From NCBI GenBank assembly GCA_964522615.1, contig CAZFWR010000001.1, positions 1 through 44,905 on the forward strand: a stretch of 44,905 nt of DNA, written 5' to 3'. Numbering within the stretch: the first letter of the stretch is position 1; each line of letters begins with the position of its first letter. Position numbers and translations under genes: made by a program. Below are positions 1 through 44,905 of this stretch, piece by piece. This DNA comes from an uncultured Candidatus Saccharibacteria bacterium (GTDB lineage Bacteria > Patescibacteriota > Minisyncoccia > Minisyncoccales > UBA1441). The notes under the pieces are model-generated. The model was not told the origin of the DNA. It saw only the letters and a program-made list of their open reading frames with translations, and made no database searches.

Positions 1-603
1 AATATCAGCCTGATAAGCCTCTTTCCGGGAGCAGGGCTCAAGAAAATCTTCCACCACCCGAAAACTCCCTAGTTCATCTCTAATTTTATCCTTTTCTTCC
101 CCTGTTTTCCGGTATTGAGGATTATAAAGAAAGGATTGTTCGTGGTTAAGCACTCCAATTGTCAGTCCCAAAAAATAGTAAATCTGACCCATCCAAACAG
201 CGTCTCGGCGAGCTAAATAATCATTAACGGTAACAAGATGAACCCCCTTTCCAGCCGAAGCATTTAAAGCAATTGGCAAAGTAGCCGCTAGCGTTTTTCC
301 TTCTCCAGTCTTCATCTCGATCACCTTCCCTTGGTGCAGAGCTATTCCCGCCTGGAGCTGGCAGTCAAAAGGCCTTTGCTGAAGCATCCTTCTCGCCACC
401 TCCCTTGTCAGAGCAAAAGCCCCCGGAAGTTTTTGGTCTAAATCTCCGGCTTCCTTTTTCCAAAACTCGATTTTTTCCTTTAGTTTCTCTAAAGACAAAT
501 GAATCAGCCCTTCCTCCAGCTGATTAATTTTGTCAATTAAAGGTTGAATTTGTTTTAAATATTTTTGGTTAGGATCTCCTAAAAAACGAGTCAACCAAGA
601 CAT
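1..603 (-). CDS. secA: Preprotein translocase ATPase SecA, N-terminal 201 codons (rest lies beyond window start)
   Basis: Absent from ORF track because truncated. Minus-strand ATG at 601-603 gives MSWLTRFLGDPNQKYLKQIQPLIDKIN...FDCQLQAGIALHQGKVIEMKTGEGKTLAATLPIALNASAGKGVHLVTVNDYLARRDAVWMGQIY, the canonical SecA motor N-terminus (Walker A MKTGEGKT; VTVNDYLARRD). Confidence 0.9.
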   Translation of the reverse strand, partial: MSWLTRFLGDPNQKYLKQIQPLIDKINQLEEGLIHLSLEKLKEKIEFWKKEAGDLDQKLPGAFALTREVARRMLQQRPFDCQLQAGIALHQGKVIEMKTGEGKTLAATLPIALNASAGKGVHLVTVNDYLARRDAVWMGQIYYFLGLTIGVLNHEQSFLYNPQYRKTGEEKDKIRDELGSFRVVEDFLEPCSRKEAYQADI

Positions 604-613
604 AGCCAATACT

Positions 614-1027
614 TTAACGTCCAGAGCCTTTCAATCTTTTCCAGCGCCGCGCCCCTTTTTCTTCCTGGTCCAAACGTTTTTCCCGATAACGGCGCACTTC
701 TCTAATTATTTTTTCCTGGACACTATCTAATAAGAGATAGAGGTCGCTTCCTCTCCCGTCAGCCATGATTTGCTGCCCAGAAAAATTCAGCTCCAAGCTT
801 AATGTAAATTTTCCCCCTTCGTCGGCTTCTTCCAAGCGCTTCCCAATCTTATGATCATATATTTCTTCTCTCTCTACTGTCACCTTAGTTCTTATTGTTT
901 CTTGCCAGCGTTTTTTCTTTTCTAATAAAAAAGGAGCCCCCTTCATCACTTTCTCTAATGATTTTTCTGCCGCCTGACGAAAACTAGGGCTTAATTCAAA
1001 ATGAGGAGAATAAAATTTGATTAACAT
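614..1027 (-). CDS. hpf: Ribosome hibernation promoting factor / RaiA family protein
   Basis: 137 aa. ELSPSFRQAAEKSLEKV near the N-terminus and SDLYLLLDSVQEKIIREVRRYREK near the C-terminus fit the HPF/RaiA pattern. Sits 10 nt upstream of secA, the classic hpf-secA arrangement. Confidence 0.6.
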   Translation of the reverse strand: MLIKFYSPHFELSPSFRQAAEKSLEKVMKGAPFLLEKKKRWQETIRTKVTVEREEIYDHKIGKRLEEADEGGKFTLSLELNFSGQQIMADGRGSDLYLLLDSVQEKIIREVRRYREKRLDQEEKGARRWKRLKGSGR

Positions 1028-1066
1028 TTCTCTTTTTTAAAATAACACTTTCTTCCCAAAAAAGCA

Positions 1067-1091
1067 AACAGACCGGTTGGACCGGTCTGTT
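1067..1091 (-). terminator. Rho-independent terminator-like hairpin
   Basis: Perfect inverted repeat AACAGACCGGT-TGG-ACCGGTCTGTT (11-bp stem). On the minus strand it is followed by TGCTTTTTTGGG. Confidence 0.5.
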
Positions 1092-1120
1092 CTGACTTCT
1101 TTACTTAAACGAAAGGAAAA

Positions 1121-1219
1121 CTACTCTTCGTCTTCAGAGTCCTCGTCATCCTTGTCATCATCGTCCTCTACTTCGGGAGTTTTTTCTACGTCGTCGTCAA
1201 ATTCGTTAGTAACATCCAT
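1121..1219 (-). CDS. Possible 32-aa hyper-acidic peptide MDVTNEFDDDVEKTPEVEDDDDKDDEDSEDEE
   Basis: ATG (1217-1219) to TAG (1121-1123), below the ORF-track size cutoff. 20 of 32 residues are D/E. Followed by the 1067-1091 hairpin. No family recognised. Confidence 0.3.
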   Translation of the reverse strand: MDVTNEFDDDVEKTPEVEDDDDKDDEDSEDEE

Positions 1220-1346
1220 GGTAAATAATTAGGATTAAATCAAGAATAAGTAGCCGACTAACTACTTACCGAAGGGAAAACCCTCTCGCCCAAGAAACCT
1301 GGAGTCTCTAGGATTGCCATCTAGTTTAACGGGACTTTTTGTTTTG

Positions 1347-2225
1347 TCAAGTGTTTTTTCCTATTTCCAAAACCACAATTTCCTTTTCTAAGGAAATTCC
1401 GAACTGGCGCTTAACTCTCGTTTCAATTTCTTCTATCAAAGCAAGGACTTGGCCGCTTCGCGCCCGGCCCAGGTTAACAATAAAATTAGCGTGACGGGAA
1501 GAAACTTGAGCCTGGCCAATTTTTCTTCCCTTCAAACCCGCTTGTTCAATTAACCAACCCGCTGGAGCTAGAGCTGGATTCTTAAAAATACTGCCGGCCG
1601 AAGGAAAATTCAGGGGTTGTTTTCTTCTCGCTTCTAAATAATTAGCTATCCGGGCCTCTATCTCTTTTAAGGGAGCCGGGGTTAATTTTAAACTAGCTGA
1701 GGAAATAATTAGCTCTGGGTGTTTCTGAAAGATACTCCGGCGGTAGCCAAACTGGCAATCAGCCGGAGACAATTCTTGGAAGCTTAATGTCTCCTGGTTA
1801 AAAACCCTCACTTTCTCCAAAACCCCGCTAAGATATTCTTCTTTCGTTCCAGCATTGCCCCTAATCGCTCCGCCTAAAAGGCCGGGGATTCCGGCCGCCC
1901 ATTCTAATTCTGACAATCCTCTTCCGCGAGCCTCTTCCACTAAAAAAGGAAGAGGGACTCCGGCTTCTGCCTTAACCCGATTCTTTTGCCAATTAACCTG
2001 CCCCAAAGATATTTTCACCACTAAACCCGGAAAGCCTTTATCGGGAATTAAAAGATTAGTCCCTCCACTCAAAACGAAAAGAGGGAGGCCTCTTTCTCTC
2101 GCTTTCTTGACTGTTGCTTCTAATTCTTCTTCAGAAAAAACCGAAGTAAAAAACCTTGCCCGTCCCCCAATTCGAAAACTAGTCAATGGCTTTAAAGAAA
2201 CATTTCTCTTCCAGTCCTTAATCAT
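1347..2225 (-). CDS. murB: UDP-N-acetylenolpyruvoylglucosamine reductase
   Basis: 292 aa. FRIGGRA, SGGTNLL and AGSIFKNP motifs typical of MurB. 8-nt overlap with the upstream gene. Confidence 0.9.
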   Translation of the reverse strand: MIKDWKRNVSLKPLTSFRIGGRARFFTSVFSEEELEATVKKARERGLPLFVLSGGTNLLIPDKGFPGLVVKISLGQVNWQKNRVKAEAGVPLPFLVEEARGRGLSELEWAAGIPGLLGGAIRGNAGTKEEYLSGVLEKVRVFNQETLSFQELSPADCQFGYRRSIFQKHPELIISSASLKLTPAPLKEIEARIANYLEARRKQPLNFPSAGSIFKNPALAPAGWLIEQAGLKGRKIGQAQVSSRHANFIVNLGRARSGQVLALIEEIETRVKRQFGISLEKEIVVLEIGKNT

Positions 2226-3948
2226 CTTGAGAACAACTGCTTAATAATGTGTTGGCTTTCTCCCGCGTTCGGGGACCGAAAATCCCTGTCCCTTGAGTAA
2301 GCCCTAAGGGCTGAAGAATTTCTCCAGAGTACTTTTCCTGAAAACGTTTTACTGCCTCTTGGGTCAACGCTAGAAAATTACCCGTTACCAATCCCGCCGA
2401 ATAGATTTCCTCTCCCTGGGCCCGAAGGAAAACCTGTAAGGCCCTTACCTCTTCTTCTTCCCCCCGGCCGAAGGAAAGATTGTTTTCCCAAGGCTGCCAA
2501 ATCATTCCCTCCCGAGCTATTAAAAGACAAGCTAATTGAGCGCGCAAATCTTCAATCTGAACCTTTAATTGGCTGATAGTTTGCTGTAATTCTTCTTTCT
2601 TTCTTTCCTCAACCGCGGTTGGATTAGTGGTTACTTCCCAGAAAAAAGCATAAGGAGTTTCCCGGCCATTAAATCCGGAAACTTTGCTTTGGACAGAAGG
2701 AATAATGGTTAAAGAGTTAACCTCGGAACCGAAATTGGGAATTTCCAATCGGCCTTGCTGGCTAGTATCCAGCTCCAAGAAGACAGTATTAATTTCTCCG
2801 TTCTTCATTTCTAAGACATAAGGAAGCTGGAAAAGATTTTCCGAACTACCAATAAACCGCAAAGTTAAGTCCCCCTCCCCACCGATAAAACGAATCCACT
2901 TCCCGGCCCAATGTTTTGTCTGGTCGGTGGAAGAAAGACTACTTTTCCCGGTCAGAGGGAGAAAATAAGTTTTGGGCGTTACCCGAAGATTTTGGAGAGC
3001 GGAATCAAGATAACAATAGCGAGCATCAATCTGGCAATCATTAAGATAAGAAGCAATTGTCCAATCGGTAAAGACATCAGAAAAATTTGCCGCCCAATTA
3101 TTTTTTTCCAGGGCCTCATCTAAGGCGGCAATTCCCGTTTGAGAAGAATGGAGAGAATCAACCAAAATCTCTATTCCATAATGCTCTACCAGATATTGGG
3201 TAAAAATATTCAGGGCTCCGTAATCTGCCTGCTCTTCCTGCCATTCCACTAAAGAATCGTTAGGATAAGAGAGGAAAAGCTTTGCTCTTCGCTGTAAATT
3301 ACTTCCTTCATAAATTTGGTCATAGCCCAAAAGAGTGGGAGTATATTCTGCTCGGGCTTCATTTAGCCAGACCTCTTCTACCACCCTCATCTTCCTATTC
3401 TTCTGGTTATAGGTCAGAAGATGAGTTAATTCGTGAGCCAATAAGCTCCGGACATAATTACTCGGCAGATAATCAGCGTTCAAATAAATCATTTCTCGCT
3501 CGTTAGAACTCGGGCTTTGCAATTTCTCATGTTCATCAAGCGGCCGGAAATAACCGCCGCTTTCCTCTTGCAGAGGATGGAAAAGGATAGTCAGGCGCAA
3601 ATCATTATCTAGGCCCGGCTTCCATTCAGAACCATAAACAGAAGTTAAACCAGGATAAATTTTTTCGTCAAACTCCGCTCCTAAAGATTGTAAAAAAGTT
3701 TCATTCTTTTCCTGTTCCTCTGGGGAGAGCTCATTCTTCCACTCCTGGTCAACAATGAAGTAAGCATGCTGGGAGCGGTAGCTTAACTCGCCCAGAATTT
3801 CTTCCCTTCCCCTCTTGTCCATTGAAGAATCAACAAAAAAAGAAACCGCTTCTGGTTTCTCGGCAGCTAAAGCTGCGAAACTCGGCAGCCAAAGCCCCCA
3901 AATTCCTAAGATAAGAAAAAGAAAAATATTTTTCCGAAAATGTTTCAT
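2218..3948 (-). CDS. Secreted gluzincin-type metallopeptidase with C-terminal peptidoglycan-binding domain
   Basis: 576 aa. Signal peptide MKHFRKNIFLFLILGIWGLWLPSFAALAAE. LAHELTHLL (HEXXH) followed 20 residues later by VWLNEARAEY (the WLNE glutamate of MA(E)/M1-like peptidases). Coiled-coil segment ELQQTISQLKVQIEDLRAQL. C-terminal EVRALQVFL...GNFLALTQEAVKRFQ...GIFGPRT resembles PG_binding_1. Confidence 0.6.
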   Translation of the reverse strand: MKHFRKNIFLFLILGIWGLWLPSFAALAAEKPEAVSFFVDSSMDKRGREEILGELSYRSQHAYFIVDQEWKNELSPEEQEKNETFLQSLGAEFDEKIYPGLTSVYGSEWKPGLDNDLRLTILFHPLQEESGGYFRPLDEHEKLQSPSSNEREMIYLNADYLPSNYVRSLLAHELTHLLTYNQKNRKMRVVEEVWLNEARAEYTPTLLGYDQIYEGSNLQRRAKLFLSYPNDSLVEWQEEQADYGALNIFTQYLVEHYGIEILVDSLHSSQTGIAALDEALEKNNWAANFSDVFTDWTIASYLNDCQIDARYCYLDSALQNLRVTPKTYFLPLTGKSSLSSTDQTKHWAGKWIRFIGGEGDLTLRFIGSSENLFQLPYVLEMKNGEINTVFLELDTSQQGRLEIPNFGSEVNSLTIIPSVQSKVSGFNGRETPYAFFWEVTTNPTAVEERKKEELQQTISQLKVQIEDLRAQLACLLIAREGMIWQPWENNLSFGRGEEEEVRALQVFLRAQGEEIYSAGLVTGNFLALTQEAVKRFQEKYSGEILQPLGLTQGTGIFGPRTREKANTLLSSCSQDD

Positions 3949-3985
3949 AACCAGGGCTCAAAACTTAATCTCCTTCACTATCATA

Positions 3986-4045
3986 CCATAATAATGTTAA
4001 TTCAACATAATAATGTTAAATTTAACATAATAATGCTAAATTCAA
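3986..4045. repeat. 3 x 20-bp tandem direct repeat (CATAATAATGTTAAATTCAA-like) upstream of the metallopeptidase gene
   Basis: Units at 3986-4005, 4006-4025 and 4026-4045, differing by 1-3 nt. They lie 38-97 nt upstream of the minus-strand ATG at 3948. On the minus strand each unit starts with TTGAAT/TTAAAT (-35-like). Confidence 0.8.
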
Positions 4046-4053
4046 CGAATTTT

Positions 4054-4116
4054 AAAAAAAACAAAAATGTTCCCCCCGGCTTGTTACCCGAAAGCAACAG
4101 CTCCAGAAGGAACATT
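4054..4116 (-). terminator. Intrinsic terminator candidate after the 119-aa membrane protein gene
   Basis: 8-bp stem AATGTTCC (4066-4073) / GGAACATT (4109-4116) enclosing a GC-rich insert. On the minus strand it is followed directly by TTTTGTTTTTTTT. Confidence 0.45.
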
Positions 4117-4143
4117 GTCAGTCTAGCACCTCTTAAAATCTTG

Positions 4144-4503
4144 TCAAGAGTGCTCTGGGAGTTTGGGAGCAGCGACAGCCAAAATTGACTTGATGGCTAC
4201 TACTAAACCAGCGGCGGCGATAAAGGAAACAAAATTATTGAGCATTAACTGAACAGTAACGGAAATTTCTTGGCTCAATAAGCTAATCTGCAAACCGCTC
4301 ATTCCCACCAACAACAGAGCAACTACCGCTACTAAAAATTCGGTACTCTGTTCGCTGGTAATATTCAAAAATCCAACAATTAATCCTAGAACAAAGAGAA
4401 CAATCGGAATCCAGGTAGCGTTGATGAACCCAGCCAAAATCGCCAGAATCAAGCCCAGAATAAAGGACCAGCGTCCAGCTTCTTTATAATTGTCTTTAGC
4501 CAT
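4144..4503 (-). CDS. Small integral membrane protein (3-4 predicted TM helices), unknown function
   Basis: 119 aa, almost entirely hydrophobic helices (FILGLILAILAGF, IPIVLFVLGLIVGF, LVAVVALLLVGM, FVSFIAAAGLVVAI). Followed by the terminator candidate. Confidence 0.6.
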   Translation of the reverse strand: MAKDNYKEAGRWSFILGLILAILAGFINATWIPIVLFVLGLIVGFLNITSEQSTEFLVAVVALLLVGMSGLQISLLSQEISVTVQLMLNNFVSFIAAAGLVVAIKSILAVAAPKLPEHS

Positions 4504-4543
4504 ATATCAGAAGAAAAATTAATTTCTAAAATCGACCTTTGTT

Positions 4544-4789
4544 TCAAAACTCTTTCTCCCCTTCTCTTTCCCCCTTGCCTTCCCCCGGAGAGACAGGTTC
4601 TGTTGTCAATTGTTCTTTCTCTTTTTTCCCTCGCCAACTGAAGGCCAGTAAAAAACCTCCTAAAACCAGACTGACAATCAAGCAACTAAGATACTGAAGA
4701 CTAGAAAAAACCAAGTTTTGGCTGAGAACCATTCCCAAACCAAAACCGATCAATAAACTTCCCAAAACCCGAGTGAAAACTTGAAACAT
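4544..4789 (-). CDS. Small membrane protein (2 TM) with charged G/E/K tail, unknown function
   Basis: 81 aa: LGSLLIGFGLGMVL and LSCLIVSLVLGGFLLAF followed by RGKKEKEQL...GEGKGEREGEKEF. Preferred over the overlapping 78-aa frame (4449..4685), which is compositionally implausible. Confidence 0.5.
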   Translation of the reverse strand: MFQVFTRVLGSLLIGFGLGMVLSQNLVFSSLQYLSCLIVSLVLGGFLLAFSWRGKKEKEQLTTEPVSPGEGKGEREGEKEF

Positions 4790-5005
4790 AACTTTTTACC
4801 AAACAAATAATTTGTCCTCTTTGGATTTTACTGTTTTTTCCATTCTTTAAAGACCATTTTTAGGGTATTGCCAATTAGGAAAATTGGTAGAAGCCCTTTA
4901 AATATTTTTTCCGCCCAGACGTCAATCATTTTACTTTTGTTATAATTTACTTTTTATTATTAATACAATTTGTATTATAACCTTTTTCCTTTTCCAAGGA
5001 AACCC

Positions 5006-5464
5006 CTAGGCCTCTTTCTTCTTTTCCGAAGAAACCGCCGTTGCTTCTTCTCCCTGCTTCACTGCCTCCTCTTTCTTCTCTGCTGTCTTCTCTTTCTTCT
5101 CTGCTGTCTTCTCTTTTTTCTCTGCTGTCTCCTCTTTTTTCTCCTGGCCTTCAGAGGCTACCGCTTTCGAAGCCGTTACTGGTTCTTCCGGCTGACTCTT
5201 CTTTCGGGCATGAACAGCTTTTTTCTTCCCGGATAAAATTCCTTCATCAATAAGCCAGTTATAAACTCGGTCGGTTGGTTGAGCCCCAACTGATAACCAA
5301 TACTTAACTCTTTCCGCCTCTAATTTCCTTTCTTTTGTCAAAGGGTTCAGCCAGCCTAATTTTTCGAATCTTCCCCCTTGAGGAGGAGAATTTTTATCAA
5401 CAACGACCAACCTAAAAAAAGGCTGATTCTTTTTACCGATTCTTTGGAAGCGAATTCTTAACAT
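5006..5464 (-). CDS. rpsP: 30S ribosomal protein S16 with K/E-rich repetitive C-terminal extension
   Basis: MLRIRFQRIGKKNQPFFRLVVVD...YWLSVGAQPTDRV is canonical S16. About 60 extra C-terminal residues contain TAEKKEK x3. Confidence 0.9.
   Translation of the reverse strand: MLRIRFQRIGKKNQPFFRLVVVDKNSPPQGGRFEKLGWLNPLTKERKLEAERVKYWLSVGAQPTDRVYNWLIDEGILSGKKKAVHARKKSQPEEPVTASKAVASEGQEKKEETAEKKEKTAEKKEKTAEKKEEAVKQGEEATAVSSEKKKEA
5078..5140. repeat. 3 x 21-bp in-frame tandem repeat inside rpsP (encodes TAEKKEK x3)
   Basis: CTCTGCTGTCTTCTCTTTCTT-like units start at 5078, 5099 and 5120 (exact 21-nt period). Confidence 0.85.
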
Positions 5465-5480
5465 GATGATTTTTTAATTC

Positions 5481-6212
5481 TTAATTCTTAATTAAGGATT
5501 GGTTAGCCGCTATTATTAAAGCCTGGTTAGCGGCTTCTTCTTCCGCTTGCTGTTTCGAGGGTCCTTCACCTCGAGCAATAAGAGTTTTTCCTAGGTAAAC
5601 CCCAACCTGAAACTGTTTAGCATGAGCTGGCCCAGATTCTGACAAAACCTCATAATGGGGAGTAAGTCCTAGTTCCCCTTGCGCTTTCTCTTGAAAAATA
5701 GTTTTCGCATTCTGGCCAGTACCCTCCGTGAGCATTTGAGGAAGATTCTTCAGAAGCCTATCATAAACAAATTTTCTGACAACTTCCAATCCCTGGTCAA
5801 GATAAAGGGCCCCGATAAAAGCCTCAAAAGTGTTAGCCAAACGATGTTTTCTCGCCTGGTGATTATTTTTTCTCTCTCCATGAGAAAACAAAAGCCAGGA
5901 ATCGAAATCCAATTCCTCTGCCATAGAGGCTAAGGATTGAGTATTAACCAAAACTGCCCGCCATTGAGTCAACCACCCTTCCCGCTGCTGATAATGACGG
6001 TAAAGATACTCACTGACCACTAGCTCCAAAACTGCATCGCCCAGAAATTCCAATCTTTCATTATCCTTTAAAGGAAAATCCGTCTGCTCGTTCAAGAAAG
6101 AAGAATGAACAAAAGCTTGTATTAATAACTCGGGCCGATGAAATTTTATTTTCACCTTCTTCTCCAGTTCTAAAAATTTCTTTTCTTTAAAAAATAATTG
6201 GAGGCCTTTCAT
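5481..6212 (-). CDS. rnc: Ribonuclease III
   Basis: 243 aa. RNase III signature ERLEFLGDAVLELVVSEYLY. C-terminal dsRBD (PHYEVLSESGPAHAKQFQVGVYL). Confidence 0.9.
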   Translation of the reverse strand: MKGLQLFFKEKKFLELEKKVKIKFHRPELLIQAFVHSSFLNEQTDFPLKDNERLEFLGDAVLELVVSEYLYRHYQQREGWLTQWRAVLVNTQSLASMAEELDFDSWLLFSHGERKNNHQARKHRLANTFEAFIGALYLDQGLEVVRKFVYDRLLKNLPQMLTEGTGQNAKTIFQEKAQGELGLTPHYEVLSESGPAHAKQFQVGVYLGKTLIARGEGPSKQQAEEEAANQALIIAANQSLIKN

Positions 6213-6640
6213 TTCTTTTCTTTTTTCACCTTCTTCACCTCTTCATAAACTGTTCCCAGCACCCCATTAATAAATTTTCCCGCTGTTTCTCCGCTGAAAT
6301 CCTTCCCTAACTCAATGGCCTCGTTAATAGCCACCCGAGGAGGAACATTATGATACAAAAGTTCATAAAGCCCCAAGCGAAGAATATTGCGGTCTACCAG
6401 GCTCATACGCTCAATTGACCACTGGGGAGCTGCTTCTTGTAAAACTTTATCAATGGAAGAAAAATGATCCCTCACCCCCGAAAGGAGAGCCTGCAGAAAC
6501 TGCCGGGCATCTCCTTCTAAAGCATAAGCGGCCATCTGCCGAGAAACAATCTTTCCGAATTGTTCCAAATCCCGGTGATAAAAATCCCATTCATACAATA
6601 TCTGGACCGCCAGCAAACGCAATTGGTGACGAGACATCAC
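6209..6640 (-). CDS. nusB: Transcription antitermination factor NusB
   Basis: 143 aa. SRHQLRLLAVQILYEWDF...DRNILRLGLYELLY...VAINEAIELGK typical of NusB. 4-nt overlap with rnc. Confidence 0.85.
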   Translation of the reverse strand: MMSRHQLRLLAVQILYEWDFYHRDLEQFGKIVSRQMAAYALEGDARQFLQALLSGVRDHFSSIDKVLQEAAPQWSIERMSLVDRNILRLGLYELLYHNVPPRVAINEAIELGKDFSGETAGKFINGVLGTVYEEVKKVKKEKK

Positions 6641-6712
6641 AATTAAGTTATTAGGATAATAAAAATGTTTTCTATTGAATTATCAGAATAATTAGAGGGC
6701 TTCCTCTAACTT

Positions 6713-6988
6713 TTAACGAGAAAGTTTTTCCGGATTTAAATCTTCTTCTTTGGCCTTCGGTCGGTTTTTTATTTCCTTAGCCCTTTTCTTTCTTTCCTTT
6801 TTTCCTAGTTCTTTTAAAACATCAACAACTTCTCGGCCGTTATAATAACCACAGTAGGGACAAACAGCGTGAGGCAGTTTTAATTTACCGCATTGAGAGC
6901 AAACGATAAACCTCGGAGGCGAAAGACGAAGATTAGCTCTTCTTCGATCCCGCCTAGATTTGGTATGACTTTGTTTAGGAACTGGCAT
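6713..6988 (-). CDS. rpmF: 50S ribosomal protein L32 (zinc-ribbon form) with K/E-rich tail
   Basis: MPVPKQSHTKSRRDRRRA...CSQCG...CPYCGYY is canonical L32. Basic C-terminal extension. Confidence 0.85.
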   Translation of the reverse strand: MPVPKQSHTKSRRDRRRANLRLSPPRFIVCSQCGKLKLPHAVCPYCGYYNGREVVDVLKELGKKERKKRAKEIKNRPKAKEEDLNPEKLSR

Positions 6989-7019
6989 AATTAAAAAGCT
7001 TCTTCTACCTTAACAGAAA

Positions 7020-7640
7020 TTATTTCCTTTGCCAATAGCTCTTGAAAGTTTGGCGATGAATACGACAAAAACCAAGGGTTTCCAGGGCTTGACAATGCTC
7101 TTTCGTCCCATATCCCTTGTGCCGTTTAAAATTGTAGACTGGGTAAAGAGAATGATAATGGACCATCCATCGGTCACGCCTCACTTTAGCAATAACAGAA
7201 GCAGCCGCCACCGAGAAAATCTTCTCATCCGCTTTAACTAAAGAACGTTGCTCTAATGGCCAAGAAATCGACAATCCGCCGTCTAAGATTAAGAAATCAA
7301 CCGGGGATAATTTTCGCACGACTTGCTTAATGGCTCGCTCTATCGCTTTCACAATACCAACTTGGTCTATCACCCGGGCTGAAGAAGAAGCAGCCGCCCA
7401 AGAAAGACAGCTAGCCCGCGTCAATGGTGGATAAAGAGCTTCCCTTTGCCGGAAAGTTAGCTTTTTTGAATCCCGCACTTCCTTTAATTTCGGAGGAACT
7501 TTCTCCAGTCCGGGTTGAAGCAATACTCCGACCACTGTCACCGGCCCGGCCAAAGCTCCCCGGCCAACTTCATCAATGCCTACCACTCTTTGGTATCCCT
7601 GGCGCCATAAACTTTTCTCTAAACGCAAATCGGGTTTCAC
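7020..7640 (-). CDS. rnhB: Ribonuclease HII
   Basis: 206 aa, GTG start. VVGIDEVGRGALAGPVTV and DSKKLT motifs of RNase HII. Confidence 0.9.
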   Translation of the reverse strand: MKPDLRLEKSLWRQGYQRVVGIDEVGRGALAGPVTVVGVLLQPGLEKVPPKLKEVRDSKKLTFRQREALYPPLTRASCLSWAAASSSARVIDQVGIVKAIERAIKQVVRKLSPVDFLILDGGLSISWPLEQRSLVKADEKIFSVAAASVIAKVRRDRWMVHYHSLYPVYNFKRHKGYGTKEHCQALETLGFCRIHRQTFKSYWQRK

Positions 7641-7657
7641 AAATGGTTTGTAAAATT

Positions 7658-7775
7658 CTGTAAACTGGATTATAATAATCCATAGGATTCTTAAAAGCCT
7701 GTAAACAGGATTATAATAACCCGTAGGGTTCTTAAAAGTCTGTAAACAGAATTATAATAATCCATAGGATTCTCC
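7658..7775. repeat. About 2.9 x 41-bp tandem repeat in the divergent rnhB / dnaE-operon intergenic region; each unit carries a TATAAT-containing palindrome
   Basis: CTGTAAAC anchors at 7658, 7699 and 7740 (exact 41-nt period). Each unit contains GGATTAT-A-ATAATCC (e.g. 7667-7681), which reads TATAAT on both strands, plus AATCC-ATA-GGATT. Confidence 0.85.
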
Positions 7776-7826
7776 TCTTTCTATTATACATTAAAAGCTT
7801 TAAAAATTAAGGGTTTTAAATAAAAA

Positions 7827-8525
7827 ATGAAAGTAGCTCCTATTCAAACTGAACTTGATCCTCAAAAAGTCGTTGCTCAAGGAGCGATAGAAACAATAAT
7901 TAGAAAAGCTGAAGCTACTGGGCAGCCAGCCAATTTTTCTCACCGGATCATTCCCTCTGTCCATCTCACTAATCGAAAAATAGAAACTAGCCTCAATTTT
8001 CAGGGAGCTACTATTCTTGGTCCGGTTGCTTTCCGAGAAGTAGTTATCAACGGCGACCTCAATCTCCAGGAAACCATTATCAAAGGAGCCCTTTACCTGG
8101 AAGGAAGCATTATTCGGGGCTCTTTCAATCTCCAGCAAGCAGTGGTCCGGGGGGTTATTAATTTGGTCGGAGCCCAGATTAAAGGAAACCTTAACGGCCA
8201 ACAGTTGACCAATAGCGGTTTTATCAGCTTAGCTAAGGCTCAAATCGGAAAAAATCTAAACCTGCAGGGGATAAGGATTGAAGACGCTGATTACGAAGGA
8301 TTAATTATTCGGGGAAATCTTTATCTGCGCGGCATTATTCTCAATGGAGCCCTTCATCTGGAAAAAGCAAGCGTTAGCGGTTCGGTTGATCTCGTTCAGG
8401 CTTTAATTCTTGGAACAGCAGATCTGACCGGCATCTCTATTAAGGATTATCTTATTCTTCGCCAAGCTTCTCTAGAAAACGGGTTAGTGCTTGAAGGCGC
8501 TCGCTACCGGGAATTGGTAAAATGA
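7827..8525 (+). CDS. Pentapeptide-repeat protein
   Basis: 232 aa. From about residue 55 onward there are continuous 5-residue repeats (NFQGA TILGP VAFRE VVING DLNLQ ETIIK GALYL EGSII RGSFN LQQAV ...). The stop overlaps the dnaE start (ATGA at 8522-8525). Confidence 0.7.
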   Translation: MKVAPIQTELDPQKVVAQGAIETIIRKAEATGQPANFSHRIIPSVHLTNRKIETSLNFQGATILGPVAFREVVINGDLNLQETIIKGALYLEGSIIRGSFNLQQAVVRGVINLVGAQIKGNLNGQQLTNSGFISLAKAQIGKNLNLQGIRIEDADYEGLIIRGNLYLRGIILNGALHLEKASVSGSVDLVQALILGTADLTGISIKDYLILRQASLENGLVLEGARYRELVK

Positions 8526-11500
8526 AGGGACGATTCACCCATCTTCACGTCCATTCTCACTACAGTCTTCTCGACGGCCTGCCCAAAATCGGGGAACTCC
8601 TAGATCGGGCCAAAAGTTTAGAAATGGATAGCGTCGCTTTAACCGACCATGGAAATCTCTATGGTCTTATTGAGTTTTATCAAAAAGCCCGACAAAAAGG
8701 CATCAAACCTATCTTCGGTTGCGAGGTTTATGTTGCCCCCCGCCGCCGGGACCAAAAAGAGCCAGCCGCCGATAAAAAAGCTTACCATCTTACCCTTCTA
8801 GCCGAAAATAATACCGGTTATCAAAATCTAGTCCAGCTAATTACCAAAGCTAATTTAGAGGGATTTTACTATCATCCTCGAGTAGACGAAGAGCTTTTGG
8901 CTCAACATCACTCGGGCTTAATCGCTCTCTCCGGCTGCCTCCAGGGAAAAATCCCTCGCTTAATTCTTACCCGCCGTTTGGAGGAAGCCAAAAAAACGGC
9001 TAAAAAATACCAGAAAATCTTTGGTCCGAATAATTTTTATCTGGAAATCCAACCTCATCTTCATCTCGAGCAGCAAACAGAAGTTAATCAAACCCTTATC
9101 GCCTTTTCTCAAGAATTGGGCATTCCTCTAGTGGGGACCAATGACGTTCATTATTTAAAATCGGAAGACGCGGAGGCTCAAGACATTCTCATGCTGATTA
9201 ACACCAAGCAAAACATTGATACTCCTAATCGCCGCACGATGCTCGGAGAAAACTTCTCTCTTCTCTCTCCGCAGGAGATGATTTCCCTTTTAAAAGAAAC
9301 TCCGGAAGCAGTTGAAAATACTAACCGCATTGCCGACCGATGCCAGGTTAACCTAGAATTGGGGAAAATTAAACTTCCTTCTTTTCCTCTTCCCAACAAC
9401 CAAACCGCTGATGAATATTTGACCGGCCTTTGCCGAAAAGGCATCAAGGAAAAGTATGGTCGAGCTAGTAAGGCAATAGAAAACCGCCTCCAGCAGGAAC
9501 TAGCCGTTATTAAGCAGATGAAATTTGCTTCTTACTTCCTTATCGTCCAAGATTTTGTCCACTGGGCGAAAGCAAAGCATATTGTTGTTGGCCCCGGGAG
9601 GGGAAGCGCCCCTGGTTCCCTGGTCTCCTATTTACTAGATATCACTTCCATCGACCCCCTAAAGTATAATCTCCTTTTTGAAAGATTTCTTAATCCGGAC
9701 CGCATTTCCATGCCAGATATTGACCTGGACTTTACCGACCGCCGCCGAGACGAAGTGCTGAGATACGTTACCCAGAAATACGGAACTGATCACGTTGCCC
9801 AAATTATTACCTTCGGTACAATGGCTGCCCGCGGAGCTATCCGGGACGTAGGAAGAGTTCTTCACTATCCTTATATCTTCTGCGACAAAATCGCCAAAGC
9901 TATCCCGATGAATCTTTCTCTCCAAAAATCCCTCCAAAGCGTTGGAGAATTGAAACGACGCTACGAAGAAGAAGAAAAAGTCCGCCGCTTAATAGATCTC
10001 GCCCAAAAACTAGAAGGAACAGCCCGCCACGCTTCCACCCATGCTTGTGGCGTAGTGATTTCAGACGCCCCCCTTACCGGAATAGTCCCCCTTCAGCATC
10101 CTCCCCAGGACAAGGGACAAACCATCACTCAATATGAAATGGGGTCTATTGAAGCTCTTGGCCTTTTAAAAATGGACTTCCTCGGCCTTAAAAACTTAAC
10201 CACTATTGAAGACGCTCTCCATTATATCTACGCTGTTCAAAAGAAGAATATTGATATCGAGAAAATTCCTCTCAATGATAAAAAAACTTATCAACTTTTG
10301 CAGCAAGGAAAAACAACCGGGGTTTTCCAACTAGAAAGCAACGGGATGAAAACTTATCTTCAGCAACTCAAACCGACTAAATTTGAAGATATTATTGCCA
10401 TGGTTGCTCTCTATCGTCCGGGACCGATGCAGTTTATCCCCCAATATATCAAGCGCAAGCAGGGTCAAGAAAAGTCTTCCTATCTTCATCCTAAATTAAA
10501 ACCAATTTTGGAAAACACTTATGGTATCGCTGTTTATCAAGAACAGATTATGCAAATCGCCCATCACCTGGCTGGTTTCAGCCTTTCAGAAGCTGACGTT
10601 CTCCGAAAAGCTATCGGGAAAAAGAATAAGAAACTCCTGATTGACCAAAAAAGCAGATTTCTAAAGGGAACAGAAGAAAATAAAATTCCAAAGGAAGCTG
10701 CCCAAAAAATTTGGGCCTGGATTATCCCTTTTGCCCGCTATAGTTTCAATCTTGCCCATGCCGCTTCTTATGCTACTATTGCCTATCAGACCGCTTATCT
10801 CAAGGCCAATTACCCTCTGGAATTCATGGCCGCTCTTTTAACCTCTCACCAGGGAGATAATGACAAAATTTCCTTCTTGATTCGGGAATGCGAAGAAATG
10901 AAAATTCCCGTTCTTCCTCCGGACATCAACCAAAGCTTCCGTAATTTTTCTGTTGTCCCTCGAGAAAAGAAAATCCGCTTTGGCCTTTCAGCTATTAAAA
11001 ACGTTGGACAGAAGATTGTTGTTGATATTCTCCAAGAAAGAAAGGAGAATGGTTCTTTCCAATCATTTGAAGACTTTCTAGAGCGTACTGCTTCTTTGAG
11101 TTTAGAAAAGAAAACACTAGAAAGCTTAGCTGAAGCTGGAGCTTTTGACCGATTAATTGAAAGAGAAAAAATCATTAATAACTTAGCTCGTATTCTGGCC
11201 TTTCTTCATGACCTCCGAGAACAGAAAAAATCTCATCAGCAGAGCCTTTTCCAAGCTTCTGATTCTAAACCCCGCCTCCATTTGCCCAACGGAAATACCA
11301 CTCCCTTAAAAATGAAGCTTGAATGGGAAAAGAAGCTTTTAGGTCTTTATGTTAGCGCTCATCCCTTAGACGAATTTAAGAAGATTTTCCGCCAAGAAAC
11401 GACACCTATCCGGGAAATAATAACCGGCTCTTGGAAAAGAGGCCAGGCTCGGATTGGCGGAATTATTGTTCGGATTACAAAAATTCTTACCCGAAACCAG

Positions 11501-11704
11501 CAACAAATGATTTTTGCTGAATTGGAAGACCAAAGCGGCCGCATTGAAGTTATTGTTTTTCCCAATACTCTTGAACAGTACCCCTCTCTTTTCAAAGAAA
11601 ACAAGATTCTCATTGTTCAAGGGCAAGTAAGCCATCGAGATAACCAACCAAAATTAATTTGTAATTTGGCCGAAGAAATTATCTCCCAAGAAAATTATGA
11701 ATAA
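8522..11704 (+). CDS. dnaE: DNA polymerase III alpha subunit
   Basis: 1060 aa. PHP domain FTHLHVHSHYSLLDG. Palm/fingers PDIDLDF, and C-terminal OB-fold region. Confidence 0.95.
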   Translation: MKGRFTHLHVHSHYSLLDGLPKIGELLDRAKSLEMDSVALTDHGNLYGLIEFYQKARQKGIKPIFGCEVYVAPRRRDQKEPAADKKAYHLTLLAENNTGYQNLVQLITKANLEGFYYHPRVDEELLAQHHSGLIALSGCLQGKIPRLILTRRLEEAKKTAKKYQKIFGPNNFYLEIQPHLHLEQQTEVNQTLIAFSQELGIPLVGTNDVHYLKSEDAEAQDILMLINTKQNIDTPNRRTMLGENFSLLSPQEMISLLKETPEAVENTNRIADRCQVNLELGKIKLPSFPLPNNQTADEYLTGLCRKGIKEKYGRASKAIENRLQQELAVIKQMKFASYFLIVQDFVHWAKAKHIVVGPGRGSAPGSLVSYLLDITSIDPLKYNLLFERFLNPDRISMPDIDLDFTDRRRDEVLRYVTQKYGTDHVAQIITFGTMAARGAIRDVGRVLHYPYIFCDKIAKAIPMNLSLQKSLQSVGELKRRYEEEEKVRRLIDLAQKLEGTARHASTHACGVVISDAPLTGIVPLQHPPQDKGQTITQYEMGSIEALGLLKMDFLGLKNLTTIEDALHYIYAVQKKNIDIEKIPLNDKKTYQLLQQGKTTGVFQLESNGMKTYLQQLKPTKFEDIIAMVALYRPGPMQFIPQYIKRKQGQEKSSYLHPKLKPILENTYGIAVYQEQIMQIAHHLAGFSLSEADVLRKAIGKKNKKLLIDQKSRFLKGTEENKIPKEAAQKIWAWIIPFARYSFNLAHAASYATIAYQTAYLKANYPLEFMAALLTSHQGDNDKISFLIRECEEMKIPVLPPDINQSFRNFSVVPREKKIRFGLSAIKNVGQKIVVDILQERKENGSFQSFEDFLERTASLSLEKKTLESLAEAGAFDRLIEREKIINNLARILAFLHDLREQKKSHQQSLFQASDSKPRLHLPNGNTTPLKMKLEWEKKLLGLYVSAHPLDEFKKIFRQETTPIREIITGSWKRGQARIGGIIVRITKILTRNQQQMIFAELEDQSGRIEVIVFPNTLEQYPSLFKENKILIVQGQVSHRDNQPKLICNLAEEIISQENYE

Positions 11705-13445
11705 GACCGAAAACAAAATAGAAATTAAACGTCATTCTTTAGCTCACCTTCTGGCTATGGCCGTTTTAAATCTTTATCCGGAAGTCAAATTAGGCATGGG
11801 CCCAGCTATTGAAAGCGGTTTTTACTACGACTTCAGCTTAGTTCAAAAGCTCACTCCGGACGATTTGCCAAAAATTGAAAAAAAGATGCGGGAAATAATC
11901 AAAAAAGGCATTGCCTTCAAACAAAAAAAACTATCTAGGAAAGAAGCCGTTTCTCTTTTTCAGAACCAGCCCTATAAATTAGAAATCCTCCAGAATCTTC
12001 CCGAAGAAGAAGTCAGCCTTTACCAAAGTGGAGATTTTATTGACCTCTGCCGCGGACCGCATATCTCCTCCACTAAAGAAATTGACCCTTCCTCCTTTAA
12101 GCTTAGCCGGGTAGCGGGGGCTTACTGGAAAGGGGATGAGAAAAATCCTATGCTTCAGAGAATTTATGGCTTAGCTTTTTCTACAACTGAAGAACTAAAA
12201 AATCATCTCCGCCAATTAGAAGAAGCCCAAAGGAGAGACCATCGCCGATTGGGTTCTCAATTGGATCTTTTCCATATCGACCCAAAAGTTGGGCCCGGCC
12301 TTGTTCTTTGGCACCCGGCTGGAGCAACCTTAAAAAGAATCGTCGAGAATTATGTCCTGGATGAATATCTTAAAAACGGCTATCAATTGGTCAGTACTCC
12401 CCATATCGCTAAGATAAATCTCTGGGAAACTTCCGGCCATGCCAATTTCTATCAAGAAAGCATGTTTCCTCCTTTCCACCTGGCAGAAAAAAAGGGAGAA
12501 GAAAAAGAAGATTACCAGCTGAAACCGATGAACTGCCCTTTCCATATTCTTATTTATCAAAACCAAAGTAAAAGCTACCGAGACCTTCCTCTGCGCTACA
12601 CCGAATTAGGAACAGTTTACCGTTATGAAAAATCAGGAACTCTCCACGGACTAACTCGCGTCCGGGGTTTTACCCAAGACGACGCTCATATTTGGTGCCG
12701 GGCCGACCAATTAGAGGCAGAACTAAAACAAGTTCTCCATTTTGCCCTCAAAATTTTTCAAACTTTCGACTTCCGGGAATATGATATTTACCTTTCTACT
12801 CGGCCAGCTAAATATATTGGCAGTGAAGAATCTTGGGAATTAGCCACCGATGCCTTAAAGAAAGCTCTGGTTGCCACGAAGGTGAATTATTCTCTTGACC
12901 AAGAAGGAGGAGTATTCTACGGGCCAAAAATTGATATTAAAATAAAAGATTCTATCGGCCGTTCTTGGCAGTGTTCTACCATCCAAGTGGATTTCAATCT
13001 CCCAGAAAAATTTGATCTCTCTTTTATTAACGCCCGGGGAGAAAAAGAAAGACCAATCATGATTCACCGGGCCCTGTTGGGCAGTATGGAAAGATTCCTG
13101 GGTGTTCTCTTGGAAAACTGCGCCGGGGACCTCCCCTTGTGGTTAGCCCCCACTCAATTGATGATTCTTCCGGTAAGTGAAAAATACCAAAAAGAAGCAA
13201 AAGAAATATTTTCTCAATTTGCCGCCCAGGGTTTTCGCTGCCAATTAAACGATAAGGAGGAAACAGTTAGCAAGAGAATTCGCGAGGGAGAATTGAAAAA
13301 GATTCCCTACTTAGTCGTTATTGGAGAGAAGGAGGTCCAAAACCAAACCTTGACTGTTCGCCAAAGAGGAAAAAAGGAATTGGTGGAAACTTCTTTTAGT
13401 CAGCTGCAAAAAACAATGAAAACTTTAATCCAAGAAAGAAAATGA
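11697..13445 (+). CDS. thrS: Threonyl-tRNA synthetase (no N-terminal TGS domain)
   Basis: 582 aa. Begins directly in the editing-domain segment RHSLAHLLAMAVLNLYPEVKLGMGPAIESGFYYDF. Class II core FRYEKSGTLHGLTRVRGFTQDDAHI. 8-nt overlap with dnaE. Confidence 0.95.
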   Translation: MNKTENKIEIKRHSLAHLLAMAVLNLYPEVKLGMGPAIESGFYYDFSLVQKLTPDDLPKIEKKMREIIKKGIAFKQKKLSRKEAVSLFQNQPYKLEILQNLPEEEVSLYQSGDFIDLCRGPHISSTKEIDPSSFKLSRVAGAYWKGDEKNPMLQRIYGLAFSTTEELKNHLRQLEEAQRRDHRRLGSQLDLFHIDPKVGPGLVLWHPAGATLKRIVENYVLDEYLKNGYQLVSTPHIAKINLWETSGHANFYQESMFPPFHLAEKKGEEKEDYQLKPMNCPFHILIYQNQSKSYRDLPLRYTELGTVYRYEKSGTLHGLTRVRGFTQDDAHIWCRADQLEAELKQVLHFALKIFQTFDFREYDIYLSTRPAKYIGSEESWELATDALKKALVATKVNYSLDQEGGVFYGPKIDIKIKDSIGRSWQCSTIQVDFNLPEKFDLSFINARGEKERPIMIHRALLGSMERFLGVLLENCAGDLPLWLAPTQLMILPVSEKYQKEAKEIFSQFAAQGFRCQLNDKEETVSKRIREGELKKIPYLVVIGEKEVQNQTLTVRQRGKKELVETSFSQLQKTMKTLIQERK

Positions 13446-13449
13446 AGAG

Positions 13450-14757
13450 ATGAAATACTTTTTCACTGTTTTTGGCTGCCAAATGAATTACGCCGATACA
13501 GAAAGAATGATTACTGTGCTTGAGACTTTAGGATACAAACCAGCTTCTACTCTTAACGAAGCTGATTTGTTTATTGTCAATATGTGTTCCGTGAGGCAAT
13601 CAGCCGTTGATAGAGTCTACGGACTAGTTCCCAAAATAAACCAGCAGAAGAAAACCAATCCGCGCTTTCGGAGTATTCTCACCGGTTGCCTTCTTCCATC
13701 AGACAGAAGAAAACTCCGCTCTGCTTTTGACTTTATTTTAGAAACTCAATCTCTTTCCCTCTGGCCAGAAAAATTAGGGTTTTCTGGAAAAAATTTTTCT
13801 TTTTGCCATTATTCTCAAATCCAACCAGCTTATCAATCTTCTTTCACTGCTTTTGTCCCCATTATGACCGGTTGTAATTATCAATGCAGTTACTGCGTCG
13901 TCCCCTCCACCCGGCACCGGGAATATTATCGGCCAACTGGAGAAATCCTAGAAGAGATCCAAGCCTTGGCAGAAAAGAATTACCAGGAAATCTGGCTCCT
14001 GGGCCAAAATGTTAATCACTATTCATCAACTTTCCATTCTCAACCGGTTGATTTTAACAAACTTTTAAAACTTATTGAAAATATTAAAGGGAATTTTTGG
14101 CTTTACTTTACCTCTCCTTATCCCAGCGATTTTACCGATGATTTAATTACTACTCTTGCCCAGTCGAAAAAACTTGCCCCTTATTTAAATCTTCCCCTCC
14201 AGTCCGGAAACGACGCCGTCTTAAAAAAGATGAACCGGCGTTACTCGGTAAAAGAATATATTTCTCTAGTAGAAAAGGTCAGAAAAGTCTTTCAGCAATT
14301 TCGGAGTGGATTAGAAAAATACCCGACCATCTCCACCGATATCATCGTTGGTTTTCCAGGAGAAACAATATCTGCTTTTCAACAAACACTTAAAATCTTC
14401 AAGCAGTTAAAATTTGACGCTGCTCATATCGCCTCTTTCTCTCCTCGCCCTCGGACAGCCGCTCTTCTTTTCAAAAATCAAATAGAAACAGCCGAAAAAG
14501 AAAGAAGAAAGAAAGAGCTAACCAAGGTTCTCCGTCAAACCGCTCTGGAGAATAATCAAAGATATCTCCAGCAAACCATTCCCCTCTTGGTGAAAACAGC
14601 CAATCCTCAAAAGAATTTTCTCCTAGGGAGGTCTTTCTCTTATAAAACCGTAAAGATTCTCGGAGAAAGTTCCTTCTCGCTTATCGGACAAAAAGTCAAA
14701 GTAAAAATTAAAAAAATCGGCCCATGGCAGTTAGAAGGAAAAATTCTTTACTCTTGA
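13450..14757 (+). CDS. miaB: tRNA-i6A37 methylthiotransferase (radical SAM, MiaB family)
   Basis: 435 aa. N-terminal FGCQMNYADTE. Radical-SAM CNYQCSYCVVP. C-terminal TRAM-like GQKVKVKIKKI. Directly upstream of miaA. Confidence 0.8.
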   Translation: MKYFFTVFGCQMNYADTERMITVLETLGYKPASTLNEADLFIVNMCSVRQSAVDRVYGLVPKINQQKKTNPRFRSILTGCLLPSDRRKLRSAFDFILETQSLSLWPEKLGFSGKNFSFCHYSQIQPAYQSSFTAFVPIMTGCNYQCSYCVVPSTRHREYYRPTGEILEEIQALAEKNYQEIWLLGQNVNHYSSTFHSQPVDFNKLLKLIENIKGNFWLYFTSPYPSDFTDDLITTLAQSKKLAPYLNLPLQSGNDAVLKKMNRRYSVKEYISLVEKVRKVFQQFRSGLEKYPTISTDIIVGFPGETISAFQQTLKIFKQLKFDAAHIASFSPRPRTAALLFKNQIETAEKERRKKELTKVLRQTALENNQRYLQQTIPLLVKTANPQKNFLLGRSFSYKTVKILGESSFSLIGQKVKVKIKKIGPWQLEGKILYS

Positions 14758-15650
14758 GAAATCTAGACCGCAAATTAGTAGTTATTCTCGGCCCAACCGC
14801 TGCCGGCAAGAGCCAATTAGCAGTCAAATTAGCCAAGGACTTTCAGGGAGAAATTGTCTCGGCTGATTCTCGACAAATTTATAAAGGATTAGATATTGGC
14901 ACAGGAAAAATAAGGCCCGAGGAAATGGAAGGAATTCCTCATCATCTCCTGGACATTGTTTCGCCCAAAGAACAGTTTGATGTCGTCCAATATCAAGAGA
15001 AAGCTTATCAAGCCATTGAATCAATTCTCCAAAGAAACCATCTTCCTTTTCTCGTCGGCGGCTCCCCTTTTTATCTTGAAGCAGTCATTAAGGGCTGGCA
15101 GTTTCTTCCGGCTAAAGCCGATCCTGCTCTCCGGGAGAAATTGTCTTCCCAGCCATTAGAAAAACTATTAAAAGTTCTAGCTGACCTTGACCCTCTTTAC
15201 TTCCAAAAAGTGGAAAAAACCAATAAAAGAAGAATTATCCGGGCGATTGAAATTGCTTCCCAATTAGGGAATATTCCTCCCCGAGAAAATCATCCTCGTT
15301 TTCAAACTTTAGTTCTTGGTTTACGAATCCCCTTTCCCCGATTAAAAAAGCAAATTGCCCAGCGTCAGGAAAAACTCTTCCGCCAGGGAATGATTGAAGA
15401 AACAGCTAAACTTCATCGGCAGGGCCTTTCCTGGAAAAGATTAGAAGAATTCGGCCTGGAATATCAATGGGTTAGCTATTATCTTCAGGGAAAAGAAACT
15501 GAAGAAGAAATGAAGAAAAAACTGCAGCGAGCTGTAGAAAAATTTGCCAAGCGGCAGTTGACTTGGTTCAAAAAAAATCCCAATATTCATTGGGTCCAGC
15601 GAGCAAGCCAAGGGCAAAACCTGATTCAGCAATTTCTAGAAAAGCCCTAG
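14724..15650 (+). CDS. miaA: tRNA dimethylallyltransferase
   Basis: P-loop ILGPTAAGKS; SADSRQIYKGLDIGTGK. The true start may be the TTG at 14754, which overlaps the miaB stop (TTGA). Confidence 0.9.
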   Translation: MAVRRKNSLLLRNLDRKLVVILGPTAAGKSQLAVKLAKDFQGEIVSADSRQIYKGLDIGTGKIRPEEMEGIPHHLLDIVSPKEQFDVVQYQEKAYQAIESILQRNHLPFLVGGSPFYLEAVIKGWQFLPAKADPALREKLSSQPLEKLLKVLADLDPLYFQKVEKTNKRRIIRAIEIASQLGNIPPRENHPRFQTLVLGLRIPFPRLKKQIAQRQEKLFRQGMIEETAKLHRQGLSWKRLEEFGLEYQWVSYYLQGKETEEEMKKKLQRAVEKFAKRQLTWFKKNPNIHWVQRASQGQNLIQQFLEKP

Positions 15651-17113
15651 GGCGATTGCAGAAATTGCTGCAGTTTTTCTCTCGCCGCCCGGGGATCAAT
15701 TTGTCCTCGGGTTTCCTGCATTAATTGGCCAAGTAAAAATTGGAGCGCTTTCTCTTTCCCCTGATGATAATCTTTTACGGCCGGCGCATTCTCAGCTATT
15801 ATTTTCCGCACCAATCGTTCCACCTCTTCTTCCCCTCCAATTTGCTCTAGTCCTTCTTCATCCATCACTTGAGAAGGATCAGCTCCTTTCTCAAACATGA
15901 TTTTGAGAATCCTTTTCGCTAAAGGAGAAGAAACCTTCTTTTGAAAAATGAGAATTATCAATTCAGCAAAATTCTCCGGGGTTACCAGCGCTTTTCTTCC
16001 AACATAGCCTTCCAATTCTCCCTGGAAATCAGTTAAAAGATAGTTGATCAATAGGGCTCGCAGTCGAGAATACTTAGCCGAAGGAATATTTTCTACTTTT
16101 GCCCAATCCTTAAGTTCGCTTTCCGCTTTCTCAAAAAAAGAAGCCAGGAAAGTGTTTCTAATTAAAGTTTCTCCTTCAGTTTCAGAAAGTTGATATTCTT
16201 TCTCAAATCTCTTTCTCTTCTCGGCGGGTAATTCAGGAATTTCCTGGCGAATTTCTTCCACCCAGGCCGGCTCTAAAGCAAAAGCAGGCAAATCGGGTTC
16301 TGGGAAATAACGATAATCAGCCGCTCCTTCTTTAATTCGCTGAAAAACCGTTTGAGAGCCATCCCACCCTCTCGTTTCCTGGACCACTTTCTCTCCTTTC
16401 TCAAGGATAGCCTTCTGCCTAATAATTTCGTAGTCAACCGCCTTCTTCGCCGCTCGGAAGGAATTAAGGTTTTTAATCTCGACCTTCGTTCCCGAGAGTA
16501 ATTCCTCGCCCTCTCTAATCAAAGAAATATTAACCTCGACCCGCATTTGTCCTTTCTCCATATCCGCTTCAGAAACCCCTAAATAACGAAGCGTTAATTG
16601 AAATTCTTTGGCAAATTCTCTGACCTCCTCTCCCGTTCTTAAATCAGGCTCCGTTACCATTTCCATTAAAGGAATGCCAGCTCTGTTAAAGTCCGCCAAA
16701 GCGGATTGTTCTTTCGGCAAATGAACAAGCCGGCCCGTGTCTTCCTCCAGGTGAATACGGGTAATGCGAATCTTTCTTCCTTGAATTTCCAACCAGCCTT
16801 TCTGGGCCAAGGGCTGATCATATTGAGAAATTTGATATCCTTTAGGCAGATCTGGATAAAAATAATTCTTCCGATCAAATTTCGTCCATTGAGGTATTTG
16901 ACAATGAAAAGCTAGTCCTGTCTTAATAACTTTCTTGACCGCTTCTTGGTTAATAGTCGGTAAAGAACCGGGATGACCCAAACAAACCTCGCAAACATTA
17001 ACATTGGGAACAGTTTCTTCTGGACCATTCCGGCAAGAGCAGAACATCTTTGATTCCGTTTTTAATTGAGCGTGAATTTCTAAACCGATGATGGCTTGCC
17101 AGTGTTGAACCAT
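15647..17113 (-). CDS. gatB: Asp/Glu-tRNA(Asn/Gln) amidotransferase subunit B
   Basis: 488 aa. WQAIIGLEIHAQL..., PGSLP and C-terminal YqeY-like domain typical of GatB. Confidence 0.95.
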   Translation of the reverse strand: MVQHWQAIIGLEIHAQLKTESKMFCSCRNGPEETVPNVNVCEVCLGHPGSLPTINQEAVKKVIKTGLAFHCQIPQWTKFDRKNYFYPDLPKGYQISQYDQPLAQKGWLEIQGRKIRITRIHLEEDTGRLVHLPKEQSALADFNRAGIPLMEMVTEPDLRTGEEVREFAKEFQLTLRYLGVSEADMEKGQMRVEVNISLIREGEELLSGTKVEIKNLNSFRAAKKAVDYEIIRQKAILEKGEKVVQETRGWDGSQTVFQRIKEGAADYRYFPEPDLPAFALEPAWVEEIRQEIPELPAEKRKRFEKEYQLSETEGETLIRNTFLASFFEKAESELKDWAKVENIPSAKYSRLRALLINYLLTDFQGELEGYVGRKALVTPENFAELIILIFQKKVSSPLAKRILKIMFEKGADPSQVMDEEGLEQIGGEEEVERLVRKIIAENAPAVKDYHQGKEKALQFLLGQLMQETRGQIDPRAAREKLQQFLQSP

Positions 17114-17272
17114 AAACCAAAAAGTAAAATTGCGTGTTTATATAACTCTGTTTAAGCTTATTTCTGAGAAAACTGTTAAGTTTTTGAAGAAACAAGGTTC
17201 TGACTGCTAAAGGTAGTTATGGTTCTTATTTTATCAGGAATTCGTAAATTTTACTAATATGTCAATGCAGAA

Positions 17273-17336
17273 AGGGGAACCTCTGGTACGTAACCATTGA
17301 TTCCCCTATAGGTGCTTGGCGAGCTTGCTAGCCAAG
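17273..17336 (-). terminator. Two hairpins at or after the stop of the 73-aa ORF
   Basis: CTTGGCgAGC-TT-GCTaGCCAAG (17315-17336) spans the TAG stop. AGGGGAA...TTCCCCT (17273-17307) is followed on the minus strand by TTCTGC. Confidence 0.35.
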
Positions 17337-17549
17337 ACTGGCGAGCCTTTTAAAAAGCTCGAAAGTTCTGTGGATTTCCTCCTTTATGTCTGTCAGAAAA
17401 TCCTTCGGAACTTCTGCCTTACGAAGAAACAATTCAGTCTCGCAAAGCTTACTGCGACGAGACAGAAGTGCGTTCAGAAGATCATGCGCTTCTTGCGGAG
17501 TTATCTCCATCGTCAGTGACTCGCTTACCTCCTTTTCCTTCATCGGCAT
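17328..17549 (-). CDS. Small all-helical hypothetical protein (73 aa from ATG; ORF track starts 3 codons earlier at GTG 17558)
   Basis: MPMKEKEVSESLTMEITPQEAHDLLNALLSRRSKLCETELFLRKAEVPKDFLTDIKEEIHRTFELFKRLASLG. SD GAGGTG lies 6 nt upstream of the ATG. Own consensus promoter upstream. No family recognised. Confidence 0.5.
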   Translation of the reverse strand: MPMKEKEVSESLTMEITPQEAHDLLNALLSRRSKLCETELFLRKAEVPKDFLTDIKEEIHRTFELFKRLASLG

Positions 17550-17601
17550 CTCGCTCACCTCTTTTTTACCCTTCGGGCTTATAGCCTTGATGGGTTAGAT
17601 T

Positions 17602-17654
17602 GAAACGAGAATTAAAAGTTCTGATTTTTTTTAAGGGCTCTTAATTCTCGCTTC
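17602..17654 (-). promoter_or_regulatory. Long leader hairpin in the 5' UTR of the 73-aa ORF
   Basis: Minus strand GAAGCGAGAATTAAGAG...CTTTTAATTCTCGTTTC: 17 bp including 2 G-U pairs, with a 19-nt A-rich loop. Located between the consensus promoter and the SD. Confidence 0.4.
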
Positions 17655-17701
17655 AACGCTGTTTAAGGAACTTTACTCCTCTTACTTATTCTAACAAACA
17701 T

Positions 17702-17730
17702 ATTATATTATGGTATTAAAGATTTGTCAA
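17702..17730 (-). promoter_or_regulatory. Consensus sigma-70-type promoter (TTGACA-17-TATAAT)
   Basis: Minus strand TTGACA (17730-17725), a 17-nt spacer, then TATAAT (17707-17702). About 150 nt upstream of the 73-aa ORF. Confidence 0.55.
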
Positions 17731-17784
17731 GAGGCAAAGGTAATATTGACCTATTGCCTAACCAGGTTAAGTAATAACCCAAAG

Positions 17785-17839
17785 CGGTTGAGGTTTAACC
17801 TCAACCGACTAACAATCGGAAGTTGGACTTCCGATTGTT
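17785..17839 (-). other. Two adjacent perfect hairpins immediately 3' of tRNA-Thr
   Basis: AACAATCGGAAGT-TGG-ACTTCCGATTGTT (17811-17839, 13 bp) begins 5 nt after the tRNA CCA. CGGTTGAGGT-TTA-ACCTCAACCG (17785-17807, 10 bp) follows. Neither has a strong U-tract. Confidence 0.6.
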
Positions 17840-17844
17840 GATTC

Positions 17845-17920
17845 TGGAGCCCGGGAGAGGAGTTGGACCCCCAACCTTCGCTTTACAAAAGCGGTGCTCT
17901 GCCAATTGAGCTACCCGGGC
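17845..17920 (-). tRNA. tRNA-Thr (anticodon UGU), CCA encoded
   Basis: Minus strand GCCCGGG-TA-GCTC-AATTGGCA-GAGC-A-CCGCT-TTTGTAA-AGCGA-AGGTT-GGGGG-TCCAACT-CCTCT-CCCGGGC-T-CCA. 7-bp acceptor stem, standard D arm with GG, anticodon loop T-T-TGT-A-A. The T-loop is atypical (C at position 55), and there is a C27-A43 mismatch. Confidence 0.75.
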
Positions 17921-17921
17921 G

Positions 17922-18167
17922 CTATTTTGAAAATTTATCCCAGTAATCCTGCTTAAGCTGCCTTTTTTTCTCTTTTGCCTTTCGGGAAAAAAATAAAATC
18001 TTTTCCCGCCCTATTTGTTTCGACCGATTAAGAAAAGAAAGCTTTCCAGAAAAAGAAGTCCCGGAAGAATTGACGAGAAGAGGAATTTTACTCGCCAAGA
18101 TAGCTGTTATTCCCACTAAGCTAGCGGCTAATAAAGAGTGAGCGAAGATAAAAAAAGAGGAACTCAT
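17922..18167 (-). CDS. Possible small membrane-anchored protein (81 aa)
   Basis: N-terminal TM FFIFAHSLLAASLVGITAILASKIPLLV, then a basic tail (RKAKEKKRQLKQDYW). The stop lies 1 nt from the tRNA-Thr 5' end. No family recognised. Confidence 0.35.
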   Translation of the reverse strand: MSSSFFIFAHSLLAASLVGITAILASKIPLLVNSSGTSFSGKLSFLNRSKQIGREKILFFSRKAKEKKRQLKQDYWDKFSK

Positions 18168-18181
18168 AACTGATAAGATAT

Positions 18182-18225
18182 ATTCTAAGAAGATATATAT
18201 GTTCTGACAATATATGTTCTGACAA
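18182..18225 (-). promoter_or_regulatory. 2 x 15-bp direct repeat (TATATGTTCTGACAA) containing a promoter-like TTGTCA-17-TAGAAT
   Basis: Units at 18196-18210 and 18211-18225. Minus strand TTGTCA (18210-18205), a 17-nt spacer, TAGAAT (18187-18182), then 14 nt to the ATG at 18167. Confidence 0.3.
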
Positions 18226-18232
18226 TATAAGT

Positions 18233-18817
18233 TTAAATTTCCAGGCGGACAAATTCTCCAATTTTTATTTTTTCCCCTAATTTAGAAATTGTTTCTTCTA
18301 ATAATTGAGCGATCGTTTTCTCTGAATCTTTTACCCAAGGCTGTTTCAAAAGAACCACCTCTTTCTGCCATTTATTCAACCTTCCGGCCATAATCTGTTC
18401 CAACGCTTCTTTGGGCTTATCTGCTTTACTCAAGGCCTCTTGATAGATTTCTTTCTCTTTTTCTATCACCTCGGTTGGAATATCTTCTTCTTGAAGATAA
18501 AGCGGAGACATAGCAGCAATTTGTAAACAGACCTCGTGAGCTAATTTCTGAAATTCATCAGAACGAGCAACAAAATCGGTCTCACAATGAAGACTAACCA
18601 TTACTCCCAGCCGATGGTTGGCGTGAAGATAGGTTTCTACCAGTCCAGCCTTTGTCTCCCGACCAGCCCTTTTTTGGGCGATTTCCTGCCCAGTTTTTCG
18701 AAGAACTTCTTTCGCCTTCTCTAAATCACCATCTGTTTCCTCTAAAGCCTTCTTACACTGCGCTAAAGAAATCCCTGTTTCTTCTCTTAATTGTTTAATT
18801 TGTCCAATGGTAACCAT
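18233..18817 (-). CDS. tsf: Elongation factor Ts (short form)
   Basis: 194 aa. UBA-like N-terminus IKQLREETGISLAQCKKALEETDGDLEKAKEVLRK. Confidence 0.9.
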   Translation of the reverse strand: MVTIGQIKQLREETGISLAQCKKALEETDGDLEKAKEVLRKTGQEIAQKRAGRETKAGLVETYLHANHRLGVMVSLHCETDFVARSDEFQKLAHEVCLQIAAMSPLYLQEEDIPTEVIEKEKEIYQEALSKADKPKEALEQIMAGRLNKWQKEVVLLKQPWVKDSEKTIAQLLEETISKLGEKIKIGEFVRLEI

Positions 18818-18829
18818 AAAATCTTGCTT

Positions 18830-19579
18830 TTACTCCTTCACTTCTTCTTGGGGAACTTGAGCTTGAGCCGCTTTAATCGTCTCTTGTACTTGCTGAAGAA
18901 TAAACCGGGCGGAAGAAATAGCGTCATCATTGGCCGGAATAGGATAATCCGCTAATTCCGGGTTGGTATTGGTATCAACCAAGGCAATTACTTTAATTCC
19001 CCTCTTCTTGGCCTCTCTAGCCGCCAGGGAATTTTTGTCCGGATCTAGAATAAAGACAGCTGCCGGAAGATTTTTCATTTTTCTCAACCCGCCGAATTTT
19101 TCTTCCAGCTTTTGCTTCTCATTATCAAGAACCATCCTTTCTTTCTTGGAATATTTTCCCCACTCCCCTTTCTTTTCCTCCTCTTCCATCTTTTCCAATT
19201 GCTTAATGCGTTCGGTAATCACGGAAAAATTAGTAAGTGTTCCTCCAATCCAGCGCCGGCTAACATAGGGTTGTTGAGCATCTTCAGCCACTTCTTCAAC
19301 TAATTCCTGGAACTGTACTTTTGTGCCCACTAAAAGGAGAAATTTATTCTGGAGGCAAATCTCTCCAATAAAAGTTAGGGCTTTTCTCAATCCTTCTACC
19401 GTTTTTTCCAAATCAATAAGGTGAACCGTTGATTTTATTCCCAAAATATAGGGCTCCATTTTCGGATGGAGCTTGGAAGTCCGGTGGCCAAAGCCCACTC
19501 CGGCCTTAGCCATTTCTTCTACAAGACTTTCAAAAGCCTTTCCTTCTTTCGGCAAATCAACAATGCTTTTCTTAGCCAT
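18830..19579 (-). CDS. rpsB: 30S ribosomal protein S2
   Basis: 249 aa. GVGFGHRTSKLHPKM, RRWIGGTLTNF and VDTN motifs. rpsB-tsf pair. Confidence 0.95.
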   Translation of the reverse strand: MAKKSIVDLPKEGKAFESLVEEMAKAGVGFGHRTSKLHPKMEPYILGIKSTVHLIDLEKTVEGLRKALTFIGEICLQNKFLLLVGTKVQFQELVEEVAEDAQQPYVSRRWIGGTLTNFSVITERIKQLEKMEEEEKKGEWGKYSKKERMVLDNEKQKLEEKFGGLRKMKNLPAAVFILDPDKNSLAAREAKKRGIKVIALVDTNTNPELADYPIPANDDAISSARFILQQVQETIKAAQAQVPQEEVKE

Positions 19580-19667
19580 AAATCAAAAAAATTACCAAAT
19601 CTAAACTCTATTAACGATTGGTTTTTAAAGATAACATTTTTTTGGGGAAAAATCAAATCAATGAGAT

Positions 19668-19693
19668 GGGAGGCAGTAAGCTTACCGCCTCCC
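19668..19693 (-). terminator. GC-rich hairpin after the 94-aa ORF
   Basis: Minus strand GGGAGGCGGTA-AGCT-TACTGCCTCCC (11 bp including one G-U), followed by ATCTCATTGATTTGATTTTT. Confidence 0.5.
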
Positions 19694-19711
19694 TTAAGAC
19701 CTCTTTTCTTA

Positions 19712-19996
19712 CTATTCAGAGCTCTCCTCCTCCCCCTCGGCGAGTTGGGCCCGTAGAGCTTCCACCGCTTCTTCAAATTTCCCACCCCACAGATTTCCCC
19801 CAAAACGACGATGTGCTTGCTTAAGGACTTCAATGAACTCTGGAATATCAGCCGGCGGAACCCTGGAGCCTTCGGCGTAGAGGGTAACGATGACTGGAAA
19901 GTACGTTCCGGGGGACTTCTCCAGCAACTTCATCGCTACTTTGTGCACTGGAGCCCATTTCTCCGGTTTTTCCTTTACTGCCTTCTCCTTAGCCAT
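19712..19996 (-). CDS. Hypothetical 94-aa protein
   Basis: MAKEKAVKEKPEKWAPVHKVAMKLLEKSPGTYFPVIVTLYAEGSRVPPADIPEFIEVLKQAHRRFGGNLWGGKFEEAVEALRAQLAEGEEESSE. Strong SD GGAGGTGA 8 nt upstream of the ATG. Followed by the GC-rich hairpin. No family recognised. Confidence 0.6.
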   Translation of the reverse strand: MAKEKAVKEKPEKWAPVHKVAMKLLEKSPGTYFPVIVTLYAEGSRVPPADIPEFIEVLKQAHRRFGGNLWGGKFEEAVEALRAQLAEGEEESSE

Positions 19997-20157
19997 TCTT
20001 CATTTCACCTCCTCTCTCTTCAAAGAGCATTGATATTATTACATTACAGCACATATCTAAAAAGATGCAAGGATTCGAATTGGGTCAAAGTGAAATAACT
20101 TGAATACGGCGAAAGGCTTGTTTTTTTTAAAAAGTTTGTTATCTTTAATTATTCATT

Positions 20158-20379
20158 ATGAAAGACAAAATTCATCCAAAATACTATTCCGAAGCAAAAG
20201 TTTCTTGCAACTGCGGGAATACTTTTACTGTCGGCTCTACCAAGCCAGAAATCCATACCGAAATTTGTTTCCAGTGCCACCCTTTCTACACTGGCCAGGA
20301 AAAAATCATAGACCGCCAGGGACAAGTCCAGAAATTTAAGGAAAGACTGGCTAAAAAGGGAAAGAAGGGTTCAAAATGA
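20158..20379 (+). CDS. rpmE: 50S ribosomal protein L31 (Cys4 zinc form)
   Basis: MKDKIHPKYY...CNCGNTF...CFQCHPFYTGQ is canonical L31. Confidence 0.9.
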   Translation: MKDKIHPKYYSEAKVSCNCGNTFTVGSTKPEIHTEICFQCHPFYTGQEKIIDRQGQVQKFKERLAKKGKKGSK

Positions 20380-21134
20380 TTGACCCTCATCAGGTAATTA
20401 TTGAAATTCGAGCAGGAGCTGGCGGCGAAGAAGCCGCCCTTTTTGCTCGGGACCTTTTTTTTGCCTACCAACGTTTCGCTCGGCAGAAATTATGGAAAGA
20501 AAAAATCCTTGACCTTCATCTAACCAATATTGGAGGTTATAAGAAAGTGGTTGTTCTTTTTCAGGGAGAAAATGCTTGGCCGATGATGCAATACGAAGGA
20601 GGAATCCATCGAGTCCAGCGTGTCCCGAAAACAGAAAAGGACGGGCGAATTCACACTTCTACCGTTAGTGTTGCCGTTCTTCCAGAAGACAAAGACCAGA
20701 AAATCCAATTTAACCCGGCAGATTTGAAGGTTACCTTCTGTAAATCGTCTGGGCCAGGAGGGCAAAATGTAAATAAAAGACAAACGGCTGTTCGGATTGT
20801 TCATCTTCCCTCGCAATTAACCGTCAGTTGCCAAAGTGAACGAGACCAGTTAAGAAATCGGGAAAACGCCCTTAAAATTCTCCGGGCCAAACTTTTACAA
20901 TCCCGCCAAGAGGAAAAATCCCAAACAACCGGACAATTAAGAAAAGACCAAGTTGGACAGGCTGAAAGAGCCCAAAAAATTAGAACTTACAATTTTCAGA
21001 GAAATCAACTTAAAGACCACCGTCTAAAAAAATCGTGGTCTAATCTTGAAGAAATAATGGCCAAAGGAGAATGGGGATCGCTCGTCAAACAGTTGCAGAA
21101 AAAGTTTACCCCACCTCCTTCTCCCCGGGAGTAG
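20376..21134 (+). CDS. prfA: Peptide chain release factor 1-like protein lacking the N-terminal domain 1
   Basis: 252 aa. Begins at the domain 2 segment VIIEIRAGAGGEEAALFARDLF. RF1-type codon-recognition motif QRVPKTEKDGRIHTS (PxT). GGQ motif SSGPGGQNVNK. The start overlaps the rpmE stop (ATGA). Confidence 0.85.
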   Translation: MIDPHQVIIEIRAGAGGEEAALFARDLFFAYQRFARQKLWKEKILDLHLTNIGGYKKVVVLFQGENAWPMMQYEGGIHRVQRVPKTEKDGRIHTSTVSVAVLPEDKDQKIQFNPADLKVTFCKSSGPGGQNVNKRQTAVRIVHLPSQLTVSCQSERDQLRNRENALKILRAKLLQSRQEEKSQTTGQLRKDQVGQAERAQKIRTYNFQRNQLKDHRLKKSWSNLEEIMAKGEWGSLVKQLQKKFTPPPSPRE

Positions 21135-22173
21135 TTTCGTCGGGTTCTGTCATTAACACTCCCCGAAATTGATCTAGATGCTCAAGAATTATTCCCGCCC
21201 CTCTAACCATAGCTGTTAGGGGGTCTTCTACTACTTTCACTGGCATTTTTACCTCTTGGGAAATAAGCCGGTCTAATCCTTTCAGGAGAGCTCCTCCTCC
21301 GCAAAGATAAATTCCATCAGACATAATATCCGATAGTAACTCCGGAGGGGTTTCTTCAATTGCTGCCTTAATAGCCTTAATAATAGCTTCTATTGAAGGA
21401 TGGAGAGCCTGATAAATATCATCGCCGGAAACCATTACTTCTTCCGGTAAACCAGTGATAAAATTTCTCCCCCGAAGCGCCACTTCTGCTCTCTGCCGCT
21501 GAGGGAGAGCAGAACCAATTTGAATTTTGGCCAATTCCGCCGTTCTTTCACCGATAAAAAGATGGTATTTTTCCTGAATAAAACGTTGGACATCTTCATT
21601 AAATTTGTCTCCAGCAATCTTTAAACTTCTAGAAACAACGATTCCGCCGAGAGAGATAACTGCCACTTCAGTTGTTCCTCCGCCGACATCAACCACAAAA
21701 TTCCCCCCGGCCTGACGAATGGGCAACTGCATGCCAATAGCCGAAGCTACTGGTTCTTCCACTAAAAAAGTGCGGTAGGCTCCAGCTCCCTGGGCTGCAT
21801 CTTTCACTGCTCTGGCTTCAACGTCCGTTACCCCACAAGGGAGACCAATAATCACTCTTGGCCATATTCCAAAAAACTTTTCTTTCAGGCGTGTCTCCTG
21901 AATAAAATATTTCAAGAACTGTTCAGTGATTTCAAAATCAGAGACCACTCCCTTAACCAAAGGACGAACAACCCGAATATAAGCCGGCGTTCGGCCAATC
22001 ATTTGCTGGGCTTCCCGTCCAACAGCTAAAATCTGGCCTGTTTTCTGATTAACCGCTACCGCTGAAGGTTCATTAATAATTACCCCTCTCCCGGAAACAT
22101 AAACCAGGGAATTAGCCGTTCCCAGATCAATAGCCACATCTCTAAAAAGATACTTTTCTAATTTCTTAAACAT
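21106..22173 (-). CDS. mreB: Rod-shape determining actin homologue MreB
   Basis: 355 aa. DLGTANSLVY, VVDVGGGTTEVAVISLGG and LCGGGALLKGLD motifs. Confidence 0.9.
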   Translation of the reverse strand: MFKKLEKYLFRDVAIDLGTANSLVYVSGRGVIINEPSAVAVNQKTGQILAVGREAQQMIGRTPAYIRVVRPLVKGVVSDFEITEQFLKYFIQETRLKEKFFGIWPRVIIGLPCGVTDVEARAVKDAAQGAGAYRTFLVEEPVASAIGMQLPIRQAGGNFVVDVGGGTTEVAVISLGGIVVSRSLKIAGDKFNEDVQRFIQEKYHLFIGERTAELAKIQIGSALPQRQRAEVALRGRNFITGLPEEVMVSGDDIYQALHPSIEAIIKAIKAAIEETPPELLSDIMSDGIYLCGGGALLKGLDRLISQEVKMPVKVVEDPLTAMVRGAGIILEHLDQFRGVLMTEPDETTPGEKEVG

Positions 22174-22205
22174 TTTCTTTGTTATTATGAAGGAAGGAAA
22201 AAGCT

Positions 22206-23276
22206 TTAGAACAAGCCTATCAAATCTTTAAACGTTACCAAAAACATTAAGAGAATAAAGAAGGCGAAGAAGGCTCCGTTTAAATTCTCTTTCACTTTCA
22301 CGCTAATGGGTTTTCCTCGCACTCCCTCTATCGCCAGGAAAACCAACCTCCCTCCGTCGAGAGCGGGTAAGGGAAGAATATTAAACAGACTAAGATAAAC
22401 GGCTATCATGGCGACAAACTGAAGAAGATAGCCCCAACCCAACTGCAGAGTCTGCCCAATCATTTGCCCTAAGCCAATCGGGCCCACCAACTCTGCTCCG
22501 GGAACAGGCTGGTGATGTAACCACTGGGAAACAAACGTTGCCAGGGATAGAGGAATGGCAATTGTTTGGTTAATCGCAGCTAAAAAACCAGTAGCCGGGG
22601 CTTGCCACCAAGAATAATTTTTGACTTCCACCCGGGCAAAACTGATTCCAATAGCTCCCTCTCCTGGCGGCGGCGATTCCCGAGGAATTAAGGAAACCAC
22701 CATCTCTCCCGCCGGCCTTTCCACCTGCAGCCTGACTTCCTCTCCGCGGTGCTGGTCAATAAAATTCGTAAAATCCTGAAGATGATTCACCGCTTTCATT
22801 TCTCCAGCTGTTCCCATCCCCGTCAGCCAGTCCCCAATCTTTAATCCTCCTTCCTCCGCCGGCGTTTCCGCCATTACCCCTGTCACCTGCAATCGAGCCT
22901 GAGGAGCTACCGCTTGGTCAGAAACAGCATAAGGAAGCCCCCAAATGCCAGCAACCAAGGCGAATAAAACAACCGCCGTCAGCCAATTAGCAGCTACTCC
23001 CGCCACGAGAACTAAAGCTTGCTGCCAAGCCGGGAAAAGGCTGAAGCCCTCCCCGTTTTTTTCTTCTCCCTGAATTCTGACAAAAGCGCCAAAAGGCAAT
23101 AGATTTAAAGAAAAAAGCACTGACCCTATTTTCCAAGAAGCGAGACGCGGAGGCAAGCCAAGGCCAAATTCTTCAACCGGCATTTTAAGGGCTAGGGCAA
23201 CCAGAAAATGGCCCAATTCGTGAATAACAATTAAGCCCACTAAACTAATTAAAGCAATGAGAATGGCAGCTAACAT
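22206..23276 (-). CDS. rseP: Site-2 (M50) zinc metalloprotease RseP/RasP-like with PDZ domain
   Basis: 356 aa. HELGHF near the N-terminus; PDZ-like GLKIGDWL; C-terminal FNILPLPALDGG. Confidence 0.85.
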   Translation of the reverse strand: MLAAILIALISLVGLIVIHELGHFLVALALKMPVEEFGLGLPPRLASWKIGSVLFSLNLLPFGAFVRIQGEEKNGEGFSLFPAWQQALVLVAGVAANWLTAVVLFALVAGIWGLPYAVSDQAVAPQARLQVTGVMAETPAEEGGLKIGDWLTGMGTAGEMKAVNHLQDFTNFIDQHRGEEVRLQVERPAGEMVVSLIPRESPPPGEGAIGISFARVEVKNYSWWQAPATGFLAAINQTIAIPLSLATFVSQWLHHQPVPGAELVGPIGLGQMIGQTLQLGWGYLLQFVAMIAVYLSLFNILPLPALDGGRLVFLAIEGVRGKPISVKVKENLNGAFFAFFILLMFLVTFKDLIGLF

Positions 23277-23279
23277 AAA

Positions 23280-23837
23280 TTATCCTTCTTTAATCTCTTT
23301 CATCTTTTTTTCTTTCAGTTCCTCTATTCGTTCTTGATAATCCTGGACGATTTTATGGAACTCTTTCTTCAGTTTATATTTCTCGTCTTCGGAAATTTCT
23401 TTCTTTTGAAACTCCTCCTGAATTTTCCCCCAACCCTCATCCCACCAATGCCGAATTGTTTGCTTCGCCTCTTCCGCTTTTTCCTTAATTAAACGCGATA
23501 AGTCTTCTCGCCTTTCCACCGACAAAGCCGGAAGAGTAATGCGAATAACTTTTTGGTCAACTATTGGATTGAGATGAAGATCAGATTGAGAAATAGCCTT
23601 CTCAACAGGTATTAGATATTCCTCTACCCAAGGCTGGATTAAAATCTGGTTGGATTGAGGACAAGAAATAGAAGCCAATTGCTTCAAAGGGGTTTCCGTC
23701 CCCTCTAAATTAACCGGTAAATCTTCCACTAGAGCCGGGGTAGCTCGGGAAGCTCTAACTTGATTAAAAGATTTTTGAAGAAAAGTAATCACTTTTTCTA
23801 ATTCCGGTTCAATTTGCTTGATTTCAAATAGCGGCAT
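23280..23837 (-). CDS. frr: Ribosome recycling factor
   Basis: 185 aa. VRASRATPALVEDLPV... and LPALSVERREDL typical of RRF. Confidence 0.9.
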   Translation of the reverse strand: MPLFEIKQIEPELEKVITFLQKSFNQVRASRATPALVEDLPVNLEGTETPLKQLASISCPQSNQILIQPWVEEYLIPVEKAISQSDLHLNPIVDQKVIRITLPALSVERREDLSRLIKEKAEEAKQTIRHWWDEGWGKIQEEFQKKEISEDEKYKLKKEFHKIVQDYQERIEELKEKKMKEIKEG

Positions 23838-23840
23838 AGA

Positions 23841-24728
23841 TTAAAGATTAATAAATAATTGGTTAAAGATTAATTTCTTATTAACATTGGTTGACCTTAA
23901 AAGACCTCTTGCCTCTCTTAAAGAGGAAAGAATATTAAATAATTCCAGCCAAGAATAATGGGCAGCCGAAGAAAAAAACGAGTCCTTCTTTTTTTTCTCC
24001 GCTTGCTGAAGAAGAAGATGATGATAAAGACCAAGCGCAGAGTGAAGAAATTTTTCAAGATCCATCTTGGCAAAATTCTTTTCCATCCAACTTAGTCTCG
24101 TCTTTAAATCGCCTCCGATTAGCGATTCTACTTCTTGCCAGAACTGAATTTCTGTCGGAATTTCCTTTTGATGCTCCAGCCAAAACTTAATTTTTCTAAT
24201 TTTCCCCTCTCCCAAAAAAATGGTCTTTTCGATTTCTTGGTCTGCTAAGCCCCCTTTTTCCCTTAACCAATCCCGTCCTTCTTTGTAATTCATTTTCCCA
24301 AATCTTAAAATCTGACATCGGGAAAGAATAGTTTCTTTCAAACCTTCTAATTGCTGAACAAGCAGAATGAATACTACCCCTGGAGTGGGCTCTTCTAGGG
24401 TCTTCAGAAGAGCGTTTTGAGCATCTGGGGTCATTGCCTCCGCCGGATTAATAACCACTACCCGATACTTGGAGCCGGTTCCCAGCATTAACCAGCGGCG
24501 AATGCCTTGAATCTGTTCGATGAGAATTTTCTTTTTTCCTTCCTCCAGTTCTGTTAAGAGAAGATAAAAACGAGTTTTTCCTCCGGTCGGATTAAGCTGT
24601 TTTTCATACCAAAGAGCCATTTCCTTTTTTCCTATTCCCTCCTCTCCCAAAAAAAGATAGGCGTGGCTCATTCTTCCTCCCTGAAGAGTCCTCTCTAGAA
24701 ATTTTTTTACTGCTCGGTGAGGTTCCAT
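23841..24728 (-). CDS. holB: DNA polymerase III delta-prime subunit
   Basis: 295 aa. HAYLFLGEEGIGKKEMA, NALLKTLEEP and SRCQ motifs. Confidence 0.8.
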   Translation of the reverse strand: MEPHRAVKKFLERTLQGGRMSHAYLFLGEEGIGKKEMALWYEKQLNPTGGKTRFYLLLTELEEGKKKILIEQIQGIRRWLMLGTGSKYRVVVINPAEAMTPDAQNALLKTLEEPTPGVVFILLVQQLEGLKETILSRCQILRFGKMNYKEGRDWLREKGGLADQEIEKTIFLGEGKIRKIKFWLEHQKEIPTEIQFWQEVESLIGGDLKTRLSWMEKNFAKMDLEKFLHSALGLYHHLLLQQAEKKKKDSFFSSAAHYSWLELFNILSSLREARGLLRSTNVNKKLIFNQLFINL

Positions 24729-24731
24729 AAA

Positions 24732-25739
24732 TCAAGTATTACTTTCCAAGCTTCGGCGGTAGAAATCCAAATGTTCTAAAACGACCCCGCCGCCTTTAAT
24801 CACTGAAAGAAGAGGTTCTTCCGCTACAAAACAAGGAACCTGCACCTCTTTGGTAATCAGCTGGTCTAAGTTTTCCAGTAAACCCCCTCCCCCGCTAAGA
24901 ATAATTCCTTTATTCATAATATCAGCTGACAATTCTGCTGGGGTTTGCCTTAAAACATCCTTCACTGACTGAATAATTTCTTCCAAAACATCCTTTATCG
25001 CTTCTTGAATCTCATTAGAAGAAATTTTAATATTGCGAGGAAGCCCGGAAAGAAAATCCCGCCCCTTCACTTCCAGGTGCTTTTCTTCTTTCGAGGGAAG
25101 AGCCGTCCCAATTTTCTTTTTAGCTTCTTCAACGCTTTGAAGCCCCAGAGCTAAATTGTACTTATTCTTAATGTAATAAATAATCGCTTCGTCCATGCGA
25201 TCCCCTCCCACCCGAACCGAACTCGAGGAAACAATACCTCCAAGGGAAATAACGGCCACCTCAGAAGTTCCCCCGCCAATATCAATCACCATATGCCCGG
25301 AACAGGATTCAATTGGAATCCCGGCTCCGATAGCCGCTAAAATTGGTTCTTTCGCTAAATAAACTCTCTTCGCCCCTACGCTTAAGCCTGCTTTAACCAC
25401 CGCCCTCCTTTCGGCAGAAGTAATGTCAGCCGGAACAGAAATAACTAACTCTGGCTTAAAGAAATGAAATTTCCCCAAGGCTGACTTAATAAAATGATAG
25501 AGCATTGCTTGAGTAACTCGATAGTCGGCAATCACTCCCTCTTGCAGGGGACGGTAAACCCGGATTGTTTCCGGTGTTCGCCCAATCATCTGGCGGGCGC
25601 TTTCTCCTACTGCTAAAACCTTATTATCCTGGGCAGAAACAGCCACCACCGATGGCTCATTAAGGATAATTTGCTTCTTAGGCACCCAAACTAAAGAATT
25701 AGCGGTTCCTAAGTCAATGGCGATTCTTTTCATCAACAT
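24732..25739 (-). CDS. mreB: Second MreB paralogue
   Basis: 335 aa. IDLGTANSLVWV, VIDIGGGTSEVAVISLGG and LSGGGGLLENLD motifs. Confidence 0.9.
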   Translation of the reverse strand: MLMKRIAIDLGTANSLVWVPKKQIILNEPSVVAVSAQDNKVLAVGESARQMIGRTPETIRVYRPLQEGVIADYRVTQAMLYHFIKSALGKFHFFKPELVISVPADITSAERRAVVKAGLSVGAKRVYLAKEPILAAIGAGIPIESCSGHMVIDIGGGTSEVAVISLGGIVSSSSVRVGGDRMDEAIIYYIKNKYNLALGLQSVEEAKKKIGTALPSKEEKHLEVKGRDFLSGLPRNIKISSNEIQEAIKDVLEEIIQSVKDVLRQTPAELSADIMNKGIILSGGGGLLENLDQLITKEVQVPCFVAEEPLLSVIKGGGVVLEHLDFYRRSLESNT

Positions 25740-25743
25740 TGAA

Positions 25744-27009
25744 TTACAATTTAGTTCTCTTAATGTCTGCCCCTAAACTGCTTAATCTTTCTTCAATCTT
25801 TTCATAGCCGCGGTCAATCTGGCCAATATTGTCAATAATTGTTGTCCCAGAAGCTATGAGCCCAGCTAAAATCAAAGAAGCTCCGGCCCGAATATCACTG
25901 GATTCAATCCTCGCTCCTTGAAGGGAAGAAGGGCCAAAAACAAAAGCCCGATGAGGGTCAACCATTTCAATATCGGCTCCCATTTTCCGCAATTCATCAA
26001 TATAGCGAAGACGGTTTTCATATAAGGGATCGTGAATTAAACTTTTCCCTTTTGCCCGGAGCAGTAAGGGGACAATAATCGGCAAGAGGTCGGTCGGAAA
26101 GCCGGGATAAGGTAGAGCCTGGAGCTTAACTTTTTTAATCTGCGGAGAATAGGAAACGCTTACTTCTTGCTCTTTGATTTTCAAATTTGCTCCCATCTCC
26201 TGCAATTTAGCTAAAAAAAGAGTTAGATGGTCGGGAATAATGCCTTCCACCACTACTTCTCCGGGAGTCAAAGCTCCAGCAGTAATAAGCGTCCCTGCTT
26301 CTAAAGGGTCAGGGATAAGGGAATGAGATACTCCTCGCAAGGACTCAACTCCCTCTACTCGAAAACTATGGCTTCCAATAATTTCGATCTTTGCTCCCAT
26401 TTTTTTCAGCAAGCCAACTAAGTCCTGGACTTGAGGCTCTAAAGCTGCTCCCTGGATAAGTACTTCTCCGGGAGAAAGAACCGCAGCCAAAAGTAAATTT
26501 TCCGTAGCCGTAACACTAAATTCTGAAAGGACGATCTTTGACGTTTTTGAAGCTTCTTTCGTAAAGTGATAAAAATCATTCTGGAAAGTAACTTTTGCTC
26601 CCAGTTCCTCCAAGGCTCGTAAGTGGATGGCAATAGGACGAAGGCCGATCCGGTCCCCGCCCGGTCGAATCATCTTAAAAGACTTTAATCTTGCCAATAA
26701 GGCGCCAATAAAAAGAACTGATATTCTTGTCTGGCGCGCCTGGTCGAAATCCATTTTCTCCGGATTCAGGCCAGTCGTTTGCAATTCAACCTCTCTTTCT
26801 CCTTTCCACTCAACTCTCACCCCTAGGCTTTTCAAAACCTCAAGGGTATTCAAAACATCTTTGATCAAAGGAAGATTGCTAATCCGACAAGGCTCATCAG
26901 TTAATAAAGAAGCAATCAAAATCGGCCCGGCCGCATTTTTTGCTCCTCGGACTGCCACTCTTCCCGCCAGAGGACGTTGCCCTTGAATCAAGAAAACTTC
27001 TTTTCCCAT
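25744..27009 (-). CDS. murA: UDP-N-acetylglucosamine 1-carboxyvinyltransferase
   Basis: 421 aa. VRGAKNAAGPILIASLL, RPIAIHL and the overall EPSP-synthase-fold pattern. Confidence 0.95.
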   Translation of the reverse strand: MGKEVFLIQGQRPLAGRVAVRGAKNAAGPILIASLLTDEPCRISNLPLIKDVLNTLEVLKSLGVRVEWKGEREVELQTTGLNPEKMDFDQARQTRISVLFIGALLARLKSFKMIRPGGDRIGLRPIAIHLRALEELGAKVTFQNDFYHFTKEASKTSKIVLSEFSVTATENLLLAAVLSPGEVLIQGAALEPQVQDLVGLLKKMGAKIEIIGSHSFRVEGVESLRGVSHSLIPDPLEAGTLITAGALTPGEVVVEGIIPDHLTLFLAKLQEMGANLKIKEQEVSVSYSPQIKKVKLQALPYPGFPTDLLPIIVPLLLRAKGKSLIHDPLYENRLRYIDELRKMGADIEMVDPHRAFVFGPSSLQGARIESSDIRAGASLILAGLIASGTTIIDNIGQIDRGYEKIEERLSSLGADIKRTKL

Positions 27010-27070
27010 ATTCTGATAATAAACTAAAACTAGCCCTTTCGCAAGGTTAAAATCTTAACTAAAGGAATCT

Positions 27071-27775
27071 CTATTTATTCTCTGCCCGGAGGTTTTTCTC
27101 ATAAGCTTTGATTCTTTCTTTAAACTTATCCCAGTAAACCGGTTCGGATTCAATCATAGAGCAAATATCTTTATAGGGGCAGTAACGGCATTGAGGATTG
27201 CTCGGCCAGTACGGGAGTCGAGCGGGAATCAAATTCTGATCAATCTCTTGGCGGAGAACAGACAAATCTTCCAAGAGAGATTGGCAAAGCCCCTGGTCAT
27301 AATCAAGGGAATATTCCTTTAGCGCTTGAGTGTCCTTATTAACATAAAGCAGGATTCCTTTAACAATTTGGAAAAAATGAAGATAAAGCTGGAGCTGGTT
27401 CTGGTGGTCTGGCTTCGGCTCTTTCAGAACCTGGAAACCGTTCCGATTGATACTCTTGATATCTAAAATATAGTGCTCTCCCTTGATTGCCAAAAGAGCA
27501 TCTGCTCGACCGGAAATCATCTCTTGAGAAGGAATGTTGACCTCTTCCCCTTCTAGAACTCCTCTTTCCTTTAAAGCTTTAAGGATCAAACGGTGAATAT
27601 AATTACCGTGGTCAAATAAACGAAGAATCCTTGGTTCCAATTCCGGATGGGGAGCTTGTTTAAATTTAAAAAAGATAAACCGATGGCATTTTCCGGCATC
27701 AGTAACATAAAAACGAGTTTGCTTCCGAGAATGTTCCTGTTCTCGATAAAACTGATCAATAATTTCTTTTAGCAT
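27071..27775 (-). CDS. Cas4-like PD-(D/E)XK nuclease with 4-Cys (Fe-S) cluster motif
   Basis: 234 aa. N-terminal Cys (DAGKCHR). RecB motifs GRADAL, ILDIKS (D-x-K) and QLQLY (QxxxY). C-terminal CRYCPYKDIC (C-x2-C-x5-C). No cas1/cas2 or array nearby. Confidence 0.7.
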   Translation of the reverse strand: MLKEIIDQFYREQEHSRKQTRFYVTDAGKCHRFIFFKFKQAPHPELEPRILRLFDHGNYIHRLILKALKERGVLEGEEVNIPSQEMISGRADALLAIKGEHYILDIKSINRNGFQVLKEPKPDHQNQLQLYLHFFQIVKGILLYVNKDTQALKEYSLDYDQGLCQSLLEDLSVLRQEIDQNLIPARLPYWPSNPQCRYCPYKDICSMIESEPVYWDKFKERIKAYEKNLRAENK

Positions 27776-27845
27776 AAGATGAAATCAGATTAACACAAAA
27801 TGTGATTTATTCATAGTTTTTGTTATTTCTTCGCTTCTCGAACCA

Positions 27846-27873
27846 TTGACAAATAGCTAATATCAGTTATGAT
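27846..27873 (+). promoter_or_regulatory. Near-consensus promoter TTGACA-16-TATGAT for the small membrane-peptide pair
   Basis: TTGACA at 27846-27851, a 16-nt spacer, TATGAT at 27868-27873. About 36 nt upstream of the ATG at 27910. Confidence 0.5.
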
Positions 27874-27909
27874 TTAGGCGTTCGTTCATTATATAAGGGA
27901 GGTTCCAAA

Positions 27910-28056
27910 ATGGAAAACCGGGAAAAGCAGATGAAAGAATTGGATAAAATCGATAACTCGATAAAGAGACGATTTTCGGTTTTACTACTCGTGCTCATAG
28001 CGGCAGGATTCGTCGCCATAATAGCCGGAGTAGTTACCACTGTTTTCCATCCGTAA
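27910..28056 (+). CDS. 48-aa tail-anchored membrane peptide
   Basis: Below the ORF-track cutoff. MENREKQMKELDKIDNSIKRRFSVLLLVLIAAGFVAIIAGVVTTVFHP. SD AGGGAGG 7 nt upstream of the ATG. The 20-nt initiation region GGAGGTTCCAAAATGGAAA is identical to that of the next gene. Confidence 0.55.
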   Translation: MENREKQMKELDKIDNSIKRRFSVLLLVLIAAGFVAIIAGVVTTVFHP

Positions 28057-28071
28057 GAAGGAGGTTCCAAA

Positions 28072-28302
28072 ATGGAAAGTCAAGCAGAAAAAGAAGAAGG
28101 AAAGCAACTAGAAGAATTGGAGAAGAAGATAAGAACAATAAGGAGACAACTTGGGGGTATCAAGTGCACAGGGTCAGGAATAATAGTGCTCGCAATAGGG
28201 CTAGTAGTCCGCCCCCAGTCGCAGGTTGCTTTTCGAAGTCTCTTTGGCTTGGCGGTGGCATGTGCTCTTGTCGCCGGCATATTCCTGTGGCACTACCGAT
28301 GA
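28072..28302 (+). CDS. 76-aa membrane peptide (charged helical N-terminus plus 2 TM), paralogue-like neighbour of the 48-aa peptide
   Basis: MESQAEKEEGKQLEELEKKIRTIRRQLGGIKCTGSGIIVLAIGLVV...SLFGLAVACALVAGIFLWHYR. SD AAGGAGG 7 nt upstream of the ATG. Confidence 0.6.
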   Translation: MESQAEKEEGKQLEELEKKIRTIRRQLGGIKCTGSGIIVLAIGLVVRPQSQVAFRSLFGLAVACALVAGIFLWHYR

Positions 28303-28336
28303 AGACTTCCTCTCTCCGCTCATTAGCAGAAACTAG

Positions 28337-28369
28337 AAGAGGTCCCGAGTATCAAACTTGGAGCCTCTT
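28337..28369. terminator. Imperfect hairpin between the convergent membrane-peptide pair and rpsI
   Basis: AAGAGG-TCC...GGA-g-CCTCTT (9 bp with a 1-nt bulge and 14-nt loop), followed by TCTC on the plus strand. Confidence 0.3.
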
Positions 28370-28394
28370 TCTCAATAATATAATTAGAAATACT

Positions 28395-28802
28395 TTATCT
28401 TTTCTTCCATTGGGCCGCCCGCCGAGCTCGTTTCAGCCCATATTTCTTTCTTTCTCTCATCCGCGGATCTCGGCTGAGATAACTGGCTGATTTAAGCTGG
28501 GCTCTTAACTCTGGATCAAATTTTATCAAAGCCCGGCTAATACCGAGACGAATCGCTTCCGCTTGCGACCGAAAACCCCCACCCTGAACTAAAATTGTTC
28601 CCTCAAATTGATTCTCCATTCCCAGCTCTTTAAAAGGAGCAAGAACAATTTCCCGAAGAATCAACTGGGTAAAATATTCCTGCCAATCTTTTCCATTAAC
28701 CTCAATAACACCCTTTTTCCCGGAATAAAGCCTTACCCGAGCTCGAGCTGTTTTCCGACGCCCGATAGCCGCATAGTATTTTTTTCCTTTGGCCGCTTTC
28801 AT
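28395..28802 (-). CDS. rpsI: 30S ribosomal protein S9
   Basis: GGGFRSQAEAIRLGISRAL...RDPRMRERKKYGLKRARRAAQWKKR. Confidence 0.95.
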   Translation of the reverse strand: MKAAKGKKYYAAIGRRKTARARVRLYSGKKGVIEVNGKDWQEYFTQLILREIVLAPFKELGMENQFEGTILVQGGGFRSQAEAIRLGISRALIKFDPELRAQLKSASYLSRDPRMRERKKYGLKRARRAAQWKKR

Positions 28803-29152
28803 TATGATTCAAATTTCAATTTCTTAATTCGTTGGGCGCGAAGTTTATTCTTGGGCAGCATATTCCAAACCGCTTTTTTTAAAACCTCTTCCGGCTTTTT
28901 GTCCATCAGTTCTCCTAATCCTATGTGCTTTAACCCTCCGAGGTAGCCAGTATGATGATAATATATTTTCTGCTCTCTTTTCTTCCCGGTAATCTTCATC
29001 TGGCTAACGTTTTTTACCACCACCTCTTCTCCCTTATCTTGGTAGGGCAGATAATCTGTCCGGTGCTTTCCCTGAAGAATAACGGCTATTTGAGTAGCTA
29101 AACGTCCCAACGACTGATCCTGGGCATTAAAAGAATGAATCTTTTCTGTCAT
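28802..29152 (-). CDS. rplM: 50S ribosomal protein L13 (short)
   Basis: 116 aa. LGRLATQIAVILQGKH...YYHHTGYLGGLK typical of L13. Confidence 0.9.
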   Translation of the reverse strand: MTEKIHSFNAQDQSLGRLATQIAVILQGKHRTDYLPYQDKGEEVVVKNVSQMKITGKKREQKIYYHHTGYLGGLKHIGLGELMDKKPEEVLKKAVWNMLPKNKLRAQRIKKLKFES

Positions 29153-29490
29153 TTTACCAATTCAATAAAGGCCATTTCCGCCCCATCTGAAGACCGGGGG
29201 CCAAGTTTAATAATCCGCGTGCAACCTCCGGCTCTTTTCTCATAACGCGGCCGCAGTTCTTGCTGAAGCTTCTTCCTGACTGCTTCCGGAAGCACCCCCT
29301 GCAAAAACCGGAGGGAGGCTAAATTATCTTTCTTCGCTTTAGTAATCAGCCTTTCTGCTAAAGGAGCAACCTCTTTGGCCCGGGCTAAAGTAGTTTTAAT
29401 CCTCTCCTCTAAAAACAGGGAGGCCGCTAAATTTTCCCGGAAAGCCTTATTACGTCCTTTATGAGAAAAATGTCTTGCTTTCTTAGCCAT
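29149..29490 (-). CDS. rplQ: 50S ribosomal protein L17
   Basis: 113 aa. RHFSHKGRNKAFRENL...ERIKTTLARAKE...GGCTRI. Confidence 0.9.
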   Translation of the reverse strand: MAKKARHFSHKGRNKAFRENLAASLFLEERIKTTLARAKEVAPLAERLITKAKKDNLASLRFLQGVLPEAVRKKLQQELRPRYEKRAGGCTRIIKLGPRSSDGAEMAFIELVK

Positions 29491-29495
29491 TTTTT

Positions 29496-30476
29496 TTAAT
29501 CTTTTCTAAGCTGAAGATGAAACTTTTTCAATCCCTGCTCTATTTCCTTTACCCCCTTTTCCCCCAAACCTTCCAAAGCTAAAAGTTTTTCTCGACTCTT
29601 GGCAACCAACCCCGCTACTGTCTTGAAATGGCCGTCTAGAAGAACCTTTTTTAGCCTCGGAGACCAGTCTAGGTCCTCAATCTTGGAGTTTTTTCCTACC
29701 ACCAGTTTTTTCTTCTTCTGGGGTTTTCCCTTCTTCTGGAGTTTTTCTTTTTTCTGGGACTTTTCTTTTTTCTCCGAAACTATTTTTTCTTCCTCCTGGA
29801 GATAGTTTCCAAAAATAGCTAGATGCTCTTGCAAAATTGCTATCGCCTGGCTTAAAGCTTCACTAGGAGAAATAGTCCCGTCAGTAGCAATTCCCAAAAG
29901 CAAGCGGTCAAAGTCCGTTCGTTTGCCAACCCTCATCTTTTCTGCTTGGTAAAAAACTTTTTCTACTGGAGAAAAGAGACTGTCTATAAGAATTTCTCCG
30001 ATCGCCGCCTTCTCCTCTTCCCTTTGCTCCACTGATTGATAGCCAACTCCTTTTTCAATCCTTAATCTTCCAACCAGTTTTGCTTTCTGGCTCGTAAGAG
30101 TAGCTAATCTTTGTTCCGGATTGGTAATTTTTACTTGGGAAGGAAGAGAAAGATCTTTTCCGCAGGATTCTTTCTTTCCCTTAATTTCGAAATGCCCTTC
30201 CTGCGGCTCATCGCTAGTAACTTTAAATCTTAACTTTTTAAAATTAAGAATAATCTGGACAACGTCTTCTTGAATTCCCGGTATAGTAGAAAATTCATGA
30301 GGAACGCCTTCAATTTGCAAGCTAGTTACAGCGGCTCCTTCCAGGGAAGAAAGGAGAATTCTCCGCAGAGTATTCCCCAAAGTTGCCCCGTAACCGGGAT
30401 AAAGCCCTTCTATTTCGAAAGTGGCCTGATGACCTTCTTGAGAAATAATTTTAATGGATTGAGGTAAAGGTATCAT
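29496..30476 (-). CDS. rpoA: DNA-directed RNA polymerase alpha subunit with K-rich repeat linker
   Basis: NTD (GYGATLGNTLRRILLSS) and CTD HhH (IEDLDWSPRLKKVLLDGHFKTVAGL). The start is taken at MIPLPQ (30476), 4 nt after the rpsD stop; the ORF track extends to 30500. Confidence 0.9.
   Translation of the reverse strand: MIPLPQSIKIISQEGHQATFEIEGLYPGYGATLGNTLRRILLSSLEGAAVTSLQIEGVPHEFSTIPGIQEDVVQIILNFKKLRFKVTSDEPQEGHFEIKGKKESCGKDLSLPSQVKITNPEQRLATLTSQKAKLVGRLRIEKGVGYQSVEQREEEKAAIGEILIDSLFSPVEKVFYQAEKMRVGKRTDFDRLLLGIATDGTISPSEALSQAIAILQEHLAIFGNYLQEEEKIVSEKKEKSQKKEKLQKKGKPQKKKKLVVGKNSKIEDLDWSPRLKKVLLDGHFKTVAGLVAKSREKLLALEGLGEKGVKEIEQGLKKFHLQLRKD
29716..29769. repeat. 3 x 18-bp in-frame tandem repeat in the rpoA NTD-CTD linker (KSQKKE KLQKKG KPQKKK)
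   Basis: TTCTGG anchors at 29716, 29734 and 29752 (exact 18-nt period). Confidence 0.8.
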
Positions 30477-30480
30477 AATA

Positions 30481-31104
30481 TCAACGAGAATAAAATTCAA
30501 AAATAGTAAGAATATTAGCCGGGGGATTAACTTCTTCTAAAGTTGGCCAACGTAAAATCCCTCCTTCTAACCCTTGGGGGTTAATCTCCAACCAAGTAGA
30601 ACCTTCCTTTTTCTTCAGCCTTTCCCCTACTTCTTGGAAAAGAGCCATTTTCTTGCTCTTTTCTCTCACCGCTATTTTAACCCCCGGTTTCAGCTGATAG
30701 GAAGGCCGGTCAACTTTTTTTCCATTAACCAAGAAATGCCCGTGGCTGACCAATTGTCTCGCCCGTCCCCGAGAATCAGCCAACCCCAGCCGGTAAACAA
30801 TATTATCCAGCCGACCTTCTAATTCCTGGATGAGAAACTGGTCTCGGTTTCCTTGGGAGGGACGCCTTAAAGCTTTATCAATATAACGGTGGAACTGTTT
30901 TTCTTTCAAGCCGTAAAAAAATCTCAGCTTTTGCTTTTCGGCTAACTGACGTCCGTATTCAGAAACCTTTCTTCTTCTTTTATCATTCCTTCTTGTATTA
31001 GAAGATTTTCGCGCCAATGGACACTTAGCCGTAAAACACTTATCTCCTTTCAAGAAGAGTTTTTGGTCAAAGCGCCGACAAATTTTACACTGGTTATTTC
31101 TCAT
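30481..31104 (-). CDS. rpsD: 30S ribosomal protein S4 (zinc-finger form)
   Basis: 207 aa. CKICRR...CFTAKCP; YGLKEKQ; S4 RNA-binding domain RLDNIVYRLGLADSRGRARQLVSHGHFLVNGKKV. Confidence 0.95.
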   Translation of the reverse strand: MRNNQCKICRRFDQKLFLKGDKCFTAKCPLARKSSNTRRNDKRRRKVSEYGRQLAEKQKLRFFYGLKEKQFHRYIDKALRRPSQGNRDQFLIQELEGRLDNIVYRLGLADSRGRARQLVSHGHFLVNGKKVDRPSYQLKPGVKIAVREKSKKMALFQEVGERLKKKEGSTWLEINPQGLEGGILRWPTLEEVNPPANILTIFEFYSR

Positions 31105-31108
31105 ACTA

Positions 31109-31204
31109 ATTGCTATTAAGAGGCTTTCTTAAGACTCATAATCGCTATTAAGAGGCTTTCTTAAGACTCATAATCGCTATTAAGAGGCTTTCCTAAGACT
31201 CATA
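31109..31204. repeat. 3 x 32-bp tandem repeat filling the rpsK-rpsD junction; each unit is a 7-codon mini-ORF
   Basis: Units at 31109-31140, 31141-31172 and 31173-31204, with one substitution each in units 1 and 3. Minus-strand unit: TATGAGTCTTAAGAAAGCCTCTTAATAGCGAT. Confidence 0.9.
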
Positions 31205-31208
31205 ATTT

Positions 31209-31661
31209 TTAGACCCTTCTTGGCCGAGGAGGCCGAACCCCACCATGAGGAAAAGGAGTTCTATCTTTAATACTATCCATTTCTACTCCCCGAGCCCCTA
31301 AAGACCTGACAGCCGATTCTCGCCCCTTGCCCATTCCCTTGATGATAACTTCAACTCTGCTAATCTTCAGATTTTGGATAACATCCGCTATCGCTTCCGC
31401 TACCTTAGAAGCGGCATAAGAAGTCGCTTTTTTCGTTCCTTTAAAACCGATGTTCCCGGCAGTCTTCATTGCCAAAACATTGCCTTGGGAATCACAAAGG
31501 GAAATCCGGGTATTATTATAAGAAGAGTTAATATAGATAACCGCTTTTTCTATTCCCGCCTTAAACTTAACCGTCTGGCTCTTACCCATTGCCTTCTCCA
31601 CTTCCCGCCCTTCTTTCAGAACTTCTTCCGTTGTTTTTTTAATTACTTTTTTCTTCCCCAT
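31209..31661 (-). CDS. rpsK: 30S ribosomal protein S11
   Basis: IYINSSYNNTRISLCDSQGNVL...GFKGTKKATSYAA...RPPRPRRV. The start is taken at MGKKKV, 4 nt after the rpsM stop; the ORF track extends to 31718. Confidence 0.9.
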   Translation of the reverse strand: MGKKKVIKKTTEEVLKEGREVEKAMGKSQTVKFKAGIEKAVIYINSSYNNTRISLCDSQGNVLAMKTAGNIGFKGTKKATSYAASKVAEAIADVIQNLKISRVEVIIKGMGKGRESAVRSLGARGVEMDSIKDRTPFPHGGVRPPRPRRV

Positions 31662-31665
31662 GAAA

Positions 31666-32055
31666 TTATTTCGCCGTGGGCGCCTTCCGGCGGCCAGAAC
31701 CAGCCGTTCGCCGAACATTTCCCCTAACGGTCCGGCTATTGCTTTTTGTCCTCTGCCCCCGCACCGGTAAGTTGCTTTTATGACGCTGCCCCCGCCAGCA
31801 ATTAATCAGTTTCAAACGTTTAATATTAGCTAGCACCTCCTGCCTCAATCTGCCCTCTACTTTGTATTCCTTCTTGATAATTTCCTGAATTTTCTTTACT
31901 TCTTCAGCAGATAAATCTTTCATTCTCTTCGCCAAATTAATTTTGGCCTTAGCTAAAATATCCCGGCTTGAAACTCGTCCGATCCCAAAAACAGCAGTTA
32001 GTCCAATTTCGACTTTTTTATTATCGGGAATAGCTATCCCGCTTATCCTAGCCAT
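31666..32055 (-). CDS. rpsM: 30S ribosomal protein S13
   Basis: MARISGIAIPDNKKVEIGLTAVFGIG... Confidence 0.95.
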   Translation of the reverse strand: MARISGIAIPDNKKVEIGLTAVFGIGRVSSRDILAKAKINLAKRMKDLSAEEVKKIQEIIKKEYKVEGRLRQEVLANIKRLKLINCWRGQRHKSNLPVRGQRTKSNSRTVRGNVRRTAGSGRRKAPTAK

Positions 32056-32057
32056 AA

Positions 32058-32101
32058 TTATCCTTGTCTTTGTTTATATTTTTATCCTTGTCTTTGTTTA
32101 T
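32058..32101. repeat. Perfect 20-bp duplication (24-bp period) of the rpmJ 3' end including its stop codon
   Basis: TTATCCTTGTCTTTGTTTAT at 32058-32077 and at 32082-32101. On the minus strand this reads ATAAACAAAGACAAGGATAA twice. Confidence 0.9.
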
Positions 32102-32195
32102 GTTTCGGATTCTTGCAAATAACATAGATCCGCCCTTTCCGCCGAACTATTTTACAGTCTTTGCACATTTTTTTTACTGAAGAGCGAACTTTCAT
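32082..32195 (-). CDS. rpmJ: 50S ribosomal protein L36
   Basis: Below the ORF-track cutoff. The minus strand gives [37 protein letters not shown], canonical L36. Confidence 0.9.
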
Positions 32196-32232
32196 ATTAT
32201 AATTATATTAGAATATCTCTTCTTAGAATATA

Positions 32233-32451
32233 TTATAGGCGATAAATAATTCTTCCCCGACTCTGGTCATAGGGGCTCAATTCTAGCAATACTTTATCTC
32301 CAGGCAGAACACGAATATGGCGTTTTCTAACCCGACCGGCGAGGTGAGCGATTATTTCCTCTCCTTCTTCCAATTTAACCCGAAAAGTGGTACTAGGCAA
32401 GGACTCAAGAACTATTCCCTGCCGCTGCCATTGTTTTCTGTCTTTAACCAT
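32233..32451 (-). CDS. infA: Translation initiation factor IF-1
   Basis: 72 aa. S1-like [43 protein letters not shown]. Confidence 0.95.
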
Positions 32452-32534
32452 TAAGAAAATTAAAAGAAAAACAAGGACTTAACTGGAGACAACCAGCTTC
32501 CTTAGAGATAAGATAACCGATATTTTCCACTTCG

Positions 32535-33800
32535 TCAATAGTCAAGATAAACTTCAATCTGAATTTTAGAAAGCCCAGTCGGAATTTTCCTCGCCCAAAA
32601 AGGATGGAGGCTTCCCCGCACTTCTTCTAACTGGGGAAAATATTCCTGAATGGCAGTTTTCGCTTCGGTTACTGTTTTTCCAGCCACCAGCTTTTTCAAA
32701 TCCTCTTCTCCAAAAAGAGAGTAAACTTTAGCCGTCACTTTGAGATTACAATCAATAATCTTTTGATCAAAATTTGCGGCCAGAGGATAATAAGTAACCA
32801 TTAAGCTTTCTGGAACCATAGCTCTCTCTGAGCCAATCTTCGCCTGGATTTCCTTTTCCATTAGGTCTAAAACCTGGACCTCCGGAAAAGTCAAAACTTG
32901 GGAAGCAACCGAAAGATAGTAATCAAATTGCTCAACTTCTTCTCCGATGGCAACCGAAGACCCTTCCTCTTCCACTTCTTGTAAAAGAGCGGCCGGCAAG
33001 AAAACAAAGTCCGGTCCTGCTTTTTCTTTAAGGACTTGCTGGGAAACAGAAAAGAGTTGTTCTTTTAAAGATTCTCTGGCTATTTGCCAATCTTCTTCCG
33101 TTACTTGAGCTATCGTCGCCACTTCTCCTCCGGTTATACTTTCTGAAGATTCGGCGTAAATATGGTCGTAATAAACAGTTCCCGCCAACCCAGGAACGGA
33201 AAATTTGTCGGGAGTGATATTATAATCCGGCCCCTCTTCCATTGCTACCACTTTTGTTATCACCATACTAGGAATCAATTTTCCTCCTTCCCATTGAGCT
33301 GCTGGCAGATAAATTTTCTCCGGAGATTGAAAATACTTACCGGAGCCAGAAAGGAATCTTGTTGACGCGCGGAGAGTAATCGCCTCTGCTGGCTGATAAG
33401 CGTTATAAACCTTTATCATCCCTTCCGCTTTCTGTCCCCGAACTACTTGGCCAGTCGCCTGAAAGATATCTTGGCCTTTTTGAGAATCCACTAAAAATTT
33501 GCCCAGAATGGTACCTGGGTTGGCAAGGGATTCTGCATCTGCCGCCACCAAAATTTCTTTCTCCAAACTGACAATTTGCGTCTGGGGATAAACGGTCAAA
33601 CGAAAAGAAGTAAAACCTAGCTGGTAAAGAAAACCGCTAAGAATCAAAAGAATGATAATACCCAAACTCACCGACCAAACAGAAAGTTTCTTTTTCTGGG
33701 GCTGATTTTTTTTCTTTGTTTTCTCCCTCTCTCCGGAACCTGCCTCTTGAGGGGGAATAATATCGCGAATAAGCTTAGCCATTATTTTCAATTTTAGCAT
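32535..33800 (-). CDS. Membrane-anchored hypothetical protein with a large extracytoplasmic domain
   Basis: 421 aa. Basic N-terminus (KTKKKNQPQKKK), a single TM VWSVSLGIIILLILSGFLY, then about 370 residues with no recognisable motif. Confidence 0.65.
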   Translation of the reverse strand: MLKLKIMAKLIRDIIPPQEAGSGEREKTKKKNQPQKKKLSVWSVSLGIIILLILSGFLYQLGFTSFRLTVYPQTQIVSLEKEILVAADAESLANPGTILGKFLVDSQKGQDIFQATGQVVRGQKAEGMIKVYNAYQPAEAITLRASTRFLSGSGKYFQSPEKIYLPAAQWEGGKLIPSMVITKVVAMEEGPDYNITPDKFSVPGLAGTVYYDHIYAESSESITGGEVATIAQVTEEDWQIARESLKEQLFSVSQQVLKEKAGPDFVFLPAALLQEVEEEGSSVAIGEEVEQFDYYLSVASQVLTFPEVQVLDLMEKEIQAKIGSERAMVPESLMVTYYPLAANFDQKIIDCNLKVTAKVYSLFGEEDLKKLVAGKTVTEAKTAIQEYFPQLEEVRGSLHPFWARKIPTGLSKIQIEVYLDY

Positions 33801-33822
33801 TTTCTTTAAGAAAACAAAAGTT

Positions 33823-35583
33823 TCATTCTAAAACAGCTTTTATTCTTCTGATACCCGAACCCGAGGACTGCTCTTTAATAATCCGAAACTGTCCTAACTC
33901 CGCTAAAGAAGCTACATGCGGGCCGCCGCAAATTTCTCTGGAAATCACCTCTCCGCTTGACTCATCGAGAATGCTGTAAACAGATACCCGAGCCGGATAT
34001 TGGGCTCCTTCCACAAATTGAGCTGTTTTTTTGGCCTCTGGAAGGCTCATTTCTTCCTGCTTTACCACTAAGCTTTTCTTAATCTTTTGATTAATCCATC
34101 TTTCCACCCCTTTCTTTTCTTCCTCCGTCAACGGCCGAGAAAAAGAAAAATCAAAACGCAATCTCTCCTTATCAATATCCGAACCCTTTTGTCTGACTTC
34201 CGGCCCCAGTAATTTTTGTAAAGCCGCTTGCAAAAGATGAGTAGCAGTATGCAGTCTGACTTTTAATTTTTCTTCTTGGGCGTTCTGAATCCCATGACCG
34301 CCAAATTTTTTCTCCCGTCCCTGCCGAGAAGCCTGTTGGTGTTCTTCCCAAGCTTGCTGAAATTCCCTTTCAGGGAATTGATAGCCGGTTTCAGCAATTT
34401 CTTCCGGAGATAAACCATAAGTGGCATAAAGATGAAAAATTTCTTCTCCAGAAAGTTTTTTTCGGCCCAATTTTTCTAATTCCTGCCAACCCTTTTGGGA
34501 AGCTTTCGCCAACCGTTTTCTTTCCTGAAAAATAACCGATTGGACTTTTTCTTCTTGACCCTGAAGATAAGGATAAACAGGAAAATATTTTTTCACTACC
34601 CATTGGACAGCTAGCGGCCAGTCTGCTTCTAAGAAGCCAATCTTTTCTCCGTTTTCCACCAAGCGGCGGATAACTCTTCTTAAAATATAGTTGCGGCCCA
34701 AATTGCTAGGCCGCACTCCGTCCGCCACTAAAAAGACAACTCCGCGAAAATGATCAGCTAGAATCCGATAGGAACGAGGAGCTTGAGCAAAACTTATCTT
34801 CCCTTTTTCTTCTAAAATCTTTAATAAACCAATTAATAAGTCTGTTTCAAAAATTGATTCTTTCTCTTCTAGGATCATTACCAAGCGCTCCAGGCCCAGG
34901 CCGGTGTCAATCCCTAATTCCGGCAAGTCTGATAACTTCCCTCCTTCTTGCTGAAGATAGCGGTCGAAAACTAGATTCCAGACTTCCAGAAAGCGGTGAT
35001 TGAGGTCTTCAACCGATTGGGGAAAGGGAGAACCTGCCTTTACCTGATAATAGATTTCCGCTGTCGGGCCACAGGGACCTGATTTTCCGACCGGACCCCA
35101 AAAATTATCTTCTTGCCCCAAAGCGAGAATCTTTTTTTCGGGAATTCCTGCTTCAAGCAATACCGTTTTTGTTTCTTTATCAGCTGGCAAATTCTCACTG
35201 CCCCTGAAAAAGGTAAAAGCCATTTTCTCTTTGTCAAGATGGTACCCCTCAACCAAAAGTTCTAAGGCCCAAGCAATAGCCTCTTGCGAAAAATAATCTC
35301 CGAAACTAAAATTTCCCAGCATTTCAAAAAAAGTGAGGTGAGAAGCATCTCCTACCTGATCCAGATCGGAAGTGCGAAAACACCTTTGGCAGGAAACTAC
35401 TCGGGAAGGATAAGGGCATTTCTTCCTTAAAAAACAAGATTTAAAAGGCTGCATGCCCGCCGTCGTCAGAAGAACACTAGAGTCAGGAGAAACCAGGGAA
35501 TGAGAAGCTACTAATTGATGACCTCTTTCCTGAAAGAAATTAAGAAACTGTTGACGAATTTTTTCCGAAGTCAATTTAGTCAT
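33823..35583 (-). CDS. alaS: Alanyl-tRNA synthetase, short form (no C-Ala domain)
   Basis: 586 aa. IRQQFLNFFQERGH...TTAGMQPFK. Editing-domain HTATHLLQAAL and CGGPHV. Ends right after the editing domain (GIRRIKAVLE). Confidence 0.9.
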   Translation of the reverse strand: MTKLTSEKIRQQFLNFFQERGHQLVASHSLVSPDSSVLLTTAGMQPFKSCFLRKKCPYPSRVVSCQRCFRTSDLDQVGDASHLTFFEMLGNFSFGDYFSQEAIAWALELLVEGYHLDKEKMAFTFFRGSENLPADKETKTVLLEAGIPEKKILALGQEDNFWGPVGKSGPCGPTAEIYYQVKAGSPFPQSVEDLNHRFLEVWNLVFDRYLQQEGGKLSDLPELGIDTGLGLERLVMILEEKESIFETDLLIGLLKILEEKGKISFAQAPRSYRILADHFRGVVFLVADGVRPSNLGRNYILRRVIRRLVENGEKIGFLEADWPLAVQWVVKKYFPVYPYLQGQEEKVQSVIFQERKRLAKASQKGWQELEKLGRKKLSGEEIFHLYATYGLSPEEIAETGYQFPEREFQQAWEEHQQASRQGREKKFGGHGIQNAQEEKLKVRLHTATHLLQAALQKLLGPEVRQKGSDIDKERLRFDFSFSRPLTEEEKKGVERWINQKIKKSLVVKQEEMSLPEAKKTAQFVEGAQYPARVSVYSILDESSGEVISREICGGPHVASLAELGQFRIIKEQSSGSGIRRIKAVLE

Positions 35584-36784
35584 TTTTCAAATCCCGACGA
35601 AGGTCTTGCCAAAAACTCCCTAAAAGCTTTTCCATGCGCATTTCCAGACTCTTCCGTTCCCGGTCAAGTTGGCTTATCTTTCTCTGCCGCTGAGCCAGTT
35701 TTCTGTCCAAAGCCTTTTTCTCCCGGCGATTATCACTTTCCCCGCGCCTTAAACTTTCGCCTGCTCTTTTTTCTATCTCCCCCGTTCGCTGAAAACAATT
35801 TCTTTCCTCCGCTTCTAATTTCCTCTTTTCTCTAGTCCAGCGCCTTTCTTCCCTTTCTTGATTTTTCCGCTGATTTTCTTTTCGGGATAAAAGCTGATCC
35901 AAAGAACGCTGTTCTTGCTCTATTTCTTTTATTTCTCTTTCTTTTTCCCTCCGCTTTCTTCCAGCTGTCTCTATCTTTATTTTAATCTCCGCTAACTTTT
36001 TCCGGCCTCGAGTTCGCTCTTCCTCAAATTCCCTTTTGGTCTTTTCCTTTTCCCTTCGGAAAGAATCCCCCGCTCTCCTTTTGTTCCCCTCCAGAATAGT
36101 TTTTTCCCTTTTCCGTTCTTGAACATTTCTTCCCAATAATTCTCTCTCCTTCCTTATTCTCCCTATTTCTCCCTCCAAACCGCTTCTCTCTTGGGGGTTC
36201 GTCTCCCTGGCTTTTTGGCCCATTAGTTGCCTTTCCTCGCCTTCTTTTTGCCGAAGATCAGAAACAAGCCGAACTAAAGATTGTTCTAGACGACGCCCTT
36301 CCTCTAAAAGAGTATTGTCTTTCTCTCCTCTTTCCAGTTGGCGCCAAGCTTCAGCAAAACGATTTTCTAATTGAAACAATTCTTGTTGCTGGCGATTTCC
36401 CGCCATTAATAATTCTTTTTCTTCTTTCTCGTTCTCTACTAATTCCCTTTGCCTAGCCTGAAATTTTTTCTGAAGAAATAATTTTTTACCTAGGAGAGAT
36501 TTAATTTTCTCCTCCTCCTGACGCTTTTTCTTTTCCTTTATTTCTTTCCCTCCCTTCTCCTTTTTGGCAGCTATTTCTTTTTGTTTTCTTTCCCAAGAGG
36601 CTAATTCCCGAGTTTTATCTGTTCTAATTTTTTTCTCCTGCTTTTCCCAGGCTCTTTTTCTCCTCTCTTCAGTTTCTTGCCAAACATCAATTTCCGCCAG
36701 TAATCTTTCTTTTTCCTGTTTATTAGCCCTTAATTGAGTCCGCAATTCTCGGGTTCTTTTTTGGCTTTCTTCTATATTAGACAT
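35576..36784 (-). CDS. E/K/R-rich coiled-coil protein, unknown function
   Basis: About 402 aa from MSNIEESQKRTRELRTQL (the ORF track extends to 36841, which would overlap mnmA). Overwhelmingly E, K, R and Q with no TM. 8-nt overlap with the alaS start. The coding strand is purine-rich over about 1.2 kb. Confidence 0.65.
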   Translation of the reverse strand: MSNIEESQKRTRELRTQLRANKQEKERLLAEIDVWQETEERRKRAWEKQEKKIRTDKTRELASWERKQKEIAAKKEKGGKEIKEKKKRQEEEKIKSLLGKKLFLQKKFQARQRELVENEKEEKELLMAGNRQQQELFQLENRFAEAWRQLERGEKDNTLLEEGRRLEQSLVRLVSDLRQKEGEERQLMGQKARETNPQERSGLEGEIGRIRKERELLGRNVQERKREKTILEGNKRRAGDSFRREKEKTKREFEEERTRGRKKLAEIKIKIETAGRKRREKEREIKEIEQEQRSLDQLLSRKENQRKNQEREERRWTREKRKLEAEERNCFQRTGEIEKRAGESLRRGESDNRREKKALDRKLAQRQRKISQLDRERKSLEMRMEKLLGSFWQDLRRDLKND

Positions 36785-36800
36785 TTGGTAAAACGGTCGG

Positions 36801-37844
36801 CTATCGCCGAAAAGGAGAATTAATAATAATTCCTCCGCCAACCACCTCTTCTCCCTGATAGATAACAGCCGATTGGCCAGGAGTAACGGCTTCTTGAGAA
36901 GACCGGCAAAGATGAAGGGAAAAATTTTTAGGGGTAATTACTCCCCGGCGGGGTTTAGCCTGGGAACGAATCTTAATCTGCCCAGAATAAGGAAAGGAAG
37001 GCTCTCTTCCCCGAATCCAATTAACCTCTTTTAAATAAAATTCTTCTCTCTCCAAATCTTTTTTCTTTTGAGAAACTAAGAGACGATTTTTTCTTATATC
37101 TTTGCCCACGACATAAAAAGGACCCCCGGCTAAGCCTATATCCTTCCTCTGGCCAAGAGTATAAAACCAAAGGCCGGAGTGCTGACCGAGTATTTTTCCT
37201 TCCGGGCCAATAATTGCCCCCGGTCTCTCCCCTAATTTTTCTTTTAAAAAATAGTTCATTCCTTGCTTAACAAAACAGAGGTCTTGACTAGCCGGACGAA
37301 TAATTTTTTCCAACTGCCAGTTTTTAGCTAAATCCCTGACTTGAGACTGAAGATAATTCCCCAAGGGAAAAAGAAGATGGGCTAAATGTTCTTGGCTTAA
37401 AGTCCAAAGGAAATAAGACTGGTCTTTCTTTTTATCTTTGGCCCGCCAAAGCCGATATCTCCGAATTCTCCGGCTCTTTTTAGCATAATGGCCGCTAGCC
37501 ACCCAAGAAAATCCCGCCGCCTGGGCCTTTTCTAAGAAGAGGCCCAGCTTAAGATGATGATTACAGAGAACACAGGGATTCGGAGTCCACCCTCTCCGGT
37601 AATCTTCCAAAGTTGGTTTAATTACCTCACGGAGAAAAACAGAGCGGAAATTAAAAACCCACAAAGGAAAATTCAATCTCCCGGCGACAGCTTGAGCGGC
37701 CAGCCGCCCTTTTTCCAGTTCCGGGTTATCGGCCAACTCCATAAAGGCCCCTTCGACTTGGAAACCCGATCTCTGGAGAAGACCAGCAACGACGGCCGAA
37801 TCCGCTCCGCCGGAAAGGGCAACTAGAACTTTTTTCTTCTTCAT
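36801..37844 (-). CDS. mnmA: tRNA-specific 2-thiouridylase
   Basis: 347 aa. PP-loop VLVALSGGADSAV; NPCVLCN; DQSYFL. Confidence 0.9.
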   Translation of the reverse strand: MKKKKVLVALSGGADSAVVAGLLQRSGFQVEGAFMELADNPELEKGRLAAQAVAGRLNFPLWVFNFRSVFLREVIKPTLEDYRRGWTPNPCVLCNHHLKLGLFLEKAQAAGFSWVASGHYAKKSRRIRRYRLWRAKDKKKDQSYFLWTLSQEHLAHLLFPLGNYLQSQVRDLAKNWQLEKIIRPASQDLCFVKQGMNYFLKEKLGERPGAIIGPEGKILGQHSGLWFYTLGQRKDIGLAGGPFYVVGKDIRKNRLLVSQKKKDLEREEFYLKEVNWIRGREPSFPYSGQIKIRSQAKPRRGVITPKNFSLHLCRSSQEAVTPGQSAVIYQGEEVVGGGIIINSPFRR

Positions 37845-37861
37845 TCTTTTTTAGCAAAACC

Positions 37862-38371
37862 TCACTTAGTAAAACGATCGGCTATGGCCGAAGCGGCATA
37901 AGATTCGGGTTTAATCTTGGCTTCAAAGCCGCTTCCACTAATAAGATTAACCACCTCTTTAATCATCGCCTGCGTTTCTTTATCTCCTCCAATATCAGCA
38001 TGGATATAACGAAATTGACAAAGGGGCTGAAAATGCGCTCTTTCTAGAGCTTGGAATAATCTTTCTTTCAGGCTTAAAGCTACTTGGCAGGAAAGATAAA
38101 CTTCTTGGAGGATACGGCTATGAATATCAAAAAACTTTTTTTCTTTCGGAGAAAAACTAACTTTCTGGACAAAAAATCTTCCTCCTCTTCCCAGATGCCT
38201 GACGACGATTACGACCGGAAAAACCGGAGTTTTCCCAGAAGAAGAATCGCAGCCAACAACAACATCATAATCCCCTTTTGCTTCTCGAGCAATATAAGCA
38301 ATAATCTCTTCCACCACTTCTTCTAAGGTTAGTTCTCCTCGAGTAGGATTATAAAATTTACCCTGGCTCAT
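37862..38371 (-). CDS. DUF458/YkuK-like predicted RNase H-fold protein
   Basis: 169 aa. YDVVVGCDSS and IHADIGGDKETQAMI resemble, from memory, the two conserved acidic motifs of the YkuK family. 4-nt overlap with map. Confidence 0.45.
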   Translation of the reverse strand: MSQGKFYNPTRGELTLEEVVEEIIAYIAREAKGDYDVVVGCDSSSGKTPVFPVVIVVRHLGRGGRFFVQKVSFSPKEKKFFDIHSRILQEVYLSCQVALSLKERLFQALERAHFQPLCQFRYIHADIGGDKETQAMIKEVVNLISGSGFEAKIKPESYAASAIADRFTK

Positions 38372-39117
38372 AATAAAGTTGTTAAAATTTGCGGTCCCTG
38401 GGAAGTAACAGCTATCATCTGTTCAAAATGAGCAGTGAGAGAACCGTCAACCGAACGATAACTGAAGCCATCTTCTCCCAGTTCAATTTCGGTAGAACCA
38501 AGACTAACAATTGGCTCGATACAAATAACCAAACCGGGCTGAATTATCAAACCTTCGCCCTTCTTCCCAAAATTAAAAACGGTGGGGTCTTCGTGTAATT
38601 CTCGGCCGATGCCATGGCCGGTTAACTCCTTCACCACTCCCATGCCCTGCTGGACAACATAATCTTCAACGGCAAAACCAATATCTCCTAAATGATTGCC
38701 GGTCCGAGCGGCTTTTATTCCCCAATAAAGAGCTTCTCGGGTAACCGTTATTAATTTCTGGGTTAAAGGAGGAATGGGCCCCACTCCAATAGTAGTCGCT
38801 ATATCCGCCTGGAATCCTCTATACTCTAAGCCTAAATCAAGAGAAAGAATATCACCGGATTGTAATTGATATTCTCCCGGCAATTGATGGACAGCCACTT
38901 CATTTACTGATGTACATAAAGCAGCTGGAAATCCTTCATAATTTTTAAAATTCGGCTTTCCGCCTTCAACAGTAATTAATTTCTCGGCTAATTGGTCTAA
39001 TTCTTTGGTCTTCATCCCCGCTTTAACTTCATTCTGAAGTTTCTTCAAAATGCGAGCCAGCTTCCTTCCTGCTTCCCCCATCTTCCTTATTTCTTTTTCG
39101 CTCTTCAGCTGAATCAT
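38368..39117 (-). CDS. map: Methionine aminopeptidase type I
   Basis: 249 aa. Metal ligands in SLDLG..., GHGIG and CIEP contexts. Confidence 0.95.
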   Translation of the reverse strand: MIQLKSEKEIRKMGEAGRKLARILKKLQNEVKAGMKTKELDQLAEKLITVEGGKPNFKNYEGFPAALCTSVNEVAVHQLPGEYQLQSGDILSLDLGLEYRGFQADIATTIGVGPIPPLTQKLITVTREALYWGIKAARTGNHLGDIGFAVEDYVVQQGMGVVKELTGHGIGRELHEDPTVFNFGKKGEGLIIQPGLVICIEPIVSLGSTEIELGEDGFSYRSVDGSLTAHFEQMIAVTSQGPQILTTLL

Positions 39118-39704
39118 TCTAATTTCAAGGCTTTAACCAGGGCTTGATAAACATCCTTAATCGGAGGAAGGGCGTCAATTTCAATTAATAACCCCCGCCG
39201 GCGATAATCTTCAATAACAGGCAGAGTCTGCTTTCGGAACCAAGTCCATTTTTGATTTAAAGCAGTCAGAGTATCATCCTTTCTTTTTCTCCCTTCTTTT
39301 GCCAAGACACGTTTTTTGGATTCTCCATAATCAATATTAAAATAAACGACTCGGTATTGATTCATCCAGTCGTACCAGTCAAGCCCGGAATCAATAAGGC
39401 GAACCTCAAAAGGAGCGCGGGGGCTACCGTCAATAATCAAACCTGAAAATGGAGAAAAATTTTTCACTCTCTCCATTTCTTCTTCCCAAAGATCAGCCAC
39501 TACCAAACTGGAAACCAGCCTCCCTTCTTTTAGGCATTCCTTTACTTTCTTTCCTGTAAAATCAATTTTTTTAGCCCTTTGGCGCAGCAAATCTCCACTC
39601 CCAATATAGGCAAAACCAAATTTCTCTATCAACCGCCTGGATTGGGTTCCCTTTCCGCCGCCGGAAGGCCCTAAAAAACTTAAAACAAGACTAGAAGCTT
39701 TCAT
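39114..39704 (-). CDS. adk: Adenylate kinase
   Basis: P-loop FLGPSGGGKGTQ; GSGDLLR. The start is taken at MKASSL (39704). The ORF-track N-terminal 19 codons are read through the 32-bp repeats and overlap secY. Confidence 0.85.
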   Translation of the reverse strand: MKASSLVLSFLGPSGGGKGTQSRRLIEKFGFAYIGSGDLLRQRAKKIDFTGKKVKECLKEGRLVSSLVVADLWEEEMERVKNFSPFSGLIIDGSPRAPFEVRLIDSGLDWYDWMNQYRVVYFNIDYGESKKRVLAKEGRKRKDDTLTALNQKWTWFRKQTLPVIEDYRRRGLLIEIDALPPIKDVYQALVKALKLE

Positions 39705-39705
39705 A

Positions 39706-39769
39706 ATTACTATTAAGAGGCTTTCTGAAGACTCATAATTACTATTAAGAGGATTTACCAAGACTCATA
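39706..39769. repeat. 2 x 32-bp tandem repeat of the same family as 31109-31204, spanning the secY stop and abutting the adk start
   Basis: Units at 39706-39737 (3 mismatches to the 31-kb unit) and 39738-39769 (about 6 mismatches). The secY TAA (39755-39757) lies inside unit 2. Confidence 0.85.
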
Positions 39770-41032
39770 TTCTCTAACTTTCATTTGGGCTTTGATCTGC
39801 CGCATTGTTTCCAAAACGACGCTCACCATAATTAAGAGAGCCGTCCCCCCGATTAAGAAAGCAAAACCGGTGAGTCCGGTGGTCCCCTGGATAAGAGAAG
39901 GCATCACGGCCACCAAACCGAGAAAAATGGCGCCGACAAATAAACAACGGTAGAGAATGGATTTTAATTGTTGGGTAGTGGGCTTTCCTGGCCGAATACC
40001 TGGAATAAATCCTCCTGCTTTTTGAAGATTATCGGCTATCTTTTCCGGATCAAAAGTAACTTGAGTATAGAAAAAGGCAAAACCAACCACTAAAAGAAAA
40101 TAAGCAACGTTATAAAACCAAGGATTAGCTAAAAAAGCATTAAGACTATTGGTAATCGAGGCTCCCCAACTGCCCCAATTAGCCACTACCTGACCAGCCA
40201 TCTGGGGAAACATCAGTAGAGCTAGGGCAAAAATAATGGGCATTACTCCAGCCGGATTCAAGGGAATAGGAAGATAGGTAGAAGTCCCGCCATACATTCG
40301 GGATCCCCGCACCCTCTTGGTGTAAGAAACTGGAACATTACGGCGAGCTTCATTCACTAAAACCACCAGAGCTATCATCACTAAAGCGATAACGAAAAAG
40401 AGAAAATAGGAACCGAGATGGGAAACATCCCAGCCTACCAACATCTGATTCAGATAAACCGGGGTTCGGGCTACAATTCCAGCAAAAATCAACAAAGAAA
40501 CACCGTTGCCGATGCCCTGCTCGGTAATCAGCTCTCCCAGCCACATCAGTAAAAGGGCTCCGGCCGTAACTGTTGCTAAATAAGCAACCAGCATCGAAGT
40601 AGAAAAAGCGCTAATCACTCCCTGGTGCTGAAGCAAGCTTAACATCGCATATCCCTGTAAAACAGCCAGAGGAGCCGTCAACCACCGTCCATACTGATTG
40701 AATTTCTTCTTACCCGCTTCTCCTTCTTCTTTGTAAAGCTTTTCCAAAGCAGGAAAAATCATTGTTGCCAGTTGAAGGGCAATGACAGCGGTAATATAAG
40801 GACCCAGGCCCAGCATCACTACCGAAAACTGGGAAAGGGCTCCGCCGCTGAAGACATTCAGCAGACCGAGCATTTGACTTTGACTGAAAAATTCTTCTAG
40901 TTGAGTTGTGTCCACTCCTGGAACGGGAATATTAGCCAAAAGCCGAAAACAAGCCATAACCGCTAAAACAAAAATTATCTTTTTCCGGAGAGCTTTGTTT
41001 TTCCAAAGATTAATAAGAGTTTGCCCAAACAT
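39755..41032 (-). CDS. secY: Preprotein translocase subunit SecY
   Basis: 425 aa, 10-TM pattern. LGLGPYITAVIALQL and GIGNGVSLLIFAGI motifs. Confidence 0.95.
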   Translation of the reverse strand: MFGQTLINLWKNKALRKKIIFVLAVMACFRLLANIPVPGVDTTQLEEFFSQSQMLGLLNVFSGGALSQFSVVMLGLGPYITAVIALQLATMIFPALEKLYKEEGEAGKKKFNQYGRWLTAPLAVLQGYAMLSLLQHQGVISAFSTSMLVAYLATVTAGALLLMWLGELITEQGIGNGVSLLIFAGIVARTPVYLNQMLVGWDVSHLGSYFLFFVIALVMIALVVLVNEARRNVPVSYTKRVRGSRMYGGTSTYLPIPLNPAGVMPIIFALALLMFPQMAGQVVANWGSWGASITNSLNAFLANPWFYNVAYFLLVVGFAFFYTQVTFDPEKIADNLQKAGGFIPGIRPGKPTTQQLKSILYRCLFVGAIFLGLVAVMPSLIQGTTGLTGFAFLIGGTALLIMVSVVLETMRQIKAQMKVREYESW

Positions 41033-41035
41033 AAT

Positions 41036-41470
41036 TTATTTTTTAATCTTGCCTCCTACTTTCTCTACTTTTTCCCGAGCCGCTTGAGAAAGGCGGCAGT
41101 TCTCAAAAGTTAAGGCTTCCTTTACTTCTCCAGAAGACAAAATCTTCACTATCTTTTTCTTTCCCGAAGGGAAAGAAAGAAGCCCTTTTTCCTTTAAAGT
41201 TTGGGGGTTAACTACCTCCCCGGTAGTGAACTTCTTGACCACCTCCTTTAGTTGAAGAGCGGTCGTCTCCTTACAAGAAGAACGAAAGCCGATTCCTTTC
41301 AATTTCGGATAACGCTTAATCAAAGGACGAATTGAAGGTTCAAAATTTGCCCCCGATCGGGATTTTTGGCCTTTAATCCCCCGGCCGGAGTAAGTTCCTT
41401 TTTTACCTCCTCGACCGACACGTTTTTTAGTCGGACGAGATTGCTTGGATTTTATCTGATTTAGCTGCAT
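41036..41470 (-). CDS. rplO: 50S ribosomal protein L15
   Basis: MQLNQIKSKQSRPTKKRVGRGGKKGTYSGRGIKGQKSR. Confidence 0.9.
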   Translation of the reverse strand: MQLNQIKSKQSRPTKKRVGRGGKKGTYSGRGIKGQKSRSGANFEPSIRPLIKRYPKLKGIGFRSSCKETTALQLKEVVKKFTTGEVVNPQTLKEKGLLSFPSGKKKIVKILSSGEVKEALTFENCRLSQAAREKVEKVGGKIKK

Positions 41471-41921
41471 AGTCTTTTAATTGTTGAAAAGCATCAAGAG
41501 TTGCCCGGGCGATATTCAAGCTGTTTTTAGAACGAGAAAGGACTTTGGCCGAAAGAGATTCCACCCCGGCCAATTGGCAGAGGACTCGGACCGTTGCTCC
41601 CGCTGACAAACCCCCTCCGGCCTTAGGCCGAAAAAGAATCCGGGAAGCCCCTGCTTTGCCAGTCACGGAACAGGAAATCGTTCCCTTATTTATAGGAACA
41701 ACAAAGAGGGTCTTTTCTGCCAGCCGCTTTGCTTTGCTAATCGCTTCCCGAACACTAAGGCCTTTCGCCACTCCTAGGCCCACCCGGCCTTTTTGGTCAC
41801 CGACAACCACCACTGCCCGAAATCTTAGCCGCCTTCCCCCCGCCGCTACTCGAGTCACCCGGTTTAAGTCCAAAACGTGAGATTCCAACTCATTGACATT
41901 TTTAGTTCTTGGTTTCATCAA
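41427..41921 (-). CDS. rpsE: 30S ribosomal protein S5
   Basis: VLDLNRVTRVAAGGRRLRFRAVVVVGDQKGRVGLGVAK... The 3' end overlaps rplO by 44 nt. No rpmD (L30) in between. Confidence 0.9.
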   Translation of the reverse strand: MMKPRTKNVNELESHVLDLNRVTRVAAGGRRLRFRAVVVVGDQKGRVGLGVAKGLSVREAISKAKRLAEKTLFVVPINKGTISCSVTGKAGASRILFRPKAGGGLSAGATVRVLCQLAGVESLSAKVLSRSKNSLNIARATLDAFQQLKDYAAKSDKIQAISSD

Positions 41922-41922
41922 C

Positions 41923-42267
41923 TTAAAATTTTAAACCTTCTGCCCGAGCCGCCGTCGCTAAAGTTTTCACCCGACCGTGATAAGAATACCCGGCTCTATC
42001 AAAAACTATTTCTTTAATTCCTTGCTCTTTTGCTTTCTGGGCAATTTTCTTTCCCACCTCCGTTGCTTTTTCTGTCTTCGTCCCTTTTTTCACCGATAAA
42101 TCAGAGGCAGAGCCTAAAATCTTCTTTTCGGTATCATCAACCAGCTGGGCATAAATATGAACCGAAGAACGAAATACCACCAACCTTGGCCGCTCTTTTG
42201 TTCCTTTCATTCTGGCCGTAATCCTCCGATGTCTTCTTTTTCTCAAAGTTAAAACTCGATTAGTCAT
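41923..42267 (-). CDS. rplR: 50S ribosomal protein L18
   Basis: 114 aa from MTNRVLTLRKRRHRRITARMKGTKERPRLVVFRSSVHIYAQ. The ORF-track extension overlaps rplF and is rejected. Confidence 0.9.
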   Translation of the reverse strand: MTNRVLTLRKRRHRRITARMKGTKERPRLVVFRSSVHIYAQLVDDTEKKILGSASDLSVKKGTKTEKATEVGKKIAQKAKEQGIKEIVFDRAGYSYHGRVKTLATAARAEGLKF

Positions 42268-42277
42268 TTTTTTTTGA

Positions 42278-42823
42278 TTATTGGCTAACCATTCCAGCTT
42301 TCTTTCCTTCTTTTCTTCGGATCTCCTCTCCCAAATAGTGAATCCCCTTTCCTTTATAAGGTTCGGGAGGACGAATGGCTCTAATGCGAGCCGCCGCTTC
42401 TCCCACTTTATCCTTGCGAATACCAGCCACAACAATTTTATTCTCTTCAATCTTAAATTCAATCCCTTCTTTTGGCTGAACAACGACTGGATGGGAAAAA
42501 CCAACCTCTAAGACAAGCTTTTCTTCTTCCATCTTCGCTCGATAACCAACTCCGCTTAATTCTAAGGTTTTTTCCCAACCCTTAGTCACCCCCTGAATAT
42601 CGTTCGCTAATAAGGAACGGAATAATCCCTGGAAAGCGCTTGCTTGCTTGCTTGCTTGCTTCACCTTAACCAAGGCTTCTTGACCCTGAATTTCAATCTT
42701 TACCTCTGGCCTTATCTCCCGGCTAATGCTTCCCCGAGGGCCTTTAACCTCCATTTTCCCTGCTCCCTCTTTAATTTCTACCCCCTCCGGCAAAGGAATG
42801 GGCTTTTTCCCAATACGGCTCAT
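42278..42823 (-). CDS. rplF: 50S ribosomal protein L6
   Basis: MSRIGKKPIPLPEGVEI...LSGVGYRA. The start is taken at MSRIGKK. Confidence 0.9.
   Translation of the reverse strand: MSRIGKKPIPLPEGVEIKEGAGKMEVKGPRGSISREIRPEVKIEIQGQEALVKVKQASKQASAFQGLFRSLLANDIQGVTKGWEKTLELSGVGYRAKMEEEKLVLEVGFSHPVVVQPKEGIEFKIEENKIVVAGIRKDKVGEAAARIRAIRPPEPYKGKGIHYLGEEIRRKEGKKAGMVSQ
42638..42661. repeat. Tetranucleotide microsatellite (GCTT)6 = (AAGC)6 on the coding strand, inside rplF
   Basis: GCTT units start at 42638, 42642, 42646, 42650, 42654 and 42658. They encode KQASKQAS in L6. Confidence 0.9.
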
Positions 42824-42831
42824 GATTAAAT

Positions 42832-43215
42832 TTACCAAACTCTCATAATTACTTCTCCTCCCGAGACCTTTCTTTTCGCTTCGTCCCCTGACAACAAGCC
42901 AAGAGGGGTAGAAAGAATCAGCAGGCCCTTATCTCTTCTAATGTCCCGAGGGGAAAGATAAAGACGGCGGCCAGGTTTAGAAATTCTCTTAAAACCAGTG
43001 ATAGCTGGCTGGTCATCAAAATACTGGAGAACTAATCCTAACCTGGCTTTCGCCCCCAATCCTCTTTTCTTCACCTCCCGCAAATAATTATTGTTCTTGA
43101 GCATTTTCGCCAGGGTTAATTTCATTTTGGAAAATGGCAACCAAACCACCGGCTGCTTGACTGCCTGGGCATTCAGAATCTGATTGAGCATATCGCTTAA
43201 GGGATCGTTAACCAT
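42832..43215 (-). CDS. rpsH: 30S ribosomal protein S8
   Basis: MVNDPLSDMLNQILNA... canonical S8. Confidence 0.95.
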   Translation of the reverse strand: MVNDPLSDMLNQILNAQAVKQPVVWLPFSKMKLTLAKMLKNNNYLREVKKRGLGAKARLGLVLQYFDDQPAITGFKRISKPGRRLYLSPRDIRRDKGLLILSTPLGLLSGDEAKRKVSGGEVIMRVW

Positions 43216-43223
43216 AGTAATTT

Positions 43224-43409
43224 TTACCAGCTGCTTTTTCTCACTCCGGGAATTTTCCCTTCTTGAGCTAATTCTTTAAAACAAATTCGGCAAAGGCCGA
43301 AGTCTCGCATATACCCTCGCCTCCGGCCGCAGCGGGAACAACGGTTTACCTGCTGGGTAGGATATTTGGGCGTCTTTTGACTTTTAACAACTTTTGATTT
43401 TTTAGCCAT
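43224..43409 (-). CDS. rpsN: 30S ribosomal protein S14 type Z (zinc)
   Basis: 61 aa from [11 protein letters not shown]...[25 protein letters not shown]...W. Confidence 0.9.
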
Positions 43410-43974
43410 TTTCTTTTTCTTTTTTCCAAGGAAAACCAAGCAAGGTTAACAATCTTTTGGCTTCTTCCCGGTTTTTACTCGTTGTCACCACCGTTACCGC
43501 TAGCCCGAAAGAGCGCCTTTCCTCTTCAGCCGCCATTTCCGGAAAAGCTAATTGCTCTTCAAACCCAAGGGTAAGATTTCCCTCCTGGTCTAGAGACTGA
43601 GGATTTACGCCCCGGAAATCTCTTGTCCGGGGAAGAGTTAAATAGATAATCCTTTCCAAAAAATCATTCATCCGGGAACCCCGCAGAGTCACCTGGTAGC
43701 CAACCGGTGTCCCCGCTCGCAAATGGAAGCCGGCAATAGATTTTTTCGCCTTCCTTTGAGCCGGCTTTTGGCCAGTGATTAAAGCCAAATCTCTTTCCAT
43801 TTCCTGAAGAACCTTTTCTTTCTTTTCCTTATTCGCTTCTCCCAGTAATTTGGCGTAACTAGTATTAACAACTATTTTTTCCACTCTCGGGACAGCTAAA
43901 TCGTTGTCAAAATGCAATTCCTTCTTCAGGATGGGAATAATTTCTTTTTGATATTTCTCGTTTAATCTTAACAT
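43402..43974 (-). CDS. rplE: 50S ribosomal protein L5
   Basis: [20 protein letters not shown]...[10 protein letters not shown]... Confidence 0.95.
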
Positions 43975-43989
43975 ACCTTTGAATAATTC

Positions 43990-44301
43990 CTAATCAATCA
44001 CTTGCTGACATTTTTGGCAAACTCTTACCATTTTCTCCCCCTTCTCTCCCCGGCTAATGCGGGTTGGCTGGTGGCAATGGGGACAAATAAGCTGAACATT
44101 AGAAACATCAATCTTTCGAGAGACGACTACTATTTGTCCCTTTTCCCCTTCCCGGCGGGGACGAACGGCTTTTTTCGCCAAACCTACCCCTTCAACTTTT
44201 ATTTTCTTCAGCCCGGGAAAACTTTCTTTGACCTTTCCTTTTTTCCCTTTGTCTTTACCGGTAATCACCAGGACTAAATCATTTTTCTTAATCTTCATCA
44301 T
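43990..44301 (-). CDS. rplX: 50S ribosomal protein L24 with Cys4 zinc-ribbon-like C-terminus
   Basis: KOW motif MKIKKNDLVLVITGKDKGKKGKV. C-terminal CPHC...CQKC. The start is taken at MMKIKK. Confidence 0.85.
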   Translation of the reverse strand: MMKIKKNDLVLVITGKDKGKKGKVKESFPGLKKIKVEGVGLAKKAVRPRREGEKGQIVVVSRKIDVSNVQLICPHCHQPTRISRGEKGEKMVRVCQKCQQVID

Positions 44302-44308
44302 CGTAGTT

Positions 44309-44677
44309 TTAGAGAACCTCTTCGGCCAAGGCAATAATTTCATGGTAGCCCTTGGCCTTTAATTCTCGGGGAATCGGACCAATTACCCGTCCCCCTTTTA
44401 ATGTTTTTTCCTTTTCCAATATCACTACTGCGTTTTCGTCAAAAGAAATATAGGAACCATCTTGGCGGCGGTAGGGTTTCTTCTGACGGACAACAACTGC
44501 CCGAACTACCTCATGTTTCTTAACCGCTTTCCGTGGCTCTGCTTCTTTGACCACAACAACAATTACATCTCCCAACTGGGCATAGCGCCGGCGGCTTCCG
44601 CCCAGCACTTTAATACATTGAACCTTTTTTGCTCCGGAATTATCAGCGACTTTTAATCTCGTCTGAGCTTGAATCAT
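44309..44677 (-). CDS. rplN: 50S ribosomal protein L14
   Basis: 122 aa from [27 protein letters not shown]. Confidence 0.95.
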
Positions 44678-44905
44678 GAATCTTTTTAATAATTCTCCAT
44701 TTTTTATGCTTACTTTGAGGACGGCATTCTTCAATCACCACTTCCTGGCCTTCTTGATATTCATTAGCTGGATCGTGCGCCTGGAACTTTTGGGAGACTT
44801 TTATTCTCTTCAGATAACGGGGGTGAAGTTTTAATTTCTCCACCTGAACGACCGCTGTTTTATCAGTTTTGTGGGAAACAATTTTTCCTTCTAATTGATG
44901 TTTAG
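44643..44905 (-). CDS. rpsQ: 30S ribosomal protein S17 (5' end runs off the window)
   Basis: The frame stays open to the window edge: ...[44 protein letters not shown]. The GTG start in the ORF track is internal. Confidence 0.85.

Follow-up and report, generated by a model that had tools for sequence, protein, structure and literature searches.

Small proteins of about 50 to 100 amino acids (aa) that combine a charged N-terminal helix with one or two transmembrane segments (TMs) make up the Pfam families DUF3040, DUF3493, and DUF2631; all three are uncharacterised, belong to other phyla than the organism studied here, and are not known as variable tandem arrays. Small hydrophobic single-TM peptides are also encoded on chromosomes by type I toxin genes (Hok, Fst, TisB), which gene callers often miss. 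Proteins of 60 to 90 aa with two TMs and Gly-rich helices that could oligomerise occur among class II holins, pinholin-antiholin pairs, and SLATT effectors, the holins carrying a charged C-terminal tail. Prophage superinfection-exclusion proteins such as T4 Imm are small, fast-evolving, accessory proteins of the inner membrane that are made under strong expression signals. With respect to translation initiation, there are lineages that rarely use the Shine-Dalgarno (SD) sequence, in which core genes are without an SD and a few genes keep a perfect GGAGG. One such case is the autoregulated rpsU of Bacteroidia, a minority SD-led gene in a lineage that generally does not use SD; there the anti-SD is occluded but has not been lost. 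Loss of the anti-SD has been published for a subgroup of Parcubacteria, whose 16S rRNA lacks CCUCC (Tsurumaki et al. 2022, PMC9297842).

The locus described here resembles each of these systems in part. It lies in the window (the whole stretch of 44,905 nucleotides that was analysed), in a genome of 360 kb, and is an island of about 0.6 kb between rpsI, the gene for ribosomal protein S9, and a PD-(D/E)XK nuclease gene, with an array of genes for small membrane proteins. By language-model features, DUF3040, DUF3493, and DUF2631 are the nearest families (0.76 to 0.80), and the DUF3040 HMM reaches E values of 0.011 to 0.07, but the array proteins match these families below the gathering threshold and in the TM segments only. 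Unlike type I toxin loci, the array is without a conserved antisense promoter or a repressive 5' UTR structure; it has a near-consensus promoter, a conserved initiation cassette, and a long N-terminal charged region, and its one-TM peptide is always partnered with a two-TM paralogue. Whereas holins are charged at the C terminus, the array proteins are charged at the N terminus and have no endolysin, spanin, or phage context, and their scores of 17 bits against SLATT_1 (cut-off 41) and 15 to 16 bits against Holin-X (cut-off 28.4) are low. Superinfection-exclusion proteins such as T4 Imm share the small size, rapid evolution, inner-membrane location, accessory distribution, and strong expression signals of the array, but the array has no prophage context, no sequence similarity to them, and minimal predicted exposure. 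In contrast to Bacteroidia, the anti-SD of this family is absent, so pairing cannot explain why a GGAGG is conserved before its genes. Small accessory membrane proteins are familiar; this locus stands out for an array of cassettes that varies at one fixed junction and for the conservation of an SD-like cassette where the anti-SD is missing.

RESULTS

A plus-strand unit with its own promoter, leader, and hairpin

As the earlier note on this DNA had described, the stretch around the island is coded on one strand: from about 21.1 to 44.7 kb, all ORFs of at least 90 aa lie on the minus strand, antisense shadows aside. The island carries a single plus-strand unit (27846 to 28370) made up of a promoter, a leader, a 48-aa ORF, a 76-aa ORF, and a hairpin. 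The predicted sigma-70-type promoter, TTGACA-16-TATGAT at 27846 to 27873, is present as claimed and matches 11 of 12 consensus positions; the -35 is TTGACA in each of the eight loci that extend to it, and the -10 is TATAAT or TATGAT in 9/9 aligned. It is near-consensus and conserved but not exceptional, being 1 of 19 sites in the genome with at least 11/12 consensus matches. The leader that follows (27874 to 27909, about 30 nt) contains the motif TTAGGCGTTCGTTC at 27874 to 27887, whose core YTCGTT is also kept in the leaders of relatives, and GGAGG at 27898 to 27902; with a fold of -8.1 kcal/mol (z -0.3), it has no significant structure.

The two plus-strand ORFs that had been proposed are both there. 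The first (27910 to 28056) encodes a tail-anchored, one-TM protein of 48 aa, and the second (28072 to 28302), after an intercistronic spacer of 15 nt, a 76-aa protein in which a TM hairpin follows a charged N-terminal helix. Each starts in a copy of the repeat GGAGGTTCCAAAATGGAAA, which we call the initiation cassette and which reads GGAGG, 7 nt, ATG GAA A; copy 1 lies at 27898 to 27916 and copy 2, in the intercistronic spacer, at 28060 to 28078. The identical initiation region claimed for the two genes is real, but the exact repeat is 19 nt long rather than 20.

Between the array and the convergent rpsI (28395 to 28802, minus strand; Ribosomal_S9, E = 1.6e-41), which is the last ribosomal gene before the island, a terminator-like hairpin at 28336 to 28370 folds at -20.3 kcal/mol (z -4.2). 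At the related locus L033, found through a copy of the 48-aa protein with 77% identity, the hairpin is retained and a G.U pair is changed to G-C. In the genome G005, which belongs to the same family but to another genus, the hairpin is followed by a clear U-run; in the window the U-tract is weak, and a terminator consensus scan made no call. The conserved promoter, leader, two ORFs, and hairpin form one unit.

An unannotated and narrowly distributed family of small membrane-protein genes

A profile search of 1.84 billion representatives returned only eight clusters, all of 61 to 81 aa. These are encoded by contigs L072 to L078, in which the junction is the same as far as each contig reaches (nuclease or rpsI flank). 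G005 carries ORFs for a 47-aa one-TM and an 81-aa two-TM protein at the same junction, with a conserved TTGACA/TATAAT promoter and leader upstream and a clean terminator downstream. Within contig reach, the rpsI/nuclease junction carries the array in nine further contigs or genomes (G005, L033, and L072 to L078). Among 5.8 billion proteins, the family amounts to six clusters at 90% identity, and among 401 genomes of the order, matches were obtained in G000 and G005 only, with no convincing member found in the other 399. Small ORFs of similar architecture from the same order (L036, L038, and L044) reached E values of about 1e-3 per genome and were not counted as members.

The 48-aa gene was assigned from its orthologues, stop-free frame, and dN/dS, and the 76-aa gene from dN/dS, its stop-free frame, and the profile search. 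Comparison with the closest relative yields a dN/dS of 0.35 in the 76-aa gene (Fisher p = 6e-4) and of 0.38 in the 48-aa gene, whose signal of selection, taken on its own, is marginal (p about 0.05); the corresponding values are 0.07 for rpsI, 0.04 for rplM, and 0.07 for the nuclease gene. In the comparison that gives 96% identity for rpsI, array genes reach 52%. The earlier note had pointed out that an ORF track reports antisense ORFs here; two of them, 67 and 66 aa long, do overlap the peptides and pass a 60-aa ORF filter, but they are interrupted by stops in relatives; we rejected them as genes and regard them as shadows of a wobble-aligned frame. Frame decay, or lack of conservation, was not what the relatives displayed: the plus-strand frames stay open at dN/dS of about 0.35.

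Might the ORFs be incidental and the spacer do no more than encode a noncoding RNA or furnish the nuclease-murA operon with a new promoter? The island does separate the nuclease gene from the rpsI transcript, a conserved block sits by the nuclease start, dN/dS is similar in the wobble-aligned antisense frame, and the 48-aa gene is, as noted, marginal when taken singly. Set against these points, the ORFs of ten loci have kept their length, start context, and TM pattern in spite of saturation (dS >1.5); only the plus-strand frames are stop-free in relatives, where indels are in-frame; and a search of the island against Rfam returned no match. We consider a noncoding island extremely unlikely. 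The 48-aa and 76-aa ORFs are under purifying selection with their TM pattern kept, and the array genes are genuine small membrane-protein genes of an unannotated and very narrow family.

Two old paralogues behind a shared initiation cassette

The earlier reading of both products as small membrane proteins agrees with their hydropathy. A Kyte-Doolittle scan gives one TM in the 48-aa protein (about residues 23 to 46) and two in the 76-aa protein (about residues 33 to 47 and 55 to 74), the latter with a Gly-rich TM1 and a short RPQSQ loop between TM1 and TM2. In both proteins, charge is confined to the N-terminal 20 to 30 residues and the C-terminal tail has 0 to 4 residues; the portion predicted to lie outside the membrane is minimal, amounting to a single loop of about 8 residues plus a tail of 2 to 4. 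The N-terminal helix of the 48-aa protein is probably cytoplasmic. An AlphaFold2 model of the 76-aa protein, built on a 10-sequence alignment, places helices at residues 3 to 27, 35 to 45, and 51 to 75 with low confidence (pLDDT 64, pTM 0.31). SecE/SecG and ATP-synthase subunit c (one TM plus two TMs, R-P loop) were considered as identities and rejected, as there were no Pfam matches and TM2 has no acidic residue; the topology of these proteins is also at odds with that of the array proteins, as is the N-terminal extension of the latter.

Orthologues of the one-TM protein, 47 to 50 aa long in seven loci, have the common motif FSVLLL..AG..FHP. Compared pairwise, the 48-aa and 76-aa proteins are only weakly similar (7/18 identities, E = 0.001), but at the profile level the one-TM family aligns to the N-terminal helix and TM1 of the two-TM family (hhalign, probability 93%, E = 2.5e-7). 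The paralogy that had been proposed is therefore upheld, and the two genes are old paralogues on the strength of this profile alignment. The tandem duplication that the earlier note had read from the identical initiation regions does not follow as a recent event, since the cassette is general to array genes. GGAGG stands at -12 to -10 in 16 of the 18 array starts (eight distinct diverged arrays from ten loci), within a consensus of GGAGG, an A/T-rich spacer of 5 to 7 nt, ATG, and usually GAA; the surrounding intergenic bases differ, and the coding bodies of the arrays are <40% identical. With the cassette so widespread and the coding bodies so diverged, the window's two copies must have been conserved or homogenised.

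No copy of the 19-nt repeat other than these two was found in the 360-kb genome with 3 mismatches allowed. An exact-pattern scan of the genome and metagenome contigs with the cassette gave 65 loci, 64 of which are chance strong-RBS sites in unrelated bacteria, the remaining one being identical to L077; because almost all matches are due to chance, the cassette is not a dispersed mobile repeat. We also checked for kinship with the 32-nt start-codon repeat family of this genome and found none.

A single insertion and a variable array at a fixed junction

In seven genomes of the family (G003, G004, and G006 to G010), rpsI directly abuts the nuclease gene, with no island between them. In a tree of the nuclease, the island-bearing loci form one clade (support 100/99), which indicates one insertion followed by vertical descent, and because the sister clades are without it, the island is dispensable. 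Gene order and tree together show a single insertion, at the rpsI/nuclease junction, in one sub-clade of a CPR family with ultra-small genomes.

The array itself is variable. One-TM and two-TM genes follow each other in that order in the window (48 and 76 aa), L072, L073, L075, and G005; in L033 and L074 this pair is preceded by a further two-TM gene; and in L076 to L078 a two-TM gene of 61 aa is followed by a different second gene that is cut by the contig end. The order in L033 is leader, 72-aa, 48-aa, and 75-aa gene, whereas in the window the corresponding leader is joined directly to the 48-aa gene; since the L033 leader precedes the extra 72-aa gene and not the 48-aa gene, the junction between the two arrangements falls inside the repeated initiation cassette. 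These arrangements are consistent with gain or loss of genes by recombination between cassette copies, which could have run in either direction. The array behaves as a cassette array of two to three genes that are gained, lost, or replaced where the initiation region is repeated.

Variation is also found between close relatives. At synonymous sites, the 76-aa gene is four times as divergent as its flanks (p = 8e-5). Among contigs from salt-marsh runs, one lacks the island, position 27768 being joined to 28394, and in another, 27832 to 28284 is replaced by 315 other bases; whole array segments are replaced between co-occurring strains. At the same site, G001 (same genus) has an unrelated 55-aa two-TM gene with its own promoter, GGAGG, and terminator, and the assembly of G002 (same genus) breaks at the rpsI/nuclease locus. 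In view of all this variation, the junction acts as a small hot spot at which cassettes of membrane-protein genes turn over.

Much of this variation is what might be expected of a phage-exclusion or conflict cassette, that is, of inner-membrane proteins that block the entry of phage DNA or a competitor's effector, in the manner of prophage superinfection-exclusion proteins, and that are exchanged in an arms race. Rapid evolution (dN/dS of about 0.35 and 52% identity in array genes, against 96% in rpsI), an elevated synonymous divergence of the 76-aa gene that implies allele exchange, absent or replaced cassettes in co-occurring strains, a variable number of genes, the unrelated small membrane gene of G001, and the assembly break in G002 all speak for it. 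However, there are no phage or mobile genes nearby, PADLOC and PHROGs gave no match above threshold, almost nothing is predicted to lie outside the membrane (the loop of about 8 residues and the tail of 2 to 4), and the island has been inherited vertically from a single insertion. A role in phage exclusion or conflict is unlikely in our estimation.

No evidence of a link between the Cas4-like nuclease gene and the array

The nuclease gene (27071 to 27775, minus strand; PDDEXK_1, E = 7e-9) lies outside the unit. The island is flanked by rpsI, rplM, rplQ, and rpoA on one side and by the nuclease gene, murA, and mreB on the other. The nuclease scores 47.9 against the Cas4 model TIGR00372, below the cut-off of 65, and in PADLOC it matches Cas4 models only. 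Its gene is present in 10/10 other family genomes searched, island-bearing and island-less alike, the copy in G010 being interrupted by stops, and in relatives the ORF after it, as judged by eye, is a 3-methyladenine-glycosylase gene. It has the appearance of a housekeeping gene with a repair role, cut off from the rpsI transcript by the insertion.

Because the island is confined to one clade, its adjacency to the nuclease gene is accounted for by one vertically inherited insertion. The earlier note had cast the Cas4-like nuclease as a nucleic-acid-targeting partner of the peptides; this is not supported, given the presence of the gene in every family genome searched, including the seven without an island in which it abuts rpsI. 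Co-occurrence of peptides and nuclease, which had been suggested as a check, does not extend beyond shared descent, all array loci tracing to one insertion. Nothing in our analysis links the array to the nuclease.

A block of 33 nt at 27787 to 27819, by the nuclease ATG (27775 to 27773, minus strand), is near-invariant across the island-bearing loci despite synonymous-site saturation between them. On inspection by eye, its minus strand contains an extended -10-like sequence, TGnTAATCT, 10 to 15 nt before the ATG. This block is a candidate replacement promoter/operator for the nuclease-murA operon, which the island would have severed from the rpsI transcript.

Comparison with toxins, holins, and defence proteins

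Searches of Pfam, PHROGs, PADLOC, and NCBIfam with up to ten members of the array family yielded only sub-threshold matches to TM segments. These were Pfam Phage_holin_3_6 at E = 0.013 to 0.025 (15 to 16 bits against a cut-off of 28.4), SLATT_1/NF033634 at E = 0.004 (17.1 bits against a cut-off of 41, one paralogue only), and PHROGs holin models at E = 0.08 to 0.15; seven of eight peptides tested in PADLOC were without a match at E up to 1, and one had matches at 0.04 (2TM effector). No match to the array proteins at 0.9 or above was found in the ESM Atlas, and no phage, mobile-element, or lysis genes were seen near the island.

These searches bear on the suggestion, made in the earlier note in several forms, that the peptides are a pore-forming toxic pair (type I toxin, holin/antiholin-like, or abortive infection [Abi]) in which one member depolarises the membrane and a partner or antisense RNA restrains it, perhaps with the nuclease as partner. 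Size and hydrophobicity fit, the 48-aa ORF being hydrophobic, <60 aa, and of one TM, as type I toxins are; TM1 is glycine-rich; and the weak Phage_holin_3_6, SLATT_1, and 2TM effector matches just given point the same way. Opposite the 5' end there is a sole antisense promoter-like match (27916 to 27888, minus strand; 10/12 consensus), of the kind that the earlier note had proposed to look for, but G005, L072, and L075 do not share its -10, which is kept only in the closest relatives. This, together with an unstructured leader (z -0.3) behind a conserved near-consensus promoter, argues against a type I toxin. A holin/antiholin pair is at variance with the N-terminal position of the charged tail, the absence of lysis and phage genes, and holin HMM scores that are far below their cut-offs and confined to TM segments. 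As for an Abi or other defence system that includes the nuclease, the peptides matched no known defence model above threshold, and the nuclease gene, found in every family genome searched, strongly constrained, and followed in relatives by a glycosylase gene, is repair-like. We judge a toxic pair to be quite improbable.

A conserved GGAGG in a family without anti-SD

In this genome, 183 of the 240 long ORFs are without an SD-like trimer, SD 5-mers occur at about chance level, and many near-consensus promoters lie 6 to 10 nt before the ATG, so that leaderless mRNAs are implied. Each of the six complete 16S genes obtained for the family, among them those of the island-bearing G005 and the same-genus G002, is without a CCUCC anti-SD; the window genome's own 16S is absent from its assembly and is not part of this set. 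The 16S 3' ends read GGAUC or GGAAC and then A/U-rich sequence (6/6), and no CCTCC was found downstream of the six genes in the 213 to 400 nt covered. The conserved GGAGG cannot therefore act by canonical pairing. The strong SD described in the earlier note stands as a sequence, a GGAGG at SD distance that is conserved at 16 of 18 starts, but not as a canonical SD.

A second GGAGG-led unit is found on contig C4, where a gene for an SPFH/Band-7-like membrane protein has the shared -35 context ACCATTGACA, the leader motif TTAGGCGYTCGTT, and GGAGG at -12. Genome-wide, the combination of TTGACA context, leader motif, and GGAGG occurs only at the peptide array and at this gene, and the GGAGG is retained at orthologues of the SPFH-like gene in four further genomes, one of them the island-less G003. 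A literature search found no description of a conserved GGAGG-led gene class in a lineage without anti-SD. One conjecture, which we offer as doubtful, is that GGAGG-spacer-ATG is an expression signal that works without SD:anti-SD pairing, is read by a protein, another RNA, or an rRNA site, and marks a class of membrane-protein genes (the array and the SPFH-like gene), other genes being leaderless or SD-less.

DISCUSSION

On balance, the island is probably a self-contained, vertically inherited accessory operon for a lineage-specific pair of small proteins of the cytoplasmic membrane. That it is an expressed accessory operon for membrane proteins, independent of the nuclease, is the part of this reading in which we have good confidence. 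Under this accessory-operon reading, a single bicistronic mRNA would be made from the peptide-operon promoter, and the near-identical initiation cassettes would give similar initiation rates and hence a fixed ratio of the two proteins. Both would be inserted with the N terminus inside by the positive-inside rule, because the basic stretches KRR and KKIRTIRR come just before the TMs. The Gly-rich TM1 and the charged N-terminal helices could then bring the two proteins together in a small hetero-oligomer, and this complex may serve the integrity or organisation of the membrane, possibly in co-regulation with the SPFH/Band-7-like gene; a membrane-integrity role is proposed because that gene has the same promoter-leader-GGAGG design. 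The specific hetero-oligomer and its role in membrane integrity, to which protein architecture and the resemblance of promoter and leader in two units point, are put forward tentatively and with rather less than even confidence.

The tempting reading of the locus as a defence system of peptide plus Cas4-like nuclease is removed as unsupported. In its place, the island adds a previously unannotated family of small membrane proteins, of the kind that gene callers miss, in ultra-reduced CPR bacteria, most of whose accessory biology is still obscure. It also marks a fixed site, at the end of a ribosomal-protein operon, at which strains gain, lose, and exchange tiny cassettes of membrane-protein genes. 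Finally, it presents a paradox, a well-placed and conserved SD-like motif in a lineage without an anti-SD, whose solution would bear on how translation starts in SD-less Parcubacteria; if the GGAGG is indeed a signal that works without SD pairing, the array would be the clearest natural handle on an undescribed mechanism of initiation or regulation.

Genes with upstream signals resembling those of the peptide island

The gene for an SPFH/Band-7-like membrane protein of 426 aa, located elsewhere in the genome that holds the window (G000, C4:7540-8895, corresponding to L144:1040-2393), matches the peptide island in its upstream signals: the -35 context is the same, as is the TTAGGCGYTCGTT leader motif, and a GGAGG again stands at -12. 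This GGAGG is kept at the orthologues in G001, G002, G003, and G005, all genomes of the same family. The gene and the peptide island may form a small co-regulated gene class. A small soluble ORF on the minus strand of the window (about 17340-17560), preceded by GAGGTGA and adjoined by a tRNA and a 12/12 consensus promoter (minus strand, start 17730), is another accessory gene with an SD-like lead.

The rpsI/nuclease junction and repeated elements

In G001, which belongs to the same genus, the rpsI/nuclease junction is occupied by a gene for a 55-aa protein with two TM segments (L022:912-1094), unrelated to those of the island, with its own TTGACA promoter, the AAAGGAGGAAAAAT motif in duplicate, and a strong terminator; beyond this unit lie about 400 bp without an obvious gene. 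After the nuclease gene, G001 and G003 carry an ORF which, judged by eye, resembles 3-methyladenine-DNA-glycosylase, and in the window and G005 it is reduced to short remnants between the nuclease and murA (ORF or remnants at window 27009-27071, L009:579-731, and L022:1889-2437).

In L075, a relative's island-bearing contig, a start-codon-anchored repeat of 32-33 nt is present in three tandem copies immediately upstream of the nuclease start codon (560-680), and these belong to one family with the repeats at window 31109-31204. A short palindromic hairpin, CGGTTGAGGTTTAACCTCAACCG, occurs in identical form at window ~17786-17808 and in L075 upstream of the array promoter. The two sites belong to different genomes and are unrelated to each other; the hairpin possibly represents a small dispersed element.

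Translation initiation signals in the family

Six complete 16S genes were recovered for the family (L145, L146, and L147-L150, from G005, G002, G008, G009, G006, and G007, respectively), and none of them has the CCUCC anti-SD; in each, A/U-rich sequence follows helix 45. This agrees with the anti-SD loss reported in part of Parcubacteria (PMC9297842). Many near-consensus sigma-70 promoters throughout G000 terminate 6-10 nt upstream of an ATG (e.g., C5:2260, C6:6494, C4:12086, C18:5818, and C28:1334), and with such spacing the first genes of operons in this genome appear to be leaderless, which is consistent with a translation system lacking both SD and anti-SD.

Follow-up and report, generated by a model that had tools for sequence, protein, structure and literature searches.

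The intergenic region between rpsK (S11) and rpsD (S4) in the 44,905-nt stretch of DNA analysed here (hereafter the window), which derives from an uncultured Candidatus Saccharibacteria bacterium, is filled by three head-to-tail copies of a 32-nt unit belonging to a lineage-specific family of small dispersed repeats, possibly of REP-like (palindromic) origin. The explanation that we favor, with a probability of roughly 55%, is that the unit is a VNTR resembling the MIRUs of mycobacteria, probably mobile, which has been expanded by slippage and is tolerated because ribosomes stop and restart in it without harm to the genes downstream. The element would then probably be, for the most part, a tolerated, selfish repeat of variable number and not a dedicated regulator, and its copy number may incidentally tune the translation of the genes that follow.

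Tandem Repeats Finder places the rpsK-rpsD repeat at 31107-31206 (period 32, 3.1 copies, 97% matches, score 186), and the consensus 32-mer is matched on the minus strand by each of the three units (Table 1), against an expectation of 0 matches in dinucleotide-preserving shuffles. The 104-nt gap is made up of AAAT, three times 32 nt, and TAGT, and reads on the minus strand GTC TAA, AAAT, 3 x TATGAGTCTTA(A/G)GAAAGCCTCTTAATAGC(G/A)AT, TAGT, then ATGAGAAAT. This bears out what a sequence-only reading of the region had described, namely that three units fill the whole junction, that each of them reads ATG AGT CTT A(A/G)G AAA GCC TCT TAA TAG and thus offers a seven-codon mini-ORF, MSL(K/R)KAS, with a double stop, and that the rpsD ATG stands, with a 3-nt indel, where a fourth unit would begin. 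A scan for sigma-70 promoters and intrinsic terminators gave nothing within the array, and a tandem-promoter interpretation was dropped because it contains no promoter-like site. The RNA fold of the whole array is unremarkable (z = -0.71). Rfam, searched at the gathering threshold or E <= 1, returned only a tRNA at another place in the window and an SmY match attributable to chance. The identities of S11, S4, SecY, Adk, RpoA, S13, L36 and IF-1 in the window are supported by Pfam, and an exact look-up of the window's S4 returned no record.

Table 1. Repeat units, adjoining gene boundaries and a candidate relic in the window, numbered from its first letter
Feature	Position	Strand	Sequence	Remarks
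Unit 1, rpsK>rpsD	31173..31204	-	TATGAGTCTTAGGAAAGCCTCTTAATAGCGAT	1 mismatch to consensus; mini-ORF MSLRKAS, then TAA TAG
Unit 2, rpsK>rpsD	31141..31172	-	TATGAGTCTTAAGAAAGCCTCTTAATAGCGAT	0 mismatches; MSLKKAS
Unit 3, rpsK>rpsD	31109..31140	-	TATGAGTCTTAAGAAAGCCTCTTAATAGCAAT	1 mismatch; followed by TAGT, then the rpsD ATG
rpsK (S11) stop TAA	31209..31211	-		5 nt upstream of the unit 1 ATG
rpsD (S4) ATG	31102..31104	-		fourth-unit register with a 3-nt insertion; TATGAG common to gene and units
Unit 1, secY>adk	39738..39769	-	TATGAGTCTTGGTAAATCCTCTTAATAGTAAT	6 mismatches to consensus; first 15 nt are the SecY C-terminus (YESW) and stop
Unit 2, secY>adk	39706..39737	-	TATGAGTCTTCAGAAAGCCTCTTAATAGTAAT	3 mismatches to consensus
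secY stop	39755-39757	-		inside unit 1 of secY>adk
adk ATG	39702..39704	-		exact register of the next unit's ATG; actual start, 196 aa
Candidate degenerate hairpin-subtype relic, infA>rpmJ gap	32196..32232	-	GATATTCTAATATAAT	family has GATATTCTAATAGTAAT; compared with L032 units; weak call, no HMM score

The same family occurs, as had also been noticed, at a second site in the window (39706-39769), where two units lie between secY and adk on the minus strand. Unit 1 of this pair seems to have been co-opted to encode the C-terminus of SecY: its loop variant GGTA is found in three lineages (those of the window, L034 and L035), in which SecY ends in ...YE(S/N)W* versus the ancestral ...YESF*, and the secY stop is supplied by the unit as TGG TAA. 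The SecY end YES(F/W), together with AAAGCYTCT and AGTCTT in adk, is no more than suggestive of an origin of the unit from the secY/adk overlap. In a mechanical ORF listing, adk (39114-39761) has its start moved to a TTG inside unit 1, which lengthens the product to 215 aa. All five units of the window, three at rpsK-rpsD and two at secY-adk, have an intact ATG...TAA mini-ORF, and in each the first stop (TAA, with TAG next in frame) is separated by 8 nt from the ATG that follows; the rnc>rpsP junction of the window carries no unit.

Co-directional genes in the window are typically separated by -8 to +5 nt, and the gaps of 104 and 50 nt are outliers in this respect. SD-like motifs (GGAG, GAGG or AGGA at -20 to -4) were found for five out of 45 window genes, compared with 15% of random 17-mers, in agreement with the earlier statement that the genes here lack SD motifs. 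The rpmJ>rpsM gap of the window consists of 24 bp from the 3' end of rpmJ, stop included, that are duplicated in tandem (32058-32105, minus strand; ...KHKQRQG* then KYKQRQG*), and the corresponding junction of the related contig L032 has three 32-nt units in its place.

To define the family we scanned GTDB species genomes and JGI metagenomes with the exact pattern ATGAGTCTT-N8-CTCTTAATAG, which gave seven loci, spread over two MAGs that carry the label 'uncultured Candidatus Saccharibacteria', and 14 metagenome contigs, respectively, and further copies were collected from contigs with S4 homologues (graded relatives), by iterative HMM searches and by PWM segmentation. The resulting set comprises 73 distinct units and 26 scorable arrays in front of approximately 21 different genes, and is spread over at least six related Patescibacteria (CPR) lineages; no match was found in the viral contigs scanned. 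The loci of the pattern scan include the junctions rpoB>rpoC, infA>rpmJ, X>yebC, (terminator-like hairpin)>trmD, rnc>rpsP and rpsK>rpsD, the 5' region of a LysM/M23 peptidase gene, and two further genes, and at these loci the final unit ends in ...TAATAGTAAT directly 5' of the (T)ATG of a real gene. Every one of the 26 arrays is co-oriented with, and abuts the ATG of, a real ORF, co-orientation alone having a p of ~5e-7, and the offset of the gene's ATG from the last unit is +1 in 23 arrays and +2, +4 or +9 in the rest. The random placement with respect to genes and strands that a generic REP- or MITE-like element would show, and that the sequence-only reading had contrasted with its own proposal, is thus not seen. 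In L012 two convergent genes are each preceded by a single unit in the gene's own orientation, and unit orientation therefore tracks the gene and not the direction of replication. Arrays are head to tail with one to seven or more copies directly adjacent to each other, without the spacers that would make them CRISPR arrays. Several upstream genes end on the TGA of a unit-supplied ATGA (infA, S11 in L008, and genes in L014 and L015). The trmD array, in turn, follows a terminator-like hairpin, and the M23 peptidase gene, itself monocistronic or the first of its operon, has its array in the 5' region; no upstream ribosome is expected at either place, and coupling is therefore not the whole story.

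Copy number varies among close relatives, although the counts are taken from assemblies of short reads, in which several arrays of L032 are interrupted by runs of N. At rnc>rpsP, contigs with identical flanks carry four units (L006), three (L019) or one (L020). At rpsK>rpsD, the three units of the window correspond to a single one in strains whose S4 is 99% (L022, L023), 94% (L036) or 93% (L024, L025) identical; lineage B has two (L007) or one (L009, L021), lineage C, L034 and L035 have one, and L032 has three. At secY>adk, four, two or no units were seen. The single rpsK>rpsD unit of L024 and L025 has its ATG mutated to AGG, and that of L036 has at its 5' side the variant seen in window unit 1 (AGG) and at its 3' side that of window unit 3 (GCAAT), a mosaic such as unequal recombination within a three-unit array should yield. 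At one extreme, L032 has arrays at at least 13 junctions in 20 kb; at the other, L026-L031 keep the gene order of the window and have no unit in 20 kb, while their S4 (75% identical to that of the window) is nested by identity among unit-bearing lineages. The S11-S4 junction of L026 is GTCTAAAATTATGAGAGAT, without any unit, and its secY and adk genes overlap by 14 nt, the empty site being GAATATGAAAGCTTCTAA. Between a filled and an empty site the difference is an integral number of units, which have 3-7 nt of TATG(A)(G) at their flanks, so that an array should easily be lost without a scar when a unit recombines with the start of the gene itself. L032 also has, upstream of infA, a different and longer tandem repeat (7999-8334, unit roughly GTTACTTTAACAGGGTATTCGTTGTTAAAGCAACAGGAGTAATCGACA) that fills the gap and has an assembly gap inside.

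As to what is conserved within the unit, the 12-nt A/U-rich tail TCTTAATAGTAAT is nearly invariant and brings two or three in-frame stops, positions 29-31 being TAA or TAG in 61 of the 73 units, and most units contain a stop codon in every reading frame. A5 and A14 do not vary in the family, and close copies differ at positions 11-13 and 17-18. The hairpin pointed out by the sequence-only reading, TTAAGA with TCTTAA (positions 9-14 and 20-25), is present in window units 2 and 3; it is not conserved in the family, where it has no compensatory changes and pairs no more often than in shuffles. A different stem, imperfect and of 7 bp (4-10 with 15-21, around a 4-nt loop at 11-14), does covary: it is paired in 78.7% of cells, as opposed to 67.7 ± 1.0% in shuffles and 33-57% in slid controls, and has 61 double-change cells versus 21.5 ± 3.4 in shuffles (0/500 reach 61), with compensatory pairs such as GAAGATC/GATCTTC, GAACATC/GATGTTC and GAATATC/GATATTC; the rows compared are related sequences, and the stem is a matter of pair counts, RNAalifold having given no consensus structure for 70 units. 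Taken by itself, the 31-nt AGG subtype folds stably into an 8-bp stem (-7.7 to -9.8 kcal/mol, z -2.7 to -4.4), whereas the ATG subtype of the window reaches only ~-3 kcal/mol and does no better than shuffled sequence. Mismatches in the stem are A·C versus G·U at about 15 to 5, an excess which does not favor a stem in the sense RNA and which is confounded by the decay of ATG to ATA at position 4. The compensatory changes suggest that a structure is recognized by something, a feature that would be superfluous in a purely neutral repeat.

The sequence-only reading knew of no described equivalent, but one exists in the MIRUs described by Supply et al. (1997), mobile mycobacterial repeats that insert at start codons and whose internal ORF is coupled to the gene (as summarised in PMC12548453, PMC3184786). 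MIRUs are 40-100 bp long and occupy 40-50 loci; filled sites show tetranucleotide direct repeats, the orthologous sites of M. leprae are empty, and the elements serve for VNTR typing (PMC12548453, PMC3184786). The present family resembles them in forming tandem direct repeats within operons, all arrays being head to tail on the gene strand; in lying at the start codon, with the gene's ATG at most 9 nt away where it is not at +1; in having a small ORF placed for translational coupling with the flanking genes; in the short direct repeats by which filled and empty sites are told apart; and in copy-number polymorphism between strains together with empty orthologous sites (4/3/1 units at rnc>rpsP, 3/2/1/0 at rpsK>rpsD and 4/2/0 at secY>adk). 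There are also differences. The ORF of MIRUs overlaps the next start by 4 nt, whereas here the mini-ORF ends 8 nt before the ATG, a partial match being the overlap of upstream stop and unit ATG at the ATGA junctions of infA, S11 in L008, L014 and L015. Since 32 is not a multiple of 3, successive mini-ORFs change frame, unlike in MIRUs; nearly half of the family's units have no ATG, and one subtype is a clean hairpin. The genomes of mycobacteria are GC-rich, and the host here belongs to a Patescibacteria/CPR clade without SD usage. The unit is A/T-rich and 31-32 nt long, compared with ~40-100 bp for MIRUs (PMC3184786), and the two are likened by description, without any expected relationship in sequence and with no claim of homology. 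A literature search found no description of such repeats in Patescibacteria.

According to the MIRU-like explanation, units would persist only immediately 5' of start codons and in the orientation of the gene, and in hosts without SD, whose genes normally overlap or nearly touch, a unit there would be translationally transparent. On a transcript presumably shared by the genes on both sides, ribosomes from the upstream gene would terminate in or shortly before the array and would then be passed to the real start, either by re-initiation at the mini-AUGs, with 8 nt from stop to start, or by scanning across units that have no AUG; the gene would finally be preceded by the customary 'stop, AATT, ATG' junction, restored by the tail of the last unit. 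The efficiency of termination-reinitiation drops with distance, and 8 nt is within the range of efficient coupling (PMC12548453). Given the intact mini-ORFs and 8-nt hops in all five window units, such a hand-over is a plausible way in which the array of the window may be tolerated. Arrays would expand and contract when units recombine with each other unequally or through strand slippage; an array could disappear scarlessly, TATG(A)(G) of the gene itself serving as a partial unit, and new sites would be seeded at (T)TATG.

The exact anchoring, seen in front of over 20 genes, might just as well stem from a positive role in initiation, and so might the invariance of the tail. The unit might be a portable translation-initiation module of a lineage without SD, in which the stem and the A/U-rich tail, at -30 to -1, recruit or position the 30S subunit, S1 or a dedicated RNA-binding factor, and arrays act as standby sites or as a rheostat. 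Such a module, which we regard as unlikely and yet as the least unlikely of the alternatives, would account for the exact start-codon register, for the constancy of A5 and A14 and for the compensatory changes in the stem, and it would have a use for the units found 5' of first genes, a place at which coupling plays no part; many of the downstream genes are highly expressed housekeeping genes, and an analogy exists in the TAACTGA repeats beside start codons in Beggiatoaceae (PMC4679880). It is opposed by the evident dispensability of the units, a syntenic relative being empty at both junctions and strains differing in copy number, and by the fact that most genes of the window have none. The stem of the window subtype, no stabler than shuffled sequence, and the negative RNAalifold result likewise do not fit, nor does the absence of any copy in viral contigs. 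A wider version of this idea, somewhat harder still to credit, is that in one Patescibacteria clade a mobile module of 31-32 nt marks start sites in general, independently of SD, or serves as a pad for ribosome hand-over; it would have colonised most ribosomal-protein and housekeeping operon junctions in some lineages, its hypervariable copy number being a heritable rheostat (contingency locus) for the translation of essential genes.

It could also be that the family is to be understood at the level of DNA, as a REP or a hairpin derived from IS200/IS605 elements that a (T)TATG-targeting enzyme, of the Y1/HUH or another type, mobilises in trans. The anchoring at start codons would then be a by-product, because insertions within genes would be lethal (stops in all frames, and a length of 32, which 3 does not divide) and because an intergenic TTATG is nearly always a start codon. 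We consider this doubtful. The stable 8-bp stem of the hairpin subtype and its compensatory changes are in keeping with it, as are the precise insertions, flanked by TATG(A)(G), by which filled sites differ from empty ones, the excess of A·C over G·U in the stem, the mosaic presence and absence across lineages, and the occurrence of a Y1_Tnp gene in the close relative L024. Against it, the window subtype is essentially hairpin-less, the A·C excess is confounded as described above, units are head to tail only and never alternate in the manner of BIMEs, and the sole Y1 transposase seen has a different hairpin repeat at its flanks, absent elsewhere in the data. The L024 gene (3689-4414) encodes a 241-aa protein of the IS200/IS605 or RAYT-like type, is inserted upstream of a 421-aa gene preceding infA, and is absent from the window; its hairpin repeat, AAGGAGACCCGCTCTCCCAAT, is present in two direct copies upstream, one inverted copy downstream and one copy inside the gene. 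As this flanking repeat (GGAGACCCGCTCTCC) is unrelated to the unit and found only there, the L024 transposase was rejected as the mobilising enzyme, and the analysis brought to light no other enzyme for this role.

The comparison with REP/BIME elements is likewise mixed. REPs are of similar size (21-65 nt), dispersed, extragenic and variable in number, and the imperfect palindrome at 4-10/15-21 with its compensatory changes is reminiscent of them, although it is stable only in the 31-nt AGG subtype. In contrast to the fixed orientation and register found here, REPs mostly lie after stop codons, in both orientations and without start-codon register, and no cognate RAYT was found for the strictly head-to-tail arrays of this family. 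An assignment to MITEs, which have terminal inverted repeats, a TSD of fixed length and at least 50 bp, was rejected, the unit having 32 nt, no terminal inverted repeats and flanking TATG(A)(G) of 3-7 nt.

Closer in position are the TAACTGA heptamers of Beggiatoaceae, Cyanobacteria and Bacteroidetes, which as here are tandem direct repeats placed a few nt 5' of start codons, among others in front of ribosomal protein genes, and which lie in intergenic regions without canonical ribosome-binding sites and have been proposed to regulate translation; they differ in their 7-nt units, which have neither ORF nor stem, in their host lineages and in sequence, which is unrelated (PMC4679880). In bicistronic designs and leader mini-cistrons, a short ORF ending beside the real start passes on the ribosome independently of SD strength or local structure, as the mini-ORFs of the window may do, but these are single leader ORFs, designed or natural, and not a mobile multi-copy family of variable number (PMC12548453).

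The sequence-only reading had proposed a stronger role for the mini-ORFs, namely a termination-reinitiation relay that tunes the output of S4, RpoA and L17. An obligatory chain of translated mini-cistrons, selected to set this output, is in our view improbable. The five window units do all keep ATG...TAA TAG and the 8 nt from TAA to the next ATG, and in the family a stop at positions 23-25 (TAA or TAG) is kept in 39 out of 41 units with ATG, the ATG itself being commoner in gene-proximal units (23/32) than in distal ones (18/41; p = 0.02). However, the mini-ORF ATG (positions 2-4) is found in no more than 41 of the 73 distinct units, with AGG (12), ATA (10), AGA (4) and other triplets standing in its place in the remainder, and L024 and L025, so close to the window in their S4, have lost it from the one unit that they possess. 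Close strains have from one to three units at rpsK>rpsD and the syntenic L026-L031 none at either of the two junctions, with operon organisation unchanged, an outcome that the sequence-only reading had itself named as speaking against its proposal; moreover, the element is common to many unrelated genes. Changes within the mini-ORF are non-synonymous (codons 4 and 6) while synonymous sites never vary, and the peptide is therefore not under selection. What survives of the proposal is the hand-over made plausible by the intact mini-ORFs of the window, the relay being at best the way in which the element is tolerated in this particular lineage. That S4 or another ribosomal protein regulates its own synthesis through the repeated hairpins as an operator array, as had been suggested from the position of the array directly upstream of rpsD and from the role of S4 as translational repressor of the alpha operon in E. 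coli, is so improbable that it can be set aside, since the unit also precedes adk, rpoC, rpmJ, rpsP, trmD, yebC, the M23 peptidase gene and others, more than 20 unrelated genes altogether, Rfam has no match to any ribosomal-protein leader, the hairpin in question shows no covariation, and units are absent or single in close relatives.

If the MIRU-like explanation is right, start-codon repeats of this kind, which are compatible with translational coupling, arose independently in a very distant, SD-less and genome-reduced lineage, and insertion at a start codon with the element's own stop and start would then look like a general persistence strategy of small repeats in gene-dense genomes. The arrays are ready VNTR markers for the strain typing of uncultured CPR populations; they also cause assembly gaps, such as the runs of N in L032, and mislead gene callers into spurious mini-ORFs and misplaced starts, as exemplified by the extension of adk to a TTG within a unit. 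Should a functional explanation hold instead, the arrays would give a testable handle on the start of translation without SD, and as a start-site signal or rheostat they would represent a new organisation of translation initiation and expression tuning in ultra-small symbiotic bacteria.

Some other repeats and features of the window may be mentioned. A 41-bp repeat in three copies (7651-7773) lies in the divergent region between the genes at 7020-7640 (minus strand) and 7827-8525 (plus strand); each unit has a palindrome, GGATTATAATAATCC, with an embedded TATAAT, and resembles repeated operator/promoter modules. On the minus strand, a 20-bp repeat in three copies (3987-4046, TTGAATTTAACATTATTATG) is found ~40 nt upstream of the start of the gene at 2218-3948, directly after a terminator-like G-rich hairpin and T-run; its units contain ATG and are near a gene start, and their sequence is unrelated to the 32-mer. 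In-frame low-complexity tandem repeats rich in K/E are present in rpoA (29705-29773) and rpsP (5062-5143). The gene for L15 directly adjoins or overlaps that for S5 (41036-41921), the L30 gene being missing from between the two, an arrangement reported for many CPR bacteria.

Follow-up and report, generated by a model that had tools for sequence, protein, structure and literature searches.

Among the short repeats that have been described at bacterial gene junctions, MIRUs (mycobacterial interspersed repetitive units) are units that are arranged head to tail, dispersed, and located in operons, as outlined from Supply et al. (1997) in two later publications (PMC3184786; PMC12548453). They are 40–100 bp in length and present in 40–50 copies, and are characterized by empty and filled sites, tetranucleotide direct repeats, internal inverted repeats, and an open reading frame (ORF) with ends that overlap the adjacent genes (PMC3184786). 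A 2025 review of translational coupling stated that these apparently mobile elements "insert themselves at start codons", with the internal ORF being coupled at a −4 spacing, and that this coupling "likely" minimizes the impact on expression (PMC12548453). Direct repeats of the heptamer TAACTGA have been reported in Beggiatoaceae, Cyanobacteria, and Bacteroidetes (MacGregor, 2015; PMC4679880). These heptamers occur in tandem a few nucleotides from start codons that lack Shine-Dalgarno sequences, often inside ribosomal protein operons (S4, L3, and S1), and the proposals made for them include a role in regulation as well as a mobile origin (PMC4679880). Finally, the synthetic bicistronic design, as cited in the review of translational coupling (PMC12548453), couples a short leader cistron to a gene of interest. 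For CPR, Patescibacteria, or Saccharibacteria, a text search of the literature, which cannot prove absence, yielded no report of repeats of this kind.

The locus analyzed here is the secY/adk junction in a 44,905-nt window, i.e., the whole stretch of DNA that was examined, from an uncultured Candidatus Saccharibacteria bacterium (GenBank assembly GCA_964522615.1, contig CAZFWR010000001.1). Two 32-nt units are located between secY and adk on the minus strand, on which every gene of this region of the window lies. With slashes at the unit boundaries, the junction reads ...AAA GTT AGA GAA T / ATGAGTCTTGGTAAATCCTCTTAATAGTAATT / ATGAGTCTTCAGAAAGCCTCTTAATAGTAATT / ATGAAAGCTTCTAGTCTT... on that strand. 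The features are as follows.

39755–41032, minus strand: secY.
39755–39757, minus strand: secY stop codon TAA, within unit 1 at unit positions 12–14.
39737–39768, minus strand: unit 1 of the secY/adk array, ATGAGTCTTGGTAAATCCTCTTAATAGTAATT, found by direct comparison and by the covariance model (53.4 bits).
39749–39766, minus strand: imperfect dyad or hairpin of unit 1, positions 3–20, GAGTCTT GGTA AATCCTC, with the variable triplet in the loop.
39705–39736, minus strand: unit 2 of the secY/adk array, ATGAGTCTTCAGAAAGCCTCTTAATAGTAATT, found by the covariance model (50.6 bits).
39717–39734, minus strand: imperfect dyad or hairpin of unit 2, GAGTCTT CAGA AAGCCTC, −2.8 kcal/mol.
39705–39716, minus strand: A/T-rich tail TTAATAGTAATT abutting the adk ATG, which contains the invariant TAA and ends in AATT.
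39702–39704, minus strand: true adk start codon ATG, directly after unit 2 and in the phase of a third unit.
39114–39704, minus strand: adk coding sequence, 196 aa.
31108–31203, minus strand: sister array of three units between the rpsK stop (31209–31211) and the rpsD ATG (31104–31102), at an offset of +3.

Unit 1 supplies the last three codons and the stop codon of secY (GAG TCT TGG TAA), and its own mini-ORF encodes MSLGKSS. Unit 2 is a complete 7-codon mini-ORF (MSLQKAS), and its TAA ends 8 nt 5' of the adk ATG. These readings agree with the preliminary description of this DNA, which had reported a two-unit array, both mini-peptides, a secY end (GAA TAT GAG TCT TGG TAA) that lies inside a unit, and an adk ATG in the phase of a third unit. 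The only correction is in the coordinates; in the phase of the ATG, the units span 39768–39737 and 39736–39705, one base off the 39706–39769 given there. The mismatch counts were also reproduced, as unit 2 and unit 1 differ from the central rpsK/rpsD unit at three and six positions, respectively. The repeat is not a chance similarity because a 32-mer search allowing up to three mismatches found four matches (compared to 0.00 expected from 100 shuffles), TRF reported a period of 32 at both the secY/adk and rpsK/rpsD junctions, the units form direct-repeat family D1, and in the 45-kb window the covariance model detected these five units with no further match below E = 0.5 (the best remaining one had E = 0.78). 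In addition, an identical secY/adk array is present in three independent assemblies, namely a second assembly of the window sequence (L122) and two of a 93%-identical relative (L123 and L124).

Syntenic secY/adk loci were retrieved via Adk homologues. In L127, L125, and L002/L129, with 72, 78, and 69% DNA identity to the window, respectively, secY and adk overlap by 14 nt (GAATATGAAAGCTTCTAA; context ...AGAGAATATGAAAGCTTCTAAT...) and no unit is present. The filled site, in which two units precede an unchanged ATGAAAGCTTCT, was found in the window, L122, L123, and L124. Because relatives with 69–78% identity have this unit-less 14-nt overlap, the overlap is, judging from the aligned loci, ancestral, and the array is a derived insertion of 64 nt that was placed precisely after ...GAAT and before the native adk ATG. 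A similar polymorphism was found at other junctions. The rpsK/rpsD site is empty in L127/L128 (GTCTAAAATT/ATGAGAGAT, i.e., GTC TAA AATT/ATGAGAGAT) and contains one unit in L125, two in L006, and three in the window, with a degenerate copy in L007/L129. The infA/rpmJ, rnc/rpsP, and rplX/rplE junctions have units in a relative and none in the window. Unit sites have been both gained and lost between relatives. The arrays are nearly always preceded by ..ATT and are followed by ATG(A), which correspond to the end and the start of the unit itself; a short direct repeat therefore flanks the insertion, a feature that MIRUs are also reported to have.

For adk, a 215-aa ORF begins at a TTG at 39761 and reads through the repeats. 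Alignment with the Adk of relatives begins at the ATG at 39704, which gives a protein of 196 aa, and this ATG was also chosen as the start in an independent gene call made for a different assembly of this sequence. With this start, the P-loop is located at residues 11–19. The longer model had been described as an artefact, and the alignment of the relatives' Adk from 39704 and the independent gene calls bear this out. In contrast, the suggestion that the start of adk was itself built from unit segments did not survive the comparison. The sequence ATGAAAGCTTCT is native, being unchanged in three unit-less relatives, and derivation of the adk 5' end from the unit is thus ruled out. Furthermore, the AGTCTT that follows the adk start and had been read as a unit segment is absent even from the 93%-identical relative L123. 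At the other side of the array, SecY ends in ...EYESW in the window and in ...EYESF in relatives without the insertion. For genome annotation, these observations imply that the repeats produce false N-terminal extensions, such as the 215-aa adk, and also change real C-termini, as in the W for F replacement of SecY.

The distribution of the unit was determined by an exact-pattern scan of species-representative genomes, which found the unit in two MAGs labelled as uncultured Candidatus Saccharibacteria, and further arrays were obtained with a looser pattern in metagenome contigs and with the covariance model R1. In total, the family comprises 20 arrays in about 18 gene contexts among related metagenomic genomes. 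These contexts include rpsD, adk, rpoC, rpmJ, trmD, rpsP, rpsG, rplE, rplV, and yebC, as well as a tRNA-synthetase-like gene, a lipoprotein gene, and genes for membrane proteins. Ribosomal protein genes account for six of the approximately 17 contexts outside the window's own. The arrays are arranged head to tail between co-oriented operon genes, and all 20 have the orientation of the downstream gene. Between the end of the array and the start codon, the offset is 0 for 16 arrays, and the other four have offsets of +1, +3, +3, and +8. In L042, two units on opposite strands lie within 2 kb of each other, each with the orientation of its own gene; the orientation therefore follows the gene and not the direction of replication. 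Copies inside genes or in random orientation had been named in the preliminary description as observations that would count against its interpretation. A search of both strands in 253 kb of unit-bearing loci found no unit inside a gene or away from a start codon, and all copies are co-oriented and located at or close to starts. The stop codon of the upstream gene is a TGA or TAA at unit positions 2–4 (ATGA/ATAA overlap) in six of the 20 arrays, which is the outcome that insertion into an ATGA stop/start overlap would be expected to produce.

These patterns also bear on the hypothesis that the units arose by purely local and neutral replication slippage at each junction separately, with neither dispersal nor a common origin. 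The lineage does duplicate junction sequences; for example, L129 has about 16 copies of the 3' end of rpmJ, and the window has two. However, the same 32-nt sequence is found at about 18 unrelated junctions and across species, and the empty sites share only ..ATT/ATG(A) with the unit, such that an origin of this type is extremely improbable. The earlier rejection of neutral slippage is thereby upheld, here on the basis of dispersal over many gene contexts. Taken together, the units are very probably copies of a dispersed, derived, and start-codon-associated repeat of one CPR (Patescibacteria-type) lineage.

Regarding the coding potential of the units, all five in the window read ATG...TAA TAG and encode MSLxK(A/S)S, and a family of 32-nt units with ATG start and stop codons at operon junctions, as initially described, is indeed seen there. 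The claim that the mini-ORF frame and the M-S-L-x-K-(A/S)-S peptide are preserved holds for these five units and fails for the family as a whole. Among 33 distinct units, 21 have the ATG and 12 do not, with ATA (5), AGG (5), GTA (1), or AGA (1) at this position. The units lacking an ATG include some next to the real gene (L026, L061, L073, and L095) and some that are the sole unit at their site (L010 and L042+). The counts of minor alleles in codons 2–7 are 24, 31, and 23 at the first, second, and third codon positions, respectively, with no third-position excess, and the peptides of divergent units (e.g., MRIHKSS and MRTSRFI) are unrelated. Given the loss of the ATG, the lack of codon-position bias, and the variable peptides, the selection on a mini-peptide or mini-cistron that had been proposed is not supported, and translation of the mini-ORF does not appear to be a conserved requirement of the family. 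A regulatory leader peptide or uORF would be expected to show a conserved peptide or constraint at the codon level, and the same three observations (third positions that are not favored, peptides that vary, and an ATG that is often lost) likewise provide no support for it. Nevertheless, the 7-codon mini-ORF may be translated in those units with an intact ATG.

The stop codons behave differently from the ATG. The absence of either had been considered as evidence against a mini-cistron; the ATG is missing from 12 of the 33 distinct units as described above, while the first stop, TAA at positions 22–24, is retained in all 33 (one 31-nt unit requires the gap to be placed beside the TAA). The second stop, TAG, is altered in 12 of the 33. 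The invariant TAA sits within an invariant TTAA, and therefore it need not be kept as a stop. Moreover, the G3-to-A change that removes the ATG is accompanied by C20-to-T in six of seven units. This combination of ATG-to-ATA and C20-to-T fits base pairing or a shared subfamily origin rather than selection on the start codon. As judged from these alignments, the conserved features, which are a dyad and an A/T-rich tail before the start, agree better with a nucleic-acid element than with a mini-peptide under conservation.

One alternative, which corresponds to how MIRUs are usually interpreted, is that the 7-codon ORFs are translated, with termination at the TAA and re-initiation 8 nt further on, such that adk is coupled to secY. 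This would agree with the retention of ATG and stop in all five window units, the invariant TAA 22–24, the ATGA overlap between the upstream stop and the first unit's ATG in six of the 20 arrays, and the precedent of MIRUs (PMC12548453). In L129, a second repeat family also begins with ATG, and the mini-ORF stop of its 38-nt form overlaps the next ATG. However, the ATG-less units (including gene-adjacent and sole ones), the spread of substitutions over codon positions, the unrelated peptides of divergent units, the association of G3-to-A with C20-to-T, and the inclusion of the TAA in TTAA all argue against this reading, which we consider unlikely. The unit can also be compared with the synthetic bicistronic design. 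Both have a short upstream ORF that ends near the real start and could deliver ribosomes independently of the upstream sequence. However, the bicistronic design is engineered, with a Shine-Dalgarno sequence in the leader ORF and an overlapping stop/start, whereas the unit has neither of these, leaves an 8-nt gap, and does not conserve its ATG.

As a dispersed and start-codon-associated repeat, the 32-nt unit has its closest analogue, in terms of behavior, in the MIRUs. Features in common are head-to-tail arrays in operons, presence at many loci, insertion at start codons, a co-oriented small ORF, empty and filled sites, short direct repeats, an internal inverted repeat, and a copy number that appears to vary. 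Several differences were also found. MIRUs are about 40–100 bp in length, whereas the unit here is 32 nt. The ends of the MIRU ORF touch the stop and start of its neighbors, whereas the overlap with the upstream gene is seen in six of 20 arrays here and a gap of 8 nt is left downstream. Specifically, the stop of the MIRU mini-ORF overlaps the next ATG by 4 nt, whereas that of the 32-nt unit ends 8 nt before it. Furthermore, a third of the units described here have no ATG, the G+C content is 25–30%, and the host is a CPR bacterium with essentially no Shine-Dalgarno sequences. Given this low G+C content, the unit is unlikely to be homologous in sequence to the MIRU consensus.

The anatomy of the unit consists of ATG(A) at positions 1–4, an imperfect dyad at positions 3–20, the TAA at positions 22–24, and an A/T-rich tail ending in AATT. 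In the dyad, positions 3–9 (GAGTCTT) pair with positions 14–20 (AAGCCTC or AATCCTC) across a loop at positions 10–13. The variable "codon 4" of the mini-ORF is this 4-nt loop, and positions 16 and 17, which also vary, take part in an internal mismatch. In an alignment of 31 distinct units, which was fitted to the structure, 77% of the cells are paired and four of the seven pairs have changed on both sides (12 cells). The observed covariation score, which also derives from the structure-fitted alignment, was reached by none of 500 shuffles, and all slid controls scored lower. The divergent units L023 (stem GAAGATC-AGTA-GATCTTC, −9.8 kcal/mol) and L095 (stem GAACC-AGTA-GGTTC, −6.2 kcal/mol) have better stems, which are perfect or nearly so. 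In most units, the hairpin energy ranges from 0 to −3 kcal/mol and is no better than that of shuffles, and RNAalifold found no consensus structure for the units. Unit 1 of the secY/adk array folds weakly (−0.8 kcal/mol), and its dyad is supported by covariation in the family. The covariation between A3 and T20 may represent one inherited subfamily change and not repeated compensation. Overall, the dyad is moderately supported as real, and it may act at the level of RNA or single-stranded DNA or be a palindrome to which a protein binds.

Dispersed imperfect palindromes are also known in the form of REP/BIME elements, which are 21–65 nt in length, located in transcribed intergenic regions, conserved within lineages, and associated with RAYT transposases. 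REPs are G+C-rich, usually located 3' of genes, and often found as inverted pairs rather than in head-to-tail arrays joined to start codons. The 32-nt unit shares with them the very small size, the dispersal, and the imperfect palindrome. As for the stable palindrome that is characteristic of REPs, the dyad of the 32-nt unit covaries in the structure-fitted alignment and is not stable in most units. A scan that covered 30 of the approximately 50 ORFs in the window found no RAYT (Y1 transposase).

The most conserved part of the unit is the TAA together with the A/T-rich tail ending in AATT. A Shine-Dalgarno-like 4-mer is present 4–13 nt upstream of three of 47 window genes, compared to 16% of random positions, and the host lineage initiates translation almost entirely without Shine-Dalgarno sites. 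The 15 nt 5' of the window start codons have 75–85% A+T, with A, A, T, and T being favored at positions −4 to −1. The tail TTAATAGTAATT thus ends in the general pre-start consensus of this genome, and therefore the insertion of a unit before an ATG recreates a normal start context. The consensus unit also contains stop codons in all three frames (TGA at 2–4, TAG TAA at 9–14, and TAA TAG TAA at 22–30), and unit 2 of the secY/adk array lacks the middle stops (9–14). The tandem TAACTGA repeats resemble the 32-nt unit in ending a few nucleotides from a start that lacks a Shine-Dalgarno sequence. However, TAACTGA is an unrelated 7-nt unit from other phyla that has no ATG, dyad, and tail layout, and it is not found in the 32-nt unit.

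The arrangement of these parts is best explained by a MIRU-like minisatellite that is associated with start codons and recreates the start context that it interrupts. Under this model, the unit would end in a generic Shine-Dalgarno-less start context and the start codon would be duplicated at the boundary, thus leaving the start region of the downstream gene intact. The stops in three frames would close any upstream reading frame, with secY now terminating in unit 1. With an intact downstream start and a closed upstream frame, such an element would be tolerated and co-transcribed in essential operons. Arrays would then expand or shrink by slippage or unequal recombination, mini-ORFs with an intact ATG may be translated and could hand ribosomes to the next ATG, and a putative trans-acting machinery would recognize the unit, either for its spread or for a function as RNA or DNA. 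As a whole, this tolerated-cassette model is somewhat more probable than its negation. Several observations weigh against it. No mobilizing enzyme or mechanism was found, and a Pfam scan of 30 of about 50 window ORFs detected no transposase. In addition, the dyad is thermodynamically marginal in most units, and for a tolerated selfish element in particular, the conservation across species and the enrichment at ribosomal protein genes fit a host function at least as well.

A different possibility is that the unit serves as an mRNA insulator or translational enhancer by providing an unstructured and accessible leader. The tail matches the A/T-rich start context of the genome, and the secY/adk array folds worse than 200 of 200 shuffles (z = +2.16). 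However, the other arrays fold like their own shuffles (z = −0.85 and −0.53), and no array has extra stability. Furthermore, filled sites do not require less energy than empty ones for opening of the start region, the values being 8.2–9.9 kcal/mol in filled and 6.5–8.0 kcal/mol in empty sites for adk, and 5.5–6.5 and 3.5 kcal/mol, respectively, for rpsD. A role as an accessible leader is thus highly unlikely.

With regard to conservation, the comparison between the window and L123 revealed no difference in the 64 nt of the array and about 7% divergence in the flanks (197/2632); at 7% divergence, the probability of finding no difference in 64 positions is about 0.01. Across genomes that are only 69–78% identical, conservation of the unit consensus reaches at least about 90%, a value that for the seed units is partly ascertainment, as the metagenome pattern demanded near-consensus units. 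When lineages with 69–78% identity in their ribosomal protein operons are compared, nearly all differences between their consensus units fall in the loop. The copy number varies, with four, three, or one units at rnc/rpsP and two or one at rpsK/rpsD between flanks that are 100% identical (400 nt compared on each side, except for L017 with 32 nt downstream), although such differences could result from the collapse of repeats in short-read assemblies. This combination of conservation and turnover is typical of elements that are kept similar by a machinery that recognizes them, whether for spread or for a host function. Given a conservation of at least about 90% in genomes of 69–78% identity, recognition by a putative trans-acting machinery is implied, and the finding that the unit is more conserved across species than ribosomal protein genes points in the same direction.

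Such conservation raises the question of whether the unit is a cis-regulatory site for a trans-acting RNA-binding protein, for the ribosome, or for a dimeric DNA-binding protein, with tandem copies permitting cooperative binding. A site of this type would co-regulate genes for translation and transcription, similar to what has been proposed for the TAACTGA repeats of Beggiatoaceae, which provide a precedent at Shine-Dalgarno-less starts in ribosomal protein operons. The strong conservation of the consensus and of the secY/adk array, the dyad symmetry with some compensatory changes, and the enrichment 5' of ribosomal protein, rpoC, trmD, tRNA-synthetase, and yebC genes would fit this explanation, and the 32-bp period would be close to three helical turns. 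However, presence and absence differ among close relatives at the essential adk, rpmJ, rpsP, and rplE, the copy number ranges from one to four with identical flanks, a DNA operator would not need the exact phase of the ATG, and neither a factor nor an Rfam match was identified. On balance, a regulatory site is improbable. A more elaborate version, to which a comparably low probability is assigned, holds that the host, being devoid of Shine-Dalgarno sequences, uses the unit as a portable module for translation restart and processing. A putative conserved trans-acting factor, either an RNA-binding protein or the ribosome, would read the dyad and the UUAAUAGUAAUU tail, the post-transcriptional regulon would include ribosomal protein genes, rpoC, adk, and trmD, and the copy number would tune expression. 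If this were true, the second repeat family of L129, with its layout of ATG, dyad, tail, and ATG, would represent convergent use of one design.

With the MIRU-like model, start-codon repeats of the MIRU type would not be limited to mycobacteria and would also be present, in a different design, in a CPR lineage with minimal genomes. As the unit is a complete and transplantable start context in such a host, its copies may provide a natural experiment on what is sufficient for (re-)initiation. In addition, the arrays could be used as VNTR-like strain markers for uncultured bacteria.

Several other candidate functions and relationships were examined. A scan for sigma-70 promoters (−35/−10 with 16–18 nt spacing) found no coding-strand site in either array and a total number equal to the shuffle expectation, which rules out a promoter function by this consensus. 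Searches against Rfam 15 yielded only chance-level matches in the region and no family at the gathering score, while a tRNA elsewhere in the window passed. No convincing solo tails were found elsewhere in the window. The 3' end of rpsH (GTAATTATGAGAGTTTGGTAAAT, about 42838–42860) was considered as a possible degenerate copy or source of the unit and was rejected, as the covariance model gives it no score; it encodes the native C-terminus of S8, and the resemblance is probably a coincidence. Finally, GCCTCTTAATAG matches the boxA antitermination motif (GCTCTTTAACAA) at seven of 12 positions without gaps, and this resemblance is a weak lead.

Further junction repeats were observed in L129–L131, a unit-rich relative, within the same ribosomal protein operon. 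Start-proximal repeats are therefore a general trait of this lineage, among which the 32-nt unit is the most dispersed family. The second family in L129–L131 is 38 or 43 nt in length (ATGAAAATC[TCTCC]AAGGAGATTTACGAAAATCAAATAGATTT), has the ATG-dyad-tail-ATG layout with a mini-ORF stop that overlaps the next ATG in the 38-nt form, and is absent from the window. It is found at the rplC/rplD, rplP/rpmC, rplN/rplX, and rplR/rpsE junctions. In addition, L129–L131 carry a 9-nt repeat 5' of rplQ and, 5' of rpsM, a 19-nt segment from the 3' end of rpmJ that is repeated about 16 times and of which the window has two copies in a 24-nt version.

Across the whole window, the regions upstream of the 47 gene starts are 75–85% A+T, and AATT is favoured at positions -4 to -1. 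Shine-Dalgarno-like 4-mers upstream of the start codons are depleted, being found in 3 of the 47 genes compared with 16% at random positions.

A second dispersed repeat family, with a unit of 38 or 43 nt (ATGAAAATC[TCTCC]AAGGAGATTTACGAAAATCAAATAGATTT), has the same layout as the 32-nt unit that precedes start codons in the window, namely an ATG, a dyad, a tail and the next ATG. In the 38-nt form, the TGA of the mini-ORF overlaps this next ATG. The family is absent from the window. It is present in related metagenomic loci, including L129 from a relative rich in the 32-nt unit, and occupies the rplC/rplD, rplP/rpmC, rplN/rplX and rplR/rpsE junctions. Its locations are as follows:
L129 234-386, second repeat family (38/43 nt)
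L129 4201-4267, the same family
L129 5090-5118, the same family
L129 7639-7850, the same family
L130, L131, L095 and L010, the same family

At the rpmJ/rpsM junction, the 3' end of rpmJ (last codons and stop) is doubled in tandem as two 24-nt copies of AAACAAAGACAAGGATAA (32058-32105, minus strand), and the rpsM ATG follows immediately. The same junction in L129 has a 19-nt version in about 16 copies, spanning 306 nt (L129 16301-16606). The 3' end of rpsH (42838-42860, minus strand), GTAATTATGAGAGTTTGGTAAAT, codes for ...VIMRVW* and is similar to the junction and start of the 32-nt unit. This likeness is probably a coincidence, because the covariance model of that unit gives no score at this site.

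Other tandem repeats lie between genes of the window. Three copies of a 41-nt unit (7651-7773), each containing the palindrome GGATTATTATAATCC, are located in the divergent intergenic region between rnhB and the gene at 7827, and the array ends 10 nt before the GTG start of rnhB (7640). A terminator-like hairpin is followed by three copies of a 20-nt unit (3987-4046; TTGAATTTAACATTATTATG on the minus strand), which precede the ATG at 3948 by 39 nt. Repeats of 15 and 19 nt (18178-18233; ATATATTGTCAGAAC on the minus strand) separate tsf from an 81-aa ORF, after which comes a tRNA gene. Within coding regions, in-frame tandem repeats of 21 nt (5062-5143) and 18 nt (29705-29773) are found in the C-terminal extension of S16 and in the ORF at 29496-30500, respectively.

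As for gene content, rplO directly follows rpsE (41036-41921) with no rpmD (L30) in between, an arrangement described across all CPR bacteria (PMC9297842). A release-factor-like ORF (20376-21134, plus strand) is only 252 aa long; the PCRF profile is matched from position 98 on, and its N-terminal part has no counterpart. An L31-like ORF (about 20150-20380, plus strand), which is missing from the ORF list, has a stop codon that overlaps the ATG of the release-factor-like ORF. An L32 gene is also present (6713-6988), although Saccharibacteria are usually described as lacking one.
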